Position numbers and translations under genes: made by a program
The notes under the pieces: generated by a model
Told to the model about the DNA's origin: nothing
The model's input: the letters and a program-made list of their open reading frames with translations, nothing else
Database searches by the model: none
Shown here: in pieces, positions 1-64,000 of the stretch
Layout of the letters: each line of letters starts with the position of its first letter
Numbering within the stretch: position 1 is the stretch's first letter
NCBI GenBank assembly: GCA_027008775.1
Contig: JALVDV010000004.1
Span: 24,544-88,543, forward strand
DNA: 64,000 bases
Origin: Candidatus Moraniibacteriota bacterium
Lineage (GTDB): Bacteria > Patescibacteriota > Minisyncoccia > Moranbacterales > DUUL01
Reading direction: 5' to 3'

Positions 1-710
1 CTCCGATTTACATTCACGAATTTATGTATCCCTTGATGCAAGGCTATGACTCGGTGGCTCTGGATGTTGATGTGGAACTGTGCGGAACTGATCAAATATT
101 TAATGCTCTGGCGGGACGAACCCTTTTGCAAAAATTAAAAGGTAAGGAAAAATTTGTTATCGCCGCCAATTTGATTGCCGACGAAAAAACGGGACAACTG
201 ATGTCAAAATCAAACGGCACCGGCGTTTTCTTGGATTTAAAGCCGAAAGATTTGTTTGGGGCGATTATGGCTCAAACCGACGGAATGATCAGACCACTGG
301 CGCTTGGCTGTACCCGACTGAGCCTGGCTGAAATTAAAGAAATGGTTCAAATGGAAAATCCTCGGGACGCCAAATTAAAATTGGCCTTTGAAATTACCAA
401 AATTTTTCACGGAAAAGATGAGGCAAAAAAAGCGCAAGATTATTTTGTCAACACTTTTTCCAAAAAAGAAATTTCCGCCGAAAGTGTGGAAGAAATAAAG
501 GTGTCTGCCGGTGAACGCTTGATAGATGTTTTGGTTGAGAACAACCTGGCCGAAAGCAATGCCGACGCCAAACGAAAAATCAAACAGGGTGGGGTAAGTA
601 TTGACGGAGAAAAAATCATGGACATCCAAAAGGATGTTGATGAAACAATGGACGGAAAAATTTTAAAAGTTGGCAAGAAAAATTTCCGAAAATTAAAAGT
701 AATTCCCTAG
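1..710 (+). CDS. tyrS: Tyrosyl-tRNA synthetase, C-terminal part (runs off window start)
   Basis: [15 protein letters not shown] and MSKS motifs; C-terminal S4-like domain ([16 protein letters not shown]...LKVGKK). The frame is open back to position 3. Confidence 0.95.
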
Positions 711-824
711 CTCTCGTGGATCTATTTTTCAACCTTTTTGCCAAAGATATTTGTTGATAAAAATAACAGTCTAACAACAAACCGAACAAGTAAAAAACAA
801 AACAAATAAAACATCGCAAAAACT

Positions 825-2561
825 ATGTCAAACAAAACACCAAAATTTGACCAGGCTCTGAAAGAAATTTTAGACAAACTGGAACCGCATCAGAGAGAAT
901 GCAAAGAGTGTGGTCAGAAGTTTGATATCTTGTCAGAAGATATTAAATTCTATAAAAGACTACAAGTCCCGCCACCGACTTTGTGTCCTGATTGTAGAGA
1001 ACAAAAAAGAGCTGGTTATAGAATAAATTATTTACCTATTTTCTATAAAAAATCTTGTTCCGTTCCCGGACATACTGAAAAAATTGTTTCTTTCTATGCC
1101 GAAAACAATCCGGTTAAAGTTTATGATGATAAATACTATTTTTCCGATCAATGGGAAGCCACTGAATTTGGCATTGACTACGATCCGGAGAAAAGTTTTT
1201 TTGAAGAATACAATAAATTTGTCCTAAAAGTTCCTCATCAATCTTTATTCAAGGATCCGCAGTCAGTTAATTCTGATTACGTAGTGGCGGGAATTCAAGC
1301 CAAAGATTGTTATTATGTAGCCTCCCCAATATTTTCAGAGAAAATATATTATGGTTGGTACCCAGAAAACTGTAAAGAATCCATTAATATTTGCGAAATC
1401 AAAAAAAGCGAATTATGTTTTGATTGTGTTTACACAAATGCCAGCTACAACTGTATTCATTGCGTTAGTGTTGATAATTGTTTAAATTCAAGTTTTCTTT
1501 ACGATTGTCACAATTGTCAAAATTGTTTTATGTCTGTCAATTTGAGAAATAAATCCTATGTTTTTCGCAACCAACAGCTAAGTAAAGAAGAATACCAAGA
1601 AAAAATGAAAGAAATTGAAATGGGAAAGAAAAGTGTTTATAAAAAATTACAAAAGGAATTTAATCAGTTGATTGAAGAAAAAGCAATTAAGAAGAATTTG
1701 GATAATGCCAAGACGGAAAATGTTTTTGGAGATAAATTAATTGAATGCAAAGATTGTTTTAAATCTTTTTCTCTTGTTAAATCAGAAAATATCAGGTATG
1801 GATTCGTAGCCAAAGAAATTAAAGATTGTATGGATTTTTGGGGAGGAACAAAAAATAGTCTGTTATATGAATCATCAGGAGTGGCCGATTCCAGTCAAGT
1901 AAAATTTTCTTTGATGATGAGAACTTGTTCAGAAGTAGAATATTCTTTTGAGTGTAGTAATTGCGAAAATTGTTTCGCCTGTTTTGGCTTAAAAAACAAA
2001 AAATATCATATCTTTAACAAACCCTATTCTAAAGAAGAGTATTACCAAAAAATAGATGAATTAAAAACGAAAATGTTGAAAAGAGGAGAATATGGAGAAT
2101 TTTTCCCTTTAAAAAATAGCCCTTTTCCTTATCAAGACTCTAACGCTCAGATAGAATTTCCTTTAACCGAAGAAGAAATAAAAGCTAAGGGTTGGCATTG
2201 GCAAGATGAAGTTCCTTCAGAAATTGATTTAACTAAAATTAAAACCATCAAAGCGGAAGATGTTCCCGATGATATCAAGGATATTACCGATGAAATACTA
2301 AAGACCCCGGTTATCTGTGCAAGAACCAAAAAACCATTTAAAGTAACTCCCTTTGAATTAGACTTTTATAGAAAAATGAGTGTTCCCTTACCAACTATTC
2401 ATCCCTCAGAAAGAGTAAAAGATTTGTTTAAATATAAAAGAGGCTATCATCTTTATTCAACAACTTGTACTAAATGCGGGAAGGAAATTCAGACGGTTCA
2501 TAATCCGGAAAAAACTGAGAATATTTATTGCGAGGAGTGTTACGCTAAAGAAGTGGTTTAG
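825..2561 (+). CDS. Cys-rich CxxC-repeat protein of unknown function (CPR-type), paralog 1
   Basis: N-terminal CKEC...PPPTLCPDCR; internal CxNCxNCF repeats; YGEFFP..SPFPY; C-terminal CTKC...YCEECY. Confidence 0.8.
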   Translation: MSNKTPKFDQALKEILDKLEPHQRECKECGQKFDILSEDIKFYKRLQVPPPTLCPDCREQKRAGYRINYLPIFYKKSCSVPGHTEKIVSFYAENNPVKVYDDKYYFSDQWEATEFGIDYDPEKSFFEEYNKFVLKVPHQSLFKDPQSVNSDYVVAGIQAKDCYYVASPIFSEKIYYGWYPENCKESINICEIKKSELCFDCVYTNASYNCIHCVSVDNCLNSSFLYDCHNCQNCFMSVNLRNKSYVFRNQQLSKEEYQEKMKEIEMGKKSVYKKLQKEFNQLIEEKAIKKNLDNAKTENVFGDKLIECKDCFKSFSLVKSENIRYGFVAKEIKDCMDFWGGTKNSLLYESSGVADSSQVKFSLMMRTCSEVEYSFECSNCENCFACFGLKNKKYHIFNKPYSKEEYYQKIDELKTKMLKRGEYGEFFPLKNSPFPYQDSNAQIEFPLTEEEIKAKGWHWQDEVPSEIDLTKIKTIKAEDVPDDIKDITDEILKTPVICARTKKPFKVTPFELDFYRKMSVPLPTIHPSERVKDLFKYKRGYHLYSTTCTKCGKEIQTVHNPEKTENIYCEECYAKEVV

Positions 2562-2595
2562 AATAGCAAGAACTCAACTTCTATGGGATTGCAAG

Positions 2596-2632
2596 TTGTG
2601 CAATTTTGCAATTGTATTGCAAAATTGCACAA
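2596..2632. promoter_or_regulatory. Perfect 17-bp inverted repeat (operator or hairpin) upstream of the AAA ATPase
   Basis: TTGTGCAATTTTGCAAT-tgt-ATTGCAAAATTGCACAA. Confidence 0.7.
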
Positions 2633-2683
2633 AGTTTGATAGGATTAGTTTGGTTATATCAAAACAATTAAGCATAAAAGATT

Positions 2684-3859
2684 ATGCGGAAATTTTACAA
2701 AAGAGACATAGATGAAAGGGTTCATAGGGTCTTAAAAGGGTTTCCCGTTATTTTTATTACCGGGCCGAGACAATCCGGCAAGACTACTTATATTAAGCAT
2801 CGTTTTAAGAATTATGAATATTTTAATCTGGAATCTTTTTCTGATTTTGAGTACATCTCCAATGATCCCGAATATTTTTTAAAAGAACATCCTCATAATA
2901 TTATTATTGATGAAGTGCAGAGAATGCCTGAACTCTTATCTTATATCCAAGTTCATGTTGATAAAGAACAAAGAATGGGATCTATTATTTTGTCCGGTTC
3001 CCAAAATTTATTAATATCGGAAAAAGTTAATCAGTCTTTAGCTGGCAGAGTGGCTTACTTGACCCTTTTGCCTTTTAGTTTAAATGAACTTAAGAAGGGA
3101 AAGATAATAGAAAAAAGTTCTTGGAAACAAGCATTAAAAGGCTTTTATCCGGCTTTATATAGTCGTCAAATTCCCATTGATGAATTTTATAATTCTTATT
3201 TGACTAGCTTTGTAGAACGAGATGTGCGACTAATTAAAAATATTGGTGATTTAACGCGGTTTAAAAAGTTTATGATATTGTTAGCAGGCAGAGCCGGACA
3301 GATTATGAACATATCCTCTTTGGCTGATGATACTGGAATTTCTCCAAATACGGCCGAGTCATGGCTGAGTATTTTAGAAGCCAGTTATATTATTTTTCGC
3401 TTGGTTCCATATTTTAAGAATAGCAGTAAAAGATTAATTCGTTCACCCAAAATATTTTTTTACGATACGGGCTTACTTTGTTTTTTATTGGGAATTGATT
3501 CAATAAAAGAATTGGATTCTCATTTTGCGCGAGGAAATATTTTTGAAAATTTAATTATTGCCGATATTAAAAAAGATAAAGAAGTGTTTGATATCTCTTC
3601 TCAACTCTATTTTTATAGAGATTCTAAACACAAGGAAATTGATTTGGTGATTGATTTAGGTGGAGACTTTTTGTTAATGGAAATAAAATCGGCCAGTGAG
3701 TTTAGTCAATCATTTTTAAAAAATATTGTTGAAATACAGGAGCAAGAATTTAAAAAGGGGAGAAATATAATTGTCTATAATGGCCAGAGAAAATTGAAAT
3801 TAAAGAAAGCGGAGGTGGTGCCATGGGATAAACTAGATAACGCTATGTGGGTAAAATAG
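2684..3859 (+). CDS. AAA_14 ATPase with DUF4143 and PD-(D/E)xK-like C-terminus
   Basis: Walker A GPRQSGKT; Walker B IIIDEVQ; LSGS; SPKIFFYDTGL; FYRD..EIDLV...MEIKS. Confidence 0.9.
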   Translation: MRKFYKRDIDERVHRVLKGFPVIFITGPRQSGKTTYIKHRFKNYEYFNLESFSDFEYISNDPEYFLKEHPHNIIIDEVQRMPELLSYIQVHVDKEQRMGSIILSGSQNLLISEKVNQSLAGRVAYLTLLPFSLNELKKGKIIEKSSWKQALKGFYPALYSRQIPIDEFYNSYLTSFVERDVRLIKNIGDLTRFKKFMILLAGRAGQIMNISSLADDTGISPNTAESWLSILEASYIIFRLVPYFKNSSKRLIRSPKIFFYDTGLLCFLLGIDSIKELDSHFARGNIFENLIIADIKKDKEVFDISSQLYFYRDSKHKEIDLVIDLGGDFLLMEIKSASEFSQSFLKNIVEIQEQEFKKGRNIIVYNGQRKLKLKKAEVVPWDKLDNAMWVK

Positions 3860-3986
3860 TTTTCCCAACCAATCGCCAAAAAATGGAAAAAGAATTACTC
3901 TTGGTTTGATCTGGTTTCCTAAAAGAAGTTGTTATGCTTTGAATGCAAAAAATTTTTTTTAAACAACCGACATCAATTTGAAAATT

Positions 3987-5747
3987 ATGGGTCAAGATCA
4001 AAAATTAGAATCCAAAAAACTAGAAAAAAGAGTTTGTCAAAATTGTCAGAAAGAATTTACTATTGAGCCGGAGAATTTTGAGTTTTATGAAAAAATTAAA
4101 GTTCCAGCTCCGACCTGGTGTCCGGAGTGTCGCGGGCAAAGACGTATGAACTTCAACAACGTTAGCAGTCTCTACAAAAGAAAATGTGATTCTTGCGGGG
4201 AAAATATTATCGCCGTTTACCCGGAAGAAGTTGAATTTCCGGTTTATTGTCCAAAATGTTGGTGGTCGGACAAATGGGACGCCTCCGATTATGCTCGGGA
4301 CTATGACCTTAACAAACCGTTTTTTGAACAATTACGAGAGCTAAAAAATGAAGTGCCCCGAGTATCTCTGGAAGTTGATTATCAAAGAAATATTAACAGT
4401 CCTTATGCCAATCTCTGTGGTCCTTTAAAAAATTGTTATCTGACTTTTTTAACAGACACTGCTGAAGATTGTGCCTACATTTTTTCCGGTGATAATCTGA
4501 AAGATTGTTTTGATTGCACCAACGTGGCTTCGGCTGAGAATAGTTATGGTTTGTTCTATTCTGCCAAAATGTATCACTCATTTTTTTCGCGAGAGTGTGA
4601 AAATTGTTTGAATGTCTATTTCTGCAAAAATTTGAAAAATTGCCAAAACTGTTTCGGCTGTGTCAATCTCCGCAATAAATCCTATTGCATCTTTAACAAG
4701 CAATATTCCAAGGAAGACTATCAGAAACAACTCCAAGAATTACTGACCGGCTCACATCAAGCCCAAGAAACCATTAAACAAAAAGTTGAGGAATTTTTTC
4801 TGCGCTTCCCCAATAAATACATCCACGGAGAAAGCAATTTAAACGTTAGCGGTGATTATATTTATCACTGCAAAAATACACATAATTCCTACGGCATCAT
4901 TGAGGGTGAAAATGTAAAGTATTGCAAAATGTTGGAAATGGGACCAACCAAAGATTGTTACGATTACGACAGTTGGGGACAGAAAGCGGAAAAAGTTTAT
5001 GAAGCGGTGCATTGCGGGGACGGAATTAACAATATCAAATTCAGCAATGGCGCTTGGCAGTCTTACAATGTTGAATACTCCGACAACCCTTTATTTTCTC
5101 ACGATATTTTTGGCTGCGTTTTTACCAACAAAAAATCCTACTGCATCCTCAACAAACAATACTCCAAAGGAGAATACTTCCCAATGGTGGAAAAGATCAA
5201 AAAACATATGAATGAAATGCCTTACATTGACAAACAAGACCGAGTCTATAAATACGGAGAATTCTTTCCACCGGAACTGTCTCCTTTCGCTTACAACGAA
5301 ACCATCGCTCAAGAATACTTCCCTTTAACCAAAGAAGAAGCAAAAAAGAAAGGTTACAGATGGAAGGAAAGAGAAAAAAGAAACTATAACATAACTCTCA
5401 AAACAGAAGATATCCCTGATAATATTAAAGACGTAGATAATTCTATTCTCAAAGAGGTTATAGAATGCGCTACCAATAGTGAAGAAGAGAAAGCTAAAAA
5501 TAACTGTAGCGAAGCTTTTAAAATAATTCCTCAAGAATTAGAATTCTACAAAAAAATGAATCTTCCTCTTCCCAGATACTGTCCCAACTGTAGACATCAT
5601 CAAAGACTAAAAAACAGAAATCCTTTAAAACTCTACAAAAGAACTTGCATGAAAGAAGGTTGCAACAATACCTTTGAAACCACCTATGCTCCTAATAGAC
5701 CGGAGATAGTTTACTGCGAGGAGTGTTATAATCGGGAGGTGAATTAG
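3987..5747 (+). CDS. Cys-rich CxxC-repeat protein of unknown function (CPR-type), paralog 2
   Basis: CQNC...PAPTWCPECR; CQNCFGCVNLRNKSYCIFNKQY; YGEFFP.ELSPFAYNET; YCEECY. ATG at 3987 chosen over TTG at 3978. Confidence 0.8.
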   Translation: MGQDQKLESKKLEKRVCQNCQKEFTIEPENFEFYEKIKVPAPTWCPECRGQRRMNFNNVSSLYKRKCDSCGENIIAVYPEEVEFPVYCPKCWWSDKWDASDYARDYDLNKPFFEQLRELKNEVPRVSLEVDYQRNINSPYANLCGPLKNCYLTFLTDTAEDCAYIFSGDNLKDCFDCTNVASAENSYGLFYSAKMYHSFFSRECENCLNVYFCKNLKNCQNCFGCVNLRNKSYCIFNKQYSKEDYQKQLQELLTGSHQAQETIKQKVEEFFLRFPNKYIHGESNLNVSGDYIYHCKNTHNSYGIIEGENVKYCKMLEMGPTKDCYDYDSWGQKAEKVYEAVHCGDGINNIKFSNGAWQSYNVEYSDNPLFSHDIFGCVFTNKKSYCILNKQYSKGEYFPMVEKIKKHMNEMPYIDKQDRVYKYGEFFPPELSPFAYNETIAQEYFPLTKEEAKKKGYRWKEREKRNYNITLKTEDIPDNIKDVDNSILKEVIECATNSEEEKAKNNCSEAFKIIPQELEFYKKMNLPLPRYCPNCRHHQRLKNRNPLKLYKRTCMKEGCNNTFETTYAPNRPEIVYCEECYNREVN

Positions 5748-5863
5748 AAGGGGCAGAAGAGTGGAATGAAAAAATAAAAAGCGCCAGAAGCGATTGTTTT
5801 GGGTATAGAAATTTTTGATTGGCAGAGAAGTTGATATTTTTAAAGTTTGTGTTTTGGATGATT

Positions 5864-7378
5864 CTATAGTCCGTGGTCTCTTTTGTATTTTTGCCATTGC
5901 TTGCCGGACCAATCTTTGGGTTTTTTAGTAAAAGTTGGCTGGCTATTGTGGTGATAACTGGCGGCGTTGTGATAGAAACTCCAAAAACCATTTTTCTCTA
6001 TGACATTACCATTTTTGTCTTTGATGATTTGCCACCAGACATATTTGCGACCGCCATCGGGTGTTCTTTTTATCAGGGTCGGTCCCTCCGTTTCCACTTG
6101 GCGACCATTGGAATCGCCGAAAATGTCAAAGGTAAGAATCGTTCCGGAGAAATGTGGTTGGATTAGGATATAACCGGGGGTGTTGTTGATGAATTGGAGG
6201 TCCGGCTTGGGAATGTAAACGGTGGCGTCAGTTCCTTGAGGAGAATAGTACTGAACCGGGTAGGCGTGGTTGCGACGCTCGGTTATTTTTAGTCCGCTGT
6301 TAACGGCGGCGCGAAAAAGAGTGGTGGAAACTTGGCAAACTCCACCGCCAAACTCAGGGATGGTTTGGTGGTTTTTGATAACCAACTCCGGTTTGTAGCC
6401 AGTTTTGGCATTTACTTCCCCCAAAATCTTGATAAAAGAAAAAGTTGCTTGTGGAGGCACCAGTACCCCGTTGAATCTTTCGGTGGCGACGTGGATATTG
6501 TGAATTCTGTTTTTGGGAGATCCGCGGAAGTTTGATTGTCCGCTACCTATTTTCTCTTTAATGCCCATTTGACGGTAGTTGTCGGCGGTGATAATCGGTT
6601 TGACTATTTTAGTGGGGAGTTCAACCAGGCCTTTGGTGGATAAGGTGTCCATATATTTTTTAAGGTTTGCCATAGTTTTTTCCAAGTCAATTTCATAACC
6701 CCATTCCTCTTTTTCTTTAACGATGATTTTGTTGTTTTCGTTGGCACCAAGTTTGGCGTTGCGTGGTTCCTTTTTGGTGGAATGTTGCAGCTCTTTGAGG
6801 TATTTTTCCGCTTCTTCCAGATTAATTTGGAAATTTCTTTTTTTATTGATTTGTAGTTTGTTTGATAAGTTATGAGTGAGTTGACAAATGTTCCAAGGTT
6901 GGTCGTTGATTTCATTTTCGGCAAAACAGAGGTTGATGTTTTCAACAGTTGGTGTGTTGGCAAAAGAGGTGCTTGGTTGAAAGACAACAATTGTTTTTTC
7001 TCGAGAGAAAGAGGTTGGCTCAATGGGAACAATACGATTATAAATTTTGACAAAATATTCTTTTTCCCGGCTAAATTTTTCCGCAGAATTTGTTTCCGGT
7101 TCCGTCTCTTCAATGACTTTTTCCTTTTCTTTTTCTTTATTTTTATTGCTTTTGGAAAGAGAAGAATTGTTGTGAACTTGTTGAGAGGGAGAAGAATTTA
7201 GAAGCAGACTGTTGGAAATATTTGCCATATTTTGTTGTTGGCCAGTTTGGTTGGTGGCAATGGTGTTATTTGTTTTGGTGGTAGCCAGACTTGTTAGAGG
7301 ACACAAAAAAAACACTCCAACCAGATTTAGGCTAAAGACAAGAAAATATCTGACGATTAAACAGCGATTATTATTCAT
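5864..7378 (-). CDS. VanW family membrane-anchored protein
   Basis: N-terminal TM segment; SPKNRIHNI, FSFIKILG, GGGVCQVSTTLFRA, ERRNHAY, GTDATVY, DLQFINNT motifs. Confidence 0.9.
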   Translation of the reverse strand: MNNNRCLIVRYFLVFSLNLVGVFFLCPLTSLATTKTNNTIATNQTGQQQNMANISNSLLLNSSPSQQVHNNSSLSKSNKNKEKEKEKVIEETEPETNSAEKFSREKEYFVKIYNRIVPIEPTSFSREKTIVVFQPSTSFANTPTVENINLCFAENEINDQPWNICQLTHNLSNKLQINKKRNFQINLEEAEKYLKELQHSTKKEPRNAKLGANENNKIIVKEKEEWGYEIDLEKTMANLKKYMDTLSTKGLVELPTKIVKPIITADNYRQMGIKEKIGSGQSNFRGSPKNRIHNIHVATERFNGVLVPPQATFSFIKILGEVNAKTGYKPELVIKNHQTIPEFGGGVCQVSTTLFRAAVNSGLKITERRNHAYPVQYYSPQGTDATVYIPKPDLQFINNTPGYILIQPHFSGTILTFDIFGDSNGRQVETEGPTLIKRTPDGGRKYVWWQIIKDKNGNVIEKNGFWSFYHNAASYHHNSQPTFTKKPKDWSGKQWQKYKRDHGL

Positions 7379-7397
7379 TGGCGTTTCGTTGTTGTCA

Positions 7398-7436
7398 GTT
7401 GCAAAAAGCTACCGTTGAAAGGTAGCTTTTTGCAAC
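7398..7436. terminator. Hairpin downstream of hsp20 (probable terminator)
   Basis: GTTGCAAAAAGCTACC-gttgaaa-GGTAGCTTTTTGCAAC, a 16-bp stem. Confidence 0.6.
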
Positions 7437-7452
7437 CGCGTTGTGCAGTTTT

Positions 7453-8103
7453 TTAAAAGCCCCTTACCTGGATCTTTCTGGTTTTGGTGGTATCGGCCTT
7501 GGGCAGTCTAAGGGTGAGAATCCCGTTTTTCATAGTGGCTTCCGCTTTGTCAGCGACAATTTCCACCGGCAGAATGACACTGCGAGAAAAAGCTCCCCAA
7601 TAACACTCTTGATAGTAATAGTTATCAGCAGAAACTTCTTCATCTTGTTTTCTTTCCCCTTTGATGGTGACCATATCGTTGTTAATGCTGACATCAAGAT
7701 CTTCCGGTTTTACGCCGGCGATAGTTGATTTGATGATAATGTCATCATCTGTTTGGTAAACATCAATGGTAAGTTGTCCCTCGGATTCATCATTGCTGAC
7801 TTCGGTGGCAGTGGTATCAGTTGGGGTGGTGACATTATCTTCCGGTTCATTTGTGGAAGAGGGAAAGGTGTTTTTGTTTTCTGTTTGTTTTTCGTAGGTG
7901 GGCGCGCTATTGGGAACCTCATAAGTATCATCGTTGATTTCAAAAGAGGCCGGCGAAAAAGCTTCACTGTTTGGGTGCTGGGGCGCGGGCTTGTTCTCCC
8001 GATTGATGACAAATTCTTCTTCATTACCGGAATAATTTCCCTCTTCATCAACTCTTTTAATACCGGTTAATTTTTCAAAAAAAGATCTTTTTTGCTGTGC
8101 CAT
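7453..8103 (-). CDS. Hsp20/alpha-crystallin small heat-shock protein with long acidic N-terminus
   Basis: EGQLTIDVYQT...IAGVKPEDLDV...ECYWGAFSRSVILP...ATMKNGILTLRLPK. Confidence 0.92.
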   Translation of the reverse strand: MAQQKRSFFEKLTGIKRVDEEGNYSGNEEEFVINRENKPAPQHPNSEAFSPASFEINDDTYEVPNSAPTYEKQTENKNTFPSSTNEPEDNVTTPTDTTATEVSNDESEGQLTIDVYQTDDDIIIKSTIAGVKPEDLDVSINNDMVTIKGERKQDEEVSADNYYYQECYWGAFSRSVILPVEIVADKAEATMKNGILTLRLPKADTTKTRKIQVRGF

Positions 8104-8127
8104 TTTTTTGTTAATATATTAGTTTTA

Positions 8128-8607
8128 TTAAAACTTGTTTATTTGGTAAGCAACCAGATTATAGCATAAGTGGACAAAAAAAGCCAATAGAAAAAAAAGT
8201 GCTGTTTGGCCGGAAAATCCTCTTAATCTTTGTTTTTTGAGACCCTGCCAAAGAAAAAAGGTGGAGAGAAAATGGATGGTCAGAAGGAATAACGTTTGTG
8301 GCAAAAAAAGAGAAAAGTTTGTAAATGAGAGATTGGCAAGCAAATATTCCAAAAAAACGAAGCCGAGAGTGAAAAACGCCAAGTTAATAAAAGTGTTTTT
8401 AGGATTTTCAGATTTTATTGAAAGATTGTCCTGCAGGAATTTAAGACTGATAAATTTATTGGTTTCCTCAGTCAGGGTACTCAAGAAAATAAGATTGCCG
8501 GGGGAAATATTTTTGAAAAAAAGGAGGATGATTAGGGAAACAAGGGCGCTAAAAAGACCGGCTAAAAAGAAGCCGAATTTGTTAACTGATTTTTTCCAAA
8601 TATTCAT
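8128..8607 (-). CDS. Membrane protein, short PrsW-like intramembrane metalloprotease candidate
   Basis: Multiple TM segments with EExxK (LTEETNK), a GFxxxE-like motif and HxxxN (VHLCYN). Confidence 0.55.
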   Translation of the reverse strand: MNIWKKSVNKFGFFLAGLFSALVSLIILLFFKNISPGNLIFLSTLTEETNKFISLKFLQDNLSIKSENPKNTFINLAFFTLGFVFLEYLLANLSFTNFSLFLPQTLFLLTIHFLSTFFLWQGLKKQRLRGFSGQTALFFLLAFFVHLCYNLVAYQINKF

Positions 8608-11251
8608 TTAGATTTTTTAGTTTGTTTTTTTGACCGGCTAATTTTTCTTTTTCTTTGTTAACGACTTCAGCGGGGGCCTTTTGCAGAAAATTTTTATTTT
8701 TCAATTTTTTTTCCAGAGAGGCGATAAATTTTTTGGTGACAGATATTTCTTTTTTAGTTTTTTCCCTTTCTTTTCTCAGATTTATAATGTTTTGCAAAGG
8801 GATATAGATTTCGGCTCCATTGAGAGCAAGAAAGTGAGCCTGCTCTATTTTTGCTCCTTGACTTTTAATCACTAATTCTTCAACGCCGGTTTGGAGGTTT
8901 TTAAGAATATTTACCTGCTCTTTCAAAAGAGAATGTTTTTCGGGACTGTAGATGATAACTTTAATCTTTTGCTGAGGAGAAAGTTTATACTCGGTGCGTG
9001 CTTTTCTGATTCCACTGACAATTTCTTGAAGAAGTTGGAAGTCTTGAGAGATTTCCTTTTTTAGGTTTGTTTTTTTTGCTTTTGGCCAAGGGGAAATCAG
9101 TAACAGTCCGGAGTCGGGAAACAGTTCTTGCTGGATTTCTTCAGTAACAAAAGGAATGAAAGGATGCCAAAGTTTGAGAAGGTTGACGAGAATGATGTGT
9201 AGAATTTGTTGTTTTTCCGGGAGATTATTTTCCACTTTGCTTATTTCCAAATACCAGTCAGCCAAGTCATTCCAGGTAAAATCTTTTAATTCTTGTCCGG
9301 CTGGAGAAAAGTTGTAGTTTTTGATTTGTTTGGTGACGGAGATGATAAGAGTTTGCAATTTTTGCAAAATCCATTTGTCCGCCAAGGTAAGTTTTTTGTT
9401 TTGTAAAAGTTGTTCTAAATTTTTTTGTTCATTCCCGATTTCACTGATTTGGAATTTGATTTCCATATAACGAGCAATATTCCACAATTTGTTTACCAGG
9501 TTGCGCATACCGACAAATTTTTCCGGACTGATTTTGATATTGTTACCGGGAGTATTGCCGATTAGCAGGGACAGGCGCAGAGCGTCAGTGCCGTATTCAT
9601 TTATTACTTCCAGCGGATCAATTCCGTTCCCTTTGGATTTGCTCATTTTTTGTCCCTGAGCGTCAAGAACCATACCGTGAAGATAGACGTTTTCAAATGG
9701 GATTTCTTCCAAAGCGAAAAGACTCATCATAATCATTCGGGAAACCCAAAGGGTGAGAATTTCATAACCGGTTTCCAAAACTTGGGTGGGGTGAAATTTG
9801 GCCAGGTCGCCGGTTTTTTGTCCGTTTTTGAAATTGTCCGGCCAGCCCAGGGTGGAAAAGGTCCACATTCCCGAAGAAAACCAAGTATCTAGAACGTCCG
9901 GATCTTGTATCCAGTTTTCCACGTCTTTCGGCGGTTTGGTGTTTACATATATTTCATCGCCCTTGTACCAAACCGGCAAACGGTGACCGAACCAAATTTG
10001 GCGGGAAATACACCAATCGTGCAAATTTTCCATCCAATGCAGATATCTTTTTTTGAAACGATTTGGAATGAATGATATTTCTTCTTTCTGAGCAACTTCC
10101 AGAGCTTTTTCTTGCAGAGACTTGTTGCCCAGACGGGGAATTTTTTTATGGACGGAAACGAACCATTGTTTGGAGGGCAACGGTTCAATGGTTGTTTGAC
10201 AGCGGTAACAAGTGGAAAGAGCGTTGTCAATTTCTTCCACTTTTTCCAAAAGTCCATTTTTCTTTAACTCTTTGACGACTTCCCGTCCGGCCTCCGAGGC
10301 GCTCAAGCCACTAAATCGGCCAAAGCCGGCGCGAATTTTCCCGTCTTCGTCAATTACTTTTTTGATTTCCAGTCGGTTATTTTCAGCCATTTTCCAGTCG
10401 GTCATAGAATGAGCCGGAGTTACGCCGACGGCGCCGGTGCCGAAATTCATATCAACTTCTCGCTCGGCAATCACCTTGATTTTTAAAGGGATGTTGCAAA
10501 ACTCGCCCTTAAATTCTTGCCCAATATACTTTTGGTAGCGTTTATCTTTGGGATTGACGGCTACGGCCGTGTCACCAAGTTTTGTTTCCGGACGAGTGGT
10601 GGCGATGGGGATGGGGAATTCTTGCCAGTAGCGAAAAGTATAAAGATTGGTTTTTTGTTCCCGGTGCTCCACTTCGTCGTCGGCGAGAGTGGAATGGCAA
10701 CGGGGACACCAGTTAACAATTCTTTCGCCGCGATAAATCACACCTTGGTGGTACATATCAACAAACATTTGCGCTACCGCTTTTTGTCTTGGTTTGTCCA
10801 AAGTAAAGGCCAAGCGAGACCAGTCCAGAGATGCTCCCATTTTGCGGATTTGTTTCAGGATGGTGTTCTGGGTTTTTTCCAAGAATTTCCAAACTTCTTG
10901 CAAAAATTTCTCTCGGCCAAGGTCGTGTCTGGTCAGACCTTTTTCTTGGAATAATTTTTTTTCCACAACGTTTTGTGTGGCGATGGCGGCGTGATCGGTG
11001 CCGGGAAGCCAAAGAGTGCGATAACCATTCATACGGTGAAAACGGATGAGTAAATCTTCAATGGCTAACATAGAAGAGTGACCGAGGTGTAGCTTATCAG
11101 TGATGTTTGGCGGGGGGAGGATGATGGTGTAGCTTTTGGCGTTTTCAGGTAAAGGTAGGTTGTCCGGATTGAAGTAGCCGGATTTTTCCCATTTTTGGTA
11201 GATTTTTTCTTCGCAATCGGCCGGATTGTAGGATTTGGCCAGTTCTTTCAT
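8582..11251 (-). CDS. valS: Valyl-tRNA synthetase
   Basis: PPPNIT..LHLGH (HIGH), GTDHAAIATQ, DWCISRQIWFGH, KMSKS, C-terminal coiled coil. Start MKELAKSY at 11251. Confidence 0.97.
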   Translation of the reverse strand: MKELAKSYNPADCEEKIYQKWEKSGYFNPDNLPLPENAKSYTIILPPPNITDKLHLGHSSMLAIEDLLIRFHRMNGYRTLWLPGTDHAAIATQNVVEKKLFQEKGLTRHDLGREKFLQEVWKFLEKTQNTILKQIRKMGASLDWSRLAFTLDKPRQKAVAQMFVDMYHQGVIYRGERIVNWCPRCHSTLADDEVEHREQKTNLYTFRYWQEFPIPIATTRPETKLGDTAVAVNPKDKRYQKYIGQEFKGEFCNIPLKIKVIAEREVDMNFGTGAVGVTPAHSMTDWKMAENNRLEIKKVIDEDGKIRAGFGRFSGLSASEAGREVVKELKKNGLLEKVEEIDNALSTCYRCQTTIEPLPSKQWFVSVHKKIPRLGNKSLQEKALEVAQKEEISFIPNRFKKRYLHWMENLHDWCISRQIWFGHRLPVWYKGDEIYVNTKPPKDVENWIQDPDVLDTWFSSGMWTFSTLGWPDNFKNGQKTGDLAKFHPTQVLETGYEILTLWVSRMIMMSLFALEEIPFENVYLHGMVLDAQGQKMSKSKGNGIDPLEVINEYGTDALRLSLLIGNTPGNNIKISPEKFVGMRNLVNKLWNIARYMEIKFQISEIGNEQKNLEQLLQNKKLTLADKWILQKLQTLIISVTKQIKNYNFSPAGQELKDFTWNDLADWYLEISKVENNLPEKQQILHIILVNLLKLWHPFIPFVTEEIQQELFPDSGLLLISPWPKAKKTNLKKEISQDFQLLQEIVSGIRKARTEYKLSPQQKIKVIIYSPEKHSLLKEQVNILKNLQTGVEELVIKSQGAKIEQAHFLALNGAEIYIPLQNIINLRKEREKTKKEISVTKKFIASLEKKLKNKNFLQKAPAEVVNKEKEKLAGQKNKLKNLNEYLEKIS

Positions 11252-11393
11252 AAGTAAGCAATTAACAACTGTTAACAAGGGGATACTAGCATAATGTTGG
11301 GCAAATTTCAACTTGACCAGAAGGGATTTTTGAATTTTACGAAGTGGTAGGATTTAAAAAATTTGCTGGAAATAGAATAGAATGTTCGGAATT

Positions 11394-12821
11394 TTAAGAC
11401 AGTTCCCTGATTATTTTTCTGACTTTGATGATTAAGTAAGAAAAGTGATATTTACTTGAATCTTGTTTTTGCTCTTCCGGCAGACTGGTCAAAGCCAGAG
11501 CCAACCAAAAGATTTTTTGTCCCTGACTGATTGTCCAAAAATAATGATCAAGAAAGGCTGCCAGTAAAACAACAATGAAAAAGAGTTTTAGAGGATGTTT
11601 TTTGAGGGAAGCGAGGGAAAAATTGGGACGAAGATAGAAAATGATAGAAAGAATGAAAAGCGCTAGCCCCGGCCAGCCAAGCTCAGCGGTTATTAAGAGG
11701 TACAAATTATGAACCGGTTGAATACGCCAGGAGGAAACTTGTTCTTGAATGATTTGTTTTTCCGTGGTGATAAAATTTCCCAGGCCAACTCCGGTAAGAG
11801 GGTGTTCTTTGATGATTTCTTGGGCGCTGGCGCGATAAATTTTTCGGAAAAAGAGAGATTTATCGTGGGGGCATTGAAAACAAAGGCGGGGGGCGATGAG
11901 GTTGTAAATCAAAAAGAGACTGCCGAGGCCAAGGCTGATTGCCAGGGTCGTCCGGAGAAAAGCAGGTACTTTGATTTTTCGGCAAAATTTTTGGTAAGTT
12001 TGCCAGAGTCGGTTTTTTTCCTGATAAAGAAAAGGGATAATGATTAACAATGAAAGGCCTATGGCGGTGCGAGAATAGGTTAGAAGCAGGGCGATGAAAA
12101 TTGAGAGCAATTCTAAAAGAAAAAGGAATTTGTAGGGCCAGCGCAGTTGTTTGAAAAGATTTTTTTTACTGATAATCAAACTGAAACCACTGGCCAGGGA
12201 GAAGACCAAAAAAATCCCCAGAACATTGGGGTGGGGAAAAGTTCCGTAGGCTCTGATAAATTTTTCTCCACCAAACTCAAAACGAGCCAGGCCGAGAATT
12301 TGCGGGCCGAGATGACTTTCGCCCAACCAAAAGAGACCCAGTGATTTTTGTTGGATAAATTGCCAAATAGCCAGAAAGGATTGAAAAACACCGGCAGTGA
12401 AAATGATGAATTTAGTGTAGGTTAAAATCGTGTATTGCCGGAGAAAATACCTGCTTAAAACAAAGAAAAGAAAGAGTTCGGAAAAGCGAAATATTTTATA
12501 AAGATTAAAACGGGAAAAGAAATTGCTCGGGTCGGCCAAGAAAAGAGAGATGGTAATCCAGAGGAAAAAATAAAAAAGAGGATTTTGAGAAAGGTTTTTT
12601 ATCTTCTTTTTGGGCGCTGAAAATAAATGTTGATGTTCCGACCAGAGAAATCCGAGCAGGAAAAAGATAAAAATAATATCAAAAAGATTTAAAAAAATGA
12701 GGTATTGTTCTTTGAAAAGAGAAAGGTTTTTAGTGCTGTCAAAATTAAAAATATAACGGATGTTAAAAGGAATAAGAAAGACCAGACAGTATAAAAGAAA
12801 GGTGTTTATTTTTTTGAGCAT
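11394..12821 (-). CDS. O-antigen ligase (Wzy_C) family membrane protein
   Basis: RAYGTFPHPNVLG, LLTYSR, HPLTGVGLGNF, PVHNLYLLITAELG, FLDHY. Confidence 0.88.
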   Translation of the reverse strand: MLKKINTFLLYCLVFLIPFNIRYIFNFDSTKNLSLFKEQYLIFLNLFDIIFIFFLLGFLWSEHQHLFSAPKKKIKNLSQNPLFYFFLWITISLFLADPSNFFSRFNLYKIFRFSELFLFFVLSRYFLRQYTILTYTKFIIFTAGVFQSFLAIWQFIQQKSLGLFWLGESHLGPQILGLARFEFGGEKFIRAYGTFPHPNVLGIFLVFSLASGFSLIISKKNLFKQLRWPYKFLFLLELLSIFIALLLTYSRTAIGLSLLIIIPFLYQEKNRLWQTYQKFCRKIKVPAFLRTTLAISLGLGSLFLIYNLIAPRLCFQCPHDKSLFFRKIYRASAQEIIKEHPLTGVGLGNFITTEKQIIQEQVSSWRIQPVHNLYLLITAELGWPGLALFILSIIFYLRPNFSLASLKKHPLKLFFIVVLLAAFLDHYFWTISQGQKIFWLALALTSLPEEQKQDSSKYHFSYLIIKVRKIIRELS

Positions 12822-12851
12822 AGACGGGGGTTATTGATTTACAGACTGCTT

Positions 12852-13196
12852 TTAACTGTTGTCTTGATGAAGACCCATAAAAATTCCCATTATGATCAGG
12901 CTGGCAAAAATTGCCAAGACAATAGCTTTTGATAGGGGGAAGAAGTTTTTGAGATCGTATAAAGAGGCCACAAAGAGTACTGCCAGAGTGCCCAAGAAGA
13001 GGGAAAATATTTGGTAAATAGGAACGTACTTCATTTTTGCTTTGACGACAATCGGCCAACAGATAAGAAAAACAGCCAAATCAACAAATGACCAGAGGAC
13101 GAAAGAGAGTAGGCTGCCGAAAGCCAATTGTAGGACGGCGATTAAGGAAAAAAAGATAATAGGCAAGATGAAGAAGTATCTAACGGGAGAGTACAT
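12852..13196 (-). CDS. Small hydrophobic membrane protein
   Basis: 114-aa ORF with about four TM helices, co-oriented with the downstream ligase. Confidence 0.6.
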   Translation of the reverse strand: MYSPVRYFFILPIIFFSLIAVLQLAFGSLLSFVLWSFVDLAVFLICWPIVVKAKMKYVPIYQIFSLFLGTLAVLFVASLYDLKNFFPLSKAIVLAIFASLIIMGIFMGLHQDNS

Positions 13197-13431
13197 TTGT
13201 TATTGAGTAATAATATTTGTCTAAAGATTGTTACAATTCGTTTCTTTGTTTTGTTTGCGGGTTTTTCTTGTTGTTAAATTTAACATAGCCGGAAGTTTTT
13301 GTCTATAAAGAAGAAAAAGTTGTTTTGTGGATTTTTATGGGGACGGAAGAGTGTTTAATTTTTGGCGATTTTGAAAACTTGGGCTATAATGAGTGAAAGT
13401 TTTCTTGAGATAAATTTTAAAAAGTACACAA

Positions 13432-14652
13432 ATGAAAAGCAATAAAATTTTGTGGGGGGCGGTGTTGGTTTTTTTATTGTCTCTGGGGGCTTTTGTTTTT
13501 GTTAACAGGAAATCCGCGCGCAAGGGAATGCCGATTGTGGTTGACAATACACAGAAAAAACAAGAGGAGAAAATAGAGCCTTTTGTTTTGAAAGAGGGAA
13601 TGAGTCCTATCAGCGGAGTGGAGTGCGAGAATTGGAAGAGACGACCGTTTGCCATAATGTATTCCGGTGATATGGATGCGCGCCGGAATTTTCGAGCCTT
13701 GTCGCAAGCGGATTTTGTCTTGGAAATGGATCATCGGCCGATGCATGGGCAACCACGAGTGATGGGTGTTTTCCAGTGCGCTACACCGACAGCGATGGGG
13801 CCGATGCGTTCCGGGCGAACTGATCATATTTCAGTGGCTGCTTCGTTGGATGCCATTTATGTTCCTTGGGGCGGTTCCAGTGTCGGGAAGAATTTGTTAA
13901 AAAAACATTTGGTTGATCATATTGACTGTAATGGTGAGGTGCCACCGATTGGTTATCCGCCGGCTTGTCGTAAAGATGCTTCTTTGTTGGTGGCGCCTTT
14001 GCGCAGCGCCGGTCCGGCTTTTTCTAACTTGGCGGAATTGATTAAAATTGCTAAGGCGAACAATTATCGTTTGGTTAATAAAGGAAAAGGCTTTCATCAT
14101 CAGGCTGATTTACCTCGGGAGAAAAGGCCGGCTTTTGGGCAGGTTAATGTTAAGGTGGTTTATCCTTATCGGGTGATGTATAAATATGATCCGGAAACAA
14201 ACTCTTACAAAAGATTTTTGATAAAGAAAGAAGGGGCGATACCAAAGCCTGATATTGACCAGGCCAACAAAAAGCAATATGCGCCTAAAAATATTATTAC
14301 CATTATCACCAAGAAGGAGGCGTGGAAAACCGATATAGATTACAAAGGACAAGGCTTAATGGATCCTTGGGAGGGGATTGACGAAGAGCATCGCCAGAGA
14401 GATAACGGACAGTATCCTAACTTTCAGTTGGGTGATCCTTGGTTTGACACCAAGTTTGAAGGACCGGCGCGATTTTTCTTTAATGGACAAGATGTGAAAG
14501 GGATTTGGAAAAAAGAGAAGGGCGCGGATAAACCTTTTAGATTTTATGACGACAAGGGTCAGCCGATTGAATTTGTTCCCGGTCAGATTTGGATGCATGT
14601 TTTGCCACAAGATCGCAGTGTCAGTTATTATGACGAACCAAGTTCCAAGTAG
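13432..14652 (+). CDS. DUF3048 family exported protein
   Basis: N-terminal TM; SPISG..RRPFAIM, LSQADFVLEM, GPMRSGR, YKYDPETNSYKR, PGQIW. Confidence 0.82.
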   Translation: MKSNKILWGAVLVFLLSLGAFVFVNRKSARKGMPIVVDNTQKKQEEKIEPFVLKEGMSPISGVECENWKRRPFAIMYSGDMDARRNFRALSQADFVLEMDHRPMHGQPRVMGVFQCATPTAMGPMRSGRTDHISVAASLDAIYVPWGGSSVGKNLLKKHLVDHIDCNGEVPPIGYPPACRKDASLLVAPLRSAGPAFSNLAELIKIAKANNYRLVNKGKGFHHQADLPREKRPAFGQVNVKVVYPYRVMYKYDPETNSYKRFLIKKEGAIPKPDIDQANKKQYAPKNIITIITKKEAWKTDIDYKGQGLMDPWEGIDEEHRQRDNGQYPNFQLGDPWFDTKFEGPARFFFNGQDVKGIWKKEKGADKPFRFYDDKGQPIEFVPGQIWMHVLPQDRSVSYYDEPSSK

Positions 14653-14803
14653 TTTTGCTTTTTACGGGTTGACTAAATTTTTTGTGATGTTGGGCTGTTA
14701 ATGAGCGGATTTTGCTTGCAATTTGTTTATTTTTGTGGTAGAGTACTTTACTGACTAGTTCTTTTGAAATAGAATAAAAAATATTAATAAAGGAGGGTTG
14801 TAG

Positions 14804-15073
14804 ATGGAAGAGTTTATAGAAAAGATTCTGGCTGCTATGCTTGGGGGAGCTATTTTTGTCGTGGGATTGATTTTTTTTCTTATTGCTATCGTCGCTTGGT
14901 TCTTTGCGGCGACGATGAATACAGTTTACTTTTTTGCTCCTATTGCAGTAGTTGCAATGGGAGTGGGGGCTTTTTTATTTTTTGAAGGGATTTTTATTGA
15001 AAAGCTTTCCAGTTTTTCGCGGAAGCTCTTAAAAATAGTAGAGGGGATTATTGACTTCGTCCCTCATCGCTAA
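14804..15073 (+). CDS. Small two-TM hypothetical protein, stand-alone transcription unit
   Basis: AAGGAGG at 14790-14796; putative promoter TTGCAA-17-TAGAGT at 14716-14744; downstream terminator. Confidence 0.7.
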   Translation: MEEFIEKILAAMLGGAIFVVGLIFFLIAIVAWFFAATMNTVYFFAPIAVVAMGVGAFLFFEGIFIEKLSSFSRKLLKIVEGIIDFVPHR

Positions 15074-15080
15074 GTTTTTT

Positions 15081-15123
15081 GACCCGTCGGCTCTAATCAG
15101 CCGGCGGGTCGTTTTTATTTTTT
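15081..15123 (+). terminator. Rho-independent terminator
   Basis: GACCCGTCGGCT-ctaatc-AGCCGGCGGGTC followed by a T-rich tract. Confidence 0.8.
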
Positions 15124-15377
15124 GGGTTTTATATTTTATGGCGGAGTGATAAGTTGGGGAAGTGAAGTAGTTTTGATTTAGGGAAGTCTCTATTTGTTGA
15201 TTGTGAAAGCGAGGTTTTTCTATTTTTTTCTTGCTTAGGGGGAATAAATAATTTACACTGAAGGAAAGAAATTTTTGTCTAGAACAGGCTTAGCAGTTTA
15301 AATCAGTTTAGTGTTATTTGGTGGCAGGATTTTAACGGTAAAAAAATTATTTTGAAAAATTTAATCAATGATAATTT

Positions 15378-16343
15378 ATGAAATTTTGGTACGGGGCGGA
15401 AAAGTTTTTAATTTGGTCTAATTTAATGGACCTGAAAAAAGAGTTTCAAATGGAAAATCCCAAGGGAGAGATAAAGGAGTTTGATTTTGAGGAAATATCG
15501 GCGAATGAGGTTGAAGAAAAGAATTTTCAGCAGAATGATTTGTTTGCGACTGAAAAATTATTGATTTTTCGCAATGTTTTAACTTTGCCGACGGGTGAGC
15601 AAAAAAAGATAAAAGAATTTTTGCAAAAAGAGCGATTATGTCGGCGAGAGGATTTGACGGTTGTCTTCGTGGAATTAAGTGAGAAGAAAAAAAGTGCTTT
15701 GAGTGGCATTCTGGCCAGATATTTAAAGCAACAAGGAGAATTTAAGGAATTTAAAAAACTGACTGAGGAGCAATTACGACAGTGGATCAATGCTGAATTT
15801 TTGAAGAGAAGCGAGAAAAAGGTGACAGTGGAGATAATAGCTATCAATGAGCTGATTAAAATTACTCAAGCCAATCTCTGGCAAATTTCCCAGGAGATAG
15901 ACAAGCTGATCGCTTTTTTGGAGAAAGGACAAGTTGATTTGGATTTGGTACAGAATTTGTGTTCGGGTAAGCTGGAGGCAAAAATTTTTGACTTGGTTAA
16001 TGCCATTGGAGAAAAAAATAAACAAAAGGCTCTGCTATTGAAAGAGCGTTTGTTGGAACAGGGGGAAAATGAATTTTATATTTTCACGATGATTGTTTTT
16101 CAGTTGAGAAATTTTTTGAAAGTGGCAGAATGTTTGCGAAAAGGATACAAGGAGCCGAGGGTTATCAAAGAAAAAACCGGATTGCATCCTTTTGTTTTGC
16201 AAAAGACTTTGCGAAATATGGGCGGCTTTCCTTTGAGGAGAATAAAAGCCATTTATCAGTTAGTGGCCAATTTGGACAAAAAGAGCAAACAAGGCAAGTT
16301 GAAAATGGAAGAGGCTTTGGATAATTTGATTTTGCGGATTTAG
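15378..16343 (+). CDS. holA: DNA polymerase III delta subunit
   Basis: N-terminal FWYGAE; DLFATEKLLI; NLWQISQEIDKL; KIFDLVNAI; GLHPFVLQK. Confidence 0.88.
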   Translation: MKFWYGAEKFLIWSNLMDLKKEFQMENPKGEIKEFDFEEISANEVEEKNFQQNDLFATEKLLIFRNVLTLPTGEQKKIKEFLQKERLCRREDLTVVFVELSEKKKSALSGILARYLKQQGEFKEFKKLTEEQLRQWINAEFLKRSEKKVTVEIIAINELIKITQANLWQISQEIDKLIAFLEKGQVDLDLVQNLCSGKLEAKIFDLVNAIGEKNKQKALLLKERLLEQGENEFYIFTMIVFQLRNFLKVAECLRKGYKEPRVIKEKTGLHPFVLQKTLRNMGGFPLRRIKAIYQLVANLDKKSKQGKLKMEEALDNLILRI

Positions 16344-16452
16344 TTTTAGAGTTCAATGGGAAAGAAAGGAGGAGGTTGTTTTTGACTTTTCTTTTTTTAG
16401 GGGTTAAACTCTAGGATGTAATTGGAGAAGTTTTTAAAAGTAAAGCAAACGG

Positions 16453-16770
16453 ATGACGGAAAAAGTTATAACAATAAAAGACGTTGAATATACAGCTGAC
16501 CTGGCGCGGATAGAGATGACGGCCGAGGAGTTAAAAAAAATGACTGAAGATTTGAACGGAGTGTTGGCTTATTTTAAAGATTTGCAGGAGGCGGATACTT
16601 CAGCGGTAAAAAAAGTCAATCATTATGAAATGGTGGAAGGAGAGAGAAATCATTTTCGGGAGGATGAAGTGGAGCCGGCCAAGAAGGAGGTAGAAGGGAT
16701 TATTAAGGATAACTTTCCGGAAAGAAGTGGAGACTTTTTGGCGGTCAGATCGGTTTTGGATAAAAAATAA
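16453..16770 (+). CDS. gatC: Asp/Glu-tRNA amidotransferase subunit C
   Basis: ITIKDVEYTADLARIEM...FREDEV...NFPERSGDFLAV; lies directly before gatA. Confidence 0.9.
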   Translation: MTEKVITIKDVEYTADLARIEMTAEELKKMTEDLNGVLAYFKDLQEADTSAVKKVNHYEMVEGERNHFREDEVEPAKKEVEGIIKDNFPERSGDFLAVRSVLDKK

Positions 16771-16821
16771 TTGTTACGGCGGGCTTTTGGTCTAGTCCTT
16801 ATTAAAAGAAAACAGGTTAGT

Positions 16822-18270
16822 ATGATAAAAAAATTACACCAAAAAATTCAAAAAGGCGAAGTTTCCAGCGAGGAAATTTGTGGGAGCTATTTGGCAAATG
16901 TTGCCGATAAAGATAGAGAGATAAACGCTTTTTTAGATGTTTTTGATAAGGAGGAAATACTTGAACAGGCCAGGCAAGTTGATGAGAAAGTCAAACAGGG
17001 GAAAGAGATAAGTTTGCTGGAGGGAATCCCTTGCGCAATCAAGGATGTGATAAATATCCAAGGAAAAAAGACTACCGCCGCTTCCAAGATGATGGAAAAT
17101 TATGTTGCGCCCAATGATGCCGGAGTGATAGAAAGGTTGAAAAAGGAAGGCGCGATTTTTTTGGGCAAAACAAATTTGGATGAGTTTGCCATGGGTGCTT
17201 CCACAGAAAATTCCGCTTTTGGCATTACGAAAAATCCTTATGATTTGGAAAGAGTTTCCGGTGGAAGTTCTGGCGGTTCGGCGGCGGCGGTGGCGGCAGA
17301 AATGGCTCCTTGGGCTTTGGGAACAGACACGGGTGGCTCCATTAGGCAACCGTCAGCTTTTTGTGGGGTGGTCGGTTTCAAGGGTACCTACGGTCAAGTT
17401 TCTCGTTGGGGGGTGTTTCCGATGGCGACCAGTTATGATCAGGTTGGACCAATTGCTCAGTCAGTGGAAGATGCGGCCATTATTTTTAAAACGATTGCCG
17501 GAAAGGATGAACGAGATAATACAACCATTGAAAAAAGCGGGCAGGTGGGCGAGTTGGAAGAGTTGAGAGGTGATTTAACAGGACGACGCATCGGTTATGT
17601 TAAAGAATTTTTTGAGAAAGAAGGTCTGGATAAGGATGTTAAGGAAATTGTGGAGCGGAGAATTAAAGAAGCGGAAAAAGCCGGCGCCAAAGTGGTGGAA
17701 ATTGAGTTGCCAAACTTTAAATATTCTTTGGCTACTTATTACCTGATGATTACTTCTGAAGTCAGTTCCAATATGGCCAGAATTGATGGAATAAGGTTTG
17801 GTTTAAATGAAGGGCTGTTGCCCGATTCGGAGAGCAAGAGCTTACTGGATATTTACAAAAAGTCGCGAGCTCTGGGCTTGGGAGCGGAAGTAAAAAGGCG
17901 GATTATTTTGGGAACTTACGCTTTGTCGGCCGGTTATTATGATGCTTATTACAAAAAGGCGCAGGCGGTGCGAGAGTTGATTAAGAACGATTTAAAAAAG
18001 GCTTTTGTGGAAGTTGATTGTATTATTGCGCCCACCTCGCCGACACCGGCTTTTAAGATAGGCGATAAAATCGAGAATCCCTTGGCGATGTATTTGGCGG
18101 ATATTTATACGGTGACAGCCAATGTTGGTATGATACCGGCTATTTCCATTCCGGCCGGTTGGGCGGAAAGGGATGGAAAAAAATTGCCGGTGGGAATGCA
18201 GTTGTTGGGTAGATGGTGGGATGACTGGAAATTATTGGATATAGCCAAAGGAATGGAATTGGGTGAGTAG
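16822..18270 (+). CDS. gatA: Asp/Glu-tRNA amidotransferase subunit A
   Basis: GKTNLDEFAMG, GGSSGGS, GTDTGGSIRQP, EVKRRIILGTY amidase motifs; ATG at 16822. Confidence 0.97.
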   Translation: MIKKLHQKIQKGEVSSEEICGSYLANVADKDREINAFLDVFDKEEILEQARQVDEKVKQGKEISLLEGIPCAIKDVINIQGKKTTAASKMMENYVAPNDAGVIERLKKEGAIFLGKTNLDEFAMGASTENSAFGITKNPYDLERVSGGSSGGSAAAVAAEMAPWALGTDTGGSIRQPSAFCGVVGFKGTYGQVSRWGVFPMATSYDQVGPIAQSVEDAAIIFKTIAGKDERDNTTIEKSGQVGELEELRGDLTGRRIGYVKEFFEKEGLDKDVKEIVERRIKEAEKAGAKVVEIELPNFKYSLATYYLMITSEVSSNMARIDGIRFGLNEGLLPDSESKSLLDIYKKSRALGLGAEVKRRIILGTYALSAGYYDAYYKKAQAVRELIKNDLKKAFVEVDCIIAPTSPTPAFKIGDKIENPLAMYLADIYTVTANVGMIPAISIPAGWAERDGKKLPVGMQLLGRWWDDWKLLDIAKGMELGE

Positions 18271-18293
18271 TTAAGATGTGAGAATTTTTCAAC

Positions 18294-18325
18294 AAAAAAA
18301 CGAGCTCGGTCGAGCCCGTTTTTTT
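18294..18325. terminator. Bidirectional terminator between convergent genes
   Basis: AAAAAAACGAGCTCG-gt-CGAGCCCGTTTTTTT. Confidence 0.7.
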
Positions 18326-18338
18326 ATTAGTTGAAGAT

Positions 18339-18803
18339 CTATTTAGTTTGGTGTTTGAGCCAATTTTGGCGGGAAGGTAGATTTTGACAGGCGACACCGT
18401 TTTTGTCTCTGTCTAGGCCGTGAACGTCAAGGCCGTTTTTAGCGCATTTTTCGTAAACCGCCTGAGCTTCTTCTTGGTACTTGAAGTCGGAGCAGTTGTA
18501 GTTGTAAGTTTGTTTGGGGTCGCACATAGCTCCCATAATTAGGTTGCCGTTTTCATCACGAGCAACTTTTGATTCGGACCAAGAATGAGTTTTGGCGAAT
18601 TTACCCAGGTCAATATCGTTATTTCCGGCTTCCAAACCCAAGGCTACCAACAAAAGCAAAATAAGTCCGGCTATAAACAGGCGTCCTTTTTTCCAAAACC
18701 AAAAAAGAAAGCCGGCAATGATTAACAAGGCGACAATTAAAAAGAGACGGAACTTTTTATTGCGCCTGAGGCCGCTAACCTGGCGGGAATTTTTTTTGTT
18801 CAT
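18339..18803 (-). CDS. Membrane protein with Excalibur Ca-binding domain
   Basis: Two TMs followed by NCSDF...EAQ...[12 protein letters not shown]. Confidence 0.8.
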
Positions 18804-18919
18804 TTTTTTGCTTTAATTTTTTTTCATTGTAACATTTTCTTTTCTGTGTTACAATGGCTGACCAGGCGTGTTTATTGGGGAGCCGATTAAAAGCAATTTG
18901 TTTAAATGTTTTTGGGAAT

Positions 18920-19354
18920 ATGGAAAAATGTAATTGGCAGAGTCATTTTGCCGAGAATGGTAAGTTCAGGAAGGAGGGCGTTGGCGACCTGGGAGAAAAG
19001 GTAGCGGCCAATTATTTGTTGGCGCAGGGTTATAAATTGTTGGCAGCCAATTTTTCCAATAAACGAGGTTACCTGGTAGGTGAAATAGACTTGGTAGTGA
19101 AAAATGAGAAAGAGCAGATTATTTTTGTGGAAGTGAAAACACGCAGAAACTTTAAGAGTGAGAGCAATCACGGAATTTTTCCGGAAAATGCCATAACTCC
19201 CGCCAAAATTAGAAAATTGGAGCGGGCGGCCGGAGTTTTTTTAAAACAGAATGGTTACAAGGATGTTCATTGGCGAATAGATGCAGTGGCGGTTATTTTT
19301 AATTTTGTCAGTCGGAAAATTTCCTTGCGACATATTAAATATATCAGAAGGTAG
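18920..19354 (+). CDS. yraN: YraN family endonuclease
   Basis: GDLGEKVAANYL, GEIDLV, FVEVKTR, RIDAVAV. Confidence 0.9.
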   Translation: MEKCNWQSHFAENGKFRKEGVGDLGEKVAANYLLAQGYKLLAANFSNKRGYLVGEIDLVVKNEKEQIIFVEVKTRRNFKSESNHGIFPENAITPAKIRKLERAAGVFLKQNGYKDVHWRIDAVAVIFNFVSRKISLRHIKYIRR

Positions 19355-19511
19355 GATTCTTATGGTTGAAGAATTTTTGCAAAGTTTTCAGTTGGTGATC
19401 GGTTTTAATTTGACGGGAAATTTTCAGGAGCGAGATCAAAGCGGTTTATTTGATAGATGTTTTTTTTAGTGTTAAGATGCAGATGGCTATTTGAGTGTTT
19501 AATTTAGTAAG

Positions 19512-20129
19512 ATGGCAAAAATGAAAAACAGTTTAGAAGAATTGTTTGGGTCCAAGGAACGTTGGCGTTTGATTAAACTTTTTATTTTGAATGGTGAAAA
19601 TAAATATACAGTGGCGGAAATAGTAAGGAGAAATAAAATGGATGGGCGTAAGGTTCGTTCCATTATTAACCAGTTTGTCAGGGCCGGTTTTTTAAAAGAG
19701 AGAACGATGAAAAAAATAAAATATTATCAAGTAAATGTTGCTTTTCCATTTTTTGACGGATTGAAGCAACTGGTTATTCGTTCCAATTTGTATCCGGAAT
19801 GCGCTAGCTTGAAAAAAATAGAAAACTTGGGCAATGTTAAGCTCGGTTTAGTCTCGGGAATTTTTTTTGATAACAGCATTTCTAAAGCAGATTTGTTAAT
19901 TGTGGGCGATCATATTTCCAATGCCAAAATGAAGCATTTATTGGAGGATTTGGAGATTGAATTGGGGCGAGAGGTGAATTATTCCTTGATGACTCTGGAG
20001 GAATTTAAATATCGCATCAATATGTTTGATAAGTTTATTTTGGAATTTTTTGAAGGTCCCCATGAGATTATTGTCAATAAAGTTCCGAATGAAATCAGGC
20101 AATTGAAGAGGGCTAAAAAAATATCATAA
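19512..20129 (+). CDS. Winged-helix protein with degenerate nucleotidyltransferase-like C-terminal domain
   Basis: LFGSKERWRLIKLF wHTH-like start; KADLLIVGD; LEIELGREVNYSLM. Confidence 0.6.
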   Translation: MAKMKNSLEELFGSKERWRLIKLFILNGENKYTVAEIVRRNKMDGRKVRSIINQFVRAGFLKERTMKKIKYYQVNVAFPFFDGLKQLVIRSNLYPECASLKKIENLGNVKLGLVSGIFFDNSISKADLLIVGDHISNAKMKHLLEDLEIELGREVNYSLMTLEEFKYRINMFDKFILEFFEGPHEIIVNKVPNEIRQLKRAKKIS

Positions 20130-20602
20130 TGAATAAAATTCAGCCGAAAACTTTTGTTAGAAAGAATTTGGAAGTTCTTGAGGTTTTGTTTTGGAAGAAC
20201 AAAGTTTTGGTTTTTCTGGTTTATAGTTCTTTGTTTTTAAATCTGTTGATCTGGGGGGTTCTTTTTTGGTTTTTTAAAAATGCTGGGGAGTATAATTTAA
20301 TTATTCACTATAATGTTTACTTGGGTGTTGATGGGATTTTGATAAATGATGAACCTCAGAGTTGGTTTAATTTGTTTTTGCCGGCGGCCGGAGGATTTTT
20401 ATTTTGGCTGATTAGTGTTTGGTTAAGTGTTTTTTTAATTTTTCAACTGGATAGGTTTGATAATAACAAGAGCGCTTTGAGTTCTTTTATCAGTAACAGG
20501 TCAATTAGTTTTGTCAGCGTGAGAATTTTATTGATTAGCGCTTGGATGTTGCAACTTGTTTTGTTGGTGTATATAATTTCTCTTTGGGTAATAAATTACT
20601 AG
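20129..20602 (+). CDS. Membrane protein (hypothetical)
   Basis: Three TMs and an IIHYNVYLGVD motif; translationally coupled to its neighbours. Confidence 0.65.
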   Translation: MNKIQPKTFVRKNLEVLEVLFWKNKVLVFLVYSSLFLNLLIWGVLFWFFKNAGEYNLIIHYNVYLGVDGILINDEPQSWFNLFLPAAGGFLFWLISVWLSVFLIFQLDRFDNNKSALSSFISNRSISFVSVRILLISAWMLQLVLLVYIISLWVINY

Positions 20603-20603
20603 A

Positions 20604-22325
20604 ATGGTAACTAAAAAAAATTGGTCTTATCCTGACCCGAAAACCACTGATCCGGTGGAGCATCGTATTCAAAGGTTCTGGGAAATATTGCCCGGCTTTT
20701 TGACTTGGTTAACTTTACTGGGGATGTTCTTTTTTGCCTGGTGGAAGCCGGTATGGGCGGCGGTTTTTATTATTTCTTATGATCTTTACTGGTTGTACAA
20801 GACGATTTATATTGCCAGTTATTCCATTATGTCTTACCGAAAGATGCGTCGCTGGGAAAAAATTGATTGGCTTCATCGTCTGAAGGCCATTTTCAAAGGG
20901 AAAAAAATATTGAAGGAGTTGGATGAAGAAATTGCCAGACTGGAGAAAAGGATTAAAGAGGCTCCTTTGTTTAGCAAGAAAAGACGAGAATTGAAACAGC
21001 AACTAGTAGAGAGAAAGAATTTTAGGAAAAGAGCGGAAAAAGATTTGCGTCATCGTGACAAATTTTTGGACTGGCGGAAGGTTTACCATGTTATTTTATT
21101 GCCCAATGCTATAGAGACAGCAGAAAATATTAGACCGGCCATTCAAGCGGTTTTAGATTCCAATTATCCGAAAGACAAAATAATTATTGTCTTGGCGATG
21201 GAAGAGAGGGAGCCGGAGGAGAAGCGGAAAAAGAAAGAGAGAATATTGAGGCGAGAATTTGGCGATAAATTTTTTGATTTTATTGTTACCGTTCATAAGG
21301 TGAAGGGTAAGGAAATGAAGTGTAAGGCCTCCAATACAACTTACGCTGCCAAAAAAATTAAGAAATATTTGGAGGAGAAAAATATTCCTTTGGAAAATGT
21401 TATCTTATCCAATCTTGATTGTGAGTCCAGAATTCACCCGCAGTACTTGGCGGCTTTGACTTACGCTTATGTGACAGAACCAAAACGTTTGCAATACGCT
21501 TACCAACCCTTGCCGATGTATCATAACAATCTTTGGGACACAATTGCACCGGTGCGAATAATTGTAACAGGATCGTCTTTTTGGCACATGGTGGAGGCAA
21601 TGCGTCCGGAGCATATGGTGACCTTCTCTTCGCACAGTGAACCATTTAAAACTATTGTTGATATCGGTTATTGGCCGGTTAATGTTATTTCCGAGGATTC
21701 TTTGGTATTTTGGAACGCCTATAATTATTTTGATGGTGATTATGAAGTGAAGCCGATTTATTTGCCGGTTTCCATGGATGCGGTTTTGGGTAATAATTAT
21801 TGGCACACCATTAAAAATCAATACAAGCAAAATCACCGCTGGGCTTACGGGATTGAAAATTTACCCTTGCTTTATCGGGCGATGCGCAAAAACAAAAAAA
21901 TTCCTTTTTGGACCAAGGTAAGACACCTTTTTACCATGTTGGAAGGTCATCATAGTTGGGCCACTTCTTCTTTTATTTTAGCTTTGCTGGGCTGGTTGCC
22001 GTTGATTTTGGGGGGCAACAAATTTAATGAATCAATTTTGGCGCACAACTTGCCTTTTGTTACTCGTTATTTGATGACGATTGCTTTAGTTGGCTTGTTT
22101 GTTTCTATGATTTTGAGTTTGTTTTTAATGCCGGCTAGACCAAGAGGACATTCTCGTAAAAAATATTTGGTGATGATTTTACAGTGGGTAATAGCGCCGA
22201 TTATTGCTCCTTTTTTAGGAGCGGCGCCGGCGGTACATGCTCAAACAAGGTTGATGTTGAAGCGTTATATGGGAGAGTTTTGGGTAACGGAAAAAATTAT
22301 CAAAAAACCGAAAAGCTCTAGATAG
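20604..22325 (+). CDS. Glycosyltransferase family 2, processive membrane type
   Basis: KASN, LDCE (DxD-like), ISEDS, QNHRWAYG (QxxRW); flanking TMs. Confidence 0.85.
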   Translation: MVTKKNWSYPDPKTTDPVEHRIQRFWEILPGFLTWLTLLGMFFFAWWKPVWAAVFIISYDLYWLYKTIYIASYSIMSYRKMRRWEKIDWLHRLKAIFKGKKILKELDEEIARLEKRIKEAPLFSKKRRELKQQLVERKNFRKRAEKDLRHRDKFLDWRKVYHVILLPNAIETAENIRPAIQAVLDSNYPKDKIIIVLAMEEREPEEKRKKKERILRREFGDKFFDFIVTVHKVKGKEMKCKASNTTYAAKKIKKYLEEKNIPLENVILSNLDCESRIHPQYLAALTYAYVTEPKRLQYAYQPLPMYHNNLWDTIAPVRIIVTGSSFWHMVEAMRPEHMVTFSSHSEPFKTIVDIGYWPVNVISEDSLVFWNAYNYFDGDYEVKPIYLPVSMDAVLGNNYWHTIKNQYKQNHRWAYGIENLPLLYRAMRKNKKIPFWTKVRHLFTMLEGHHSWATSSFILALLGWLPLILGGNKFNESILAHNLPFVTRYLMTIALVGLFVSMILSLFLMPARPRGHSRKKYLVMILQWVIAPIIAPFLGAAPAVHAQTRLMLKRYMGEFWVTEKIIKKPKSSR

Positions 22326-22412
22326 AGGTTGGTCCGGTTTGATCTGAGCGGAAATTACTTCTAATATTTATTCAGGTAGTTCTTGGGGTTGGTTCGTTAT
22401 TAATACTTGCTT

Positions 22413-23390
22413 ATGCTTTGGATTTTTTTTCAGTCTCTTTTATTAAGCGCTTTTTTGTTTTTAGTGTTGAGAAAGTGGTTGCCGATTGAAAAGAAAAGAT
22501 GGGGCGGGGCGGTGATGATATTTGTTTTTATTTGCTTAACGTTATGGCATTCAGAGTTGGAGTTGAGTAGGCAATTGGTTGGTTTGCTGTTAGGGAGCGG
22601 GGCGATTTTGCTATTCGGACTAGTTGACGACAAGAAAAATTTTTCTTGGGTTAGTCAGTTAGTTTTTCAATTTTTTTTGGCGTTGGCGTTATTTTTTTTC
22701 GGTTTTCAAATTGACTTTTTTAAATTGGGACCGGAACAAATTGTTAGATTGGATCAGATTGTTTTTTGGGGCATTGCCTGGCCGAGTATTTTTTTTGTTT
22801 TGGTCTGGTTTCTTGTTTCGGTCAATGCCGTTAATTGGTTTGATGGTTCCGATTCGGCGCTGGCCGGTTTAGCCTTGGTGGCCGGCTTGGGCTTACTCTA
22901 TGTCAGTTTTTTGCCGGAAGTGAATCAACCGGCTATAGGTATTTTGAGCGCTATTTTACTGGGAGCGGTGACGGCTTTTTTGTTTTTTAATTTGCCACCG
23001 GCCAAGTTGGAAGCCGGGACTTCCGGGAGTTATTTTATAGCTTTTGTTTTGGCCGGTTTGGCGATTATGGCCGGCAGTAAGATTTTGACTTTGATGATTG
23101 TTTTGATTTTGCCCCTACTTGATTTTTTTTGGGTGTTAGTTGGCCGTTGGCGAAGAGGACAGTCAATTTTTCAGAGAGATAAAAGTCATTTACACCATCG
23201 TTTGCAAAAAATAGGTTGGCAAGACAGGGATATATTTCTTTTGTATATGTCTTTTTTGACAGTTGTTTTGATTATTTATTCTTTGCTGACAGACCGTTGG
23301 GCGCGTTTGGGTTTGCTTTTCTCGGAAGCTCTGATTATTCTATTGTTTTTTTCTTTTGTACAGTTTAGACTAAAAAAAATTAAAAGTTAA
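22413..23390 (+). CDS. MraY/WecA/TagO family undecaprenyl-phosphate sugar-1-P transferase
   Basis: GLVDDKK, NAVNWFDGSD, FNLPPAK, DKSHLHHRL. Confidence 0.88.
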   Translation: MLWIFFQSLLLSAFLFLVLRKWLPIEKKRWGGAVMIFVFICLTLWHSELELSRQLVGLLLGSGAILLFGLVDDKKNFSWVSQLVFQFFLALALFFFGFQIDFFKLGPEQIVRLDQIVFWGIAWPSIFFVLVWFLVSVNAVNWFDGSDSALAGLALVAGLGLLYVSFLPEVNQPAIGILSAILLGAVTAFLFFNLPPAKLEAGTSGSYFIAFVLAGLAIMAGSKILTLMIVLILPLLDFFWVLVGRWRRGQSIFQRDKSHLHHRLQKIGWQDRDIFLLYMSFLTVVLIIYSLLTDRWARLGLLFSEALIILLFFSFVQFRLKKIKS

Positions 23391-23398
23391 TTTTAAAA

Positions 23399-23863
23399 AT
23401 GAATTCTATTGGAAGAGAAAAAATGCTTTGGATATTTGGTCTGCTGATTTTATTGGTTTTGTTTTTCCTGTTGATTTGGAATTTAAGCGCTCGTTTTTTT
23501 GCGAACAAGGATTTGGTGTTTTTGGAAGTAAATGGCGAAGTGATTAAAGTTTGGTTGGCCGATGATGACCAAGAACGTTTTCGGGGCTTGAGTGACAGAG
23601 TTGATTTAGGTCCGGCTGAAGGGATGTTATTTTTATACGACCGGTCGGAATATCACGCTCATGTGATGAGAAGGATGCTTTTTCCTTTGGATTTTTTGTT
23701 TGTTGATGGTGATCAGGTGGTTGACTTGGTGAAGGGCATTCCTCAAAATTTTCCTGGTTTAATAAAGGGTCGGAAGCAGTATGACAAGGTTTTGGAGTTG
23801 CCGGCCGGTTGGATAAATAAACATAAGATACAAGTGGGAGACAAAATTAAGTTTTTGTTTTGA
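23399..23863 (+). CDS. DUF192 domain protein
   Basis: ERFRGLS...EGMLFLY...FPLDFLFV...VLELPAG...IQVGDKI. Confidence 0.88.
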   Translation: MNSIGREKMLWIFGLLILLVLFFLLIWNLSARFFANKDLVFLEVNGEVIKVWLADDDQERFRGLSDRVDLGPAEGMLFLYDRSEYHAHVMRRMLFPLDFLFVDGDQVVDLVKGIPQNFPGLIKGRKQYDKVLELPAGWINKHKIQVGDKIKFLF

Positions 23864-24219
23864 CAGAGATGTTGACGATGAATTTCAAAAATGACCGCAA
23901 ATATTTTTGGACTATGCATGCGCGTCGGAAAATCAGGCAATATAATTTGTCGCCGGGTTTAGTTAAAAGGATTTTACGAAATCCGGACAGAGTGGAAGAG
24001 GGAATTGCGCAGAAAACAATTGCGGCGATGAAAGACAAATCCACTAAATCACAAGAAAAAGAAGTTTGGGTAATGTATCAACTGCTTAAAAGTCAACGTA
24101 AAAAAATCATTTCCGCTTGGATCTATCCGGGCAAAACAAAACCGGGTAAGGAAATTTTTATTCCGGATGAAGTGTTGTTGGAATTGGAGAAGATACGGAA
24201 GGGAAACAAAGATGAATAA
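23860..24219 (+). CDS. Small basic hypothetical protein (DUF4258-like)
   Basis: WTMHARRKIRQY...ILRNPDRVEEGIA...EVWVMY...KIISAW. Confidence 0.6.
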   Translation: MTEMLTMNFKNDRKYFWTMHARRKIRQYNLSPGLVKRILRNPDRVEEGIAQKTIAAMKDKSTKSQEKEVWVMYQLLKSQRKKIISAWIYPGKTKPGKEIFIPDEVLLELEKIRKGNKDE

Positions 24220-24222
24220 AGT

Positions 24223-25266
24223 TTATTTCTCTGAAGAAGCTCTTGTTACTTTGGGTTGTTTTTGGGAAGAGAGAAAGTTGTTAACCAGAGAGAGAATTTT
24301 GTTGAAATCGTTTTCCCAGATTATTCTTTGATCTCGCCGGAACCAAGTTCTTTGTCGTTTGGCGTAATTTTTTTCCGCCAAGAAAATTTTTTCCAGAAGA
24401 TCTTGTTTGTTTAGTGGTGGTTTATCGGAATTGTTTTTTGCTGATAGAGATTCCTTTTTCTGAAGATAAAGAGGAATCCAGTAATAGGCTAGGCCGAATT
24501 TTTGAATATCTTCCCAAGTCATTTGGTATTTCTTTTTGATGTTTTTTACTTCTTCAATCATTCCCTCTGTCCAGCGACTTTGTAGTCGTTTTTTGATTTT
24601 TTGGGCCAGTTTTTCTCTGGGCCAGTCAAGGCCTATTTGTAGAAAATCTAGGTGGCGAGGAGGTTTTTTTCTGGGCGCGGGCATTTTTCCCAGGGTGTTG
24701 ATTATTTCCAGAGCTCTGATGAGGCGTTGTCTATTGTGCGAATCAATTTTTCGGGCGTAGCAAGCATCTTTATTTTTTAAGAGGACAAAAAGTTCTTCCG
24801 TTGTTTTTTGGGAGAGTTGTTGACGAAAATTTTGGTTTGGTTTGATGGCCGGAAAGATTGGTTGGTCAATAAGAGCTTGGATCCAGAAACCGGTACCTCC
24901 GCAAACAATGGGGATTTTTTGGCGAGCCGATATTTGTTTAATCAGGCGTAAAGCGTCTTTTTGAAAATTGCTGACATTATAACGATTTTCGTCTTGCAAA
25001 TGTCGGCGAGGGTCTTCAAAGTCAAGTAGGTGGTGAGGAATTTCGCGATAGAAATAAATTTCTTGGTCTTTGTTTTTTTGCCAATACCCGGGAACTTTGC
25101 CGGTGCCCAGATTTAGGTCACAGTAAATTTGTCGGGAATCAGCGGAGATTATTTCTCCGTTTATTTTTTGCGCCAAATCCACGGCCAGGTCCGATTTGCC
25201 GGAAGAAGTCGGTCCGAGGATGACAATAACTTTGGTGTTTTCTGTCTGGCTTTTGTTCTTGTTCAT
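24223..25266 (-). CDS. miaA: tRNA (adenosine(37)-N6)-dimethylallyltransferase
   Basis: GPTSSGKS, EIISADSRQIY, GGTGFW, RLIRALEI, YAKRQRTWFR. Confidence 0.95.
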   Translation of the reverse strand: MNKNKSQTENTKVIVILGPTSSGKSDLAVDLAQKINGEIISADSRQIYCDLNLGTGKVPGYWQKNKDQEIYFYREIPHHLLDFEDPRRHLQDENRYNVSNFQKDALRLIKQISARQKIPIVCGGTGFWIQALIDQPIFPAIKPNQNFRQQLSQKTTEELFVLLKNKDACYARKIDSHNRQRLIRALEIINTLGKMPAPRKKPPRHLDFLQIGLDWPREKLAQKIKKRLQSRWTEGMIEEVKNIKKKYQMTWEDIQKFGLAYYWIPLYLQKKESLSAKNNSDKPPLNKQDLLEKIFLAEKNYAKRQRTWFRRDQRIIWENDFNKILSLVNNFLSSQKQPKVTRASSEK

Positions 25267-25470
25267 AAACAGTTTTATTGGTGACCGAAAATTATTTATT
25301 GTTTTTTGGATGGCTTCTTGTTTGTTGTATAGCATACAACATTTGTTGGAAAAGAAAAGGCTTGGCTTGATGGTTTTGTTCCTATTTTTCCAAAAAATAG
25401 GGGGTTATTTTGATAAATCAGAGAGCCAATGTTTGGTTGACAAATTTATTAAAATGTGCTAGACTGCTAC

Positions 25471-25606
25471 GGTCAGCCGATTGAGGTTGATTTTTTATTT
25501 GCTCGGGCTAAAACAAGGTTTTTGTCCAAAATTAAGCAAATAAATATGCCCAGTAAGTCAATGCTAGTCCCATTTGATTTGTGGGCATTCCCGTTTTAGC
25601 GGGAAT
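25471..25606 (+). ncRNA. Candidate structured cis-regulatory 5' leader (four hairpins)
   Basis: Promoter TTGACA-17-TAGACT at 25437-25465 followed by four consecutive stem-loops before ATG 25625. Confidence 0.4.
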
Positions 25607-25624
25607 AATCAATTAAATTGTTTA

Positions 25625-26173
25625 ATGAGTAAAATCATTAAATTAATTTTGTTGCTGTTGTTGGTTTTGTTGCCGATGACAGCTTTGGCCGGAGATTTTC
25701 GGAAAGGGGAGGGAAATAAAATTTATCTTTCCTCGGCTTCCGGTAAGGTTAATGTTCAAACAAAACTTGAAGAAAAATTGTCGCCGGATGTTTTCCAATT
25801 TAAAACCAGGCTGGAGGAAAACATGGAAAGACGAAATAAATTGGTTTTGGAAAAGTACAAAAACAAATTAAACAAAAGTAACTTCAAAACGGGTAAAAAG
25901 CAGATTTTGGTGACCGGTTATTCATCTACGCCGGATCAATGTTCGGGAGACCCTTTCCGGACAGCCAGTGGAACGAGAGTTCACAAGGGCACGATGGCTT
26001 GTCCGCCACAATATCCTTTCGGGACCAAGATTGTGATTGAAAATGTGGGAACTTTTGTTTGCGAGGATCGTGGGGGAGCGATTAAGGGAAATCATTTTGA
26101 TATGTGGTTTTCTTCCCGAAGCCAGGCTTTGGCTTGGGGAAAGAGAGTGGTAATGGCGGAAATTGTTAATTAA
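25625..26173 (+). CDS. Secreted 3D-domain peptidoglycan-associated protein
   Basis: Signal peptide (ALA); TGYSSTPDQC, TASGTRV, PFGTKI, CEDRGGAIKGNHFDMW. Confidence 0.9.
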   Translation: MSKIIKLILLLLLVLLPMTALAGDFRKGEGNKIYLSSASGKVNVQTKLEEKLSPDVFQFKTRLEENMERRNKLVLEKYKNKLNKSNFKTGKKQILVTGYSSTPDQCSGDPFRTASGTRVHKGTMACPPQYPFGTKIVIENVGTFVCEDRGGAIKGNHFDMWFSSRSQALAWGKRVVMAEIVN

Positions 26174-26443
26174 AAAGTGATTTTCGAAGTTAACAAGAGG
26201 ATTGAAATTGAAAATAAGCAAAATTGTTTAAACAAGAAGCGGGCTGCCCCCGCTTTTTGTTTTTGGAGTAATAAAGAATTTTTTAGTTTTGATTTTTCAG
26301 GAGAAGGTCGATTGTTTTTTTAGTTGCACAAAGGGATATCTCTCCGGTTTTGTCAGTTTTACTTGACTGTATCTTTGTTTTCTTTATAATTGACCGTGTT
26401 GGTGTGAGTTCATTTTCTTAGAAAAATAGAAGGAGGAAACAAA

Positions 26444-26644
26444 ATGAAACTGGACAAACAGAAATTCAGGCCACTAGAAGAGGTGGAGATGCCGGACTCA
26501 CAACGCGATTTTCTTCGTTCTTGTGGGGTAGGGTATGCTTACAAATATGGTGACAGGTGGTATGCGGAAAGACGAATTTGTGGTGTAGCGCTCTATTTCT
26601 ATGGTCGCGGAGATAAGGCTGATAGCTGGGAGAGAGTTTTTTAA
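26444..26644 (+). CDS. Small hypothetical protein, stand-alone transcription unit
   Basis: TTGACT-16-TATAAT at 26363-26390; AAGGAGG at 26430-26436; hairpin GGGCAGATA...TATCTGCCC with T-tract at 26653-26691. Confidence 0.6.
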   Translation: MKLDKQKFRPLEEVEMPDSQRDFLRSCGVGYAYKYGDRWYAERRICGVALYFYGRGDKADSWERVF

Positions 26645-26737
26645 CGTGTTTAGGGCAGATATTAAAAATGAGGTATCTGCCCCCTTTTTTTATAAATGCT
26701 TGCCTTCACAAAAACTCAATTTTTCCGTTTTCATTAA

Positions 26738-27145
26738 TTAATCAATAAAACCAAAATGTTTTAGGGTGGGGATGATGTTGGGCGCCAGGTTTTCTTTTTC
26801 CAAGTCGGATAGATTGAGCCAAGCCCAATCTTTGATAAAATCGGCCGGTTTGACGGGAGTTAGTCTTTCAGCCAAATAGTGTACCAAGATGACATCAAGT
26901 TTTTCTTGGCCAACATTTTTTTGGGTATAAAGCAGAAATGGTTGGTCGGACAAAATTTTGATCTCAATGCCGAGTTCTTCGCGGGAGCGGATGATGGCTG
27001 TTTCTTGCAAGTTTTTTCCGGGTTTGATTTGTCCGCCACAAAATTTCCAGAAGTCGGAATCACCGTGTTTGTCCAATAAGACCTTGTTGTTTTCCACGAT
27101 TACCGGTCCAGAGGCGATGATGATTTTATTTGTTGTTTCAACCAT
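26738..27145 (-). CDS. NUDIX hydrolase
   Basis: WKFCGGQIKPGKNLQETAIIRSREELGI, a degenerate Nudix box. Confidence 0.8.
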   Translation of the reverse strand: MVETTNKIIIASGPVIVENNKVLLDKHGDSDFWKFCGGQIKPGKNLQETAIIRSREELGIEIKILSDQPFLLYTQKNVGQEKLDVILVHYLAERLTPVKPADFIKDWAWLNLSDLEKENLAPNIIPTLKHFGFID

Positions 27146-27190
27146 GGTCTGTATTAATTCTTTATAAGAAATTGAAAAAAGTGTTTTTGA

Positions 27191-27790
27191 TTACTTATTT
27201 TGGTCTAACTTTTTGTAGGTCATTTTCTTAAGATTTTTCCACCAGTTAGTGGAAGAGGTTTTTTCCATTTCGGTCAGGAGTTTTTTGGCTGATTCGGTTT
27301 CAACCGCTTTGGAAACATTGTCAATCCAGTTTTGGGTGGAAGAATATCCTTGTTCTTTATATTCCTTGGCTTGAAAAGCCATTTCCAGCCAATCGGCGTC
27401 TCTGGCTACAATGCCTTCTTTGGTGTTTCTGTCTGTAAATTCTTGAAAGTATTTTTGCCATTTTTCTTCAACTGTTGTTCCCAAGTTTTCTATTTGTTCC
27501 CGGAAGGCTTGACGAGAAGGTTCTTTGTTGGAGTAGTAACGGGCGGCAACTTTATGTTGGTCGCCAATTCTGGCTTCGGCGATGTCATGAATAATAAGCA
27601 TAGAAGCGACTTTTTCCGGGTTGACATTTTCCATAACGGCCAGAATGTAGCCAATTTGGGCGGCGCGTAAAGTGTGTTCGGCGATGGAAGCGGAGCCGGC
27701 CGCCGGCAGGCCGGCCAACGACCAACCACTGGTTTTTCTTTTTAATTGACTCATCTCAAAGATGAAGTTGACGATTTTCTTGATGTCCAT
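27191..27790 (-). CDS. HD-domain phosphohydrolase (YfbR/HD_3-like)
   Basis: LKR..GW, SIAEHT, IIHDIAEARIGD, RDADWLE. Confidence 0.85.
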   Translation of the reverse strand: MDIKKIVNFIFEMSQLKRKTSGWSLAGLPAAGSASIAEHTLRAAQIGYILAVMENVNPEKVASMLIIHDIAEARIGDQHKVAARYYSNKEPSRQAFREQIENLGTTVEEKWQKYFQEFTDRNTKEGIVARDADWLEMAFQAKEYKEQGYSSTQNWIDNVSKAVETESAKKLLTEMEKTSSTNWWKNLKKMTYKKLDQNK

Positions 27791-27872
27791 TATTTTGCTT
27801 GTTTACTTTTTATTTTTGCTTATTTTTCATTTTTATTGTAAATGAATTATAGTTGTTTGACAATTCTGATAT

Positions 27873-29504
27873 TTAATGGCGATGTAATTTTTTGACCAAA
27901 TAAGTTTCTCGCAAACGATAGCCGTGACGACGGTAATAATGACGAACGCCAACGCCGGAAATAACGACTATTTTTTGTTGTTGGGCGGGAATGCCCAGTT
28001 TGCCTAATTCTTGCCGACTGATTTTTTCCGCCAGTTGCAGAAGCTTTTTGCCCAGACCGTGGTGTTGGGGCGAATGTTTGCTTTTTTGTTTAAGGGAAGT
28101 TAATTGGCCGTAGGTGTGCAATTCTCTGATAACGGCGGAATTTTTGAGGACTTTTGGCAGGTCAGTGGCGTCGGGGCGATTAATTCTTAGGCGGAGTAAA
28201 GAATAAAGTTTGTTGTTTTGGTCAATAAATTGCAAAAAAATCTCCTTGCCTTGAGAAGCGGGATAGTCAATTCTTTGCAATTTGATTTTCCCTTTGGTTG
28301 GTAATTGATTTTTAATCTCTCGGCAACGGATACATTGGCAGTTGGTTTTGGGCGCGATTATTTGACGTAGATTGGAAATGTTGGGTCCGGCTTCTATGGC
28401 CGGCAGAGGGACATCGCGGACGAGTCTTTGAATGCGAACGTATGGAGGAATGATTTCGTTTTTCACTTTGATTATCAGTTTTTCAAAATCTTTGTTGCTG
28501 AGGGGTTGATACTGGTCTTTTTTCCACCAACGATAAAGAAGAGAGTTTTTGATGACTAAGGTGGGGTAAATTTTTAACATATCCGGTTGGAAATCCGGGT
28601 TGCGAAATATTTCTTTGAACATTTCTAGATCTTTCTGCGGGCTGGAACCGGGTAGGCCGGGCATTAAATGGTAGTTGATTTTAAAACCGGCTTGTTTAAG
28701 CAGGCGAGTGGCTTGGATGGTGACAGCGGTGGAGTGACCACGTTTATTTTTTTTAAGAACATCATCAAAAATTGATTGCACACCCAGTTCCACGCGGGTG
28801 CAACCCAATTCTCTAAAATTTGTTATTTCTTCTTGGTCAATCCAATCAGGTCTGGTTTCCAAAGTAAGGCCGACAATTCTGACAGAGGCGCTCTCGTTTC
28901 TTTTTTGTTCGGCGTTAAGGGAGAAGTTGGTTTTTTTTGACTTCTTTCTTTTTTCCGTTTGAAAAGTTGAAGGAGAAAATTCATTGCAAGCGCGAAAACA
29001 TTCTTTGATAAACCAACGTTGGTATTTTTTGGGAAAGTAAGAAAAAGTTCCGCCCATAACAATCAATTCTATTTTATCTATGGGGTGTCCGTTGATGAGT
29101 AGTGAGTAAAGGCGATTTTGAACTTGTTGGTAGGGATGAAATTTGTTGAGAATGGCGCGCATAACGGCCGGTTCGTTGGAGAGATAACTTTTGGGCATAT
29201 TTTTTTCATTGGGACAAAAAGCGCACTGACCGGGACAGGGGTATGGTTTGGTAAGAACGGCCACAACCGCCACGCCGGATTGGGTACGGACGGCGCGAGC
29301 TTGCATTGCTTTTTCCAACGTTTTCTTCCTTTTTATTTTCTTTTGTGATACCATTTTTTCGTATTCCTCTCTCAAATCAGCGTTGGTCGGTTGGGCTAAT
29401 TGTCGTTCGGAATAGAATTGTTTTTTCAGTTTGAGGAAACGTTTGTTGGAGGTTATTTTTTGCTGGAGAGCAAATTTGATAAATTGTTGATCTAGAGAAG
29501 TCAT
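27873..29504 (-). CDS. elp3: Elp3 radical-SAM/KAT tRNA uridine(34) carboxymethyltransferase
   Basis: CPGQCAFCP, MPKSY, IVMGGTF, ETRPD, RVELGVQS, KIYPT, CQCIRCRE, RELHTYG, QHHGLGKKL, VISGVGVRHYYR. The ORF-track extension to 29816 overlaps the opposite gene, so the start is placed at 29504. Confidence 0.93.
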   Translation of the reverse strand: MTSLDQQFIKFALQQKITSNKRFLKLKKQFYSERQLAQPTNADLREEYEKMVSQKKIKRKKTLEKAMQARAVRTQSGVAVVAVLTKPYPCPGQCAFCPNEKNMPKSYLSNEPAVMRAILNKFHPYQQVQNRLYSLLINGHPIDKIELIVMGGTFSYFPKKYQRWFIKECFRACNEFSPSTFQTEKRKKSKKTNFSLNAEQKRNESASVRIVGLTLETRPDWIDQEEITNFRELGCTRVELGVQSIFDDVLKKNKRGHSTAVTIQATRLLKQAGFKINYHLMPGLPGSSPQKDLEMFKEIFRNPDFQPDMLKIYPTLVIKNSLLYRWWKKDQYQPLSNKDFEKLIIKVKNEIIPPYVRIQRLVRDVPLPAIEAGPNISNLRQIIAPKTNCQCIRCREIKNQLPTKGKIKLQRIDYPASQGKEIFLQFIDQNNKLYSLLRLRINRPDATDLPKVLKNSAVIRELHTYGQLTSLKQKSKHSPQHHGLGKKLLQLAEKISRQELGKLGIPAQQQKIVVISGVGVRHYYRRHGYRLRETYLVKKLHRH

Positions 29505-29546
29505 ATTGGTGAAAGTTCTGTTGATGATAATAATTATTTGTTGTTG

Positions 29547-30242
29547 ATGCGTGATTCTGTCAGTGAAAAAATCAGAAGAGAAACGGAAAGTGGTTACAAT
29601 CAGATAGCGAAAAAGTTTTCCGAGACCAGGAAATATTTTTGGTCTGACTTGCTTTGGTTGGCGGACTTGGTGAAGGACGGGGATATAGTTCTGGATTTTG
29701 GTTGCGGTAACGGTCGTTTGCGAAATTTGCTGGTGGACAAGGAAATAGAATATGTGGGAGTTGACATTTCTGACGAATTGCTGAAAGAAGCCCGAAAAAA
29801 GATAGTTTTTACACAAGAGAACTTTAAGAAAATTTCCGCCGGTGAAACCAGCCTAGCATTTAGCGGAGAAAATTTCAATGTTATTTTCAGTATTGCCACT
29901 TTTCATCATTTACCGGGGAAAAAGTATCGTCAGCAAATAGCTGCAGAGCTCTACAGAGTTTTGCGGAAGGAAGGAAGGTTGGTGGTGACTGTTTGGAACT
30001 TGCGACAAAGGAAATATTTAAAATATTTGTGGCGTAATTGGTGGAGGAAATTGAAAGGAAAAAGTCAATTAGATTGGAGTGATTGTTATATTCCTTTCAA
30101 AGATAATGAAGGAAATGTTTTTTGGCGTTATCACCATGCTTTTTCTCAAAGAAGTTTGAAAAAGTTGTTTGAAGAAGTCGGTTTTAGAAAAATTTCCGTT
30201 CGGAAGGTTGGCGGAAACTTGGTTTTGGTTGGTAAAAAATAG
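29547..30242 (+). CDS. Class I SAM methyltransferase resembling Trm9/ALKBH8 (cm5U34 methyltransferase)
   Basis: YNQIAKKFSETR..FW, LDFGCGNGR, SIATFHHL, RVLRKEGRLVVTVW, DCYIPF, RYHHAF..L parallel Trm9 motifs. Confidence 0.75.
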   Translation: MRDSVSEKIRRETESGYNQIAKKFSETRKYFWSDLLWLADLVKDGDIVLDFGCGNGRLRNLLVDKEIEYVGVDISDELLKEARKKIVFTQENFKKISAGETSLAFSGENFNVIFSIATFHHLPGKKYRQQIAAELYRVLRKEGRLVVTVWNLRQRKYLKYLWRNWWRKLKGKSQLDWSDCYIPFKDNEGNVFWRYHHAFSQRSLKKLFEEVGFRKISVRKVGGNLVLVGKK

Positions 30243-30263
30243 ACAAGGAAGGGAAAATGTTGT

Positions 30264-30318
30264 TTGACTTTGGGTTGGCTAGTTGTTATTATAGTGCATA
30301 GTTTTTGCCGTTCTTTGG
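30264..30318 (+). promoter_or_regulatory. tRNA operon promoter with boxA-like element
   Basis: TTGACT-17-TATTAT at 30264-30292; GTTCTTTGG at 30310-30318. Confidence 0.55.
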
Positions 30319-30322
30319 TAAT

Positions 30323-30394
30323 GGTCGCGTGGCCGAGTGGTTTAGGCAAGGGTCTGCAAAACCCTGTACCCCGGTTCAATTCCGGGCGCGACCT
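30323..30394 (+). tRNA. tRNA-Cys (GCA)
   Basis: GGTCGCG/CGCGACC acceptor stem; anticodon loop CT-GCA-AA; GGTTCAATTCC T-arm; discriminator U; no encoded CCA. Confidence 0.96.
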
Positions 30395-30424
30395 CATTTA
30401 TTTTTTAGTGAAATTTTTTAACAA

Positions 30425-30511
30425 GCCCGGGTGGTGGAACCGGTAGACACGCAGGACTTAAAATCCTGTGGAGTAAAATCCGTGCGGGTTCAAGTCCCGC
30501 CCCGGGCACCA
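30425..30511 (+). tRNA. tRNA-Leu (TAA)
   Basis: GCCCGGG/CCCGGGC acceptor stem; anticodon loop CT-TAA-AA; long variable arm; GGTTCAAGTCC; encoded CCA. Confidence 0.96.
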
Positions 30512-30522
30512 GAATTTGACTT

Positions 30523-30545
30523 GTCGGCCAAAGGCCGATTTTTTT
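30523..30545 (+). terminator. Terminator after the tRNA pair
   Basis: TCGGCC-aaa-GGCCGA followed by TTTTTTT. Confidence 0.65.
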
Positions 30546-30695
30546 GTTGGCGAGAGTGAAAGAAAGGTGGTGTTGGAGGTGGTGGGGCGTAGGAATGTTT
30601 TGATGAAAAATGTCGCTGGAAGTGTTTTATGGGAAGACGGGGCTTGGTGTTTGTGAGAGTAATCTGATAAATGTTTGAATGGGGCGGATATTGAT

Positions 30696-30724
30696 TTGCA
30701 TATATCAAAATATATTGATATAAT
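30696..30724 (+). promoter_or_regulatory. Promoter with overlapping ArsR-type operator
   Basis: TTGCAT-17-TATAAT with inverted repeat TATATCAA-N6-TTGATATA (30701-30722), just upstream of arsR. Confidence 0.65.
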
Positions 30725-30733
30725 ATTTTTGCT

Positions 30734-31048
30734 ATGGTGAAGAATAATTGTGTCAGTAAGAAAAAGAAAAAGGATTTGGAGGGAGTCATTGATTTTTTGA
30801 AGGCGCTTTCGGACGGGACGCGTTTGCAAATTCTTTGTTTATTGAGAAAGGAAGAGAAGTGTGTTTGTGAGATTATTGGTTTTTTGAATTTGCCGCAAAA
30901 CCTTGTGTCGCATCATTTAAAAGTCTTGCGTGACGCCGGGTTGGTAGAGGCGCGCAAAAGCGGGGTGCAAGTTTTTTATAAGATAAAAGATGCGGACGTG
31001 CAAAAGCATATCAATCATTTGCAAAAGTTAATTACAAAATCTGAATAA
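30734..31048 (+). CDS. ArsR/SmtB family transcriptional regulator
   Basis: LKALSDGTRLQIL..EKCVCEI...QNLVSHHLKVLRDAGLV. Confidence 0.93.
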   Translation: MVKNNCVSKKKKKDLEGVIDFLKALSDGTRLQILCLLRKEEKCVCEIIGFLNLPQNLVSHHLKVLRDAGLVEARKSGVQVFYKIKDADVQKHINHLQKLITKSE

Positions 31049-31054
31049 AGACGT

Positions 31055-31372
31055 ATGAACAAAATAAAACTCGGAATATTGCTTGGAATCGTCGTCGGGA
31101 TTATTGATGTTATCCCAATGGTATTTGTGGGTTTAACTTGGGATGCAAATTTATCCGCGTTTTTTCATTGGGTTGTTGTCGGTTTTTTGATAGCGACGGT
31201 TGATATAAAAATGAGAGGTGTTTTGAAGGGAATATTTATATCCGTTATTACTCTTGTTCCGTTGGCATTTTTGGTGTGGTGGAAAGATGGATCAAGTATA
31301 ATACCGATGACTGCGTCAACTATTGTTTATGGAGTGATATTGGGATTTTTTATAGACAAATATGGTAAATAA
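31055..31372 (+). CDS. Small four-TM membrane protein
   Basis: Hydrophobic 105-aa ORF (GIIDVIPM) within the operon. Confidence 0.7.
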   Translation: MNKIKLGILLGIVVGIIDVIPMVFVGLTWDANLSAFFHWVVVGFLIATVDIKMRGVLKGIFISVITLVPLAFLVWWKDGSSIIPMTASTIVYGVILGFFIDKYGK

Positions 31373-31391
31373 TTTTTTAAATAGCAAAAAT

Positions 31392-31649
31392 ATGCAAAAG
31401 ATAAAAATCCAGGTCTTTGGTTCGGGATGTCCAACTTGTGAGATGCTTTATAATCGTGTTTCCAAGGTGGCAAAGGAGATCAGTCCGGAATTGGAGGTTG
31501 ATTATATTACCAATATCAGAAAGATGGTAGAGCTGGGAGCGATGAGTTCCCCGGTTTTCGCCATTGATAAGCGAATAATTACTGCCGGGCAGTTGCCGGA
31601 GGAAGAAGAAATCAAAAAAGCTATTGAGGCGAGATTAGCTGATAAATAG
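31392..31649 (+). CDS. Small thioredoxin-fold redox protein (MTH895-like)
   Basis: IQVFGSGCPTC, MSSPVFAID. Confidence 0.85.
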   Translation: MQKIKIQVFGSGCPTCEMLYNRVSKVAKEISPELEVDYITNIRKMVELGAMSSPVFAIDKRIITAGQLPEEEEIKKAIEARLADK

Positions 31650-31688
31650 AGAGTATTAATTATTAAGAATTAACATTAACAAAAAGAT

Positions 31689-32480
31689 ATGTTGGAAAAT
31701 ATTTTATTGACCAGTTTAATTGTAGGCGTGGTTACGGCCGGTCTGAAGATTCGCTTTGATCGGTTTTTCACAATTTTGTTGCTCTTGTTTATTTTTGGCC
31801 TAAACATTAGGGAGGCGGTGAATGTTTTTCTGTGGGTTATTATGTTGGGAGCTTTGGTAATTATTTTTCAAAACAGAAAGAAGATTACTCAGCTACCAAA
31901 GGTAATGAAAAAGAAGCTATTTGTTGTAATTCCGATTTTTACTTTAATTGCTTCTTGGGTGGGAACGTTATTGTTTGAAAATGTTAGTGATACAGTTCTG
32001 ATTGTGACTTTGGGTGTTTTGGCGATTCTTTATGGCCTGCGTTTAATATTTGTGCATTTCCAAGAGTATGAACTGGAATTTAAAGAGGGGCATCCGACGA
32101 TTAGCAAAGCGTGTGGATTGTTGGGGCCTTGGATTAGCGGATTTTTCATTGGTTTTATTGGTACCTCACTTAAACCTTTAAAAATTCCTTTTGCCGTTAA
32201 AATTGGCAAGATGAATGTTAAACAAGTTTATCTGGGAAATGTGATTGTGGCATTTTTCGCTTCGGTATTTGCTGTGGTATGGCATCATCTTTTAGCTAAA
32301 CAAGTATTGGCTGACTGGTGGGAAGAAGCGGTTCTAGGTATTATCTTGTGGTTTGGTATTCATTTTATTTATGAAGCGACTGACAAAGTTTTTCCGCCGA
32401 AGTGGCGAAAGGTTTTCCAGGTTTTGGTTGGAATTATTCTTCTTTTGGTTTCTGTAAAGATTTTTATGTTGGTTAAATAA
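31689..32480 (+). CDS. Multi-TM membrane protein, TauE/SafE-like exporter candidate
   Basis: About eight TMs with a two-repeat layout and an SGFFIGFIG motif. Confidence 0.55.
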   Translation: MLENILLTSLIVGVVTAGLKIRFDRFFTILLLLFIFGLNIREAVNVFLWVIMLGALVIIFQNRKKITQLPKVMKKKLFVVIPIFTLIASWVGTLLFENVSDTVLIVTLGVLAILYGLRLIFVHFQEYELEFKEGHPTISKACGLLGPWISGFFIGFIGTSLKPLKIPFAVKIGKMNVKQVYLGNVIVAFFASVFAVVWHHLLAKQVLADWWEEAVLGIILWFGIHFIYEATDKVFPPKWRKVFQVLVGIILLLVSVKIFMLVK

Positions 32481-32493
32481 CCATTAAAACGAT

Positions 32494-33384
32494 ATGTCAC
32501 ATAATCACGCGCATAAAGCTCCAAAGACAATTTCCGGTTTAATGGTCGCTATCGGCATAAATATTGTGATTACGGTTTTTGAGATTGTTTTGGGAATTGT
32601 GGCGAACAGTTTGGCTTTAATATCCGATGCCGCTCACAATTTAACGGATATCGGTTCAATGGTTTTGGGTTATGTAACTGAAAAGATGGTTGCTCGTCCG
32701 GCCAATGATAAAAGGACCTATGGTTATAGAAAGATGGAATTCGTAACCGCCTTTGTCAATGGGCTTATTCTATTATTGGTAACCGGCTATATTTTATACG
32801 AAGGTATCATTAGATTATTTACGGCTCCGGAAGTGATAAGTGGGGTAATGTTCTATGTTGGACTGATTGCCTTATTGGGGAATACAATAGCTACTTGGAT
32901 TTTAACAAAAAGTTCCAAGAATAATACTAATATGCAGGCAGTGTGGTTGCATTCTTTACAAGATGCCCTTTCTTCTCTGGGAGTTGTTATGGGAGCCGTT
33001 ATTATTAAATTTACCGGTTGGAATATTGTTGACCCGGTCATCTCTATTTTAATTGCCGTTTTTTTAATTAAAAGTATTTATCATTTGATTAAAAGAACTG
33101 TGGATGCTTTACTGGATTCTGTGCCGGAAGGAATTGACTACGAAGAGGTGAAGCGAGATTTATTGCAAATCAAGGGAGTGACTAAGCTTAACGATTTGCA
33201 TATTTGGTTGGAGAGTTCTCGTTTGCCGATGTTGTCAGTGCATTTACAAATTGAAGACTTGAATGATTTGGAGCAGATTTTTCAAGAAGCAAAAAAGCTT
33301 TTGTTTGATAAATATCATATTGAGCACACAACGATTCAGATTATTCCGGTGGATTTTGAAATGAAGTCTGAGTATTGCAATTAA
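32494..33384 (+). CDS. Cation diffusion facilitator (CzcD/ZitB-type)
   Basis: His-rich N-terminus; SLALISDAAHNLTD, TYGY, HSLQDALSS, DLHIW, HTTIQI. Confidence 0.93.
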   Translation: MSHNHAHKAPKTISGLMVAIGINIVITVFEIVLGIVANSLALISDAAHNLTDIGSMVLGYVTEKMVARPANDKRTYGYRKMEFVTAFVNGLILLLVTGYILYEGIIRLFTAPEVISGVMFYVGLIALLGNTIATWILTKSSKNNTNMQAVWLHSLQDALSSLGVVMGAVIIKFTGWNIVDPVISILIAVFLIKSIYHLIKRTVDALLDSVPEGIDYEEVKRDLLQIKGVTKLNDLHIWLESSRLPMLSVHLQIEDLNDLEQIFQEAKKLLFDKYHIEHTTIQIIPVDFEMKSEYCN

Positions 33385-33397
33385 CTCATAAATTTTT

Positions 33398-34369
33398 ATG
33401 GACATTTTTTATCCTTTTGAGTGGTTGGCTGATTATATTACTTTTGTTGTTTTTCATTTACAAGCTGATACTCGTTTGGCGGAGGCTTGTCATTTTTTTA
33501 TTTATGACTCTCTGAAAATTTTGGTGTTGATTTTATTGATTACTCATTTAATGAGTTTGTTGCGGTATTATTTACCGGTGGAGAAGTTGCGTGATTTTCT
33601 CAAAAGTCGCAATTTTTATGGACTGGATTATTTTTTGGCGACGATTTTTGGAGCGGTGACACCGTTTTGTTCTTGTTCATCTATTCCGCTTTTTATCGGC
33701 TTCGTGGAGGCGGGAATTCCTTTGGGTGTTACTTTTGCTTTTTTGATTGCCTCACCGCTTATCAACGAGGTAGCGCTGGCTCTTTTTATCGGAATGTTCG
33801 GTTTGAAAATTACCGCTCTTTATGTTGGGGCGGGGATTGCCATTGGAATTGTTGGTGGATTTATTATTGAGCATTTACATCTGGAGAGGTTTGTGGAGGA
33901 CTTTGTTTGGCAAGTAAAAAGTCAGCCTCGGCAGATTGAGAGAAAAAAAGCTTCCTGGAAAGAAGTTGTCAGAAATGTTTCCAGAGAAGCTTTGGGTATT
34001 ACAAAGAAAATTGTTTGGTATGTATTGGCCGGAGTTGGAATTGGCGCTTTAATTCACGGATACGTTCCGCAAGGATTTTTTGCCGCATATTTACAAAAAG
34101 CCGGCTGGTGGGGTGTGCCGTTGGCGGTGATTTTGGCAGTTCCACTTTACTCCAATGCCAGTGGAGTGATTCCGATTATGCAATCTTTGGTGGAAAAGGG
34201 GGTGCCCTTGGGTACGGCCCTGGCTTTGATGATGGCGATTGTCGGTGTTTCTTTGCCCGAGGCCTTAATTCTGAAGAAAGTGATTAAATGGCCATTGCTG
34301 ACTATCTTTTTCGGTATTGTCACCTTAGGGATTATTTTGATTGGCTATTTGTTTAATGTGATTTTGTAA
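33398..34369 (+). CDS. ArsP (DUF318) family permease
   Basis: TPFCSCSSIP, AFLIASPLINE, AVPLYSN, GVSLPE. Confidence 0.9.
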   Translation: MDIFYPFEWLADYITFVVFHLQADTRLAEACHFFIYDSLKILVLILLITHLMSLLRYYLPVEKLRDFLKSRNFYGLDYFLATIFGAVTPFCSCSSIPLFIGFVEAGIPLGVTFAFLIASPLINEVALALFIGMFGLKITALYVGAGIAIGIVGGFIIEHLHLERFVEDFVWQVKSQPRQIERKKASWKEVVRNVSREALGITKKIVWYVLAGVGIGALIHGYVPQGFFAAYLQKAGWWGVPLAVILAVPLYSNASGVIPIMQSLVEKGVPLGTALALMMAIVGVSLPEALILKKVIKWPLLTIFFGIVTLGIILIGYLFNVIL

Positions 34370-34472
34370 GTAGCCAGAAAGCAAGCAAAAGTTTATTTGT
34401 AAGGCAGGGTTAGCTTTCAATAATGTTTATTGCTTAGTTGATAGGAATTGATTTGGTTGATTTTAATTGTAC

Positions 34473-35468
34473 TTATTCTATCAGTAGGCCGTTTTTGGTG
34501 GCTTTGATTTTTCCTTCTATTTCAAAGCCGCTGGCCAATTTGTGGCCCCCGCCGTTGAACATCTGAGCGATTTTGGCGACGTCAACTTTTTTGTAAACTT
34601 CGGAGCGAAGAGAGGCCTTGATTTTGTTTCCTTCTCTTTCGGTCAGCATCAAGGAAAATTTGGTGTCAGCAATAGTGTTAAGCAATTCGGAAAGTTTGGA
34701 AGAGTCCAGTTCTTGGACGGAAACATTGTATTTCTCCAAATCTTTTTTGGTGAGATAGGAAACGGCCATGCCGGTTTTCTTGTTGATACGAACTCTTTCA
34801 ATGGCCAGTCCCCACAGTTTAAGAACATTGACCGATTTGTCGGCGGAAAGGGCGCGGTAAACTTTGCCGATGGAAGCGCCTTTGCGTACCAATTGGCCGG
34901 CTATTTCCAAAACTTCCGGACTGGTATTGTTGTGCTTGAAGCCGCCGGTGTCAAACCAAATTCCGTTGAGAAGATATTGGGCTATTTCCGGATCAAGAGG
35001 AAAATCAATTTTTTCCAGGAAACGGAAAATGATTTCGGAAGTGGAAGAAGCGGAAACAGCCCTGATGTTGAGAGCTTCTTTAATGTTTGTTTGGGGATGA
35101 TGGTCAATGTTGACTATTTTCGGCGGTTGAGTAAGTTGCTTAATTTTTTCCGGGAAACCTAACTTTTCATAGACATCTCCGCGGTCTAGAAAAATAATAA
35201 CTTCTTTATTAGACAGGTTTAAATCGGTGGATATTTTTTTGAGATTGAAGAGGCTTTTCAGATTTTCGCTTGGTTCGTTGACACTGTAAATCTCAGTTTT
35301 TTTGGGAGTTTTTTTGTCGGCAAGAGAAGCAATGTATTTTTGTAAAGCAAAAGCCGAGCCGAGGGCGTCGGCATCCGGAGAAGGGTGGACTACCAAAAGA
35401 AAATTATTTTTTTGTCTGAGCAGGGAGTCCAATTTTAAAAATTTCTCTTGGAGAAGATTTGGTTTCAT
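34473..35468 (-). CDS. DHH/DHHA1 phosphoesterase (NrnA-like)
   Basis: HPSPDADALGS, NIDHH, DTGGF, ASLRS, GGGHKLASG; follows rbfA. Confidence 0.9.
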   Translation of the reverse strand: MKPNLLQEKFLKLDSLLRQKNNFLLVVHPSPDADALGSAFALQKYIASLADKKTPKKTEIYSVNEPSENLKSLFNLKKISTDLNLSNKEVIIFLDRGDVYEKLGFPEKIKQLTQPPKIVNIDHHPQTNIKEALNIRAVSASSTSEIIFRFLEKIDFPLDPEIAQYLLNGIWFDTGGFKHNNTSPEVLEIAGQLVRKGASIGKVYRALSADKSVNVLKLWGLAIERVRINKKTGMAVSYLTKKDLEKYNVSVQELDSSKLSELLNTIADTKFSLMLTEREGNKIKASLRSEVYKKVDVAKIAQMFNGGGHKLASGFEIEGKIKATKNGLLIE

Positions 35469-35551
35469 AAAAACAAATTCTTTGCTGAATTCTAAAATTC
35501 TAAAAATAGAAGAGAAAAGGATTATTTGATTTATATCGGACAAGTGTCCAA

Positions 35552-35911
35552 TTATTTCTCTTTCTCTTTCTCTTTCTCTTTCTTAATTTTTTGGAAAAGT
35601 TCTTCCAGCTCAGTGACTTTTTCGCCGGTTCGGTCTACAACAAATCTAAGACGAGGAAAAGTGCGAGCGGAAAATTTTTGATTAAACTTTTTTTGGATTC
35701 GGTAGATTTCCTTTTGGAGAGTTTTGAGGGCATAATCGGTTTCCTCCGAAGGGAAAATGCTAACGAATATTTTAGTGTAGTTTAAATCTTTGGATGTGTC
35801 AACCTTGGTGATGGAAACAAAAACTCCTTTTTTCAAGGAGAGATTTTTTTTGATAATTGAGGAAACGTGTTCTTTAATAAAATCGTTTACTTTTCTGATT
35901 CGCTTGGACAT
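35552..35911 (-). CDS. rbfA: Ribosome-binding factor A
   Basis: RIRKVNDFIKEHVS...ITKVDTSKDL...PRLRFVVD; directly after infB. Confidence 0.9.
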   Translation of the reverse strand: MSKRIRKVNDFIKEHVSSIIKKNLSLKKGVFVSITKVDTSKDLNYTKIFVSIFPSEETDYALKTLQKEIYRIQKKFNQKFSARTFPRLRFVVDRTGEKVTELEELFQKIKKEKEKEKEK

Positions 35912-35936
35912 AGGCTTAAAAAACAAAAGGGGAGGA

Positions 35937-37709
35937 TTAAATTTTTCTTTTTATTTGTTCTTCTTGGAAGCAAATCAAGGTGTCGCCCACTTGGATCTTA
36001 TCAGTTCCGCTAAAAGTTAGACCACATTCAAAGTTCTCTTTAACTTCTTGAACGTCTTCTTTATTGTGTTGTAGTTGAGTAAGTTCTCCTTGGCCAACGG
36101 GAGTTTTGTCACGAATAATTTCCAACCGTTTTCCTTTAACCATTTTGCCGTTAGTGACTTTGCCACCGACAATCATACTCTTTTTAGTTGTTTTGAAAAT
36201 AGCCAATACTTTTAGTCGTCCCAAATCGGTTCTTTTAATTTCCGGTTCCAAACGTTCAGACATTTCTTCTTTAACATCCTCTATCAGCTCGTAGATAATT
36301 TGAAAATTCTTGATGGAGACGCCGGTTTTTTGCGCCAGTTGTTTAGCCGATTCGGTGGGATAAATGTTGAATCCATAAATGGTGGCTTGGTCGGTTTGAG
36401 CGATTTGAACATCTTTTTCCGTAATTGGTCCAACTTCTGAACTGATGATTTTGAGAGCGATTTCGTCCGATTGAATGGTCTTTAGAACTTGCTCCAGCGC
36501 TTCCAGGGTGCCGTGAGTGTCCGCTTTGAGAATGATGAAATATTTTTTCATTAAAGCGGCGTTGATGTTGTTGATGATAGTGGAAGAGTCCAGTGGCTGG
36601 TTTTGCTTTTCTTCTTGTTTATTTTTTTCTTTTTTGCGTATTTCCTCTTGGCTGGCTAGGCGAAGAACTTCGTTGTTGGCGGGAATTTGGGTGAGACCGT
36701 AGATGGTAATGGGCATGGAAGGAGTGGCTTCTTCAATGCTTTGTCCCAGGTAGTTTTCTATTTTGCGAATACGACTGATGTGACCATTGATAATGACATT
36801 TTGTCCCACCTTCAGAGTGCCGGTTTTAATTATGACATTGGCCAGAATTCCTTTGCGGGGATCTTTTTTGCTTTCCAGAATAACGCCGACGGCATCTCGG
36901 TTGTAATCGGCTTTTAATTCGTGAATATCGGCCAGAAGCAAAATCGTGTCCAAAAGGGAGTCAAGATTTATGTTCTTCTTGGCGGAAATCTCCACTACGG
37001 GAACATCGCCACCATAGCCTTCAACTAGGATTCCTCGCTCGGCCAATTCTTGTTTGACACGGTTAACATCGGCATTTGGTTTGTCTATTTTGTTGATGGC
37101 CACAACCAAAGGGGTTTGATGTTCTTTGACAAAATTGATAACTTCTTCCGTTTGGGGTTTAACGCCGTCGTCGGCAGCGATTACCAGAACGGCGATATCA
37201 GCCAGGCTGGCGCCTCTTTCGCGCATGGCTTGAAAAGCTTCGTGGCCGGGAGTATCAATAAAAGTGATTAAACGATCTTTTTCTTTCACTTGATAGGAAC
37301 TGATGTGCTGAGTGATTCCACCGGCTTCCTTGTCGGCGATTTTTGTTTGTTTAAGTGTGTCCAAAAGGGTGGTTTTACCGTGGTCAACGTGTCCTAGGAC
37401 AGTGACGATGGGAGGGCGATTTTTGAGATTTTTTTTCTTCTTATCCTCTGCCAGTAATTCTTCCAATTCATCCAAACTATTCTTATTGTTTTCTTTAGAA
37501 TCGCCGTTTTCTTTTATCAAGCTCGTTTTTCTACCCAATTCTTCGCTGATGATGGCGGCTATTTCGTAATCCAAGAGTTCATTAACAGTGGCCATGACAC
37601 CGTTGGACATCATGGTTTTAATTAAATCGGTGACGGGAATATTCAATTTTTCAGCCAAATCGCCCACTTTGATTTTAGCGGGCAATTTAACCACTTCTTT
37701 TTCCGGCAT
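35937..37709 (-). CDS. infB: Translation initiation factor IF-2
   Basis: [38 protein letters not shown]. Confidence 0.97.
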
Positions 37710-37825
37710 TTGGTTGTTTTAAAGTGGATTTTTTAAACTTTCTTAACCCCTGGATTTTAGCTTTTTTTGGCGGAAAAGTCAAATTTTGTTTGAAGCTAGT
37801 CAGGCAAATTGAGATTCGGGTAAAA

Positions 37826-38311
37826 TTATCTTTGCATGGCTATTTGAATGGCTTGTTTTTCCTCCTCAGTTAAAGGAAATTCTTTGGGAGATTGGCCGTT
37901 TTGAATTGTTTTGGCATAGAGTCGGGAGTTATCGCTGGAGTAGAGGGAGGAGATGACCAGGCCGTTGTTGTAGTCATTTAAAAAGGCAATGGAGAAGCTT
38001 TGGTTGCCACCCAGGTTTTTAAAGGGATTAAATCTGATCATACCCACTTTGCTGAGTCCAACTTTGGCCAGTTGGTCCAGTTGGTTATGCAATTCAAAAA
38101 GCCTTTTGACTTTTTTGGTAAGAAGGGCGATTTCTTTTTCTTCTTGCAGGATAATTTCTTCCAAGTCTTTAGCTTTTTTGCCACGGAAGAGTTCGCTTTG
38201 TTTCTTTTTGACTTTTGTTAAGGAGATCTGCAAAAGAATTAACCAAAGAAACAAAAGGAGGTTTGTTCCCAGAGAAAGATAAATCAAGTTATTGCTGGAA
38301 AGGATGTTCAT
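37826..38311 (-). CDS. DUF4446 family protein
   Basis: KVGMIRFNPF..GGNQSFSIA...GLVISSL...YAK...LTEEEKQAI. Confidence 0.82.
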   Translation of the reverse strand: MNILSSNNLIYLSLGTNLLLFLWLILLQISLTKVKKKQSELFRGKKAKDLEEIILQEEKEIALLTKKVKRLFELHNQLDQLAKVGLSKVGMIRFNPFKNLGGNQSFSIAFLNDYNNGLVISSLYSSDNSRLYAKTIQNGQSPKEFPLTEEEKQAIQIAMQR

Positions 38312-38370
38312 ATTTTCGTTTTTTACTTTTTAGGTTTTAAGTTTACTTTTTCCGGTTTGCTTGTGGTGGA

Positions 38371-38895
38371 TTAATCCAATAGATTATTGTCTTTTAATTT
38401 TTTGATAATTTGTTTTAACAGACGTCGCTTGCCTTTTTGTTTGGTTGAGTTGGCTATCTTTAGAGCTTGTCGGTAGTCGGCCCAATGATAGCCGGCAAAT
38501 TCTCGTGGTTGAGGCAGGTGGCCAGTGGCGCTGGGAATAACAATGAAAAAATATTTCTTGCCAAGCATAAAAATTTTTCGTCCAGAGTCGGTTTGTAGGG
38601 GACGTGTTCCTTGTGTTTGTTGGGGAAATATTATTTTGTCAGCGCCGATTATTTTCATTCTATCAATTTGTAAGTTTTTTGCAAAATCTTTACCCAGTTC
38701 CTCTGTCATTTCTCGGCGAACGGTTTGCCGGATATTTTCTTGATTATCTATACCTCCCTGGGGCAGTTGCCAGAGTTGAAACTTTGGTTGATAAACGAAA
38801 AGCAGTTTACGTTGGTGTAAAATACAAGCCACTATTTGAGGGCGGAGTTGTTTTTTTCTGATGTCGTCAATTTCTTTAAGAGTCGGTTCTTTCAT
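38371..38895 (-). CDS. NUDIX hydrolase (RppH-like)
   Basis: WQLPQGGIDNQENIRQTVRREMTEELG. Confidence 0.85.
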   Translation of the reverse strand: MKEPTLKEIDDIRKKQLRPQIVACILHQRKLLFVYQPKFQLWQLPQGGIDNQENIRQTVRREMTEELGKDFAKNLQIDRMKIIGADKIIFPQQTQGTRPLQTDSGRKIFMLGKKYFFIVIPSATGHLPQPREFAGYHWADYRQALKIANSTKQKGKRRLLKQIIKKLKDNNLLD

Positions 38896-38899
38896 TGTT

Positions 38900-39835
38900 T
38901 TAATTTTTCTTGTTTTCTTCTTTTTCTTTCCTGTGTCCGTGAAATTTCTGATGGACTTTTTTTAGGTTGGCGTCGGTGACGTGGGTATAGATTTGCGTAG
39001 TGTTGATAGAACTGTGGCCGAGGAGAGCTTGAACACTGCGAATGTCAGCGCCATTTTGCAAAAGATTGGTGGCGAAACTGTGACGAAGAACATGAGGTGT
39101 TACTTTTTTAATAATTCCGGCGCGCAAAGCGCATTTCTTGATTATTCTTTGCACGCTGCGGACGGAGAGACGCAGATCGTTTTTTTTGTTTTTTTGTCGG
39201 CCGAGGCGAATGAAGAGAGCCAGGTCGGTGTCGGTGCGTTTGCGCAGGTAACGTTCCAGACTGTCACGGGCGGAGTCGGAAATGAAAACTATTCTGACTT
39301 TGTTACCCTTGCCTTTGACGGAAAACTCTTGTTTTTCCAGGTTGAGGGAGTCGCGATTAAGAGCGATGAGTTCGGAAATTCTTAAGCCGGCGGAAAAAAG
39401 AAGTTTTAAAATAGCTTGATCACGCAATCGTTGCAAAGAATTTCCCGAACAGGCTTTTAATAATTCTTCAATTTCTTTGAGTTCTAAGAAATCAACCTTT
39501 CTTTGCTCGGCTTTTCCCAATTCCACTTTGTCGGCGGAAAGAGTCTTGAAATTGTGACGAGCCAGAAATTTCAGAAACCCTCTGATAGCAATGGCATAGT
39601 AGTTTTGGGTGGTTCGGCTGAGGTTTTTTTCTTTGATCTTTTTTTGGCTGAGATGGACTCTGAACTTGTGGACGATGTCTTCGTTTATCTCGTTGACTTT
39701 TTTAATTTTGCTGAAACGAATAAATTCCTTGAGATAACGACGGTAATTTTCCACCGTTTTGGGAGAACGTTGTCTATCTACCAGAAGATACTCCAGATAG
39801 TTATTTATTTGTTTTTTAATTTCATTGTTTGCCAT
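38900..39835 (-). CDS. Tyrosine recombinase, XerC/XerD family
   Basis: RSPKTVENY; catalytic GLRISEL, KGKGNKVR, HVLRHSFATNLL, LLGH, TTQIYTHV. Confidence 0.94.
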   Translation of the reverse strand: MANNEIKKQINNYLEYLLVDRQRSPKTVENYRRYLKEFIRFSKIKKVNEINEDIVHKFRVHLSQKKIKEKNLSRTTQNYYAIAIRGFLKFLARHNFKTLSADKVELGKAEQRKVDFLELKEIEELLKACSGNSLQRLRDQAILKLLFSAGLRISELIALNRDSLNLEKQEFSVKGKGNKVRIVFISDSARDSLERYLRKRTDTDLALFIRLGRQKNKKNDLRLSVRSVQRIIKKCALRAGIIKKVTPHVLRHSFATNLLQNGADIRSVQALLGHSSINTTQIYTHVTDANLKKVHQKFHGHRKEKEENKKN

Positions 39836-40047
39836 TGATTTATTTTTTGAAAAATCGGTTTTATTTCAGTCGGAAGAAGTGTTTTTGGGCAAGATGAGAC
39901 TTCTTGGTTGTTTGTTGTAAATGATAGCTTATTGGTGGCATTTGACAAGTTTTCTGATTTTGTTTTGGAGTATTTTTTGAGAAGCTGAGAGGGAAAACGG
40001 TCTGCTTTTATCAGGTTTGGCGACAAGCGAAAGTTTAGCAGTAATAT

Positions 40048-40158
40048 ATTATAATATTATCAATAATTTCATAATGTAGCAGAGAAGGTTATTATGATAT
40101 TATTGATAATATCATAATGGTAAAAAGGGTGTCGTGATGCTATTGATAATATCATAAT
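40048..40158. repeat. Cluster A: three copies of the 28-bp palindrome ATTATGATATTAT-TG-ATAATATCATAAT
   Basis: 40048-40075 (inverted, 2 mismatches); 40091-40118 (perfect); 40131-40158 (5 mismatches in the left arm). Confidence 0.9.
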
Positions 40159-40299
40159 ATAGTATATCCCAATGTGTGTTTCGGCATGGAGGGAGATGGT
40201 CGTGAAAGTATAAAGGTAAAAGCGGGGCCGGGAGTAAGAACAAAATAAAGTGAAAGCGATAACAAGAATAATAAGGAGAAGAGGAAAAAACTTGAATGA

Positions 40300-40521
40300 A
40301 AATAACAAGGGGGAGCAAGATGTTCAAATAGCTATATTTTGAAGATTGGAAAATTTTTTAGCAGGGTGATAGATATAGACAAATTAACAGATTTAGAAAT
40401 ACTGGAAATTGAGGATAAATTAGACAACCGACCAGGAAATAATAATGATTGTTTGAGTTCCGGTAAAGCTATGGCTGTAGGACTAAAAAAGAGGCTTTTT
40501 GCTTCTGAATTTGGAATTTAA
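40300..40521 (+). pseudogene. Degraded IS30-family transposase C-terminal remnant
   Basis: KFFSRVIDIDKLTDLEILEIEDKLDNRP resembles the IS30 tail (FPKGTDF...IE.KLNNRPR). No intact DDE domain. Confidence 0.45.
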
Positions 40522-40782
40522 TGTATTCTATTGACAGGAATTCTATTTTTAATATACTGTTTCTGCTGCGATTGTTGTGATTTAAAAGTGGATAATTGGT
40601 TTAAAAAGGTTGGAAATTGATGGAAATTTAAGGGAAGGAATGTTGTTGGGAATGTTTCCTATAGATTTTCAACTGCTAAAGGATTAAATTCCATTAAACT
40701 TTTTAAATTTAAGGAGGAAAATCTAGTAGATGAAGGGAAAAAGCCGAAGAAAAGGGTAATACGGCCAGCGAAGAGTTTTTAT

Positions 40783-41991
40783 TTGTTTGCTAGTCGGTTG
40801 GGCGGACTGATGAGAAATTTGGGAAGCGGTCTAAAAGTGTTCTGGCGGAGAGTGTTGTTTTATTTTAAAGGAGTAGCTAGAAAATTGGTTAATTCCGATT
40901 ACTGGCCGTCTTTGACTGACTTTTTTAGAGAATTTTCAACTTTTAGCACGGTGGTTTTAATTGCCGGCTTGATTATAATCGGTAATTTAAGCCAGCGAGA
41001 GAGTGGAGATTTTTCCTTTGGTTTTAAAAAGGAAAAACGAAAGAGTCTGGAAGAAAAAGTTCAGGAGCGAGTAAAAAATTATTCTTATGGTGGCTCCGGT
41101 TTGACCAGCGCTCCTTTGGCTATAGCTTCTTCGGCGAAGGATATTCAGAAAAGAACTTTACAGGGAGAAAAATTAAAACAGAATGAGATTCAATATCAAG
41201 TCTTAACTGCTACCGAACCGAACGCAGAGGAACTGTTGAAAAGCGGGTCGGATGTGGCTGTTTACGAGGTGAAAGAGGGTGATACGGTCAGTGAAATTGC
41301 CAAGAAATTCGGAATCACGGTAAATACCATTTTGTGGGCAAATGATATCAGTGACGTTTCTAAGATTAAGCCGGGGGACAAGATTTTTATTTTGCCGGTA
41401 ACCGGAGTAAAACACAAGGTAGCGGCTTCCGACACTATTGAGAAGATAGCCAAACGGTATAAGGCCGATCCGCAAAAGATTATCGCTTTTAACGGATTGC
41501 CAGCAGATGGAAAATTAAAAGTTGGCGAGGAAATTATTATTCCGGATGGGCAGAAAACCACTACTCGTCGTTTGACGCCAGAGACGGTCTTACGCAGAAG
41601 GAGTTACTATGCTTTGGACAACTCTTCTGTGGGTAAGAGCACCAAAAGAAAACCTTCAATTATTGACAGGAGTCCTCATTCCAAAGGGCGACATAGATTT
41701 CCTTACGGACAGTGTACTTGGTATGTAGCTCAGCATAAGTATGTTCCTTGGGGCGGTAATGCCGGTACATGGTTGTATCACGCTCGGGCCTACGGAGCCA
41801 AAACCGGTAAAACCCCAAAAGTGGGAGCTATTGTAGTGACGTCGGAAAGTTGGTATGGGCACGTGGCTATTGTGACAAAAGTTACTAGAAAGACTATTCG
41901 GGTGAAGGAGATGAATTACAAGGGCTGGGCCAAGGTGAGTAGCAGAACGATTCCAAGAAACAGCCGGGTTATTAAGGGTTATATTTATTAG
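40783..41991 (+). CDS. LysM x2 plus CHAP-domain peptidoglycan hydrolase
   Basis: YEVKEGDTVSEIAKKFGITVNTILWAN; second LysM; FPYGQCTWYV, WGGNAGTW, YGHVAIV, EMNY. The start codon is uncertain. Confidence 0.9.
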   Translation: MFASRLGGLMRNLGSGLKVFWRRVLFYFKGVARKLVNSDYWPSLTDFFREFSTFSTVVLIAGLIIIGNLSQRESGDFSFGFKKEKRKSLEEKVQERVKNYSYGGSGLTSAPLAIASSAKDIQKRTLQGEKLKQNEIQYQVLTATEPNAEELLKSGSDVAVYEVKEGDTVSEIAKKFGITVNTILWANDISDVSKIKPGDKIFILPVTGVKHKVAASDTIEKIAKRYKADPQKIIAFNGLPADGKLKVGEEIIIPDGQKTTTRRLTPETVLRRRSYYALDNSSVGKSTKRKPSIIDRSPHSKGRHRFPYGQCTWYVAQHKYVPWGGNAGTWLYHARAYGAKTGKTPKVGAIVVTSESWYGHVAIVTKVTRKTIRVKEMNYKGWAKVSSRTIPRNSRVIKGYIY

Positions 41992-42017
41992 TTGGTTTTA
42001 GATGGCTGTATTTGTTG

Positions 42018-42053
42018 GGGCCCAACCTTCGCCGGCCGGCGAAGGTTGGGCCC
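42018..42053. terminator. Perfect 36-bp GC-rich palindrome after the LysM/CHAP gene
   Basis: GGGCCCAACCTTCGCCGG|CCGGCGAAGGTTGGGCCC followed by TTTCATTTT. Confidence 0.6.
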
Positions 42054-42250
42054 TTTCATTTTGTTTTTGATTTGGAGGAGGGGTCTATTTGCTGTATAAT
42101 ATTGAGGTGTTATTGGGATATTTAAAATTTTAGTTGTTTACTCCAGAGGTGCTTGCTTACAGGTGATTTATCTTTTGTTTTAGGTCACTGTTTTACTTGG
42201 ATGAAGCATGTAAGAATGAGTGTGGGGAAACAAAAATAAAAGTGGAAAAA

Positions 42251-43828
42251 ATGGGAAATAATAAAACCGCGCGTTTGATTAAAGAAACGGTAAAAGACAA
42301 AGTGCGAGAGCAGATTTATTCGCAGTGGTTGTTGCTAAGGAAAAAGTTGCTAGCAATTTTTCTTTTTTTAGCTCTCTTGTCGCTGGGAATTATTTGGTGG
42401 ATTGGCCCGGAATCTTTTTTGTTAACTCAGCTAATTGGCAGTGGTTACGAACGTGTAACCAAGCCAACCATGGATTTTATGAAAGAGAAAGGGTGTGTTT
42501 ATGATGGTTTGTTGACGCCGAGATATAATACCAATTTATCGGTGAGCGCGGAATTGGTAAGAAATACCGGCTGCCGTTACATTCATCGTGCTGTGGAAAC
42601 TTGGAACATTCCGCCGGATTTTGCTGAAATAAAAAGGCGAATGGATTTTATTAATCGGCGGGCGGGTAAAAAAATTCGTTACGGAATGTTTTTGGCCGAA
42701 TCTGTTGATACAAATAGAAGTTATTATGATCCTTATTCCAAAAGGCGCTTTTATTTTGCCAAGATGTGTTTGTCGGGAAGTCAGGGAGTTTGGGGTGAAG
42801 GAACTTGCAAGCCATCTTTTGCGCAAAAGGAATACAGAGACTATTTGCGGGCGGTGACTAGACGGGCTATTGATTTGGGGATTGAAGATTTTACTTTCGG
42901 GCAGATTTACTATCAGGATCCGACTTGGCGCAGATCCAGCGCTTTGGCCAGGAGTATCATCGCAGAAATCAAAAGGTATGGGAAATTCAAAGGTAAAGAT
43001 ATCTCGGTGGGGGCGCAAACCAATGATATTGACAGAGAGGAGTATTTGCGCAGTTTTGATTACATTACCGGTGGTATTGGTCAGGATTTGCGAGGCAACA
43101 TTCAAAAGGAGGGAGGTTGTTGGAACTATTATTTGAAAAGAAACGGTTATTGTTGGGCGATGTTGTGGGATAAAAAATATTTTGAACGCTCCAATGATGT
43201 TTTGGTTTATCTGGATTGGAACAATAGTTTTAGTGACGATATCCATCGTTTTACCAGGATGGACAGGCAGAAACGGGCCAAGTTTTTGGGGCGAGCTTAC
43301 GATTTTTTTCTTTGGCGGAAAGTCGGTTTTCTTAGCCCTTTAGGAGAGGTTTTGGGCAATGTTCCGGCCGGCTGTTACGGTCCAACCCCGGAATTTTATT
43401 CGGCCAGCAATCGTTATTCTTGTAGGGATGAAGATGCCATTAAGAATATTTTGTCCGGGGGAAATTTATTGCCGGGACATAGCCGATTTTTGGGACAACA
43501 GGTACCTTTATTGATGAGAGTCGGGGAAAAATATCAAGTGAGAATAAGAATGCAAAATACCGGCTACGGTATTTGGAAAAGGGGAAATGGTTACAGATTG
43601 AGAGATAGAAATTTGCTAAACTCTCCTTCAGCACATTGGGGAAGGGAAGAAGTTTTATTGAGTGAAAATGATGCAATCAAACATAATCAATTCAAAGATT
43701 TTGTTTTTACGGTGAAAGCACCGGAGGTGGCAGGCGATTATGTTTTTGTTTGGCAAATGTTTTCGGACAGTGATGGCTTTTTTGGCGCTCCGAGTGACAC
43801 CCTAACTATCAGGGTGGTGAATAAATAG
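42251..43828 (+). CDS. Membrane-anchored exported protein with C-terminal NBR1-type Ig-like domain
   Basis: Single TM; Cys/Trp-rich core; C-terminal VRIRMQNTG..W...FTVKAPEVAGDYVFVWQM..FFG. Confidence 0.7.
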   Translation: MGNNKTARLIKETVKDKVREQIYSQWLLLRKKLLAIFLFLALLSLGIIWWIGPESFLLTQLIGSGYERVTKPTMDFMKEKGCVYDGLLTPRYNTNLSVSAELVRNTGCRYIHRAVETWNIPPDFAEIKRRMDFINRRAGKKIRYGMFLAESVDTNRSYYDPYSKRRFYFAKMCLSGSQGVWGEGTCKPSFAQKEYRDYLRAVTRRAIDLGIEDFTFGQIYYQDPTWRRSSALARSIIAEIKRYGKFKGKDISVGAQTNDIDREEYLRSFDYITGGIGQDLRGNIQKEGGCWNYYLKRNGYCWAMLWDKKYFERSNDVLVYLDWNNSFSDDIHRFTRMDRQKRAKFLGRAYDFFLWRKVGFLSPLGEVLGNVPAGCYGPTPEFYSASNRYSCRDEDAIKNILSGGNLLPGHSRFLGQQVPLLMRVGEKYQVRIRMQNTGYGIWKRGNGYRLRDRNLLNSPSAHWGREEVLLSENDAIKHNQFKDFVFTVKAPEVAGDYVFVWQMFSDSDGFFGAPSDTLTIRVVNK

Positions 43829-43924
43829 AAAGACTTGGCTATAACCAAGTTACAATCTTTGAGCAAAATCTAACAACGGAAATTTTTTGTTTTTTTCCGT
43901 TATTTTATTTTTTTAGTCGGTTTT

Positions 43925-45454
43925 TTAGATTTCTTCTTTGAAGCGGTATTGAATGGCTTCAGCCAGGTGTTTGGTTTGGATGTCTTGGCTGTTGTCCAAG
44001 TCGGCGATGGTACGGGCGACTTTGAGAAGGCGGTGATAAGCGCGAGGGGAGAGATTGAATTGCTTGATAGCTTGTTTAAGAAGATTTTTGCCGGTGTTGT
44101 CAATTTGACAATGTTTTTCTATTTGTTGGCTGGACATTTCCGAGTTGGTAATTTCCTTTTTGTCTCGGAACCGGTTGGCTTGAATTTGGCGGGCTTTGAC
44201 TACTCGTTTTTTGATGTCAGCGCTTTTTTCTGCCGGTTGCCGGGAAGAGAGTTTTTCAAATTTTAGACGGGGAACTTCAATGTGTAAATCTATCCTGTCC
44301 ATAATCGGTCCGGAAAGTTTTTGACGGTAGCGACTGAGTTGGTGGGGAGTGCAGGTGCAGGCTTTTTCCGGATCACCGGCGTGGCCACAGGGACAAGGAT
44401 TCATGGCAGCGACCAGGATAAAGTTGGCCGGAAATTTGACACTACCGGTGGCACGAGAAATAAAGACCTCGCCTTCTTCCAAGGGTTGGCGAAGATTTTC
44501 TATAACTTCGCGAGAGAATTCGGGGAATTCATCCAAGAATAGAATGCCGCGATTGGCCAGAGAAATTTCTCCGGGACGAGGAAAACTTCCACCGCCAACC
44601 AAGGAGACGGCTGAAGCGCTGTGATGAGGAGAGCGAAAGGGCGGTTGAGTGATGACCGGATTTTTACTGTCAGTTAAACCGACAATGGAATAAAGTTTGG
44701 TGACTTCAAAAATTTCCTTGGTGGTTAAAGTGGGCATAATGGAAGGCAGGGCTTTAGCCAACATGGTCTTTCCACTCCCGGGTGGTCCGCTCAAAAGCAC
44801 GTTGTGCCCACCGGCGATGGCAATTTCCAGGGCTCGTTTGGCGTGTTCTTGGCCTTTGATGTGGGCAAAATCGTGCTCGTGTTTGTCTGGTCGGATGTTT
44901 TCCAGGAAGTTTGCTTGTTTAGAAAGAGGTTTAATTGGTTTAATTCCTTGAAGGTGTTCTACAATTTCTTGTAGGGTTTTAACGGGATAGACGGTAATTT
45001 TTTCGGCGATGTTGGCTTCTTGGGCCACTTCCGCCGGCAGAAATATTTTTTTAAATCCTTTTTCCTGGACAGAGAGGGCGATGGGTAGAGCGCCTTTTAT
45101 TTTACGCAAGCGTCCGTCCAGAGCCAATTCTCCCAGAAAAATAGAATCTTCCGGCAAGCTGTTTATTTGCTTGGAAACTTTGAGAATTCCCAAAGCAATA
45201 GGGAGATCAAAAGAGGGTCCTTCTTTTTTGAGACTGGCCGGCGCCAGGTTGACAGTAATCCGACCAAAGAAGTGGGGCGGGTCATAGCCGGAATTTTTAA
45301 TGGCGCTGGAAACTCTTTCTTTCGCTTCTTTGACAGCAGTATCCGGCAGGCCAACGGTAGTGAAGACCGCCTGGCCGGGAAAAGTGTCCACTTCTATTTC
45401 AATGATTTTTCCCTCCATTCCGTAGGTGGTTGCGGAAAAGATTTTTGAAGCCAC
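43925..45454 (-). CDS. comM: ComM/YifB Mg-chelatase-like AAA+ ATPase
   Basis: VGLPDTAVKEAKERV, NLAPA, GPPGSGKTM, PFRSPHHS, LFLDEFPEF, AMNPCPCG. Confidence 0.93.
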   Translation of the reverse strand: MASKIFSATTYGMEGKIIEIEVDTFPGQAVFTTVGLPDTAVKEAKERVSSAIKNSGYDPPHFFGRITVNLAPASLKKEGPSFDLPIALGILKVSKQINSLPEDSIFLGELALDGRLRKIKGALPIALSVQEKGFKKIFLPAEVAQEANIAEKITVYPVKTLQEIVEHLQGIKPIKPLSKQANFLENIRPDKHEHDFAHIKGQEHAKRALEIAIAGGHNVLLSGPPGSGKTMLAKALPSIMPTLTTKEIFEVTKLYSIVGLTDSKNPVITQPPFRSPHHSASAVSLVGGGSFPRPGEISLANRGILFLDEFPEFSREVIENLRQPLEEGEVFISRATGSVKFPANFILVAAMNPCPCGHAGDPEKACTCTPHQLSRYRQKLSGPIMDRIDLHIEVPRLKFEKLSSRQPAEKSADIKKRVVKARQIQANRFRDKKEITNSEMSSQQIEKHCQIDNTGKNLLKQAIKQFNLSPRAYHRLLKVARTIADLDNSQDIQTKHLAEAIQYRFKEEI

Positions 45455-45690
45455 TTGTTATGTTTTTAATGATTGGTGTCCTGTTTTACTAAGGAAGTGA
45501 AAGCATAAAAGCATTCGAATCCCAGGCGTTTGATTCTAATCCAAGAATGATTAAAAAGCAAGTTTTGGAAAGAATAGAAGTTATACTATTGTTGAATAGA
45601 GTTTATCAAGTAATAGTTATTGCAATAGGACAGCTAATCTGTTTCACTGATAGCTATAACTTTTAAATCAATATTTCTTGTCTATCAACT

Positions 45691-45731
45691 CAGCAAAAAC
45701 CCCGCGCTTGGAAAGGCGGGGTTTTTTGCTG
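45691..45731 (-). terminator. Terminator downstream of the fibre gene
   Basis: CAGCAAAAACCCCGC...GCGGGGTTTTTTGCTG. Confidence 0.7.
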
Positions 45732-45746
45732 TTGCGACTTTTGGAG

Positions 45747-46604
45747 TTAGTTGTTCTGTAAATTTTTGATGATCGTTCTTAGTTCGTTTATCTGTTTTTG
45801 CTGGTTGTCTATTTGTTTTTGTTGACTTTCTATCATCTTTTGTTGCTCTTTAATAGCTTCTATAAAAACGCCGGAAAAACCATCGTAGTCAACCATCTTG
45901 TAACCGTTTGGTCCTTGGCTGACTAGGGTGGGAAAGCTTTTTTCAATTTCTTGGGCAATTACACCAATACCTGGCTTGTCATTGTCTTTTAATTTGTATT
46001 CTACTCCTCTGATGTTGATTAGGCGTGTCAAGGCATTTTTGACTGTTTTAATATCTTTTTTTAATCTTTTATCTGACGCTCTTCTGAAACCGGCTGCCCA
46101 AACATTGGTAAACCTACCTTTCCCTCTTCCCACTATTAAACTGGCATCTCTACCTCTGGAACCATCTACCCTAATTCCAACAGATCCGGCAAAACTGGGG
46201 GCATCTGGTGAAGACCCAAAGGCGTATATCCAAGGGCCACGTCGATTATCTACTCTCCTGTAGTCACTTCTGCTATAAACTGTTCCGATATCCATCGTGT
46301 AGTTTGCGTGAACCCCTTCCGCTACCGTTAAAATACCTCTGTCAACTATGCCGTAATTAACTATTAATCCTACCGGGAAACCATGATTTGCATTAAGCAA
46401 CAAAGCTCCGCCCTTTCTTTGTAAACTATTGCTAGTATTAAGGGGTGCCCCCAGGTTACTGCCGGGAGGGTTGGATGGTGGATTGGTCCAAGCTGCTTGA
46501 GCTGAGTTTACTGACACAGTTACCGCTGAGACGGCTACTGCTATTAATGTCATTAATGCCCAGTAGATAGTGTGATTAGTTGTTGATTCCTTTTTGTTTT
46601 TCAT
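45747..46604 (-). CDS. Secreted tail-fibre-like protein with peptidase S74 intramolecular chaperone
   Basis: Signal peptide (AQAA); WTNPPSNPPGSN..APLN; SDKRLKKDI...LINIRGVEY...GVIAQEIE..FPTLV...VDY..F...IEAIKEQQ coiled coil. Confidence 0.85.
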   Translation of the reverse strand: MKNKKESTTNHTIYWALMTLIAVAVSAVTVSVNSAQAAWTNPPSNPPGSNLGAPLNTSNSLQRKGGALLLNANHGFPVGLIVNYGIVDRGILTVAEGVHANYTMDIGTVYSRSDYRRVDNRRGPWIYAFGSSPDAPSFAGSVGIRVDGSRGRDASLIVGRGKGRFTNVWAAGFRRASDKRLKKDIKTVKNALTRLINIRGVEYKLKDNDKPGIGVIAQEIEKSFPTLVSQGPNGYKMVDYDGFSGVFIEAIKEQQKMIESQQKQIDNQQKQINELRTIIKNLQNN

Positions 46605-46641
46605 ACTTTTTTGCTTTATTATTTTTTATTATTTTGAAAAA

Positions 46642-47058
46642 TTAATAGTTGTACCGATCACTGGATTTTATTTCCTCTATTATTTTCTTTAATTCTTCGC
46701 CAGACAAATTGTCGCCCTGATTGTAGTTATATTTTTTACTAGACCTTATTTCCTCTATTATTTTACGTACCTCTTCGTCGGACAAATTATTTCCTTGGTT
46801 GTAATTATATTTTTTATCAGATTTTATTTCTTCTATTATTTTATCCAATTCTTTGCCAGATAGTATATCAGAGTTCCCTGTTTTTTGTGTCGTTTTTTTA
46901 AGATGAAAATATTCATTAAAAATATCCAGGCTACCGTATTTGATTGTTAGCGCTAAGGCCGTTAGGCTGGCTATAAGTATTATTCCGGCAACGATTAGTA
47001 ATACTTTTTTCTTTTTTCCGGAGAAGAATTTTTTGTGATTAATATTCTGTTGTTCCAT
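46642..47058 (-). CDS. Membrane-anchored protein with three 26-aa repeats
   Basis: TM followed by LS.EE..KIIEEI.S..KYNY(NQG.N) three times. Confidence 0.75.
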   Translation of the reverse strand: MEQQNINHKKFFSGKKKKVLLIVAGIILIASLTALALTIKYGSLDIFNEYFHLKKTTQKTGNSDILSGKELDKIIEEIKSDKKYNYNQGNNLSDEEVRKIIEEIRSSKKYNYNQGDNLSGEELKKIIEEIKSSDRYNY

Positions 47059-47123
47059 ACTATTTTGTTCTATGTTTATTTATACTAGACTTTTAAATAT
47101 TTTACTAGCGACAACCTATTTTT

Positions 47124-48332
47124 TTAAAGCGTTGTTTCTTTCCATGTCTTGGAATCACATTTGTTGATGGTACACGAATTACTGCAAGTTGCAGGGCATT
47201 GTCCATTGTTTCCACCGTTATCACATTCTTCGCTTCCCTCTTTAATACCGTCACCACAAACAGGAACGATGACAACTCTTACATCACTGTTTGCACTGAG
47301 TCCGGAATAGCTTCCAGCAACATTAGTTCTGCCGGCGTTGACGCCTGTAACAAGACCTTTGTTGGTTGTATTATTGACTGATGCAATACTTGTATTGGCA
47401 CTGCTCCAGTTTGTGCTAGTTGTTACATCAGTAGCGCCCGCGTGATTATTGCAATCTATACTTCTACCGACAGCGTAGTAGGCACGGAGTTGTTTGGTGC
47501 CTCTCTTATTTACCAGGAGTTGACTGGGGCAGACGATTAAAACAGGTCTGGGGGAAGTGACTGTCGCACTACTGGTTGCGTTGAGACCAGAGTAGCTTCC
47601 GGTTATATTGGTTCCACCAACATTAACTCCTGTAACAAGACCTTTGTTGGTTGTATTATTGACTGATGCAATACTTGTATTGGCACTGCTCCAGTTTGTG
47701 CTAGTTGTTACATCAGTAGCGCTCGCGTGATTATTGCAATCTATACTTCTACCGACAGCGTAGTAGGCGCGAAGTTGTTGGGTGCGTCCTTTTTCTACAG
47801 AGAACAGATTAGGGCAGACAATCAAGGTGCTGGCTGGGATTCTGGCGTTAAAACTGATCCAGCCTAGCTCATTAGACCAAGCATAACCATTTATTTGACC
47901 AGAGGAGGGATTAACAATTACTCTGTGATTGGCCCCGCTCATTTTAATCCAGCCTTGCCAACCGCCGGAGTTTCCTCTAGCACTTTCTTGAGCTATGCCT
48001 ACAATCCTGGCCCAGCCGATCAAATTATTACCAACTCGTCTAACGCTGCTGTTGGGCCCCTCTGGATAAGGTCCACTGGGGTTGAAATTGATCCACCCAA
48101 TATTGCTACTCCAAGCATAACCTGTAACGTTACCGTCGCCGTTGGGAACATTGATTCCATAATTAACACTTCCTCCCCCGGTGAGATTATTGGTGCTAAT
48201 CCATCCAAGGTTGGTATTGCTTCCTCCCCATAGCCAACCAGTAACATTTTCGTTGTTACCAGCTTTCGCTTGAATGTTTGTGGCCAAAAAAGCGATGGCT
48301 ATGAAGAGTGCAACCAGTATTTTTTTGAGCAT
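47124..48332 (-). CDS. Secreted surface protein: GYAW-repeat N-terminal domain, two Big_2 Ig-like domains, Cys-rich tail
   Basis: GYAWSSNIGWI repeats; DVTTSTNWSSANTSIASV..GLVTGV twice; CGDGIKEGSEECDNG. Confidence 0.82.
   Translation of the reverse strand: MLKKILVALFIAIAFLATNIQAKAGNNENVTGWLWGGSNTNLGWISTNNLTGGGSVNYGINVPNGDGNVTGYAWSSNIGWINFNPSGPYPEGPNSSVRRVGNNLIGWARIVGIAQESARGNSGGWQGWIKMSGANHRVIVNPSSGQINGYAWSNELGWISFNARIPASTLIVCPNLFSVEKGRTQQLRAYYAVGRSIDCNNHASATDVTTSTNWSSANTSIASVNNTTNKGLVTGVNVGGTNITGSYSGLNATSSATVTSPRPVLIVCPSQLLVNKRGTKQLRAYYAVGRSIDCNNHAGATDVTTSTNWSSANTSIASVNNTTNKGLVTGVNAGRTNVAGSYSGLSANSDVRVVIVPVCGDGIKEGSEECDNGGNNGQCPATCSNSCTINKCDSKTWKETTL
47344..47768. repeat. 140-bp direct repeat inside the Ig-domain gene
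   Basis: 47344-47483 versus 47629-47768; one mismatch; offset 285 bp. Confidence 0.9.
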
Positions 48333-48535
48333 ATTGTTTTTATTTTCTTTTTTTAAAGACTGTTAATCTCTTTCGCTTCATCTTTATTCTAGGGTATTTG
48401 TTTTTAAAAGTCAACCCTGCGCAACTTGACTTTTTTGGTAAAATGTGTTATTATGCGGAGTTGATTTGTTCTTTGAAAATTAAATAAAAAATATTAGGCC
48501 TATTTCCTGTGGGAATGGGCGAAGGAGGAAAAAAG

Positions 48536-49489
48536 ATGAAAAAATTTTCTATTTTTGTCATTATCATTATTTTTATTTTTATTTTTGGTAGGAGTACGCA
48601 GGCTACTACATGCCTGCAGGACGTCCCGTACAAAAATCAGGCTTGGGTTAAGCCTGATTTTTCAGAAAAGAAGTTCTTGGGGGTTGATATTTATTTGCCC
48701 CCCAATTTTTCGTTTTTTTCTGATGACCACTATCCTGTGGTCATTTACCTCCACTCCGGTGGAGGTTTCATGGGTAGCAAGGAGCTACCCAACTTCCCCG
48801 CCGAGAAAAAGGCGGTGGAATACTTGGCAGAGACGGGGCACGTAGTGTTGTGCCCTGATTATTCCCTGAATTTGAAAGCGGGTAAAACCGCTTTTGACGC
48901 TATCCAGGATATCAGGGATTTAATTTCCTGGATGGTAACTCGGCCGCTGGCGATGTTTGCCAGTCCGGCTGAAAATTTCCATATGGATACCTCTCGCGTG
49001 TCCATGGTAGGTACGTCCTATGGGGCGTACCTTGCCTTGATGATTACCCGGGAGGAGACCGCTGTGCCAATCACACGATTGGTGTTAAACAGCGGTATAT
49101 ACGACCTGAGGCAATTTTTTCCGGAAGAGACAGCCTTTCCGGGTGAGACTGCCATCATGATAGCTAATATTGTTGGCTATCATGGTCCAGATTACTGGAC
49201 ACAGGTCAAAAAAGAGGGGACCATTTTTGTTCCAGAGGAGGAGAGTTTAGCTCTCCAAAACTGGGACAGCCCTCTCTTCATGAAGAAGAGGGGGGAATTT
49301 TCCCTTGAATTTTCTGGGACGACGGTGAAGACCGTCGTTATTATTCACGGAGAGGATGATGAAGTGATCCCCTTCTCTCAAGCGTTACTGGGAGTAGAGG
49401 GACTGAATGCCACCCTCGTTTCCTTTGAGGGTGGGCATGGACTAAACTTCCCGGTCTTCCGGGAAGTTTGGGAAGCAGCACTTTTTTAA
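48536..49489 (+). CDS. Secreted alpha/beta hydrolase (esterase/lipase)
   Basis: Signal peptide; HSGGG oxyanion region; GTSYG nucleophile; IIHGEDDEVIP; GGH. Has its own promoter, AAGGAGG and terminator (49497-49521). Confidence 0.85.
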   Translation: MKKFSIFVIIIIFIFIFGRSTQATTCLQDVPYKNQAWVKPDFSEKKFLGVDIYLPPNFSFFSDDHYPVVIYLHSGGGFMGSKELPNFPAEKKAVEYLAETGHVVLCPDYSLNLKAGKTAFDAIQDIRDLISWMVTRPLAMFASPAENFHMDTSRVSMVGTSYGAYLALMITREETAVPITRLVLNSGIYDLRQFFPEETAFPGETAIMIANIVGYHGPDYWTQVKKEGTIFVPEEESLALQNWDSPLFMKKRGEFSLEFSGTTVKTVVIIHGEDDEVIPFSQALLGVEGLNATLVSFEGGHGLNFPVFREVWEAALF

Positions 49490-49563
49490 AAGAGCAAGCC
49501 TGCCCCTGTGGCAGGCTTTTTAAATACAAGAAGTAAGTATTGATAAGATAATTAATAGAGAAA

Positions 49564-49989
49564 TCACTGCCTTATTTTTTTTATTTTTTTGTTGATTGCT
49601 GAGTGATTGGTATTTTGTTTAATGAATTTTTGCCAAAAAAATACTAAAAAGCCGACAGTGATGAAAATATCGGCCAAGTTAAAAGTTGGAAATTTTCCCA
49701 AGGAAATAAAATCAACGACGCAACGGTGTTGCAAGCGATCTAGGAGATTGCCGAAAGCGCCACTCAGGATAAAAAGCAGGGAATAGGGAAGGCGGGATTT
49801 GTAGGTGTAATAGATTAAGAATATTAAGGAGAAAATGACAACTAGCCAAAGAATGTTTTGATTAAGATTGATTCCCCAAGAGATCCCGGGGTTACAAATT
49901 TTTTTTAAAGTGAAGCATTTGGAAAATTGATCAAGAGATACCAAGAGTATTGTAAAGAGAGCTTTCTTGATTAATTCTTTTTGACTCAT
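49564..49989 (-). CDS. lspA: Lipoprotein signal peptidase II
   Basis: LDQFSK, NPGISWG, GAFGNLLDR, VVDFI, FNLADIFI. Confidence 0.9.
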   Translation of the reverse strand: MSQKELIKKALFTILLVSLDQFSKCFTLKKICNPGISWGINLNQNILWLVVIFSLIFLIYYTYKSRLPYSLLFILSGAFGNLLDRLQHRCVVDFISLGKFPTFNLADIFITVGFLVFFWQKFIKQNTNHSAINKKIKKIRQ

Positions 49990-50022
49990 TGTATTGGTGA
50001 GATGGTGAGAGAAACAGTTCTT

Positions 50023-50388
50023 TTAAAGAGCGTTCTCTCTGTGGGCGCAAGCGGAACAAGTTCTGGCTTCGGGAAAAGCCAATAGTCTTTCTTGAGAAAT
50101 TTCCTTGCCGCAAATTTCACAGCGACCGTAGGTGCCGTCAGCAATTTTTTGCAAAGCTGCTTCCACATTTTTCAAATCTTTAACCAAAACCTCAACAACA
50201 CTGCTTTCGTTAAGCCAATCTTCAACTTCATTGGCATTGGTTTCCGGATCTCTTTCTTCGTCAATATATTTGGCTTCCCAGGTTCCGTCTTCGTTTTTTC
50301 TGGCAACCTTGGTTAGCTTTTGTTCCAGTTTTTCTTTTTTTATTTCCAGTTCTTTTTTGATTTTTTCTAAAGTTTTTTTGTCTAACAT
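50023..50388 (-). CDS. TraR/DksA C4 zinc-finger protein
   Basis: AALQKIADGTYGRCEICG..ISQERLLAFPEARTCSAC. Confidence 0.9.
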   Translation of the reverse strand: MLDKKTLEKIKKELEIKKEKLEQKLTKVARKNEDGTWEAKYIDEERDPETNANEVEDWLNESSVVEVLVKDLKNVEAALQKIADGTYGRCEICGKEISQERLLAFPEARTCSACAHRENAL

Positions 50389-50829
50389 GTTTTTTGATTG
50401 GTTAGATTTATTAGTTAGAGCTTTTTTGTCTTTTTGTGGGATTTTATTTGTTGTTTAAATGAAATATGAATCAAACCAAGCTTAACATTGATTACTTGTT
50501 TTGTAAATAAAAATTAATTAGGGGAAAGGAGCAGTTGGCAAATATCAATATAAAAACGGTGGAAATTTTTTCGCAAGCAACAGGTTGTAAATTGTAAAAA
50601 TAAGTTATATGTTTTGAGTGGGTTGAAAACTATTGGCTAACCTAAATTAAAGAGAAGCCTGGAGAATTGACTTTTTGTCGGGTGAGGCTATAATTTTGAC
50701 AAAGGGTGGGGTATGAAGAAGTGGGATTGGTAATGTTGGAATGTTTTTTGGCGGATTGTGATTGTTTGTAATTAGTCTGTTAAAATTGTGATTGACATTT
50801 TTATTAATTAATGCTAGTATTTTGTTGTT

Positions 50830-51120
50830 ATGATAAACGGTTTAGGGACCAAAACAAGTTGTCCGGTTTGCAAGAAACAGAGAAATTTGCAAATGGACAG
50901 GGTTGTTTCCGATAGGGGTGGCGCTTTTGTTGTTTACAACAGATGTCCTCATTGCCAGAGCGCTTTTTTGGCAACTATTTCTGAAAGTAGAGAAAGAGGA
51001 CTTTTGGTGGTAGAGACTTTGACAGATTTGAGTTACCAAGAAGCTTTAGCAGTTCTGGGAAAAAGACCTTTGGTGGCCGATGCCCTTTTGGAGATTTACG
51101 AAACTTTGTATAAAAGTTAG
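50830..51120 (+). CDS. Small zinc-ribbon hypothetical protein
   Basis: CPVC and CPHC pairs; upstream of rplY. Confidence 0.65.
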   Translation: MINGLGTKTSCPVCKKQRNLQMDRVVSDRGGAFVVYNRCPHCQSAFLATISESRERGLLVVETLTDLSYQEALAVLGKRPLVADALLEIYETLYKS

Positions 51121-51194
51121 ATTTAAAAGTTTATTTAATTCAGGAGGAAATTTGGTTGAAATTGTTTTGGCCGAATTTCGCAAGCAGAGAGATT

Positions 51195-51884
51195 ATGACA
51201 AAAGAAGTTTTAAAAGCAGAAAAAAGAGAGAAAAAAGAGAAAAGGGAGGGATCTATTCCAGCTATTCTTTATGGCAAAGGAGTGGAAAATCAAATGCTTT
51301 GGTTAAATGAGAAAGAGTTTGGGAAAGTTTTTGCTGAGACAGGAGAGAGCACTTTGCTGGATTTGGAGATTGCCGGAGAGAAAAATAAACGAGCTGTTTT
51401 GATTCATGATTTTCAAAGACATCCATTAACGGAGAAATATATCCACGTTGATTTGTTCCAAGTTGATATGAAAGAGAAGATTGAAACGGAAATTGAGCTT
51501 GTCTTTACCGGGGTGGCGCCGGCTGTTAAGGAATTGGGGGGAACTTTGGTGGAGAATATAGACAAGTTGCCGGTCAGGTGTTTACCGGGTGATTTGGTCT
51601 CCAGTATTGAAGTTAATGTTTCAGCATTGAAAACTTTTGAAGATCATATTTATGTTAAGGACTTGAATATTCCGGAAGGAATGGAGGTTTTGGTGGAAGA
51701 TGATTTAGTGGTGGCTTTGGTTACTCCACCGCGAACGGCGGCGGAAATGGAGGCGCTAAATGAAGAACCGGAAGCCGATATTTCTCAAGTAGAGGGAATG
51801 GAAGAAGAGGCGGAGAAGGAAGAGTCTTCGGAGACGGGTGGAGAGAAGTCTTCCGGAGAAGAGAAGCAGGAAGAAAGCAAGTAG
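51195..51884 (+). CDS. rplY: 50S ribosomal protein L25 (Ctc form)
   Basis: IPAILYGKG, QRHPLT..IHVDL, G.APAVKELGG; acidic tail. TTG at 51156 is an alternative start. Confidence 0.93.
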   Translation: MTKEVLKAEKREKKEKREGSIPAILYGKGVENQMLWLNEKEFGKVFAETGESTLLDLEIAGEKNKRAVLIHDFQRHPLTEKYIHVDLFQVDMKEKIETEIELVFTGVAPAVKELGGTLVENIDKLPVRCLPGDLVSSIEVNVSALKTFEDHIYVKDLNIPEGMEVLVEDDLVVALVTPPRTAAEMEALNEEPEADISQVEGMEEEAEKEESSETGGEKSSGEEKQEESK

Positions 51885-51958
51885 TTTATTGAGGCCTGAA
51901 GGGTTGAGGTGTTTGCTGTTTATTTGTTTTGCCGACCGGATAATTTGCTTCTAGTTAA

Positions 51959-53239
51959 ATGAAACAAAAAAAGAAAACAAAATTAAATTATTATTTCTTT
52001 GAGTCAGAGAGCGGAAAAAGGATGGTTTTAGTCCTGCTTCTGCTTTTTGTTTTTTTATTGCCCCTGTTCCAAGCGCGAGCCGGTGATGACAGTGAGGATA
52101 AAATTGATGACACAAAGAGCGCTATAAAAAAATTGGAGAAAAAAAAGAAGAAAAAGGAAGCCATTAAACAAAAATATGTGCAAGAGGCCAAGGCGGTGCG
52201 CAGTCACATTAACAGATTGTCGGTAAGTATCTACAGTTTAAATAAACAGGTAAGTAGATTAGAGGAGGAGTTGAATCAGTGTCAGGAAAATATAAATAGA
52301 ACCGAGGCTGAGATTCAAAAGAAGAAACAAAGACTGGCCGGGCTTTTGCGAGAGTTGTCTGCCTATCAAAAAGAGATGAGCTTAATTGTGTTGGATAAAA
52401 GAAAGGGGTTGAATACCTACATTAGATTGCGCCGGGAAGTGGAGAGATTGCAAAGTGAACTTATAGACAGTTTAAATGAATTGAAAGCAGAAAAAGAGGA
52501 TTTGCAAAGAGAAAAAGAAAATAAAGAGGCTCTAAAGGAGCAGTTGTTGGAGAAGAAAAGTAGTTTGGAAGGAGAAAAGCGTCAGAAAACTTTGGTTTTA
52601 CAGTCGGCCAATCAAAAAATTGCCGATCAAGATAAAGAAATAAAGGCAATTGAAAGAAAAATAAATCATTTGCGGGCCACCTTGTCCAGTTTTTTGGGAA
52701 AATCTTTTGATGCCAAGGATATTGTGGAAGCGGTGCGTTTTGCCAGCAAGAAGACGGGTGTCAGGAAAGAATTTCTAATGGCCATGTTGGATAAAGAAAG
52801 CGATTTGGGCAGATTTACCGGGGGTTGTACTTACAAGAATACGAAAATGAAATCGTCGGAGAAGGATCTTTTTAAAAAGATCTGTAAAGAACTGGGTTAT
52901 AACTACAAAAAAAAGAAAATCTCTTGCGCTTTGAGTTATGGCTACGGCGGAGCAATGGGAGTGGCCCAATTTATGCCTTCAACCTGGATGGGTTATAAAT
53001 CAATCATTGCTCGCCACACCGGGCATAATCCACCGGATCCTTGGGATTTGACGGACGGAGTGATGGCTATGGCGGAAAAATTAAAGAGGGCAGGCGCAGA
53101 CAGAAAAAAAGGTGAGCATTATGCGGCTAAAATTTATTATTGTGGATCGCCGCGTAGCAAATATTGGAATACCCACTGTGAAGCTTATGCCGATACGGTG
53201 GTTAGTTGGGCCAAGGGTGGATACGATGAGTATTTCTAG
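51959..53239 (+). CDS. Coiled-coil protein with C-terminal lytic transglycosylase domain
   Basis: Signal/TM; long coiled coil; MLDKES catalytic Glu; GGAMGVAQFMPSTW; DPWD. Confidence 0.85.
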   Translation: MKQKKKTKLNYYFFESESGKRMVLVLLLLFVFLLPLFQARAGDDSEDKIDDTKSAIKKLEKKKKKKEAIKQKYVQEAKAVRSHINRLSVSIYSLNKQVSRLEEELNQCQENINRTEAEIQKKKQRLAGLLRELSAYQKEMSLIVLDKRKGLNTYIRLRREVERLQSELIDSLNELKAEKEDLQREKENKEALKEQLLEKKSSLEGEKRQKTLVLQSANQKIADQDKEIKAIERKINHLRATLSSFLGKSFDAKDIVEAVRFASKKTGVRKEFLMAMLDKESDLGRFTGGCTYKNTKMKSSEKDLFKKICKELGYNYKKKKISCALSYGYGGAMGVAQFMPSTWMGYKSIIARHTGHNPPDPWDLTDGVMAMAEKLKRAGADRKKGEHYAAKIYYCGSPRSKYWNTHCEAYADTVVSWAKGGYDEYF

Positions 53240-53268
53240 AAATTTTAGGGGATAAGTTTTTCCACTAC

Positions 53269-53298
53269 AAAACTCCGCTAAATTGTGGCGGAGTTTTT
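53269..53298. terminator. Bidirectional terminator
   Basis: AAAACTCCGCTA-aattg-TGGCGGAGTTTT. Confidence 0.7.
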
Positions 53299-53361
53299 AA
53301 AATGAAGATTTTTTCTTTGTGGATGGTTGGCTGGCGTTTTAGATATTTCAGGCTGTTTGTA

Positions 53362-53823
53362 CTAGCCGAATATTTTTAAAAAGGTGGCAGTTAAAATAGC
53401 GCCATAAATCAAGCCGACGATTACTTCCGATTTGTGGTGACCAATTCTTTCTTTGAGCCGAGGAAAATCTTTTTTTTCCAACTTAGTTTCCTCTACCAAA
53501 TTCTTGACCAACATATTGAGATAGCGTCCCTGATCGCCTAAGTACATCCGTAAACGAAGGGCGTCATCTAAAATTAAAAAACCTAAAGCGGTGGCCACTA
53601 CAAAGGAACCGCTGTTTACACCGTCAACGTAGATGGTGGTCATTAAAACGGAGATAGCGAAAGCGCTGTGGGCGGAGGGCATATGACCATGAGTGAGAAG
53701 ATAGTTCCATTTAATTCCGTGTTTGAAAGAAAAGAGAACGAATTTTGTTAGCTGGGTAATGACGCCAACAAAAATAGGGATGAAGACCACCGGGGAGAGG
53801 GAGTGAAGGGGTAAAATTGTCAT
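53362..53823 (-). CDS. Divergent PAP2 (DUF212) family protein
   Basis: GHMPSAHSA, DALRLR, LKERIGH..EV. Confidence 0.88.
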   Translation of the reverse strand: MTILPLHSLSPVVFIPIFVGVITQLTKFVLFSFKHGIKWNYLLTHGHMPSAHSAFAISVLMTTIYVDGVNSGSFVVATALGFLILDDALRLRMYLGDQGRYLNMLVKNLVEETKLEKKDFPRLKERIGHHKSEVIVGLIYGAILTATFLKIFG

Positions 53824-54026
53824 TTTTTTATGAAAAAATTGTTAGAAGATCAATGTTTGTTTTGCTTGGAGGTGTGTTGGAAAAAGTATTGATTGACGGG
53901 GGATGATTTTGAAGGATTTTTCTATTCTGATTATCCTACATTTGGGCTATTCTGGCAATAGACGGTTCCCCAGACGGTTTCCCACTTAGCCAAGGCTTCG
54001 GGGGGCAGGGACAGTTCACGGTTTGC

Positions 54027-54075
54027 TGCTCACTGCTCACTGCTCACTGCTCACTGCTCACTGTTCATTGTTCAC
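54027..54075. repeat. Heptamer tandem repeat (TGCTCAC)5 plus two degenerate units
   Basis: TGCTCAC five times, then TGTTCAT and TGTTCAC. Confidence 0.92.
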
Positions 54076-54210
54076 TGTCATTATTATTTGGCAATAATTT
54101 CAAAGTGGTATATAATATCCTCAGCCTGTTTTTGGGCGGTGTGGTTTGTGGTTTTTGTTGATTGCGAATCTTAACTGTAGAATAAAATAATTAAGTTATG
54201 TAAAGAAAAA

Positions 54211-56877
54211 ATGGATAGCGAAAACAAAAAAAGTAGTTTCACTAATTTTATGAAACAGAAGACAGAAAGAGAGGGAGCAGCATCTGTAGAGAAAAAAAAT
54301 GCTTCTGAGGCGGTTGCTGCAAGAGGGCGTGTTTTTTCTGCCGGGGCTCATTCATCAGCAGAACCAAGCAAGAACAAGCCTGTTACCAAAAGAGACATAT
54401 CCACTTTAGTGGTCAAGATTTTGTTGTGGTTAGTTATTTTTTTGCTACCTTTGTTTTTCTTACCTTTGACGCCGAGTGTGCTTGCTTTGAGCAAGCAACT
54501 TTTGTTGGTTGTGCTGGTCGGTTTGGCTTTTTTGGTCTGGGTAGGGAAGATGGCTATCAAAAGTCAGATAAAGTTTAGAGCAAATTTTGTTTTTGTACCG
54601 GTCTTGCTTTTTTTGATAGTGATGGGTTTGAGTACCATTTTTGCCACTTATCCGGCTAGAAGTCTTTGGGGATTTTTTGGTGGAGAAAATCGCTCTTTTA
54701 TTACTTTGGCTTTTTTGGTGGCTTTCTTCATTTTATTTGTTAATGTAATCAGAAGCAAGAAAGATATTTTTATCAGCCTGGGTGTTTTGCTTGCCAGTGG
54801 TTTTTTAGCCGGTCTTTTTGGCGGTCTGCAATTGTGGGGAAAGTTTATTTTGCCAATTCCTCTGATAAAAAATCCTTATTTTAATACGATTGGTTCTGTT
54901 TATTTGTTCGGGGTTTATGTAACCGCTTTGTTTTTGTTATCTTTAAATTTGTTAGTTTATGTTAAAAATCTTGTTTGGCGAATTGTTTTGTTTTTGTTGA
55001 CGGTATTTTTCTTTGCTTTGGCGGTGGTGGTGAACTTAAAAATAGTCTGGGTAGTTTTGATTGTGGCCATTGCTTTTATTTTGGGACGCTTGATTATTGG
55101 CGCCGGTGGCCAGAAAGGTGGTTCTTTGGGAACAACTCTTTTGATGGTCTTTTTGGTACTTTCCGTTTTGTTGGTTTTGCAGAAGCGTCCTCTTATCAAT
55201 AAGCAGTTGCCTTTGGAGGTAACCCTGAACTATAAGACATCTGCGCAGATTTCTTGGCAAGCTTTGAAGCACAATTTTCTTTTGGGAACCGGACCTGCTT
55301 CCTTTATTGATGTTTACCGGAAATTCAGACCGGCCGGTAACTTGGGTGATTTTTGGGCCACCAATTTCAACGTTTCCGCCAGTTATTTCTTGACTTTGTT
55401 GTCAACGGTTGGTTTCTTGGGAACGGCTTCATTTTTGTTTGTAGTAGTGGTTGGGTTAATTTATCTTTTTCGAGGTGTCTTGTCTAAGGATGAAGAAGTG
55501 AGTGTGTTAGCTTCTGTGGTTGGTAGTGCTTGGTTGTTTTTGACTTTGTTGTTGTTTTTCTATGTGGCCAGTTTGAGTGTTTTGTTTTTATGGTGGTTGC
55601 TTTTCGCTGTTTTAGTGGTAATTCTCAGTTTCAATAAAACCACCGAATTAAGAGAATTTTCTACCGGCAGTGGTTCAGAGAAGCCGTCTTTGTTGTTCTC
55701 CTTCATTTTTGTCTTGGTTATTATTGGAGCGGCAATCGCTTTGTATTCGGAAAGTCAAAAATATTTGGCGGCGGTGCATTTTAAAAATGCTTTGGATGCT
55801 GATGTGAAAAAGGAGGATATAAATAAAATTCTTGATGAGTTGAACAAAGCAGTGTTGATGGATCCCAACAGAGATTTGTATTATCGTAACCGGTCCTTAG
55901 CTTATTTTGCCAAGGCTAATAAGAGAATAGCGGATAAAGAAAAGAATTTCAGTCCGGATGATGCCGCTTTTGTCAGTGAGGCGATTAGAAGAGCTTTGGC
56001 CGACGCTGCGCAAGCAAAAGAGTTAAATCCTTACGACGTTGATAATTATTTATCTTTGATCAGGATTTATGAAAGCTTATTGCCGACAATGGAAGGAGCC
56101 GGCGACAAAGCGTTGGAGTTGGCTAACAAAGCGGTTGAGTTAGACCCCAACAATCCTTTGATTTATCAAAAATTGGCCAACATTTATGTAGCTTTGGCTG
56201 ATTTGGAAGTTCGTAAAAATCCACCAAAAGATCCAAAGGAATTACCGGAAAAAGCCAAAGAGTATTTGGTTTCTGCGGAAAAGAATATTAAGAAAGCCAT
56301 TGAGTTACAACCGGCCTTGGTTGGCTTGAGGTTGAACTTGGTGGGAATTTATGACAGGCAAGGAAAAACCGATGAAGCTATCAAGGCGATGATTGAAAGC
56401 AGGAAGGTAGCCCCAACAAATCCAAACTTAGCTTTTCAACTTGGCTTATTATATCTTCGTCAAGATAAGTTAGACGAGGCTGGTTTGCAGTTTATCCAAG
56501 CAATTCGTTTGGATAAAAATTATGCTAACGCGCATTATTTTCTTGGTATAGTTCTGGACAAGAAGGGCAAGAAAGATCTGGCTATCAAGGAATTTGAGAA
56601 AGTTTTGAAATTAAATCCGGGCAACAAATTGGTGATGAAGATTCTTGATAATCTTAAAGCCGACAAGGACGCCCTGGACGGTTTGACCGGTAGAACCGTG
56701 CAGAGAAACACTAATACTGTAAGCGAAGGCGAGAATGCCCAGCCCACCATTAAGCCGGAAATCAAGGAGGACAAACCGGTACCGGCTGAAGCTACGGAAA
56801 AAATTCAATCAGAAGGGAACAATGAGAAGCCCAAGGAAGAGACTTCTAATGCTGGCGGTGAAAATAAGAAAGAATAA
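54211..56877 (+). CDS. Polytopic membrane protein (O-antigen-ligase-like) with C-terminal TPR repeats
   Basis: About 12-14 TMs with FNTIGS and LLGTGPASF; TPR helices (LDKNYANAHYFLG, LKLNPGN). Confidence 0.8.
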   Translation: MDSENKKSSFTNFMKQKTEREGAASVEKKNASEAVAARGRVFSAGAHSSAEPSKNKPVTKRDISTLVVKILLWLVIFLLPLFFLPLTPSVLALSKQLLLVVLVGLAFLVWVGKMAIKSQIKFRANFVFVPVLLFLIVMGLSTIFATYPARSLWGFFGGENRSFITLAFLVAFFILFVNVIRSKKDIFISLGVLLASGFLAGLFGGLQLWGKFILPIPLIKNPYFNTIGSVYLFGVYVTALFLLSLNLLVYVKNLVWRIVLFLLTVFFFALAVVVNLKIVWVVLIVAIAFILGRLIIGAGGQKGGSLGTTLLMVFLVLSVLLVLQKRPLINKQLPLEVTLNYKTSAQISWQALKHNFLLGTGPASFIDVYRKFRPAGNLGDFWATNFNVSASYFLTLLSTVGFLGTASFLFVVVVGLIYLFRGVLSKDEEVSVLASVVGSAWLFLTLLLFFYVASLSVLFLWWLLFAVLVVILSFNKTTELREFSTGSGSEKPSLLFSFIFVLVIIGAAIALYSESQKYLAAVHFKNALDADVKKEDINKILDELNKAVLMDPNRDLYYRNRSLAYFAKANKRIADKEKNFSPDDAAFVSEAIRRALADAAQAKELNPYDVDNYLSLIRIYESLLPTMEGAGDKALELANKAVELDPNNPLIYQKLANIYVALADLEVRKNPPKDPKELPEKAKEYLVSAEKNIKKAIELQPALVGLRLNLVGIYDRQGKTDEAIKAMIESRKVAPTNPNLAFQLGLLYLRQDKLDEAGLQFIQAIRLDKNYANAHYFLGIVLDKKGKKDLAIKEFEKVLKLNPGNKLVMKILDNLKADKDALDGLTGRTVQRNTNTVSEGENAQPTIKPEIKEDKPVPAEATEKIQSEGNNEKPKEETSNAGGENKKE

Positions 56878-56931
56878 TTTTTCTTGATAGAGATCCCCGT
56901 TCTGAGAGCGGGGATGTCTTTTATTAAAACA

Positions 56932-57590
56932 ATGTTAAAAGAGTATTTAACAGCTCCACAAAAAAATCACTATGAGGATTCAATTATTCCCGATTATTTA
57001 ACGGAAGAATTGCAAGAATTATTTAATGAGGCAATTCCCAGAATTGTGGAAAGGGTTAGGGAGGAAGGAGTAACCCATTTGCTTTTAACGGAAAGGACGG
57101 CTCGCTTGTTTAAGTTTGGCTTTAGGAAAATTTTGACTTGTATGATTTGGACGATGTGAAGATCGGTAGTATCGCCCCCGATTATTTTTTGTCGGAAAAT
57201 GAGAATGAGGTATCACAGGAACAAAGAAAGAGGAAATTGGATTTTATAAGAAATGATTTGAAGAGTGGGCATTTGGAAAAAATAATGGTATTGGATGAAT
57301 ATACTGAGAGCGGAGACAGTTTGGAAGCTGTTCGGGAAGGATTGGAAAAGTTGTTTGGCTTACGCGATGATCAAGTGCTTATTGATTATATCCAGAAAGC
57401 CGGTTCGGGTGATGAGGTGATGGTGGAAGCGATTTATGATAATGTGGATGATATTTTTACGAATGAGGTAAATCATGCGCAGTTGAAAGATGAGAAAGTT
57501 AAAGAAAAATATAAGGACACGGTTCGGCAGATTACCGATATGATGGAAGCGGCAATGGATAATTATGAAGCCGAACATTCGTTTTACTAA
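56932..57590 (+). pseudogene. Phosphoribosyltransferase-like gene split by a single-base frameshift
   Basis: ORFs 56932-57159 and 57138-57590 join if one base is added near 57135; PRPP-loop-like VLDEYTESGDSL. Confidence 0.55.
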
Positions 57591-57602
57591 CAGTGTAAAC
57601 TG

Positions 57603-58712
57603 ATGAAGGACATAACGGAAATTGATTTTAATAACGAGGTGATTTACAAGGAGAAGGTCTGGGGTAATAGCGAGGAAATTGCTAAATTTATGGCCATTGT
57701 TCCAGAGAAGTTTGGCAAGAAAAGGGTTGGAGAAGTATTCTTGGTCTCCACTCATCCGGATGGTTTGAGTAAATTCACAAACGGTCGGCGCTTGGTGGAT
57801 GAAATTCATAACGAGGAATCGGTTTTCGGAAAAACGATTGGCCCAAAAGGTGACTTTCCTATCCTATTTAAACTTCTGTCAGCGAAAGAATATTTATCAA
57901 TTCAAACTCATTACAAGAATAAAGTTGAGGCCTGGCACACTTTGTCTGAGGGTGAGATGTTGTACGGTTTGACTTCGGAGGGTGAAAAAAGTTTGCGAAC
58001 GGAAAAAGGGAGAAAGGAGTTGATTGAATTGTTGAAGGTGGCTGACAGAGTGGAGCAAGTGGGTAAATATTTTAATCATGTGAAATTTAAACCGGGAGAG
58101 ACTTACTTGATTCATTCCGGCTTACCTCATTCTTTATTGCGAGGGACGATTTTGGAACCGCAGAAGAATAGCAATTTGACTGTTAGGGGTGGTGATTGGG
58201 GAAGGAATGATCCCAACAGGCCTTTACAAGTTGAAGATTTTTTTGCTTCAATTTATCCCTACGCGGTGAAGCCGGAGCCGATTGAACCGAAGGTTAAGGC
58301 TTACCGAACAGAGAAGGATGTCCCTGTTAATTCTGAGCATTTGTGCTTAGTAGCTACAGAAAATTTTGCTTTGGACAAGATTGTTTTGCGGGATGGTTGG
58401 CGAATGTTGGAAACTTTTCCGGATAGATTTTTTATTGCTTTGGTAATGGAGGGCGAAGTCGATTTGACCAACGGTGTAGTTAATAAAAAATTGCGGAAAG
58501 GCCAAGTATTTATCTTGGGAGCAACGGCCAATGAGTGGACTTTTAAAGGACAAGGAGAGATAATGTTGGTTTATGTTCCGCATTTGAAAAAAGGGATTAT
58601 CAGTCCTCTGCGGAACAGTGGTTATTCTTATGGGGAAATTGCTCAGATTGGCGGGCCGACTTTAAGGGAGAACGATGTTTATATAGAAATGAAAGAATTA
58701 GGGTTGATGTGA
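57603..58712 (+). CDS. Type I phosphomannose isomerase-like bicupin
   Basis: KEKVWG, GEVFLVSTHP, FPILFKLL.AKEYLSIQTH, EAW, G..H, EPQKNSNLT.R..DWGR. Confidence 0.78.
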   Translation: MKDITEIDFNNEVIYKEKVWGNSEEIAKFMAIVPEKFGKKRVGEVFLVSTHPDGLSKFTNGRRLVDEIHNEESVFGKTIGPKGDFPILFKLLSAKEYLSIQTHYKNKVEAWHTLSEGEMLYGLTSEGEKSLRTEKGRKELIELLKVADRVEQVGKYFNHVKFKPGETYLIHSGLPHSLLRGTILEPQKNSNLTVRGGDWGRNDPNRPLQVEDFFASIYPYAVKPEPIEPKVKAYRTEKDVPVNSEHLCLVATENFALDKIVLRDGWRMLETFPDRFFIALVMEGEVDLTNGVVNKKLRKGQVFILGATANEWTFKGQGEIMLVYVPHLKKGIISPLRNSGYSYGEIAQIGGPTLRENDVYIEMKELGLM

Positions 58713-58750
58713 ATTAAATTTCAGATTGATTTAGTTTCAGCTCAAATGGC

Positions 58751-58790
58751 ACAAAAAGAGCCCTCGCCTGTGTAGGCGGGCTCTTTTTGT
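58751..58790. terminator. Bidirectional terminator
   Basis: ACAAAAAGAGCCC...GGGCTCTTTTTGT. Confidence 0.75.
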
Positions 58791-58856
58791 TTATTTGCCG
58801 ATAAGATAATTATTTAGATATTTATTTGACCGGAGTTGTAAATTTTTAGTTTAAAA

Positions 58857-59681
58857 TTATTTATGGTTACTAATGATTTTTTCTTGATGGGAATGATTGT
58901 GGTTTTGATGCTCGTCCGAATGGGAATGAGGGAGAATTTTAGCGGTAGAAAACATTAAGAGGGCGCCTAGGAGAAAAACGAGAAAATGTTTTCGGTAAGT
59001 TGAATGTTGATGAGCGTCTTTTAGAGAGTGAGGAAGCAAATCTCTAAATAAAACGTAAAGAAAGCCACCGGCTGCTATTCCTGTTAACAGTGAAGCTAAA
59101 ACTGCAAATTTGGCAGAGATTAAAGCTAAGCTGATTCCGATTAAAATTGAAGCGGAAGAAAGAAAATTTAAAAGAAGAGCTTTTTTGACTGACCAGCCGG
59201 CTTCTTGATAGATGAAAAACTCGGAAATCTCCTGTACGACTTCGTGTAAAAGAATTCCCAGACTGGCTCCCAGGCCAATTTGCGGACTGATAAGGTAGGA
59301 AGTGGCCAAAAGAATACCGTCACCAGCATTGTGAAAAGTGTCGCTAATCATAACACGGCGAGCATCCAAATCAGAGTGTTTTGGCTTGCAGTCTGAAGGG
59401 ACAGAGTGGTGGTGATGTTTGCCGGGGATAAAATGAGTTATTATTTTGATTATGATGATGCCTGCGATGATATACCCTAGGGAAAGAAAAATATTTTGAC
59501 CGGAATGGAAAATTTCTTCTAAGAGATGGTAGGTTAAGACGAGAAAAACCCCGCCAGCGAAAGTCACTAAGTAATTGGTGTTTTTTTGCAAAAGATTGCC
59601 AAATTTTTTCCAGGTAAGCAACTTTCCACTAAAGGAAGCCAACATGATAAGAAAAGCAGAAAGAAAAATATTTGTTATCAT
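58857..59681 (-). CDS. ZIP family metal transporter
   Basis: FAGGVFL, His-rich loop, SDTFHNAGDG, LHEVVQEI, AAGGFLY..DLLP. Confidence 0.9.
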   Translation of the reverse strand: MITNIFLSAFLIMLASFSGKLLTWKKFGNLLQKNTNYLVTFAGGVFLVLTYHLLEEIFHSGQNIFLSLGYIIAGIIIIKIITHFIPGKHHHHSVPSDCKPKHSDLDARRVMISDTFHNAGDGILLATSYLISPQIGLGASLGILLHEVVQEISEFFIYQEAGWSVKKALLLNFLSSASILIGISLALISAKFAVLASLLTGIAAGGFLYVLFRDLLPHSLKDAHQHSTYRKHFLVFLLGALLMFSTAKILPHSHSDEHQNHNHSHQEKIISNHK

Positions 59682-60015
59682 TGTTTTAGTTTTTTTATTC
59701 TTTTAATCTTTTTTATATTAAGCTTTTTATTTGATTTGTCAATTTTTTGTATTAGATGACCACTTCTTGGATATTTTGGTATATTTTTAGATAAGCTTTG
59801 TCGGCAACAGGTGAACTAAGATTTGGTGGGGTTCGGAAAGGTTGTATTTTAAAGGTAAATTATCAATTAGCTTGGCAAGTTCTGTTTTAAATGACAATCT
59901 AATATTTTTAAAAGTACTAAAATTTTTTATTCAGGTATTGGGATTTAAAAAGCAAGAAAACAAAGAGAAAGGGAAAATAATTTTTTTATTTTTCCATTTA
60001 GTGTTGTTGAGGTAT

Positions 60016-60088
60016 ATTATGATATTATTGATAATATCATAATACTTTTCTTTGTCAGTTATTATAAAATTATCAATAATATCATAAT
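60016..60088. repeat. Cluster B: two copies of the same 28-bp palindrome
   Basis: 60016-60043 (perfect, identical to 40091-40118) and 60061-60088 (inverted, 2 mismatches). Confidence 0.9.
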
Positions 60089-60423
60089 ATACTGTCGTTG
60101 AGGTTGAAGAAATTAGATAATTTTTTCAAAAAGAAAGAATTTTAAATTAGAAATTCTTCTTGTCGGCGTCAGCATGACGCTGAATAATTTAATTTTTAGT
60201 CGAATTTTTAGGGATAAAGAGTCGGAAATTCTGGTTGTCCTTTCTGAAAAATGTGTTTGTTCTTAGATTGGGGGCTACTAAACAGCGTTTTTTCATTTAG
60301 CCTTTTGTTTGTTTGAAATACTTTCACTTTTCTGTTTCTCTATTTGAGATTTGGGGATATCCAAACAGGACCTAGAGATGTCTAAAGTGTGTTTTAACTT
60401 TTGTGTTTACCGGTTTTATTGAG

Positions 60424-60450
60424 TTAGCACTCTCCTGTAGAGAGTGCTTG
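60424..60450 (+). promoter_or_regulatory. CIRCE element (HrcA operator) overlapping the -35 box of the groEL promoter
   Basis: TTAGCACTC-N9-GAGTGCTTG; TTGACA at 60448-60453; TAAAAT at 60470-60475. Confidence 0.88.
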
Positions 60451-60542
60451 ACATTTTGAAAGAAACAATTAAAATGGAAGTTGACAAATGGGTGAGTTGT
60501 TGTTCGCCCGAAGATAGAACTAAATCATAAAAATTAATTTAA

Positions 60543-62219
<1,677 letters not shown>

Positions 62220-62239
62220 GCCACTGATGATAGTGAGAG

Positions 62240-62272
62240 AGAGGCGACTTTTTGTTTGTCGCCTCTTTTTTT
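62240..62272 (+). terminator. Terminator after groEL
   Basis: AGAGGCGAC...GTCGCCTCT followed by a T-tract. Confidence 0.8.
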
Positions 62273-62412
62273 ATGACAGAGATATTGTTGGAAAAGAAGG
62301 GAAAATGTTATACTGGGTTTGTTGTCGCTTTGTTCAAAGGATAAATTGATTGAGATAATTTTGGTTGTTCCCAAGTTGCATTTGGGCGGTGTTAAATTTA
62401 GGTTTTACAAAA

Positions 62413-63363
62413 ATGCTTGAACTAAATAAGGATGAGGAAAATATTGTATATACTTTGGCTTATTATAATGCTTTGGATTATTTTCCGACCAGGTTTTTTT
62501 TGTGGAGAAATTTAATTGATGTGGAGCAGGTGAAGAGAGGGAAGAGTTTTTTGGAAACGGAGAAGTTGTTGGATTCTTTGATAGAGAGAGGGTTGATTTT
62601 GGAAAAGAATGGATTTTTATTGTTGAGATCGGCGGTTAAGGAGAGAGAGTTTCCAGTAAAACTCTATAGAGCCAGAATTTGGAAAAATAAAATCTCGGCG
62701 GAGAAAATAAAAATGGTGAGGGGTTGGTCAAGAGTTTTGATAAAAGTGCCTTATTTGCGAGAGATGTTGTTGGTGGGAACGCTGATGTTAAAAAATTCTG
62801 ATAAAAAAAGTGATTGGGATGTCATTTCCATTATGGGACGAAATAGAATTTGGTTGGGAAGATTTTTTTTATCTTTATGGTTGCAACTTCTGGGTAAAAG
62901 AAGGACTGATGAGAAAGTTGAGGATAGATTTTGCTTAAATCAATTTTTGGTAGATGGTAGCCTAGTTTCTTTGGAGAGAAGTCAATTTATGGCCAATGAA
63001 TTATTATTGGCTATTCCTTTGTTATCGGGAAGTTCGGTTAAGGATAAAATAATAAAAAGTAATATGTTTTGGTTGCAAAAAATTAAACCAAACTTTAAAT
63101 ATTATTTTGGTTTACCTGCTGTTGATGATAAGATAAGCAGAGGGGGGATTAGCTGGTTTGAATTGATTTTGGAAAAACTTGGTTTGGCCGGTTTGATGAA
63201 CAATTGGTTGAAAAAGATTATGATTAAGAGAATTTTAAGTAATCCCAAAACTTATTTGAGGGAGGCTGATATTCGTTTCGGTGACTTTTATTTGATTTTT
63301 TTGCCGGAGCCAAGACGAAATAAGTTGGAAATTAAGGCCAGGGCTTTGACAAAAAGGTTGTAA
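62413..63363 (+). CDS. Hypothetical protein with nucleotidyltransferase-like motif
   Basis: TLAYY..LDYFPT; VGTL...SDWDV; RIWLGR; DRFCLN. Confidence 0.6.
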   Translation: MLELNKDEENIVYTLAYYNALDYFPTRFFLWRNLIDVEQVKRGKSFLETEKLLDSLIERGLILEKNGFLLLRSAVKEREFPVKLYRARIWKNKISAEKIKMVRGWSRVLIKVPYLREMLLVGTLMLKNSDKKSDWDVISIMGRNRIWLGRFFLSLWLQLLGKRRTDEKVEDRFCLNQFLVDGSLVSLERSQFMANELLLAIPLLSGSSVKDKIIKSNMFWLQKIKPNFKYYFGLPAVDDKISRGGISWFELILEKLGLAGLMNNWLKKIMIKRILSNPKTYLREADIRFGDFYLIFLPEPRRNKLEIKARALTKRL

Positions 63364-63449
63364 AGGTGTATAATGGTTGGTGTGGTAGGGTAATGAAAGG
63401 GTGATTCTTTTAAGAATCGCCCTATTTTTATTATAAAGATTTGCTGATT

Positions 63450-64000
63450 ATGCAACAAAACAAAAGGAGATTTCAGTGGAGATCGTTAAGTGCCAAAGAA
63501 TTGGCGGTTTTTGCTTTATTTTCACTCCTTCTTTGGGGAGGGGCAGTTTTTCTTTTTGGCAAAATGACGGTGTTTGCGGAAGAGAAAGATAAAACAGGTT
63601 TGTCTGAGCAACAGCCATACCAAGGAATGATTGAGGCTTTAGTGAGTAAACTAAATCAGGAGAGGGAGAAGATCGGTTTACAACCGTTGGAGATTGATCG
63701 GAGGTTGGAACGAATGGCGGAATATAAATTGCAAAATATGGCAGAAGACGGATACTTTGCGCATATTTCTCCCTCCGGTCAAACAGCCTGGGATATTTTT
63801 GATAAATTTGGTTATGAGTATAATTTTGCCGGAGAAAATTTAGCAACAAATTTTGTTGATGCGGATGATTTACATCGCGCTTGGATGCGCAGTCCGGAAC
63901 ATCGGAAGAATATTTTGTTTCCCGAGTATACCAAGGTTGGCTTGGCGATAGGTGAATCCAGAACAGGAGCTTTGTTGGCGGTGGAGTATTTTGCGAAACC
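63450..64000 (+). CDS. CAP/SCP domain protein (partial, not in the ORF track)
   Basis: Frame open from ATG 63450: TM, then LNQEREKIGLQPL...GYFAHISPSG...AGENLA...WMRSPEHRKNIL. Confidence 0.88.
   Translation, partial: MQQNKRRFQWRSLSAKELAVFALFSLLLWGGAVFLFGKMTVFAEEKDKTGLSEQQPYQGMIEALVSKLNQEREKIGLQPLEIDRRLERMAEYKLQNMAEDGYFAHISPSGQTAWDIFDKFGYEYNFAGENLATNFVDADDLHRAWMRSPEHRKNILFPEYTKVGLAIGESRTGALLAVEYFAK

Follow-up and report, generated by a model that had tools for sequence, protein, structure and literature searches.

The window, by which we mean the whole 64,000 nucleotide stretch of Candidatus Moraniibacteriota DNA that was analysed, encoded an Elp3 protein and, head to head with it, a methyltransferase that its sequence places in the Trm9 family. 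It is likely that Elp3 makes cm5U34 in this bacterium and that the methyltransferase, probably alone, esterifies this product to mcm5U, or to mcm5s2U with MnmA. In eukaryotes Elp3 makes cm5U34, which Trm9/ALKBH8 with Trm112 then turns into mcm5U, whereas typical bacteria use MnmEG; to our knowledge, mcm5U has so far been shown only in eukaryotes and archaea. An earlier note on this DNA had proposed the two-step Elp3-Trm9 route without Trm112. Its core stood at the gene level, on residues, a reciprocal profile, a tree, synteny and co-occurrence, but the shared promoter and the extension to miaA and tRNA-Leu that came with it did not. The features concerned were:

24223–25335, minus strand: miaA (TIGR00174, 193 bits), a real gene outside the conserved unit
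26738–27145, minus strand: NUDIX hydrolase gene, downstream of elp3
27191–27790, minus strand: HD-domain gene (YfbR-like nucleotidase), downstream of elp3
27873–29504, minus strand: elp3, predicted radical-SAM/KAT tRNA U34 carboxymethyltransferase, 543 aa, ATG at 29504
29505–29546, no strand: divergent spacer, 42 bp by sequence
29547–30242, plus strand: Trm9-family class I SAM methyltransferase (P0002), 231 aa, predicted cm5U34 carboxyl methyltransferase
30264–30292, plus strand: sigma70-like promoter before the tRNA pair, 10/12 matches, extended -10
30323–30395, plus strand: tRNA-Cys(GCA), a neighbour probably on its own transcript, linkage not conserved
30425–30511, plus strand: tRNA-Leu(UAA), a neighbour, linkage not conserved
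30523–30539, plus strand: intrinsic-terminator-like hairpin and T run 3′ of the tRNAs, from a sequence scan

The gene calls of the earlier note all held: a full Elp3 on the minus strand from 29504, a methyltransferase on the plus strand from 29547, 42 bp between the diverging genes, and tRNA-Cys followed by a U34 tRNA-Leu(UAA) after the methyltransferase, both tRNAs having A36-A37-A38 in their sequences. The elp3 gene appeared intact, and by its domains and catalytic residues its product is assigned to TIGR01211 (Elp3, fused radical-SAM and KAT domains), which it matched at 546.6 bits, against a curated cut-off of 350, over model positions 6–522 of 522. The Fe-S cysteines were C90, C94 and C97, with a further CxCxxC motif at 389. 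Comparison with the Elp3 structure of M. infernus (6IA8; E 2e-115) paired the acetyl-CoA pocket residues K144, K275, E461, H463 and Y523 with MinElp3 K150, K266, Q461, H463 and Y517; E461 corresponds to E386 in DmcElp3. The latter protein, from Dehalococcoides mccartyi (5L7J, 6IA6; PMC6367351), is likewise a bacterial stand-alone Elp3 (E 6e-115) with the same acetyl-CoA pocket residues, but it lacks the basic N-terminal extension of ~70 residues present here. The accessible part of PMC6367351 calls it a rare example and names no downstream enzyme, whereas here Elp3 was found in 85 of the 201 genomes of a phylum. Prokaryotic Elp3 has been reported to be active alone.

Scanning the 42 bp spacer revealed no full consensus promoter. 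A 10 bp palindrome at 29529–29538 gave a 5/6 match to the -10 hexamer on each strand, a weak match in AT-rich DNA. With no consensus promoter here, and at most 5 bp between the two genes in 27 of 71 relatives, the single divergent promoter that had been suggested is unproven. The head-to-head junction itself was bridged by one contig in all three further DNA runs (2 studies). An in-frame TTG lies upstream of the methyltransferase at 29538, yet M1 was nearly invariant across the homolog alignment.

All six methyltransferase motifs quoted in the earlier note (including DFGCGNGR, SIATFHH, VTVW, DCYIPF and RYHHAF) were found in the translation, and their Trm9 counterparts follow one another in the same order both in Y. 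lipolytica Trm9 (chain 5CM2_Z) and in named ALKBH8 proteins. Eight residues of ScTrm9 lose activity as alanine mutants (PMC4678810), and P0002 keeps six of them: R29, D72, H116, W145, R241 and N271. In full, R28, D73, H120, H121, W150, R194 and N224 of P0002 are equivalent to ScTrm9 R29, D72, H115, H116, W145, R241 and N271, and these seven were invariant in 65/65 aligned homologs. ScTrm9 Y243 is replaced by H196, at a position that holds Y in 14/49 bacterial versus 59/60 eukaryotic rows; the equivalent of W168 could not be mapped, the stretch being poorly aligned. P0002 agreed with named ALKBH8 proteins at 13 of the 14 positions checked. The paralog TRMT9B has the same residue set, so the residues mark the family and do not prove the reaction.

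A profile built exclusively from 64 eukaryotic ALKBH8/TRMT9B domains was run on 4519 ORFs, and P0002 scored 115.4 bits (E 5.6e-34) against 28.0 bits for the next best ORF; a haloarchaeal Trm9-like protein scored 115.8 bits with the same profile. In a quick maximum-likelihood tree of 88 rows, the bacterial, eukaryotic, viral and haloarchaeal rows were split from 12 motif-less methyltransferases with an SH-aLRT of 96, although the branches were long, the inner order was not resolved and the outgroup had been picked from weaker matches mostly without the motif (a motif-less plasmid match from Nonomuraea, H1, was placed there). Together these searches grouped P0002 with ALKBH8/Trm9. The predicted structure (pLDDT 94.6) has a class I SAM fold with a two-strand lid at 179–197 (strands 179–185 and 191–197), in agreement with the lid described between strand 5 and helix E of Trm9/ALKBH8; P0002 resembles yeast Trm9-Trm112 (Y. 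lipolytica 5CM2; PMC4678810) and ALKBH8-TRMT112 in both fold and lid. The top PDB match was Y. lipolytica Trm9 by sequence, profile and Foldseek, with thin margins over the runner-up (6.2e-11 vs 1.2e-10; Foldseek 3.2e-15 vs 4.2e-15), and in the VIA structure comparison Trm9 ranked 10 (Z 20.1, best Z 21.8; rmsd 2.1 over 172). As generic methyltransferases tie with Trm9 in this common class I fold, the fold alone was rejected as an identifier. By sequence, then, the methyltransferase is a member of the Trm9 family. It shares with yeast Trm9/ALKBH8 the seven residues above, the link to Elp3 and the predicted step from cm5U34 to mcm5U34, and differs in being bacterial, in its ~25% identity, in having H for Y243 and no RRM or AlkB domain, in lying head to head with elp3, and in that Trm112 was not found.

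The two genes occurred together more often than expected by chance. Among 61 close relatives, Elp3 was present in 38/38 genomes bearing the methyltransferase, and among 201 Patescibacteria in 65/66 such genomes across many families, kin genomes not being independent. The exception, G127 (98% complete, 4 contigs), had the methyltransferase, and Elp3 was not found in it. The pair was adjacent in 33/38 and 55/65 genomes, always divergently, which bears out the conserved linkage that the earlier note had made the proposal depend on, and elp3 was linked to the methyltransferase in 74/77 informative named loci. Twenty of the 85 Elp3 genomes lacked a Trm9-family enzyme; about a third of the sampled Patescibacteria had both genes. 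Of the two homolog counts made, one left out matches below 100 bits, one of these being joined to G040 as its second piece; the other left out matches below 83 bits, including G090 (80.6 bits, no motif), as well as G188 (90 bits, 2/7 residues). Searching 1.84 billion proteins yielded 1057 clusters with E no higher than 1e-30, and looking up the names of ten among the best 150 gave a single taxon, Patescibacteria. Look-alike clusters in Chloroflexota and archaea in the Atlas are leads only, and two genomes carry fusions of the methyltransferase. Among viral pattern matches, 36/45 had no Trm9-like ORF. No longer proteins were found with the bacterial alignment, which is weak evidence. Our literature search found no report of a bacterial Trm9; Elp3 is mentioned, but a bacterial Trm9 is not, in the accessible parts of PMC10849945, PMC6313347 and the YhcC preprint.

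The source genome (96% complete) gave no MnmG match by profile search, and for MnmE only weak partial matches of 18–27 bits against 252.6. MnmG was present in 8/201 Patescibacteria, all of them outside the 85 genomes with Elp3. MnmG sequences alongside the pair in G025 and G001, on small foreign-looking contigs, were set aside as likely contamination (a 5.1 kb contig of foreign-looking content in an 8%-contaminated bin and a 1.8 kb contig of 62% GC, respectively). MnmA was encoded by 59 of the 61 close relatives. The source genome has MnmA, tRNAs Lys(UUU), Glu(UUC) and Gln(UUG), IscS, IscU and pyruvate:ferredoxin oxidoreductase; a SAM synthetase of either type was not found in it.

With Elp3 and Trm9-family genes present and MnmE, MnmG and Trm112 undetected, as the earlier note had supposed, mcm5U is the likely product. 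Judging by family chemistry, Elp3 would use a [4Fe-4S]/SAM radical and acetyl-CoA to add a carboxymethyl group at C5 of U34. The methyltransferase would then place a methyl from SAM on the cm5 carboxylate, with R28, H120/H121, W150, R194 and N224 holding that group, and give mcm5U, probably without Trm112. Because MnmA and the three tRNAs named above are present, mcm5s2U would be the likely final base in these tRNAs, combining bacterial thiolation with a C5 side chain of archaeal/eukaryotic type. The gene pair would fill the role that MnmEG has in most bacteria: MnmE-MnmG(-MnmC) makes (c)mnm5U34 at the same C5 position with the same predicted decoding role alongside MnmA thiolation, although its enzymes and side chain are unrelated. 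About half of the sampled Patescibacteria had neither system, so the pair appears dispensable. Another SAM enzyme, E. coli CmoM (SmtA), methyl-esterifies a carboxylate on U34 (cmo5U34), but on a different substrate and in a different pathway (CmoA/B); the 25 best NCBIfam matches listed for P0002 did not include CmoM. Archaea offer a parallel in gene content, with an Elp3 that stands alone, apart from Elp1/2/4-6, and a Trm9 of one domain (H. volcanii HVO_1032-Trm112; PMC6144793), and in S. solfataricus the Elp3 and Trm9 genes are clustered as here (PMC2584109). Archaeal thiolation, however, is predicted to proceed via Tuc1, whereas the source genome has MnmA.

The same route might depend on a small activator that has escaped recognition and stands in for Trm112, leading to the same product by another mechanism, which we think unlikely. 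All Trm9 enzymes tested require Trm112, that of H. volcanii included (PMC6144793), I47 is retained in P0002, and 29/49 bacterial rows have a hydrophobic residue at the V102-equivalent position. Trm112 (PF03966) was detected in 0/61 genomes against 7/14 controls, with a model of 40 positions that could miss a divergent protein. Against an activator, E68 and K94 of P0002 occupy two core positions of the Trm112 interface, where the bacterial family is polar (hydrophobic in 7/49 and 5/48 rows vs 62/64 and 60/64 comparison rows), and a small gene cannot fit between the pair in the 27/71 loci with spacers ≤5 bp. The one haloarchaeal protein is, however, polar at both positions too, even though Trm9 of H. 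volcanii depends on Trm112. There is also little chance that both enzymes act on tRNA U34 but end elsewhere than at mcm5U, either because the ester is converted further or because the lid change (Y243 to H) gives another derivative or directs the enzyme to another carboxylated RNA base. Only in the bacterial family does position 196 vary (Y, H, C, V), cm5U is quickly converted to other products in yeast and H. volcanii, and the NUDIX gene, without known role, lies ≤2.5 kb from the elp3 end in 41/60 informative loci. The remaining mapped substrate-contact residues are nevertheless invariant, many distant bacterial members retain the exact RYY motif of Trm9, and no third modifying gene was conserved between or beside the pair among related loci.

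That P0002 is a UbiE-like enzyme of generic type, methylating small molecules or proteins and adjoining elp3 by chance, is scarcely credible. Automatic annotation labels most named homologs as UbiE, the fold is common, and no NCBIfam family was matched above its cut-off; but the UbiE/MenG model (TIGR01934) gave 49 bits against a cut-off of 158.35, weaker methyltransferase matches had at most 4/7 of the Trm9 residues, and Elp3 accompanies the gene as described above. It is also very improbable that the pair belongs to a larger anticodon-modification cluster with miaA, acting mainly on tRNA-Leu(UAA). The source genome does have miaA and both tRNAs nearby, miaA lying 2538 bp from the elp3 stop (about 2.6 kb had been given), which the earlier note read as an anticodon-modification neighbourhood. 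A36-A37-A38, cited in its favour, is the ordinary state of these tRNAs. The arrangement proved to be local: of 80 related loci, 56 of which had the full 5 kb upstream, none had miaA near the pair; tRNA-Cys followed the pair in 2/80, Cys and Leu(UAA) together in 1/80, and the HD-domain gene was present in 1/80. The tRNAs have a promoter-like site and terminator of their own; since shuffles yield as many promoter sites (2.0 ± 1.7, against one found), position alone favours the site at 30264–30292. In addition, PMC5372719 lists five yeast Trm9 substrates, of which tRNA-Leu(UAA) is not one.

Beside elp3 in three Trm9-less genomes we observed an asparagine-synthetase-like gene, a candidate ncm5U synthase; the ncm5U-forming enzyme is described as uncharacterised in the accessible part of PMC3110198. 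We tentatively suggest, as a possibility less probable than not, that a hybrid base, mcm5s2U, is made in about a third of Patescibacteria through MnmA, Elp3 and a self-sufficient, Trm112-free Trm9, and that the second-step slot beside elp3 is swappable, a stand-alone asparagine-synthetase-like ATP amidase making ncm5U where Trm9 is gone. If so, that amidase would be the long-missing enzyme converting cm5U to ncm5U, for which the side lead offers a testable candidate. The only solved Trm9 structure lacks the N-terminus and is of a barely active protein; a 231-residue Trm9 that is probably Trm112-free would therefore help in obtaining a full-length structure with bound substrate and in testing the purpose of Trm112 directly, and the two-gene cassette is testable in E. 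coli. The fate of a bacterial Elp3 product would then be answered, and a large bacterial phylum would use the archaeal/eukaryotic side chain, placing mcm5U in all three domains.

The genome containing the window, G000 (929,492 bases in 11 contigs, 96% complete, 0.09% contaminated), encodes Elp3 and a methyltransferase, P0002, from divergent genes separated by a 42-bp spacer:

27873–29504, minus strand: elp3 (TIGR01211, 546.6 bits)
29547–30242, plus strand: methyltransferase gene (P0002, 231 aa)

Beyond the P0002 gene lie tRNA-Cys(GCA) and then tRNA-Leu(UAA). This head-to-head arrangement, described in an earlier note, was confirmed by the coordinates and by three of three further DNA runs, in each of which one contig spanned the elp3/P0002 junction. 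Elp3 contains the three radical-SAM cysteines, and its K144, K275, E461, H463 and Y523 mapped, via alignment with 6IA8, to K150, K266, Q461, H463 and Y517 of the M. infernus enzyme. Directly after the tRNAs, the section 30734–34369 (plus strand) encodes an ArsR regulator, identified by Pfam, and then, as judged from their translations, a small thioredoxin-like protein, a CDF-type transporter and a permease; the set resembles a cluster that responds to metals or arsenic. A NUDIX hydrolase gene (26738–27145, minus strand) was found <2.5 kb after elp3 in 41 of 60 informative Moranbacteria loci and, speculatively, perhaps clears modified nucleotides.

Pfam and NCBIfam described P0002 as a generic class I enzyme. 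Its top PDB match by sequence, profile and Foldseek was Y. lipolytica Trm9 (5CM2), by a narrow margin, and the VIA comparison placed 5CM2 level with unrelated enzymes. Mutation of eight residues strongly impairs yeast Trm9 activity (PMC4678810); six of these are present in P0002 (R28, D73, H121, W150, R194 and N224), Y243 is replaced by H196 and W168 has no mapped counterpart. These six and H120 were invariant in all 65 aligned homologs (65 of the 120 matches listed, plus the query P0002). In a query-independent test, giant-virus Trm9-like proteins were picked by the 5CM2 motif and one was used to retrieve 64 eukaryotic ALKBH8/TRMT9B proteins, from whose methyltransferase domains a profile was built. 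P0002 scored 115.4 bits against this profile and a haloarchaeal Trm9-like protein 115.8 bits; the next best of the 4519 G000 ORFs scored 28.0 bits. A quick maximum-likelihood tree of 88 rows grouped 49 bacterial, 19 eukaryotic, 7 viral and 1 haloarchaeal row apart from 12 motif-less methyltransferases (SH-aLRT 96, with a partly circular outgroup) and did not resolve origin. By its residues, which are decisive, P0002 is a Trm9-family methyltransferase, of Trm9/ALKBH8 type rather than generic, as the earlier note had proposed. As TRMT9B has the same catalytic residues, they prove the family and not the reaction. The Trm9-like proteins encoded on the giant-virus contigs L157, L161, L166, L167, L171, L173, L183 and L199 consist of a single domain, have all the catalytic residues and sit among the eukaryotic rows of the tree. 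The closest named relatives of P0002 were mostly from Candidatus Moranbacteria and Parcubacteria, which places G000 in the Patescibacteria (CPR); several of these records were titled 'Bdellovibrionales', which we infer to be mislabels because their loci resemble Moranbacteria loci.

Among 61 close relatives of the same family and order, the methyltransferase (counted at ≥100 bits) was present in 38, all of which encoded Elp3; two encoded Elp3 alone, both truncated at contig ends, and 21 encoded neither. The pair was adjacent in 33 of the 38, always divergently, with a 34th adjacent pair at a contig end in G034. Across the phylum (201 genomes, ≥85% complete), Elp3 was present in 85 genomes and the methyltransferase, by score, in 67; its residues were checked in 33 of the 67 and genome G188 was discarded. 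Elp3 was encoded by 65 of the remaining 66, with 55 pairs ≤5 kb apart, all divergent, in samples that share G000 and G030 and in which kin genomes are not independent. Of 80 named loci, 77 were informative and 74 had elp3 upstream and divergent, so the suggested synteny held across related genomes. G127 (98% complete) has a Trm9-type gene on a long tree branch (L096:4054–4746, plus strand) and no Elp3. A broader profile applied to the 20 Elp3-only phylum genomes gave no match in 3, partial matches in 2 (sequences not retrieved) and a best match with ≤4 of the seven residues in 15; elp3 lay at a contig end in at least three of the 20. In G247 (L094:2203–3675, minus strand) and G182 (L095:2175–3698, minus strand), which form sister tree rows, a Trm9-type domain is fused to a WecG/TagA glycosyltransferase and is unlinked to elp3.

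Two further proposals of the earlier note concerned the surroundings of the pair. The miaA start lies 2538 bp beyond the elp3 stop, but an anticodon-modification neighbourhood was not borne out: none of 80 loci had miaA close to the pair, two had tRNA-Cys beside it and one had tRNA-Cys with tRNA-Leu(UAA), and the tRNA pair has its own promoter-like site and terminator-like hairpin. One shared divergent promoter was not supported either: a promoter scan found none of consensus type in the spacer, 27 of 71 loci had spacers of ≤5 bp, and the start codons directly abutted in 8 of the 12 that were inspected. A TANNNT hexamer ended 5–9 bases ahead of the methyltransferase start in 45 of the 71 loci (19.4 expected), whereas there was no excess ahead of the elp3 start (23 vs 19.8 expected); this difference suggests that transcripts are leaderless or have short leaders and start from signals within the opposite gene. 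In the no-spacer loci L007, L009, L015, L018, L019, L036, L041 and L080, the coding sequence of elp3 carries a −10-like hexamer immediately ahead of the methyltransferase start.

In G000, MnmG and Trm112 were not found and no MnmE match exceeded the cut-off. The absence that the earlier note proposed to test stood for this genome, and for Trm112 in all 61 close relatives, but MnmG occurred alongside the pair in two of the 61, on small foreign-looking contigs. MnmA was present in 59 of the 61. In the phylum sample, MnmG was found in 8 of 201 genomes and never together with Elp3 (chance about 1 in 90, overstated because of kinship). Neither was found in 108 of the 201, so C5 modification, whichever the route, seems dispensable. 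At Trm112-contact positions of 5CM2, hydrophobic residues were found at F78 in 7 of 49 bacterial vs 62 of 64 eukaryotic rows at V59 in 5 of 48 vs 60 of 64 and at V102 in 29 of 49 vs 64 of 64; the region aligns with gaps, and the single haloarchaeal row was polar at the F78 and V59 positions as well. The polar interface positions fit Trm112-independence of the bacterial family, and it is improbable that the methyltransferase depends on an unrecognised activator.

A stand-alone asparagine-synthetase C-terminal domain adjoins elp3 in three genomes of three families, with no Trm9-type enzyme there:

G073, L081:2557–3405, minus strand: asparagine-synthetase C-domain gene
G235, L093:3222–4010, plus strand: asparagine-synthetase C-domain gene
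G188, L204:4834–5265, plus strand: asparagine-synthetase C-domain gene, head to head with elp3, 153 bp apart, split by a contig break

A two-sequence profile of the G073 and G235 proteins matched four of the 201 genomes, these three and G223, in which a 683-aa frame was taken to be full AsnB; G188 is the sole independent observation, and the other 17 Elp3-only genomes gave no AsnB-like match at E 1e-25. The enzyme converting cm5U to ncm5U is described as uncharacterised (PMC3110198, PMC6367351). Because this step needs ATP-dependent carboxylate amidation, the asparagine-synthetase-like protein is a candidate amidase for it. In family f37 (L087–L092, L148, L150), each of the 8 genomes encodes Elp3 and neither a Trm9-type nor an AsnB-like enzyme. 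Upstream are ndk and a uracil-DNA glycosylase gene; a tRNA-Lys(CUU) gene follows downstream in five of the six loci that were scanned.

Genes, residues, linkage and absences are direct observations. By the chemistry of these families, Elp3 would use acetyl-CoA and a SAM radical to form cm5U34, the methyltransferase would esterify its carboxylate to mcm5U34, and MnmA would add sulfur on the Lys, Glu and Gln tRNAs; mcm5 is the likely product. G000 encodes IscS-IscU and pyruvate:ferredoxin oxidoreductase (Fe-S clusters, acetyl-CoA), and its tRNAs include Arg(UCU), Gly(UCC), Lys(UUU), Gln(UUG) and Glu(UUC), the five yeast Trm9 substrates (PMC5372719). SAM synthetase of either type (TIGR01034, PF01941) was not found in this 96% complete genome, which has SAM-dependent enzymes. 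Its tRNA-Arg set is GCG, UCG, CCU and UCU; ACG and CCG are absent among 41 tRNAs, and therefore U34 of Arg(UCG) would need to read CGA and CGG without inosine.

Elp3 is already credited to 'numerous bacteria' (PMC13315578), and methyltransferase genes of the Trm9 kind are described in PMC5372719 as undetected in bacteria. A literature search, with most subscription journals and supplements outside its scope, found no published report of a bacterial Trm9 or an elp3-Trm9 pair. Automatic JGI labels of TRM9 or ALKBH8 are carried by 4 of 120 homologs among the matches listed, so databases hint at bacterial Trm9. The sequences point to a two-step pathway that is already known, here in a new domain and probably operating without its activator and in combination with MnmA.
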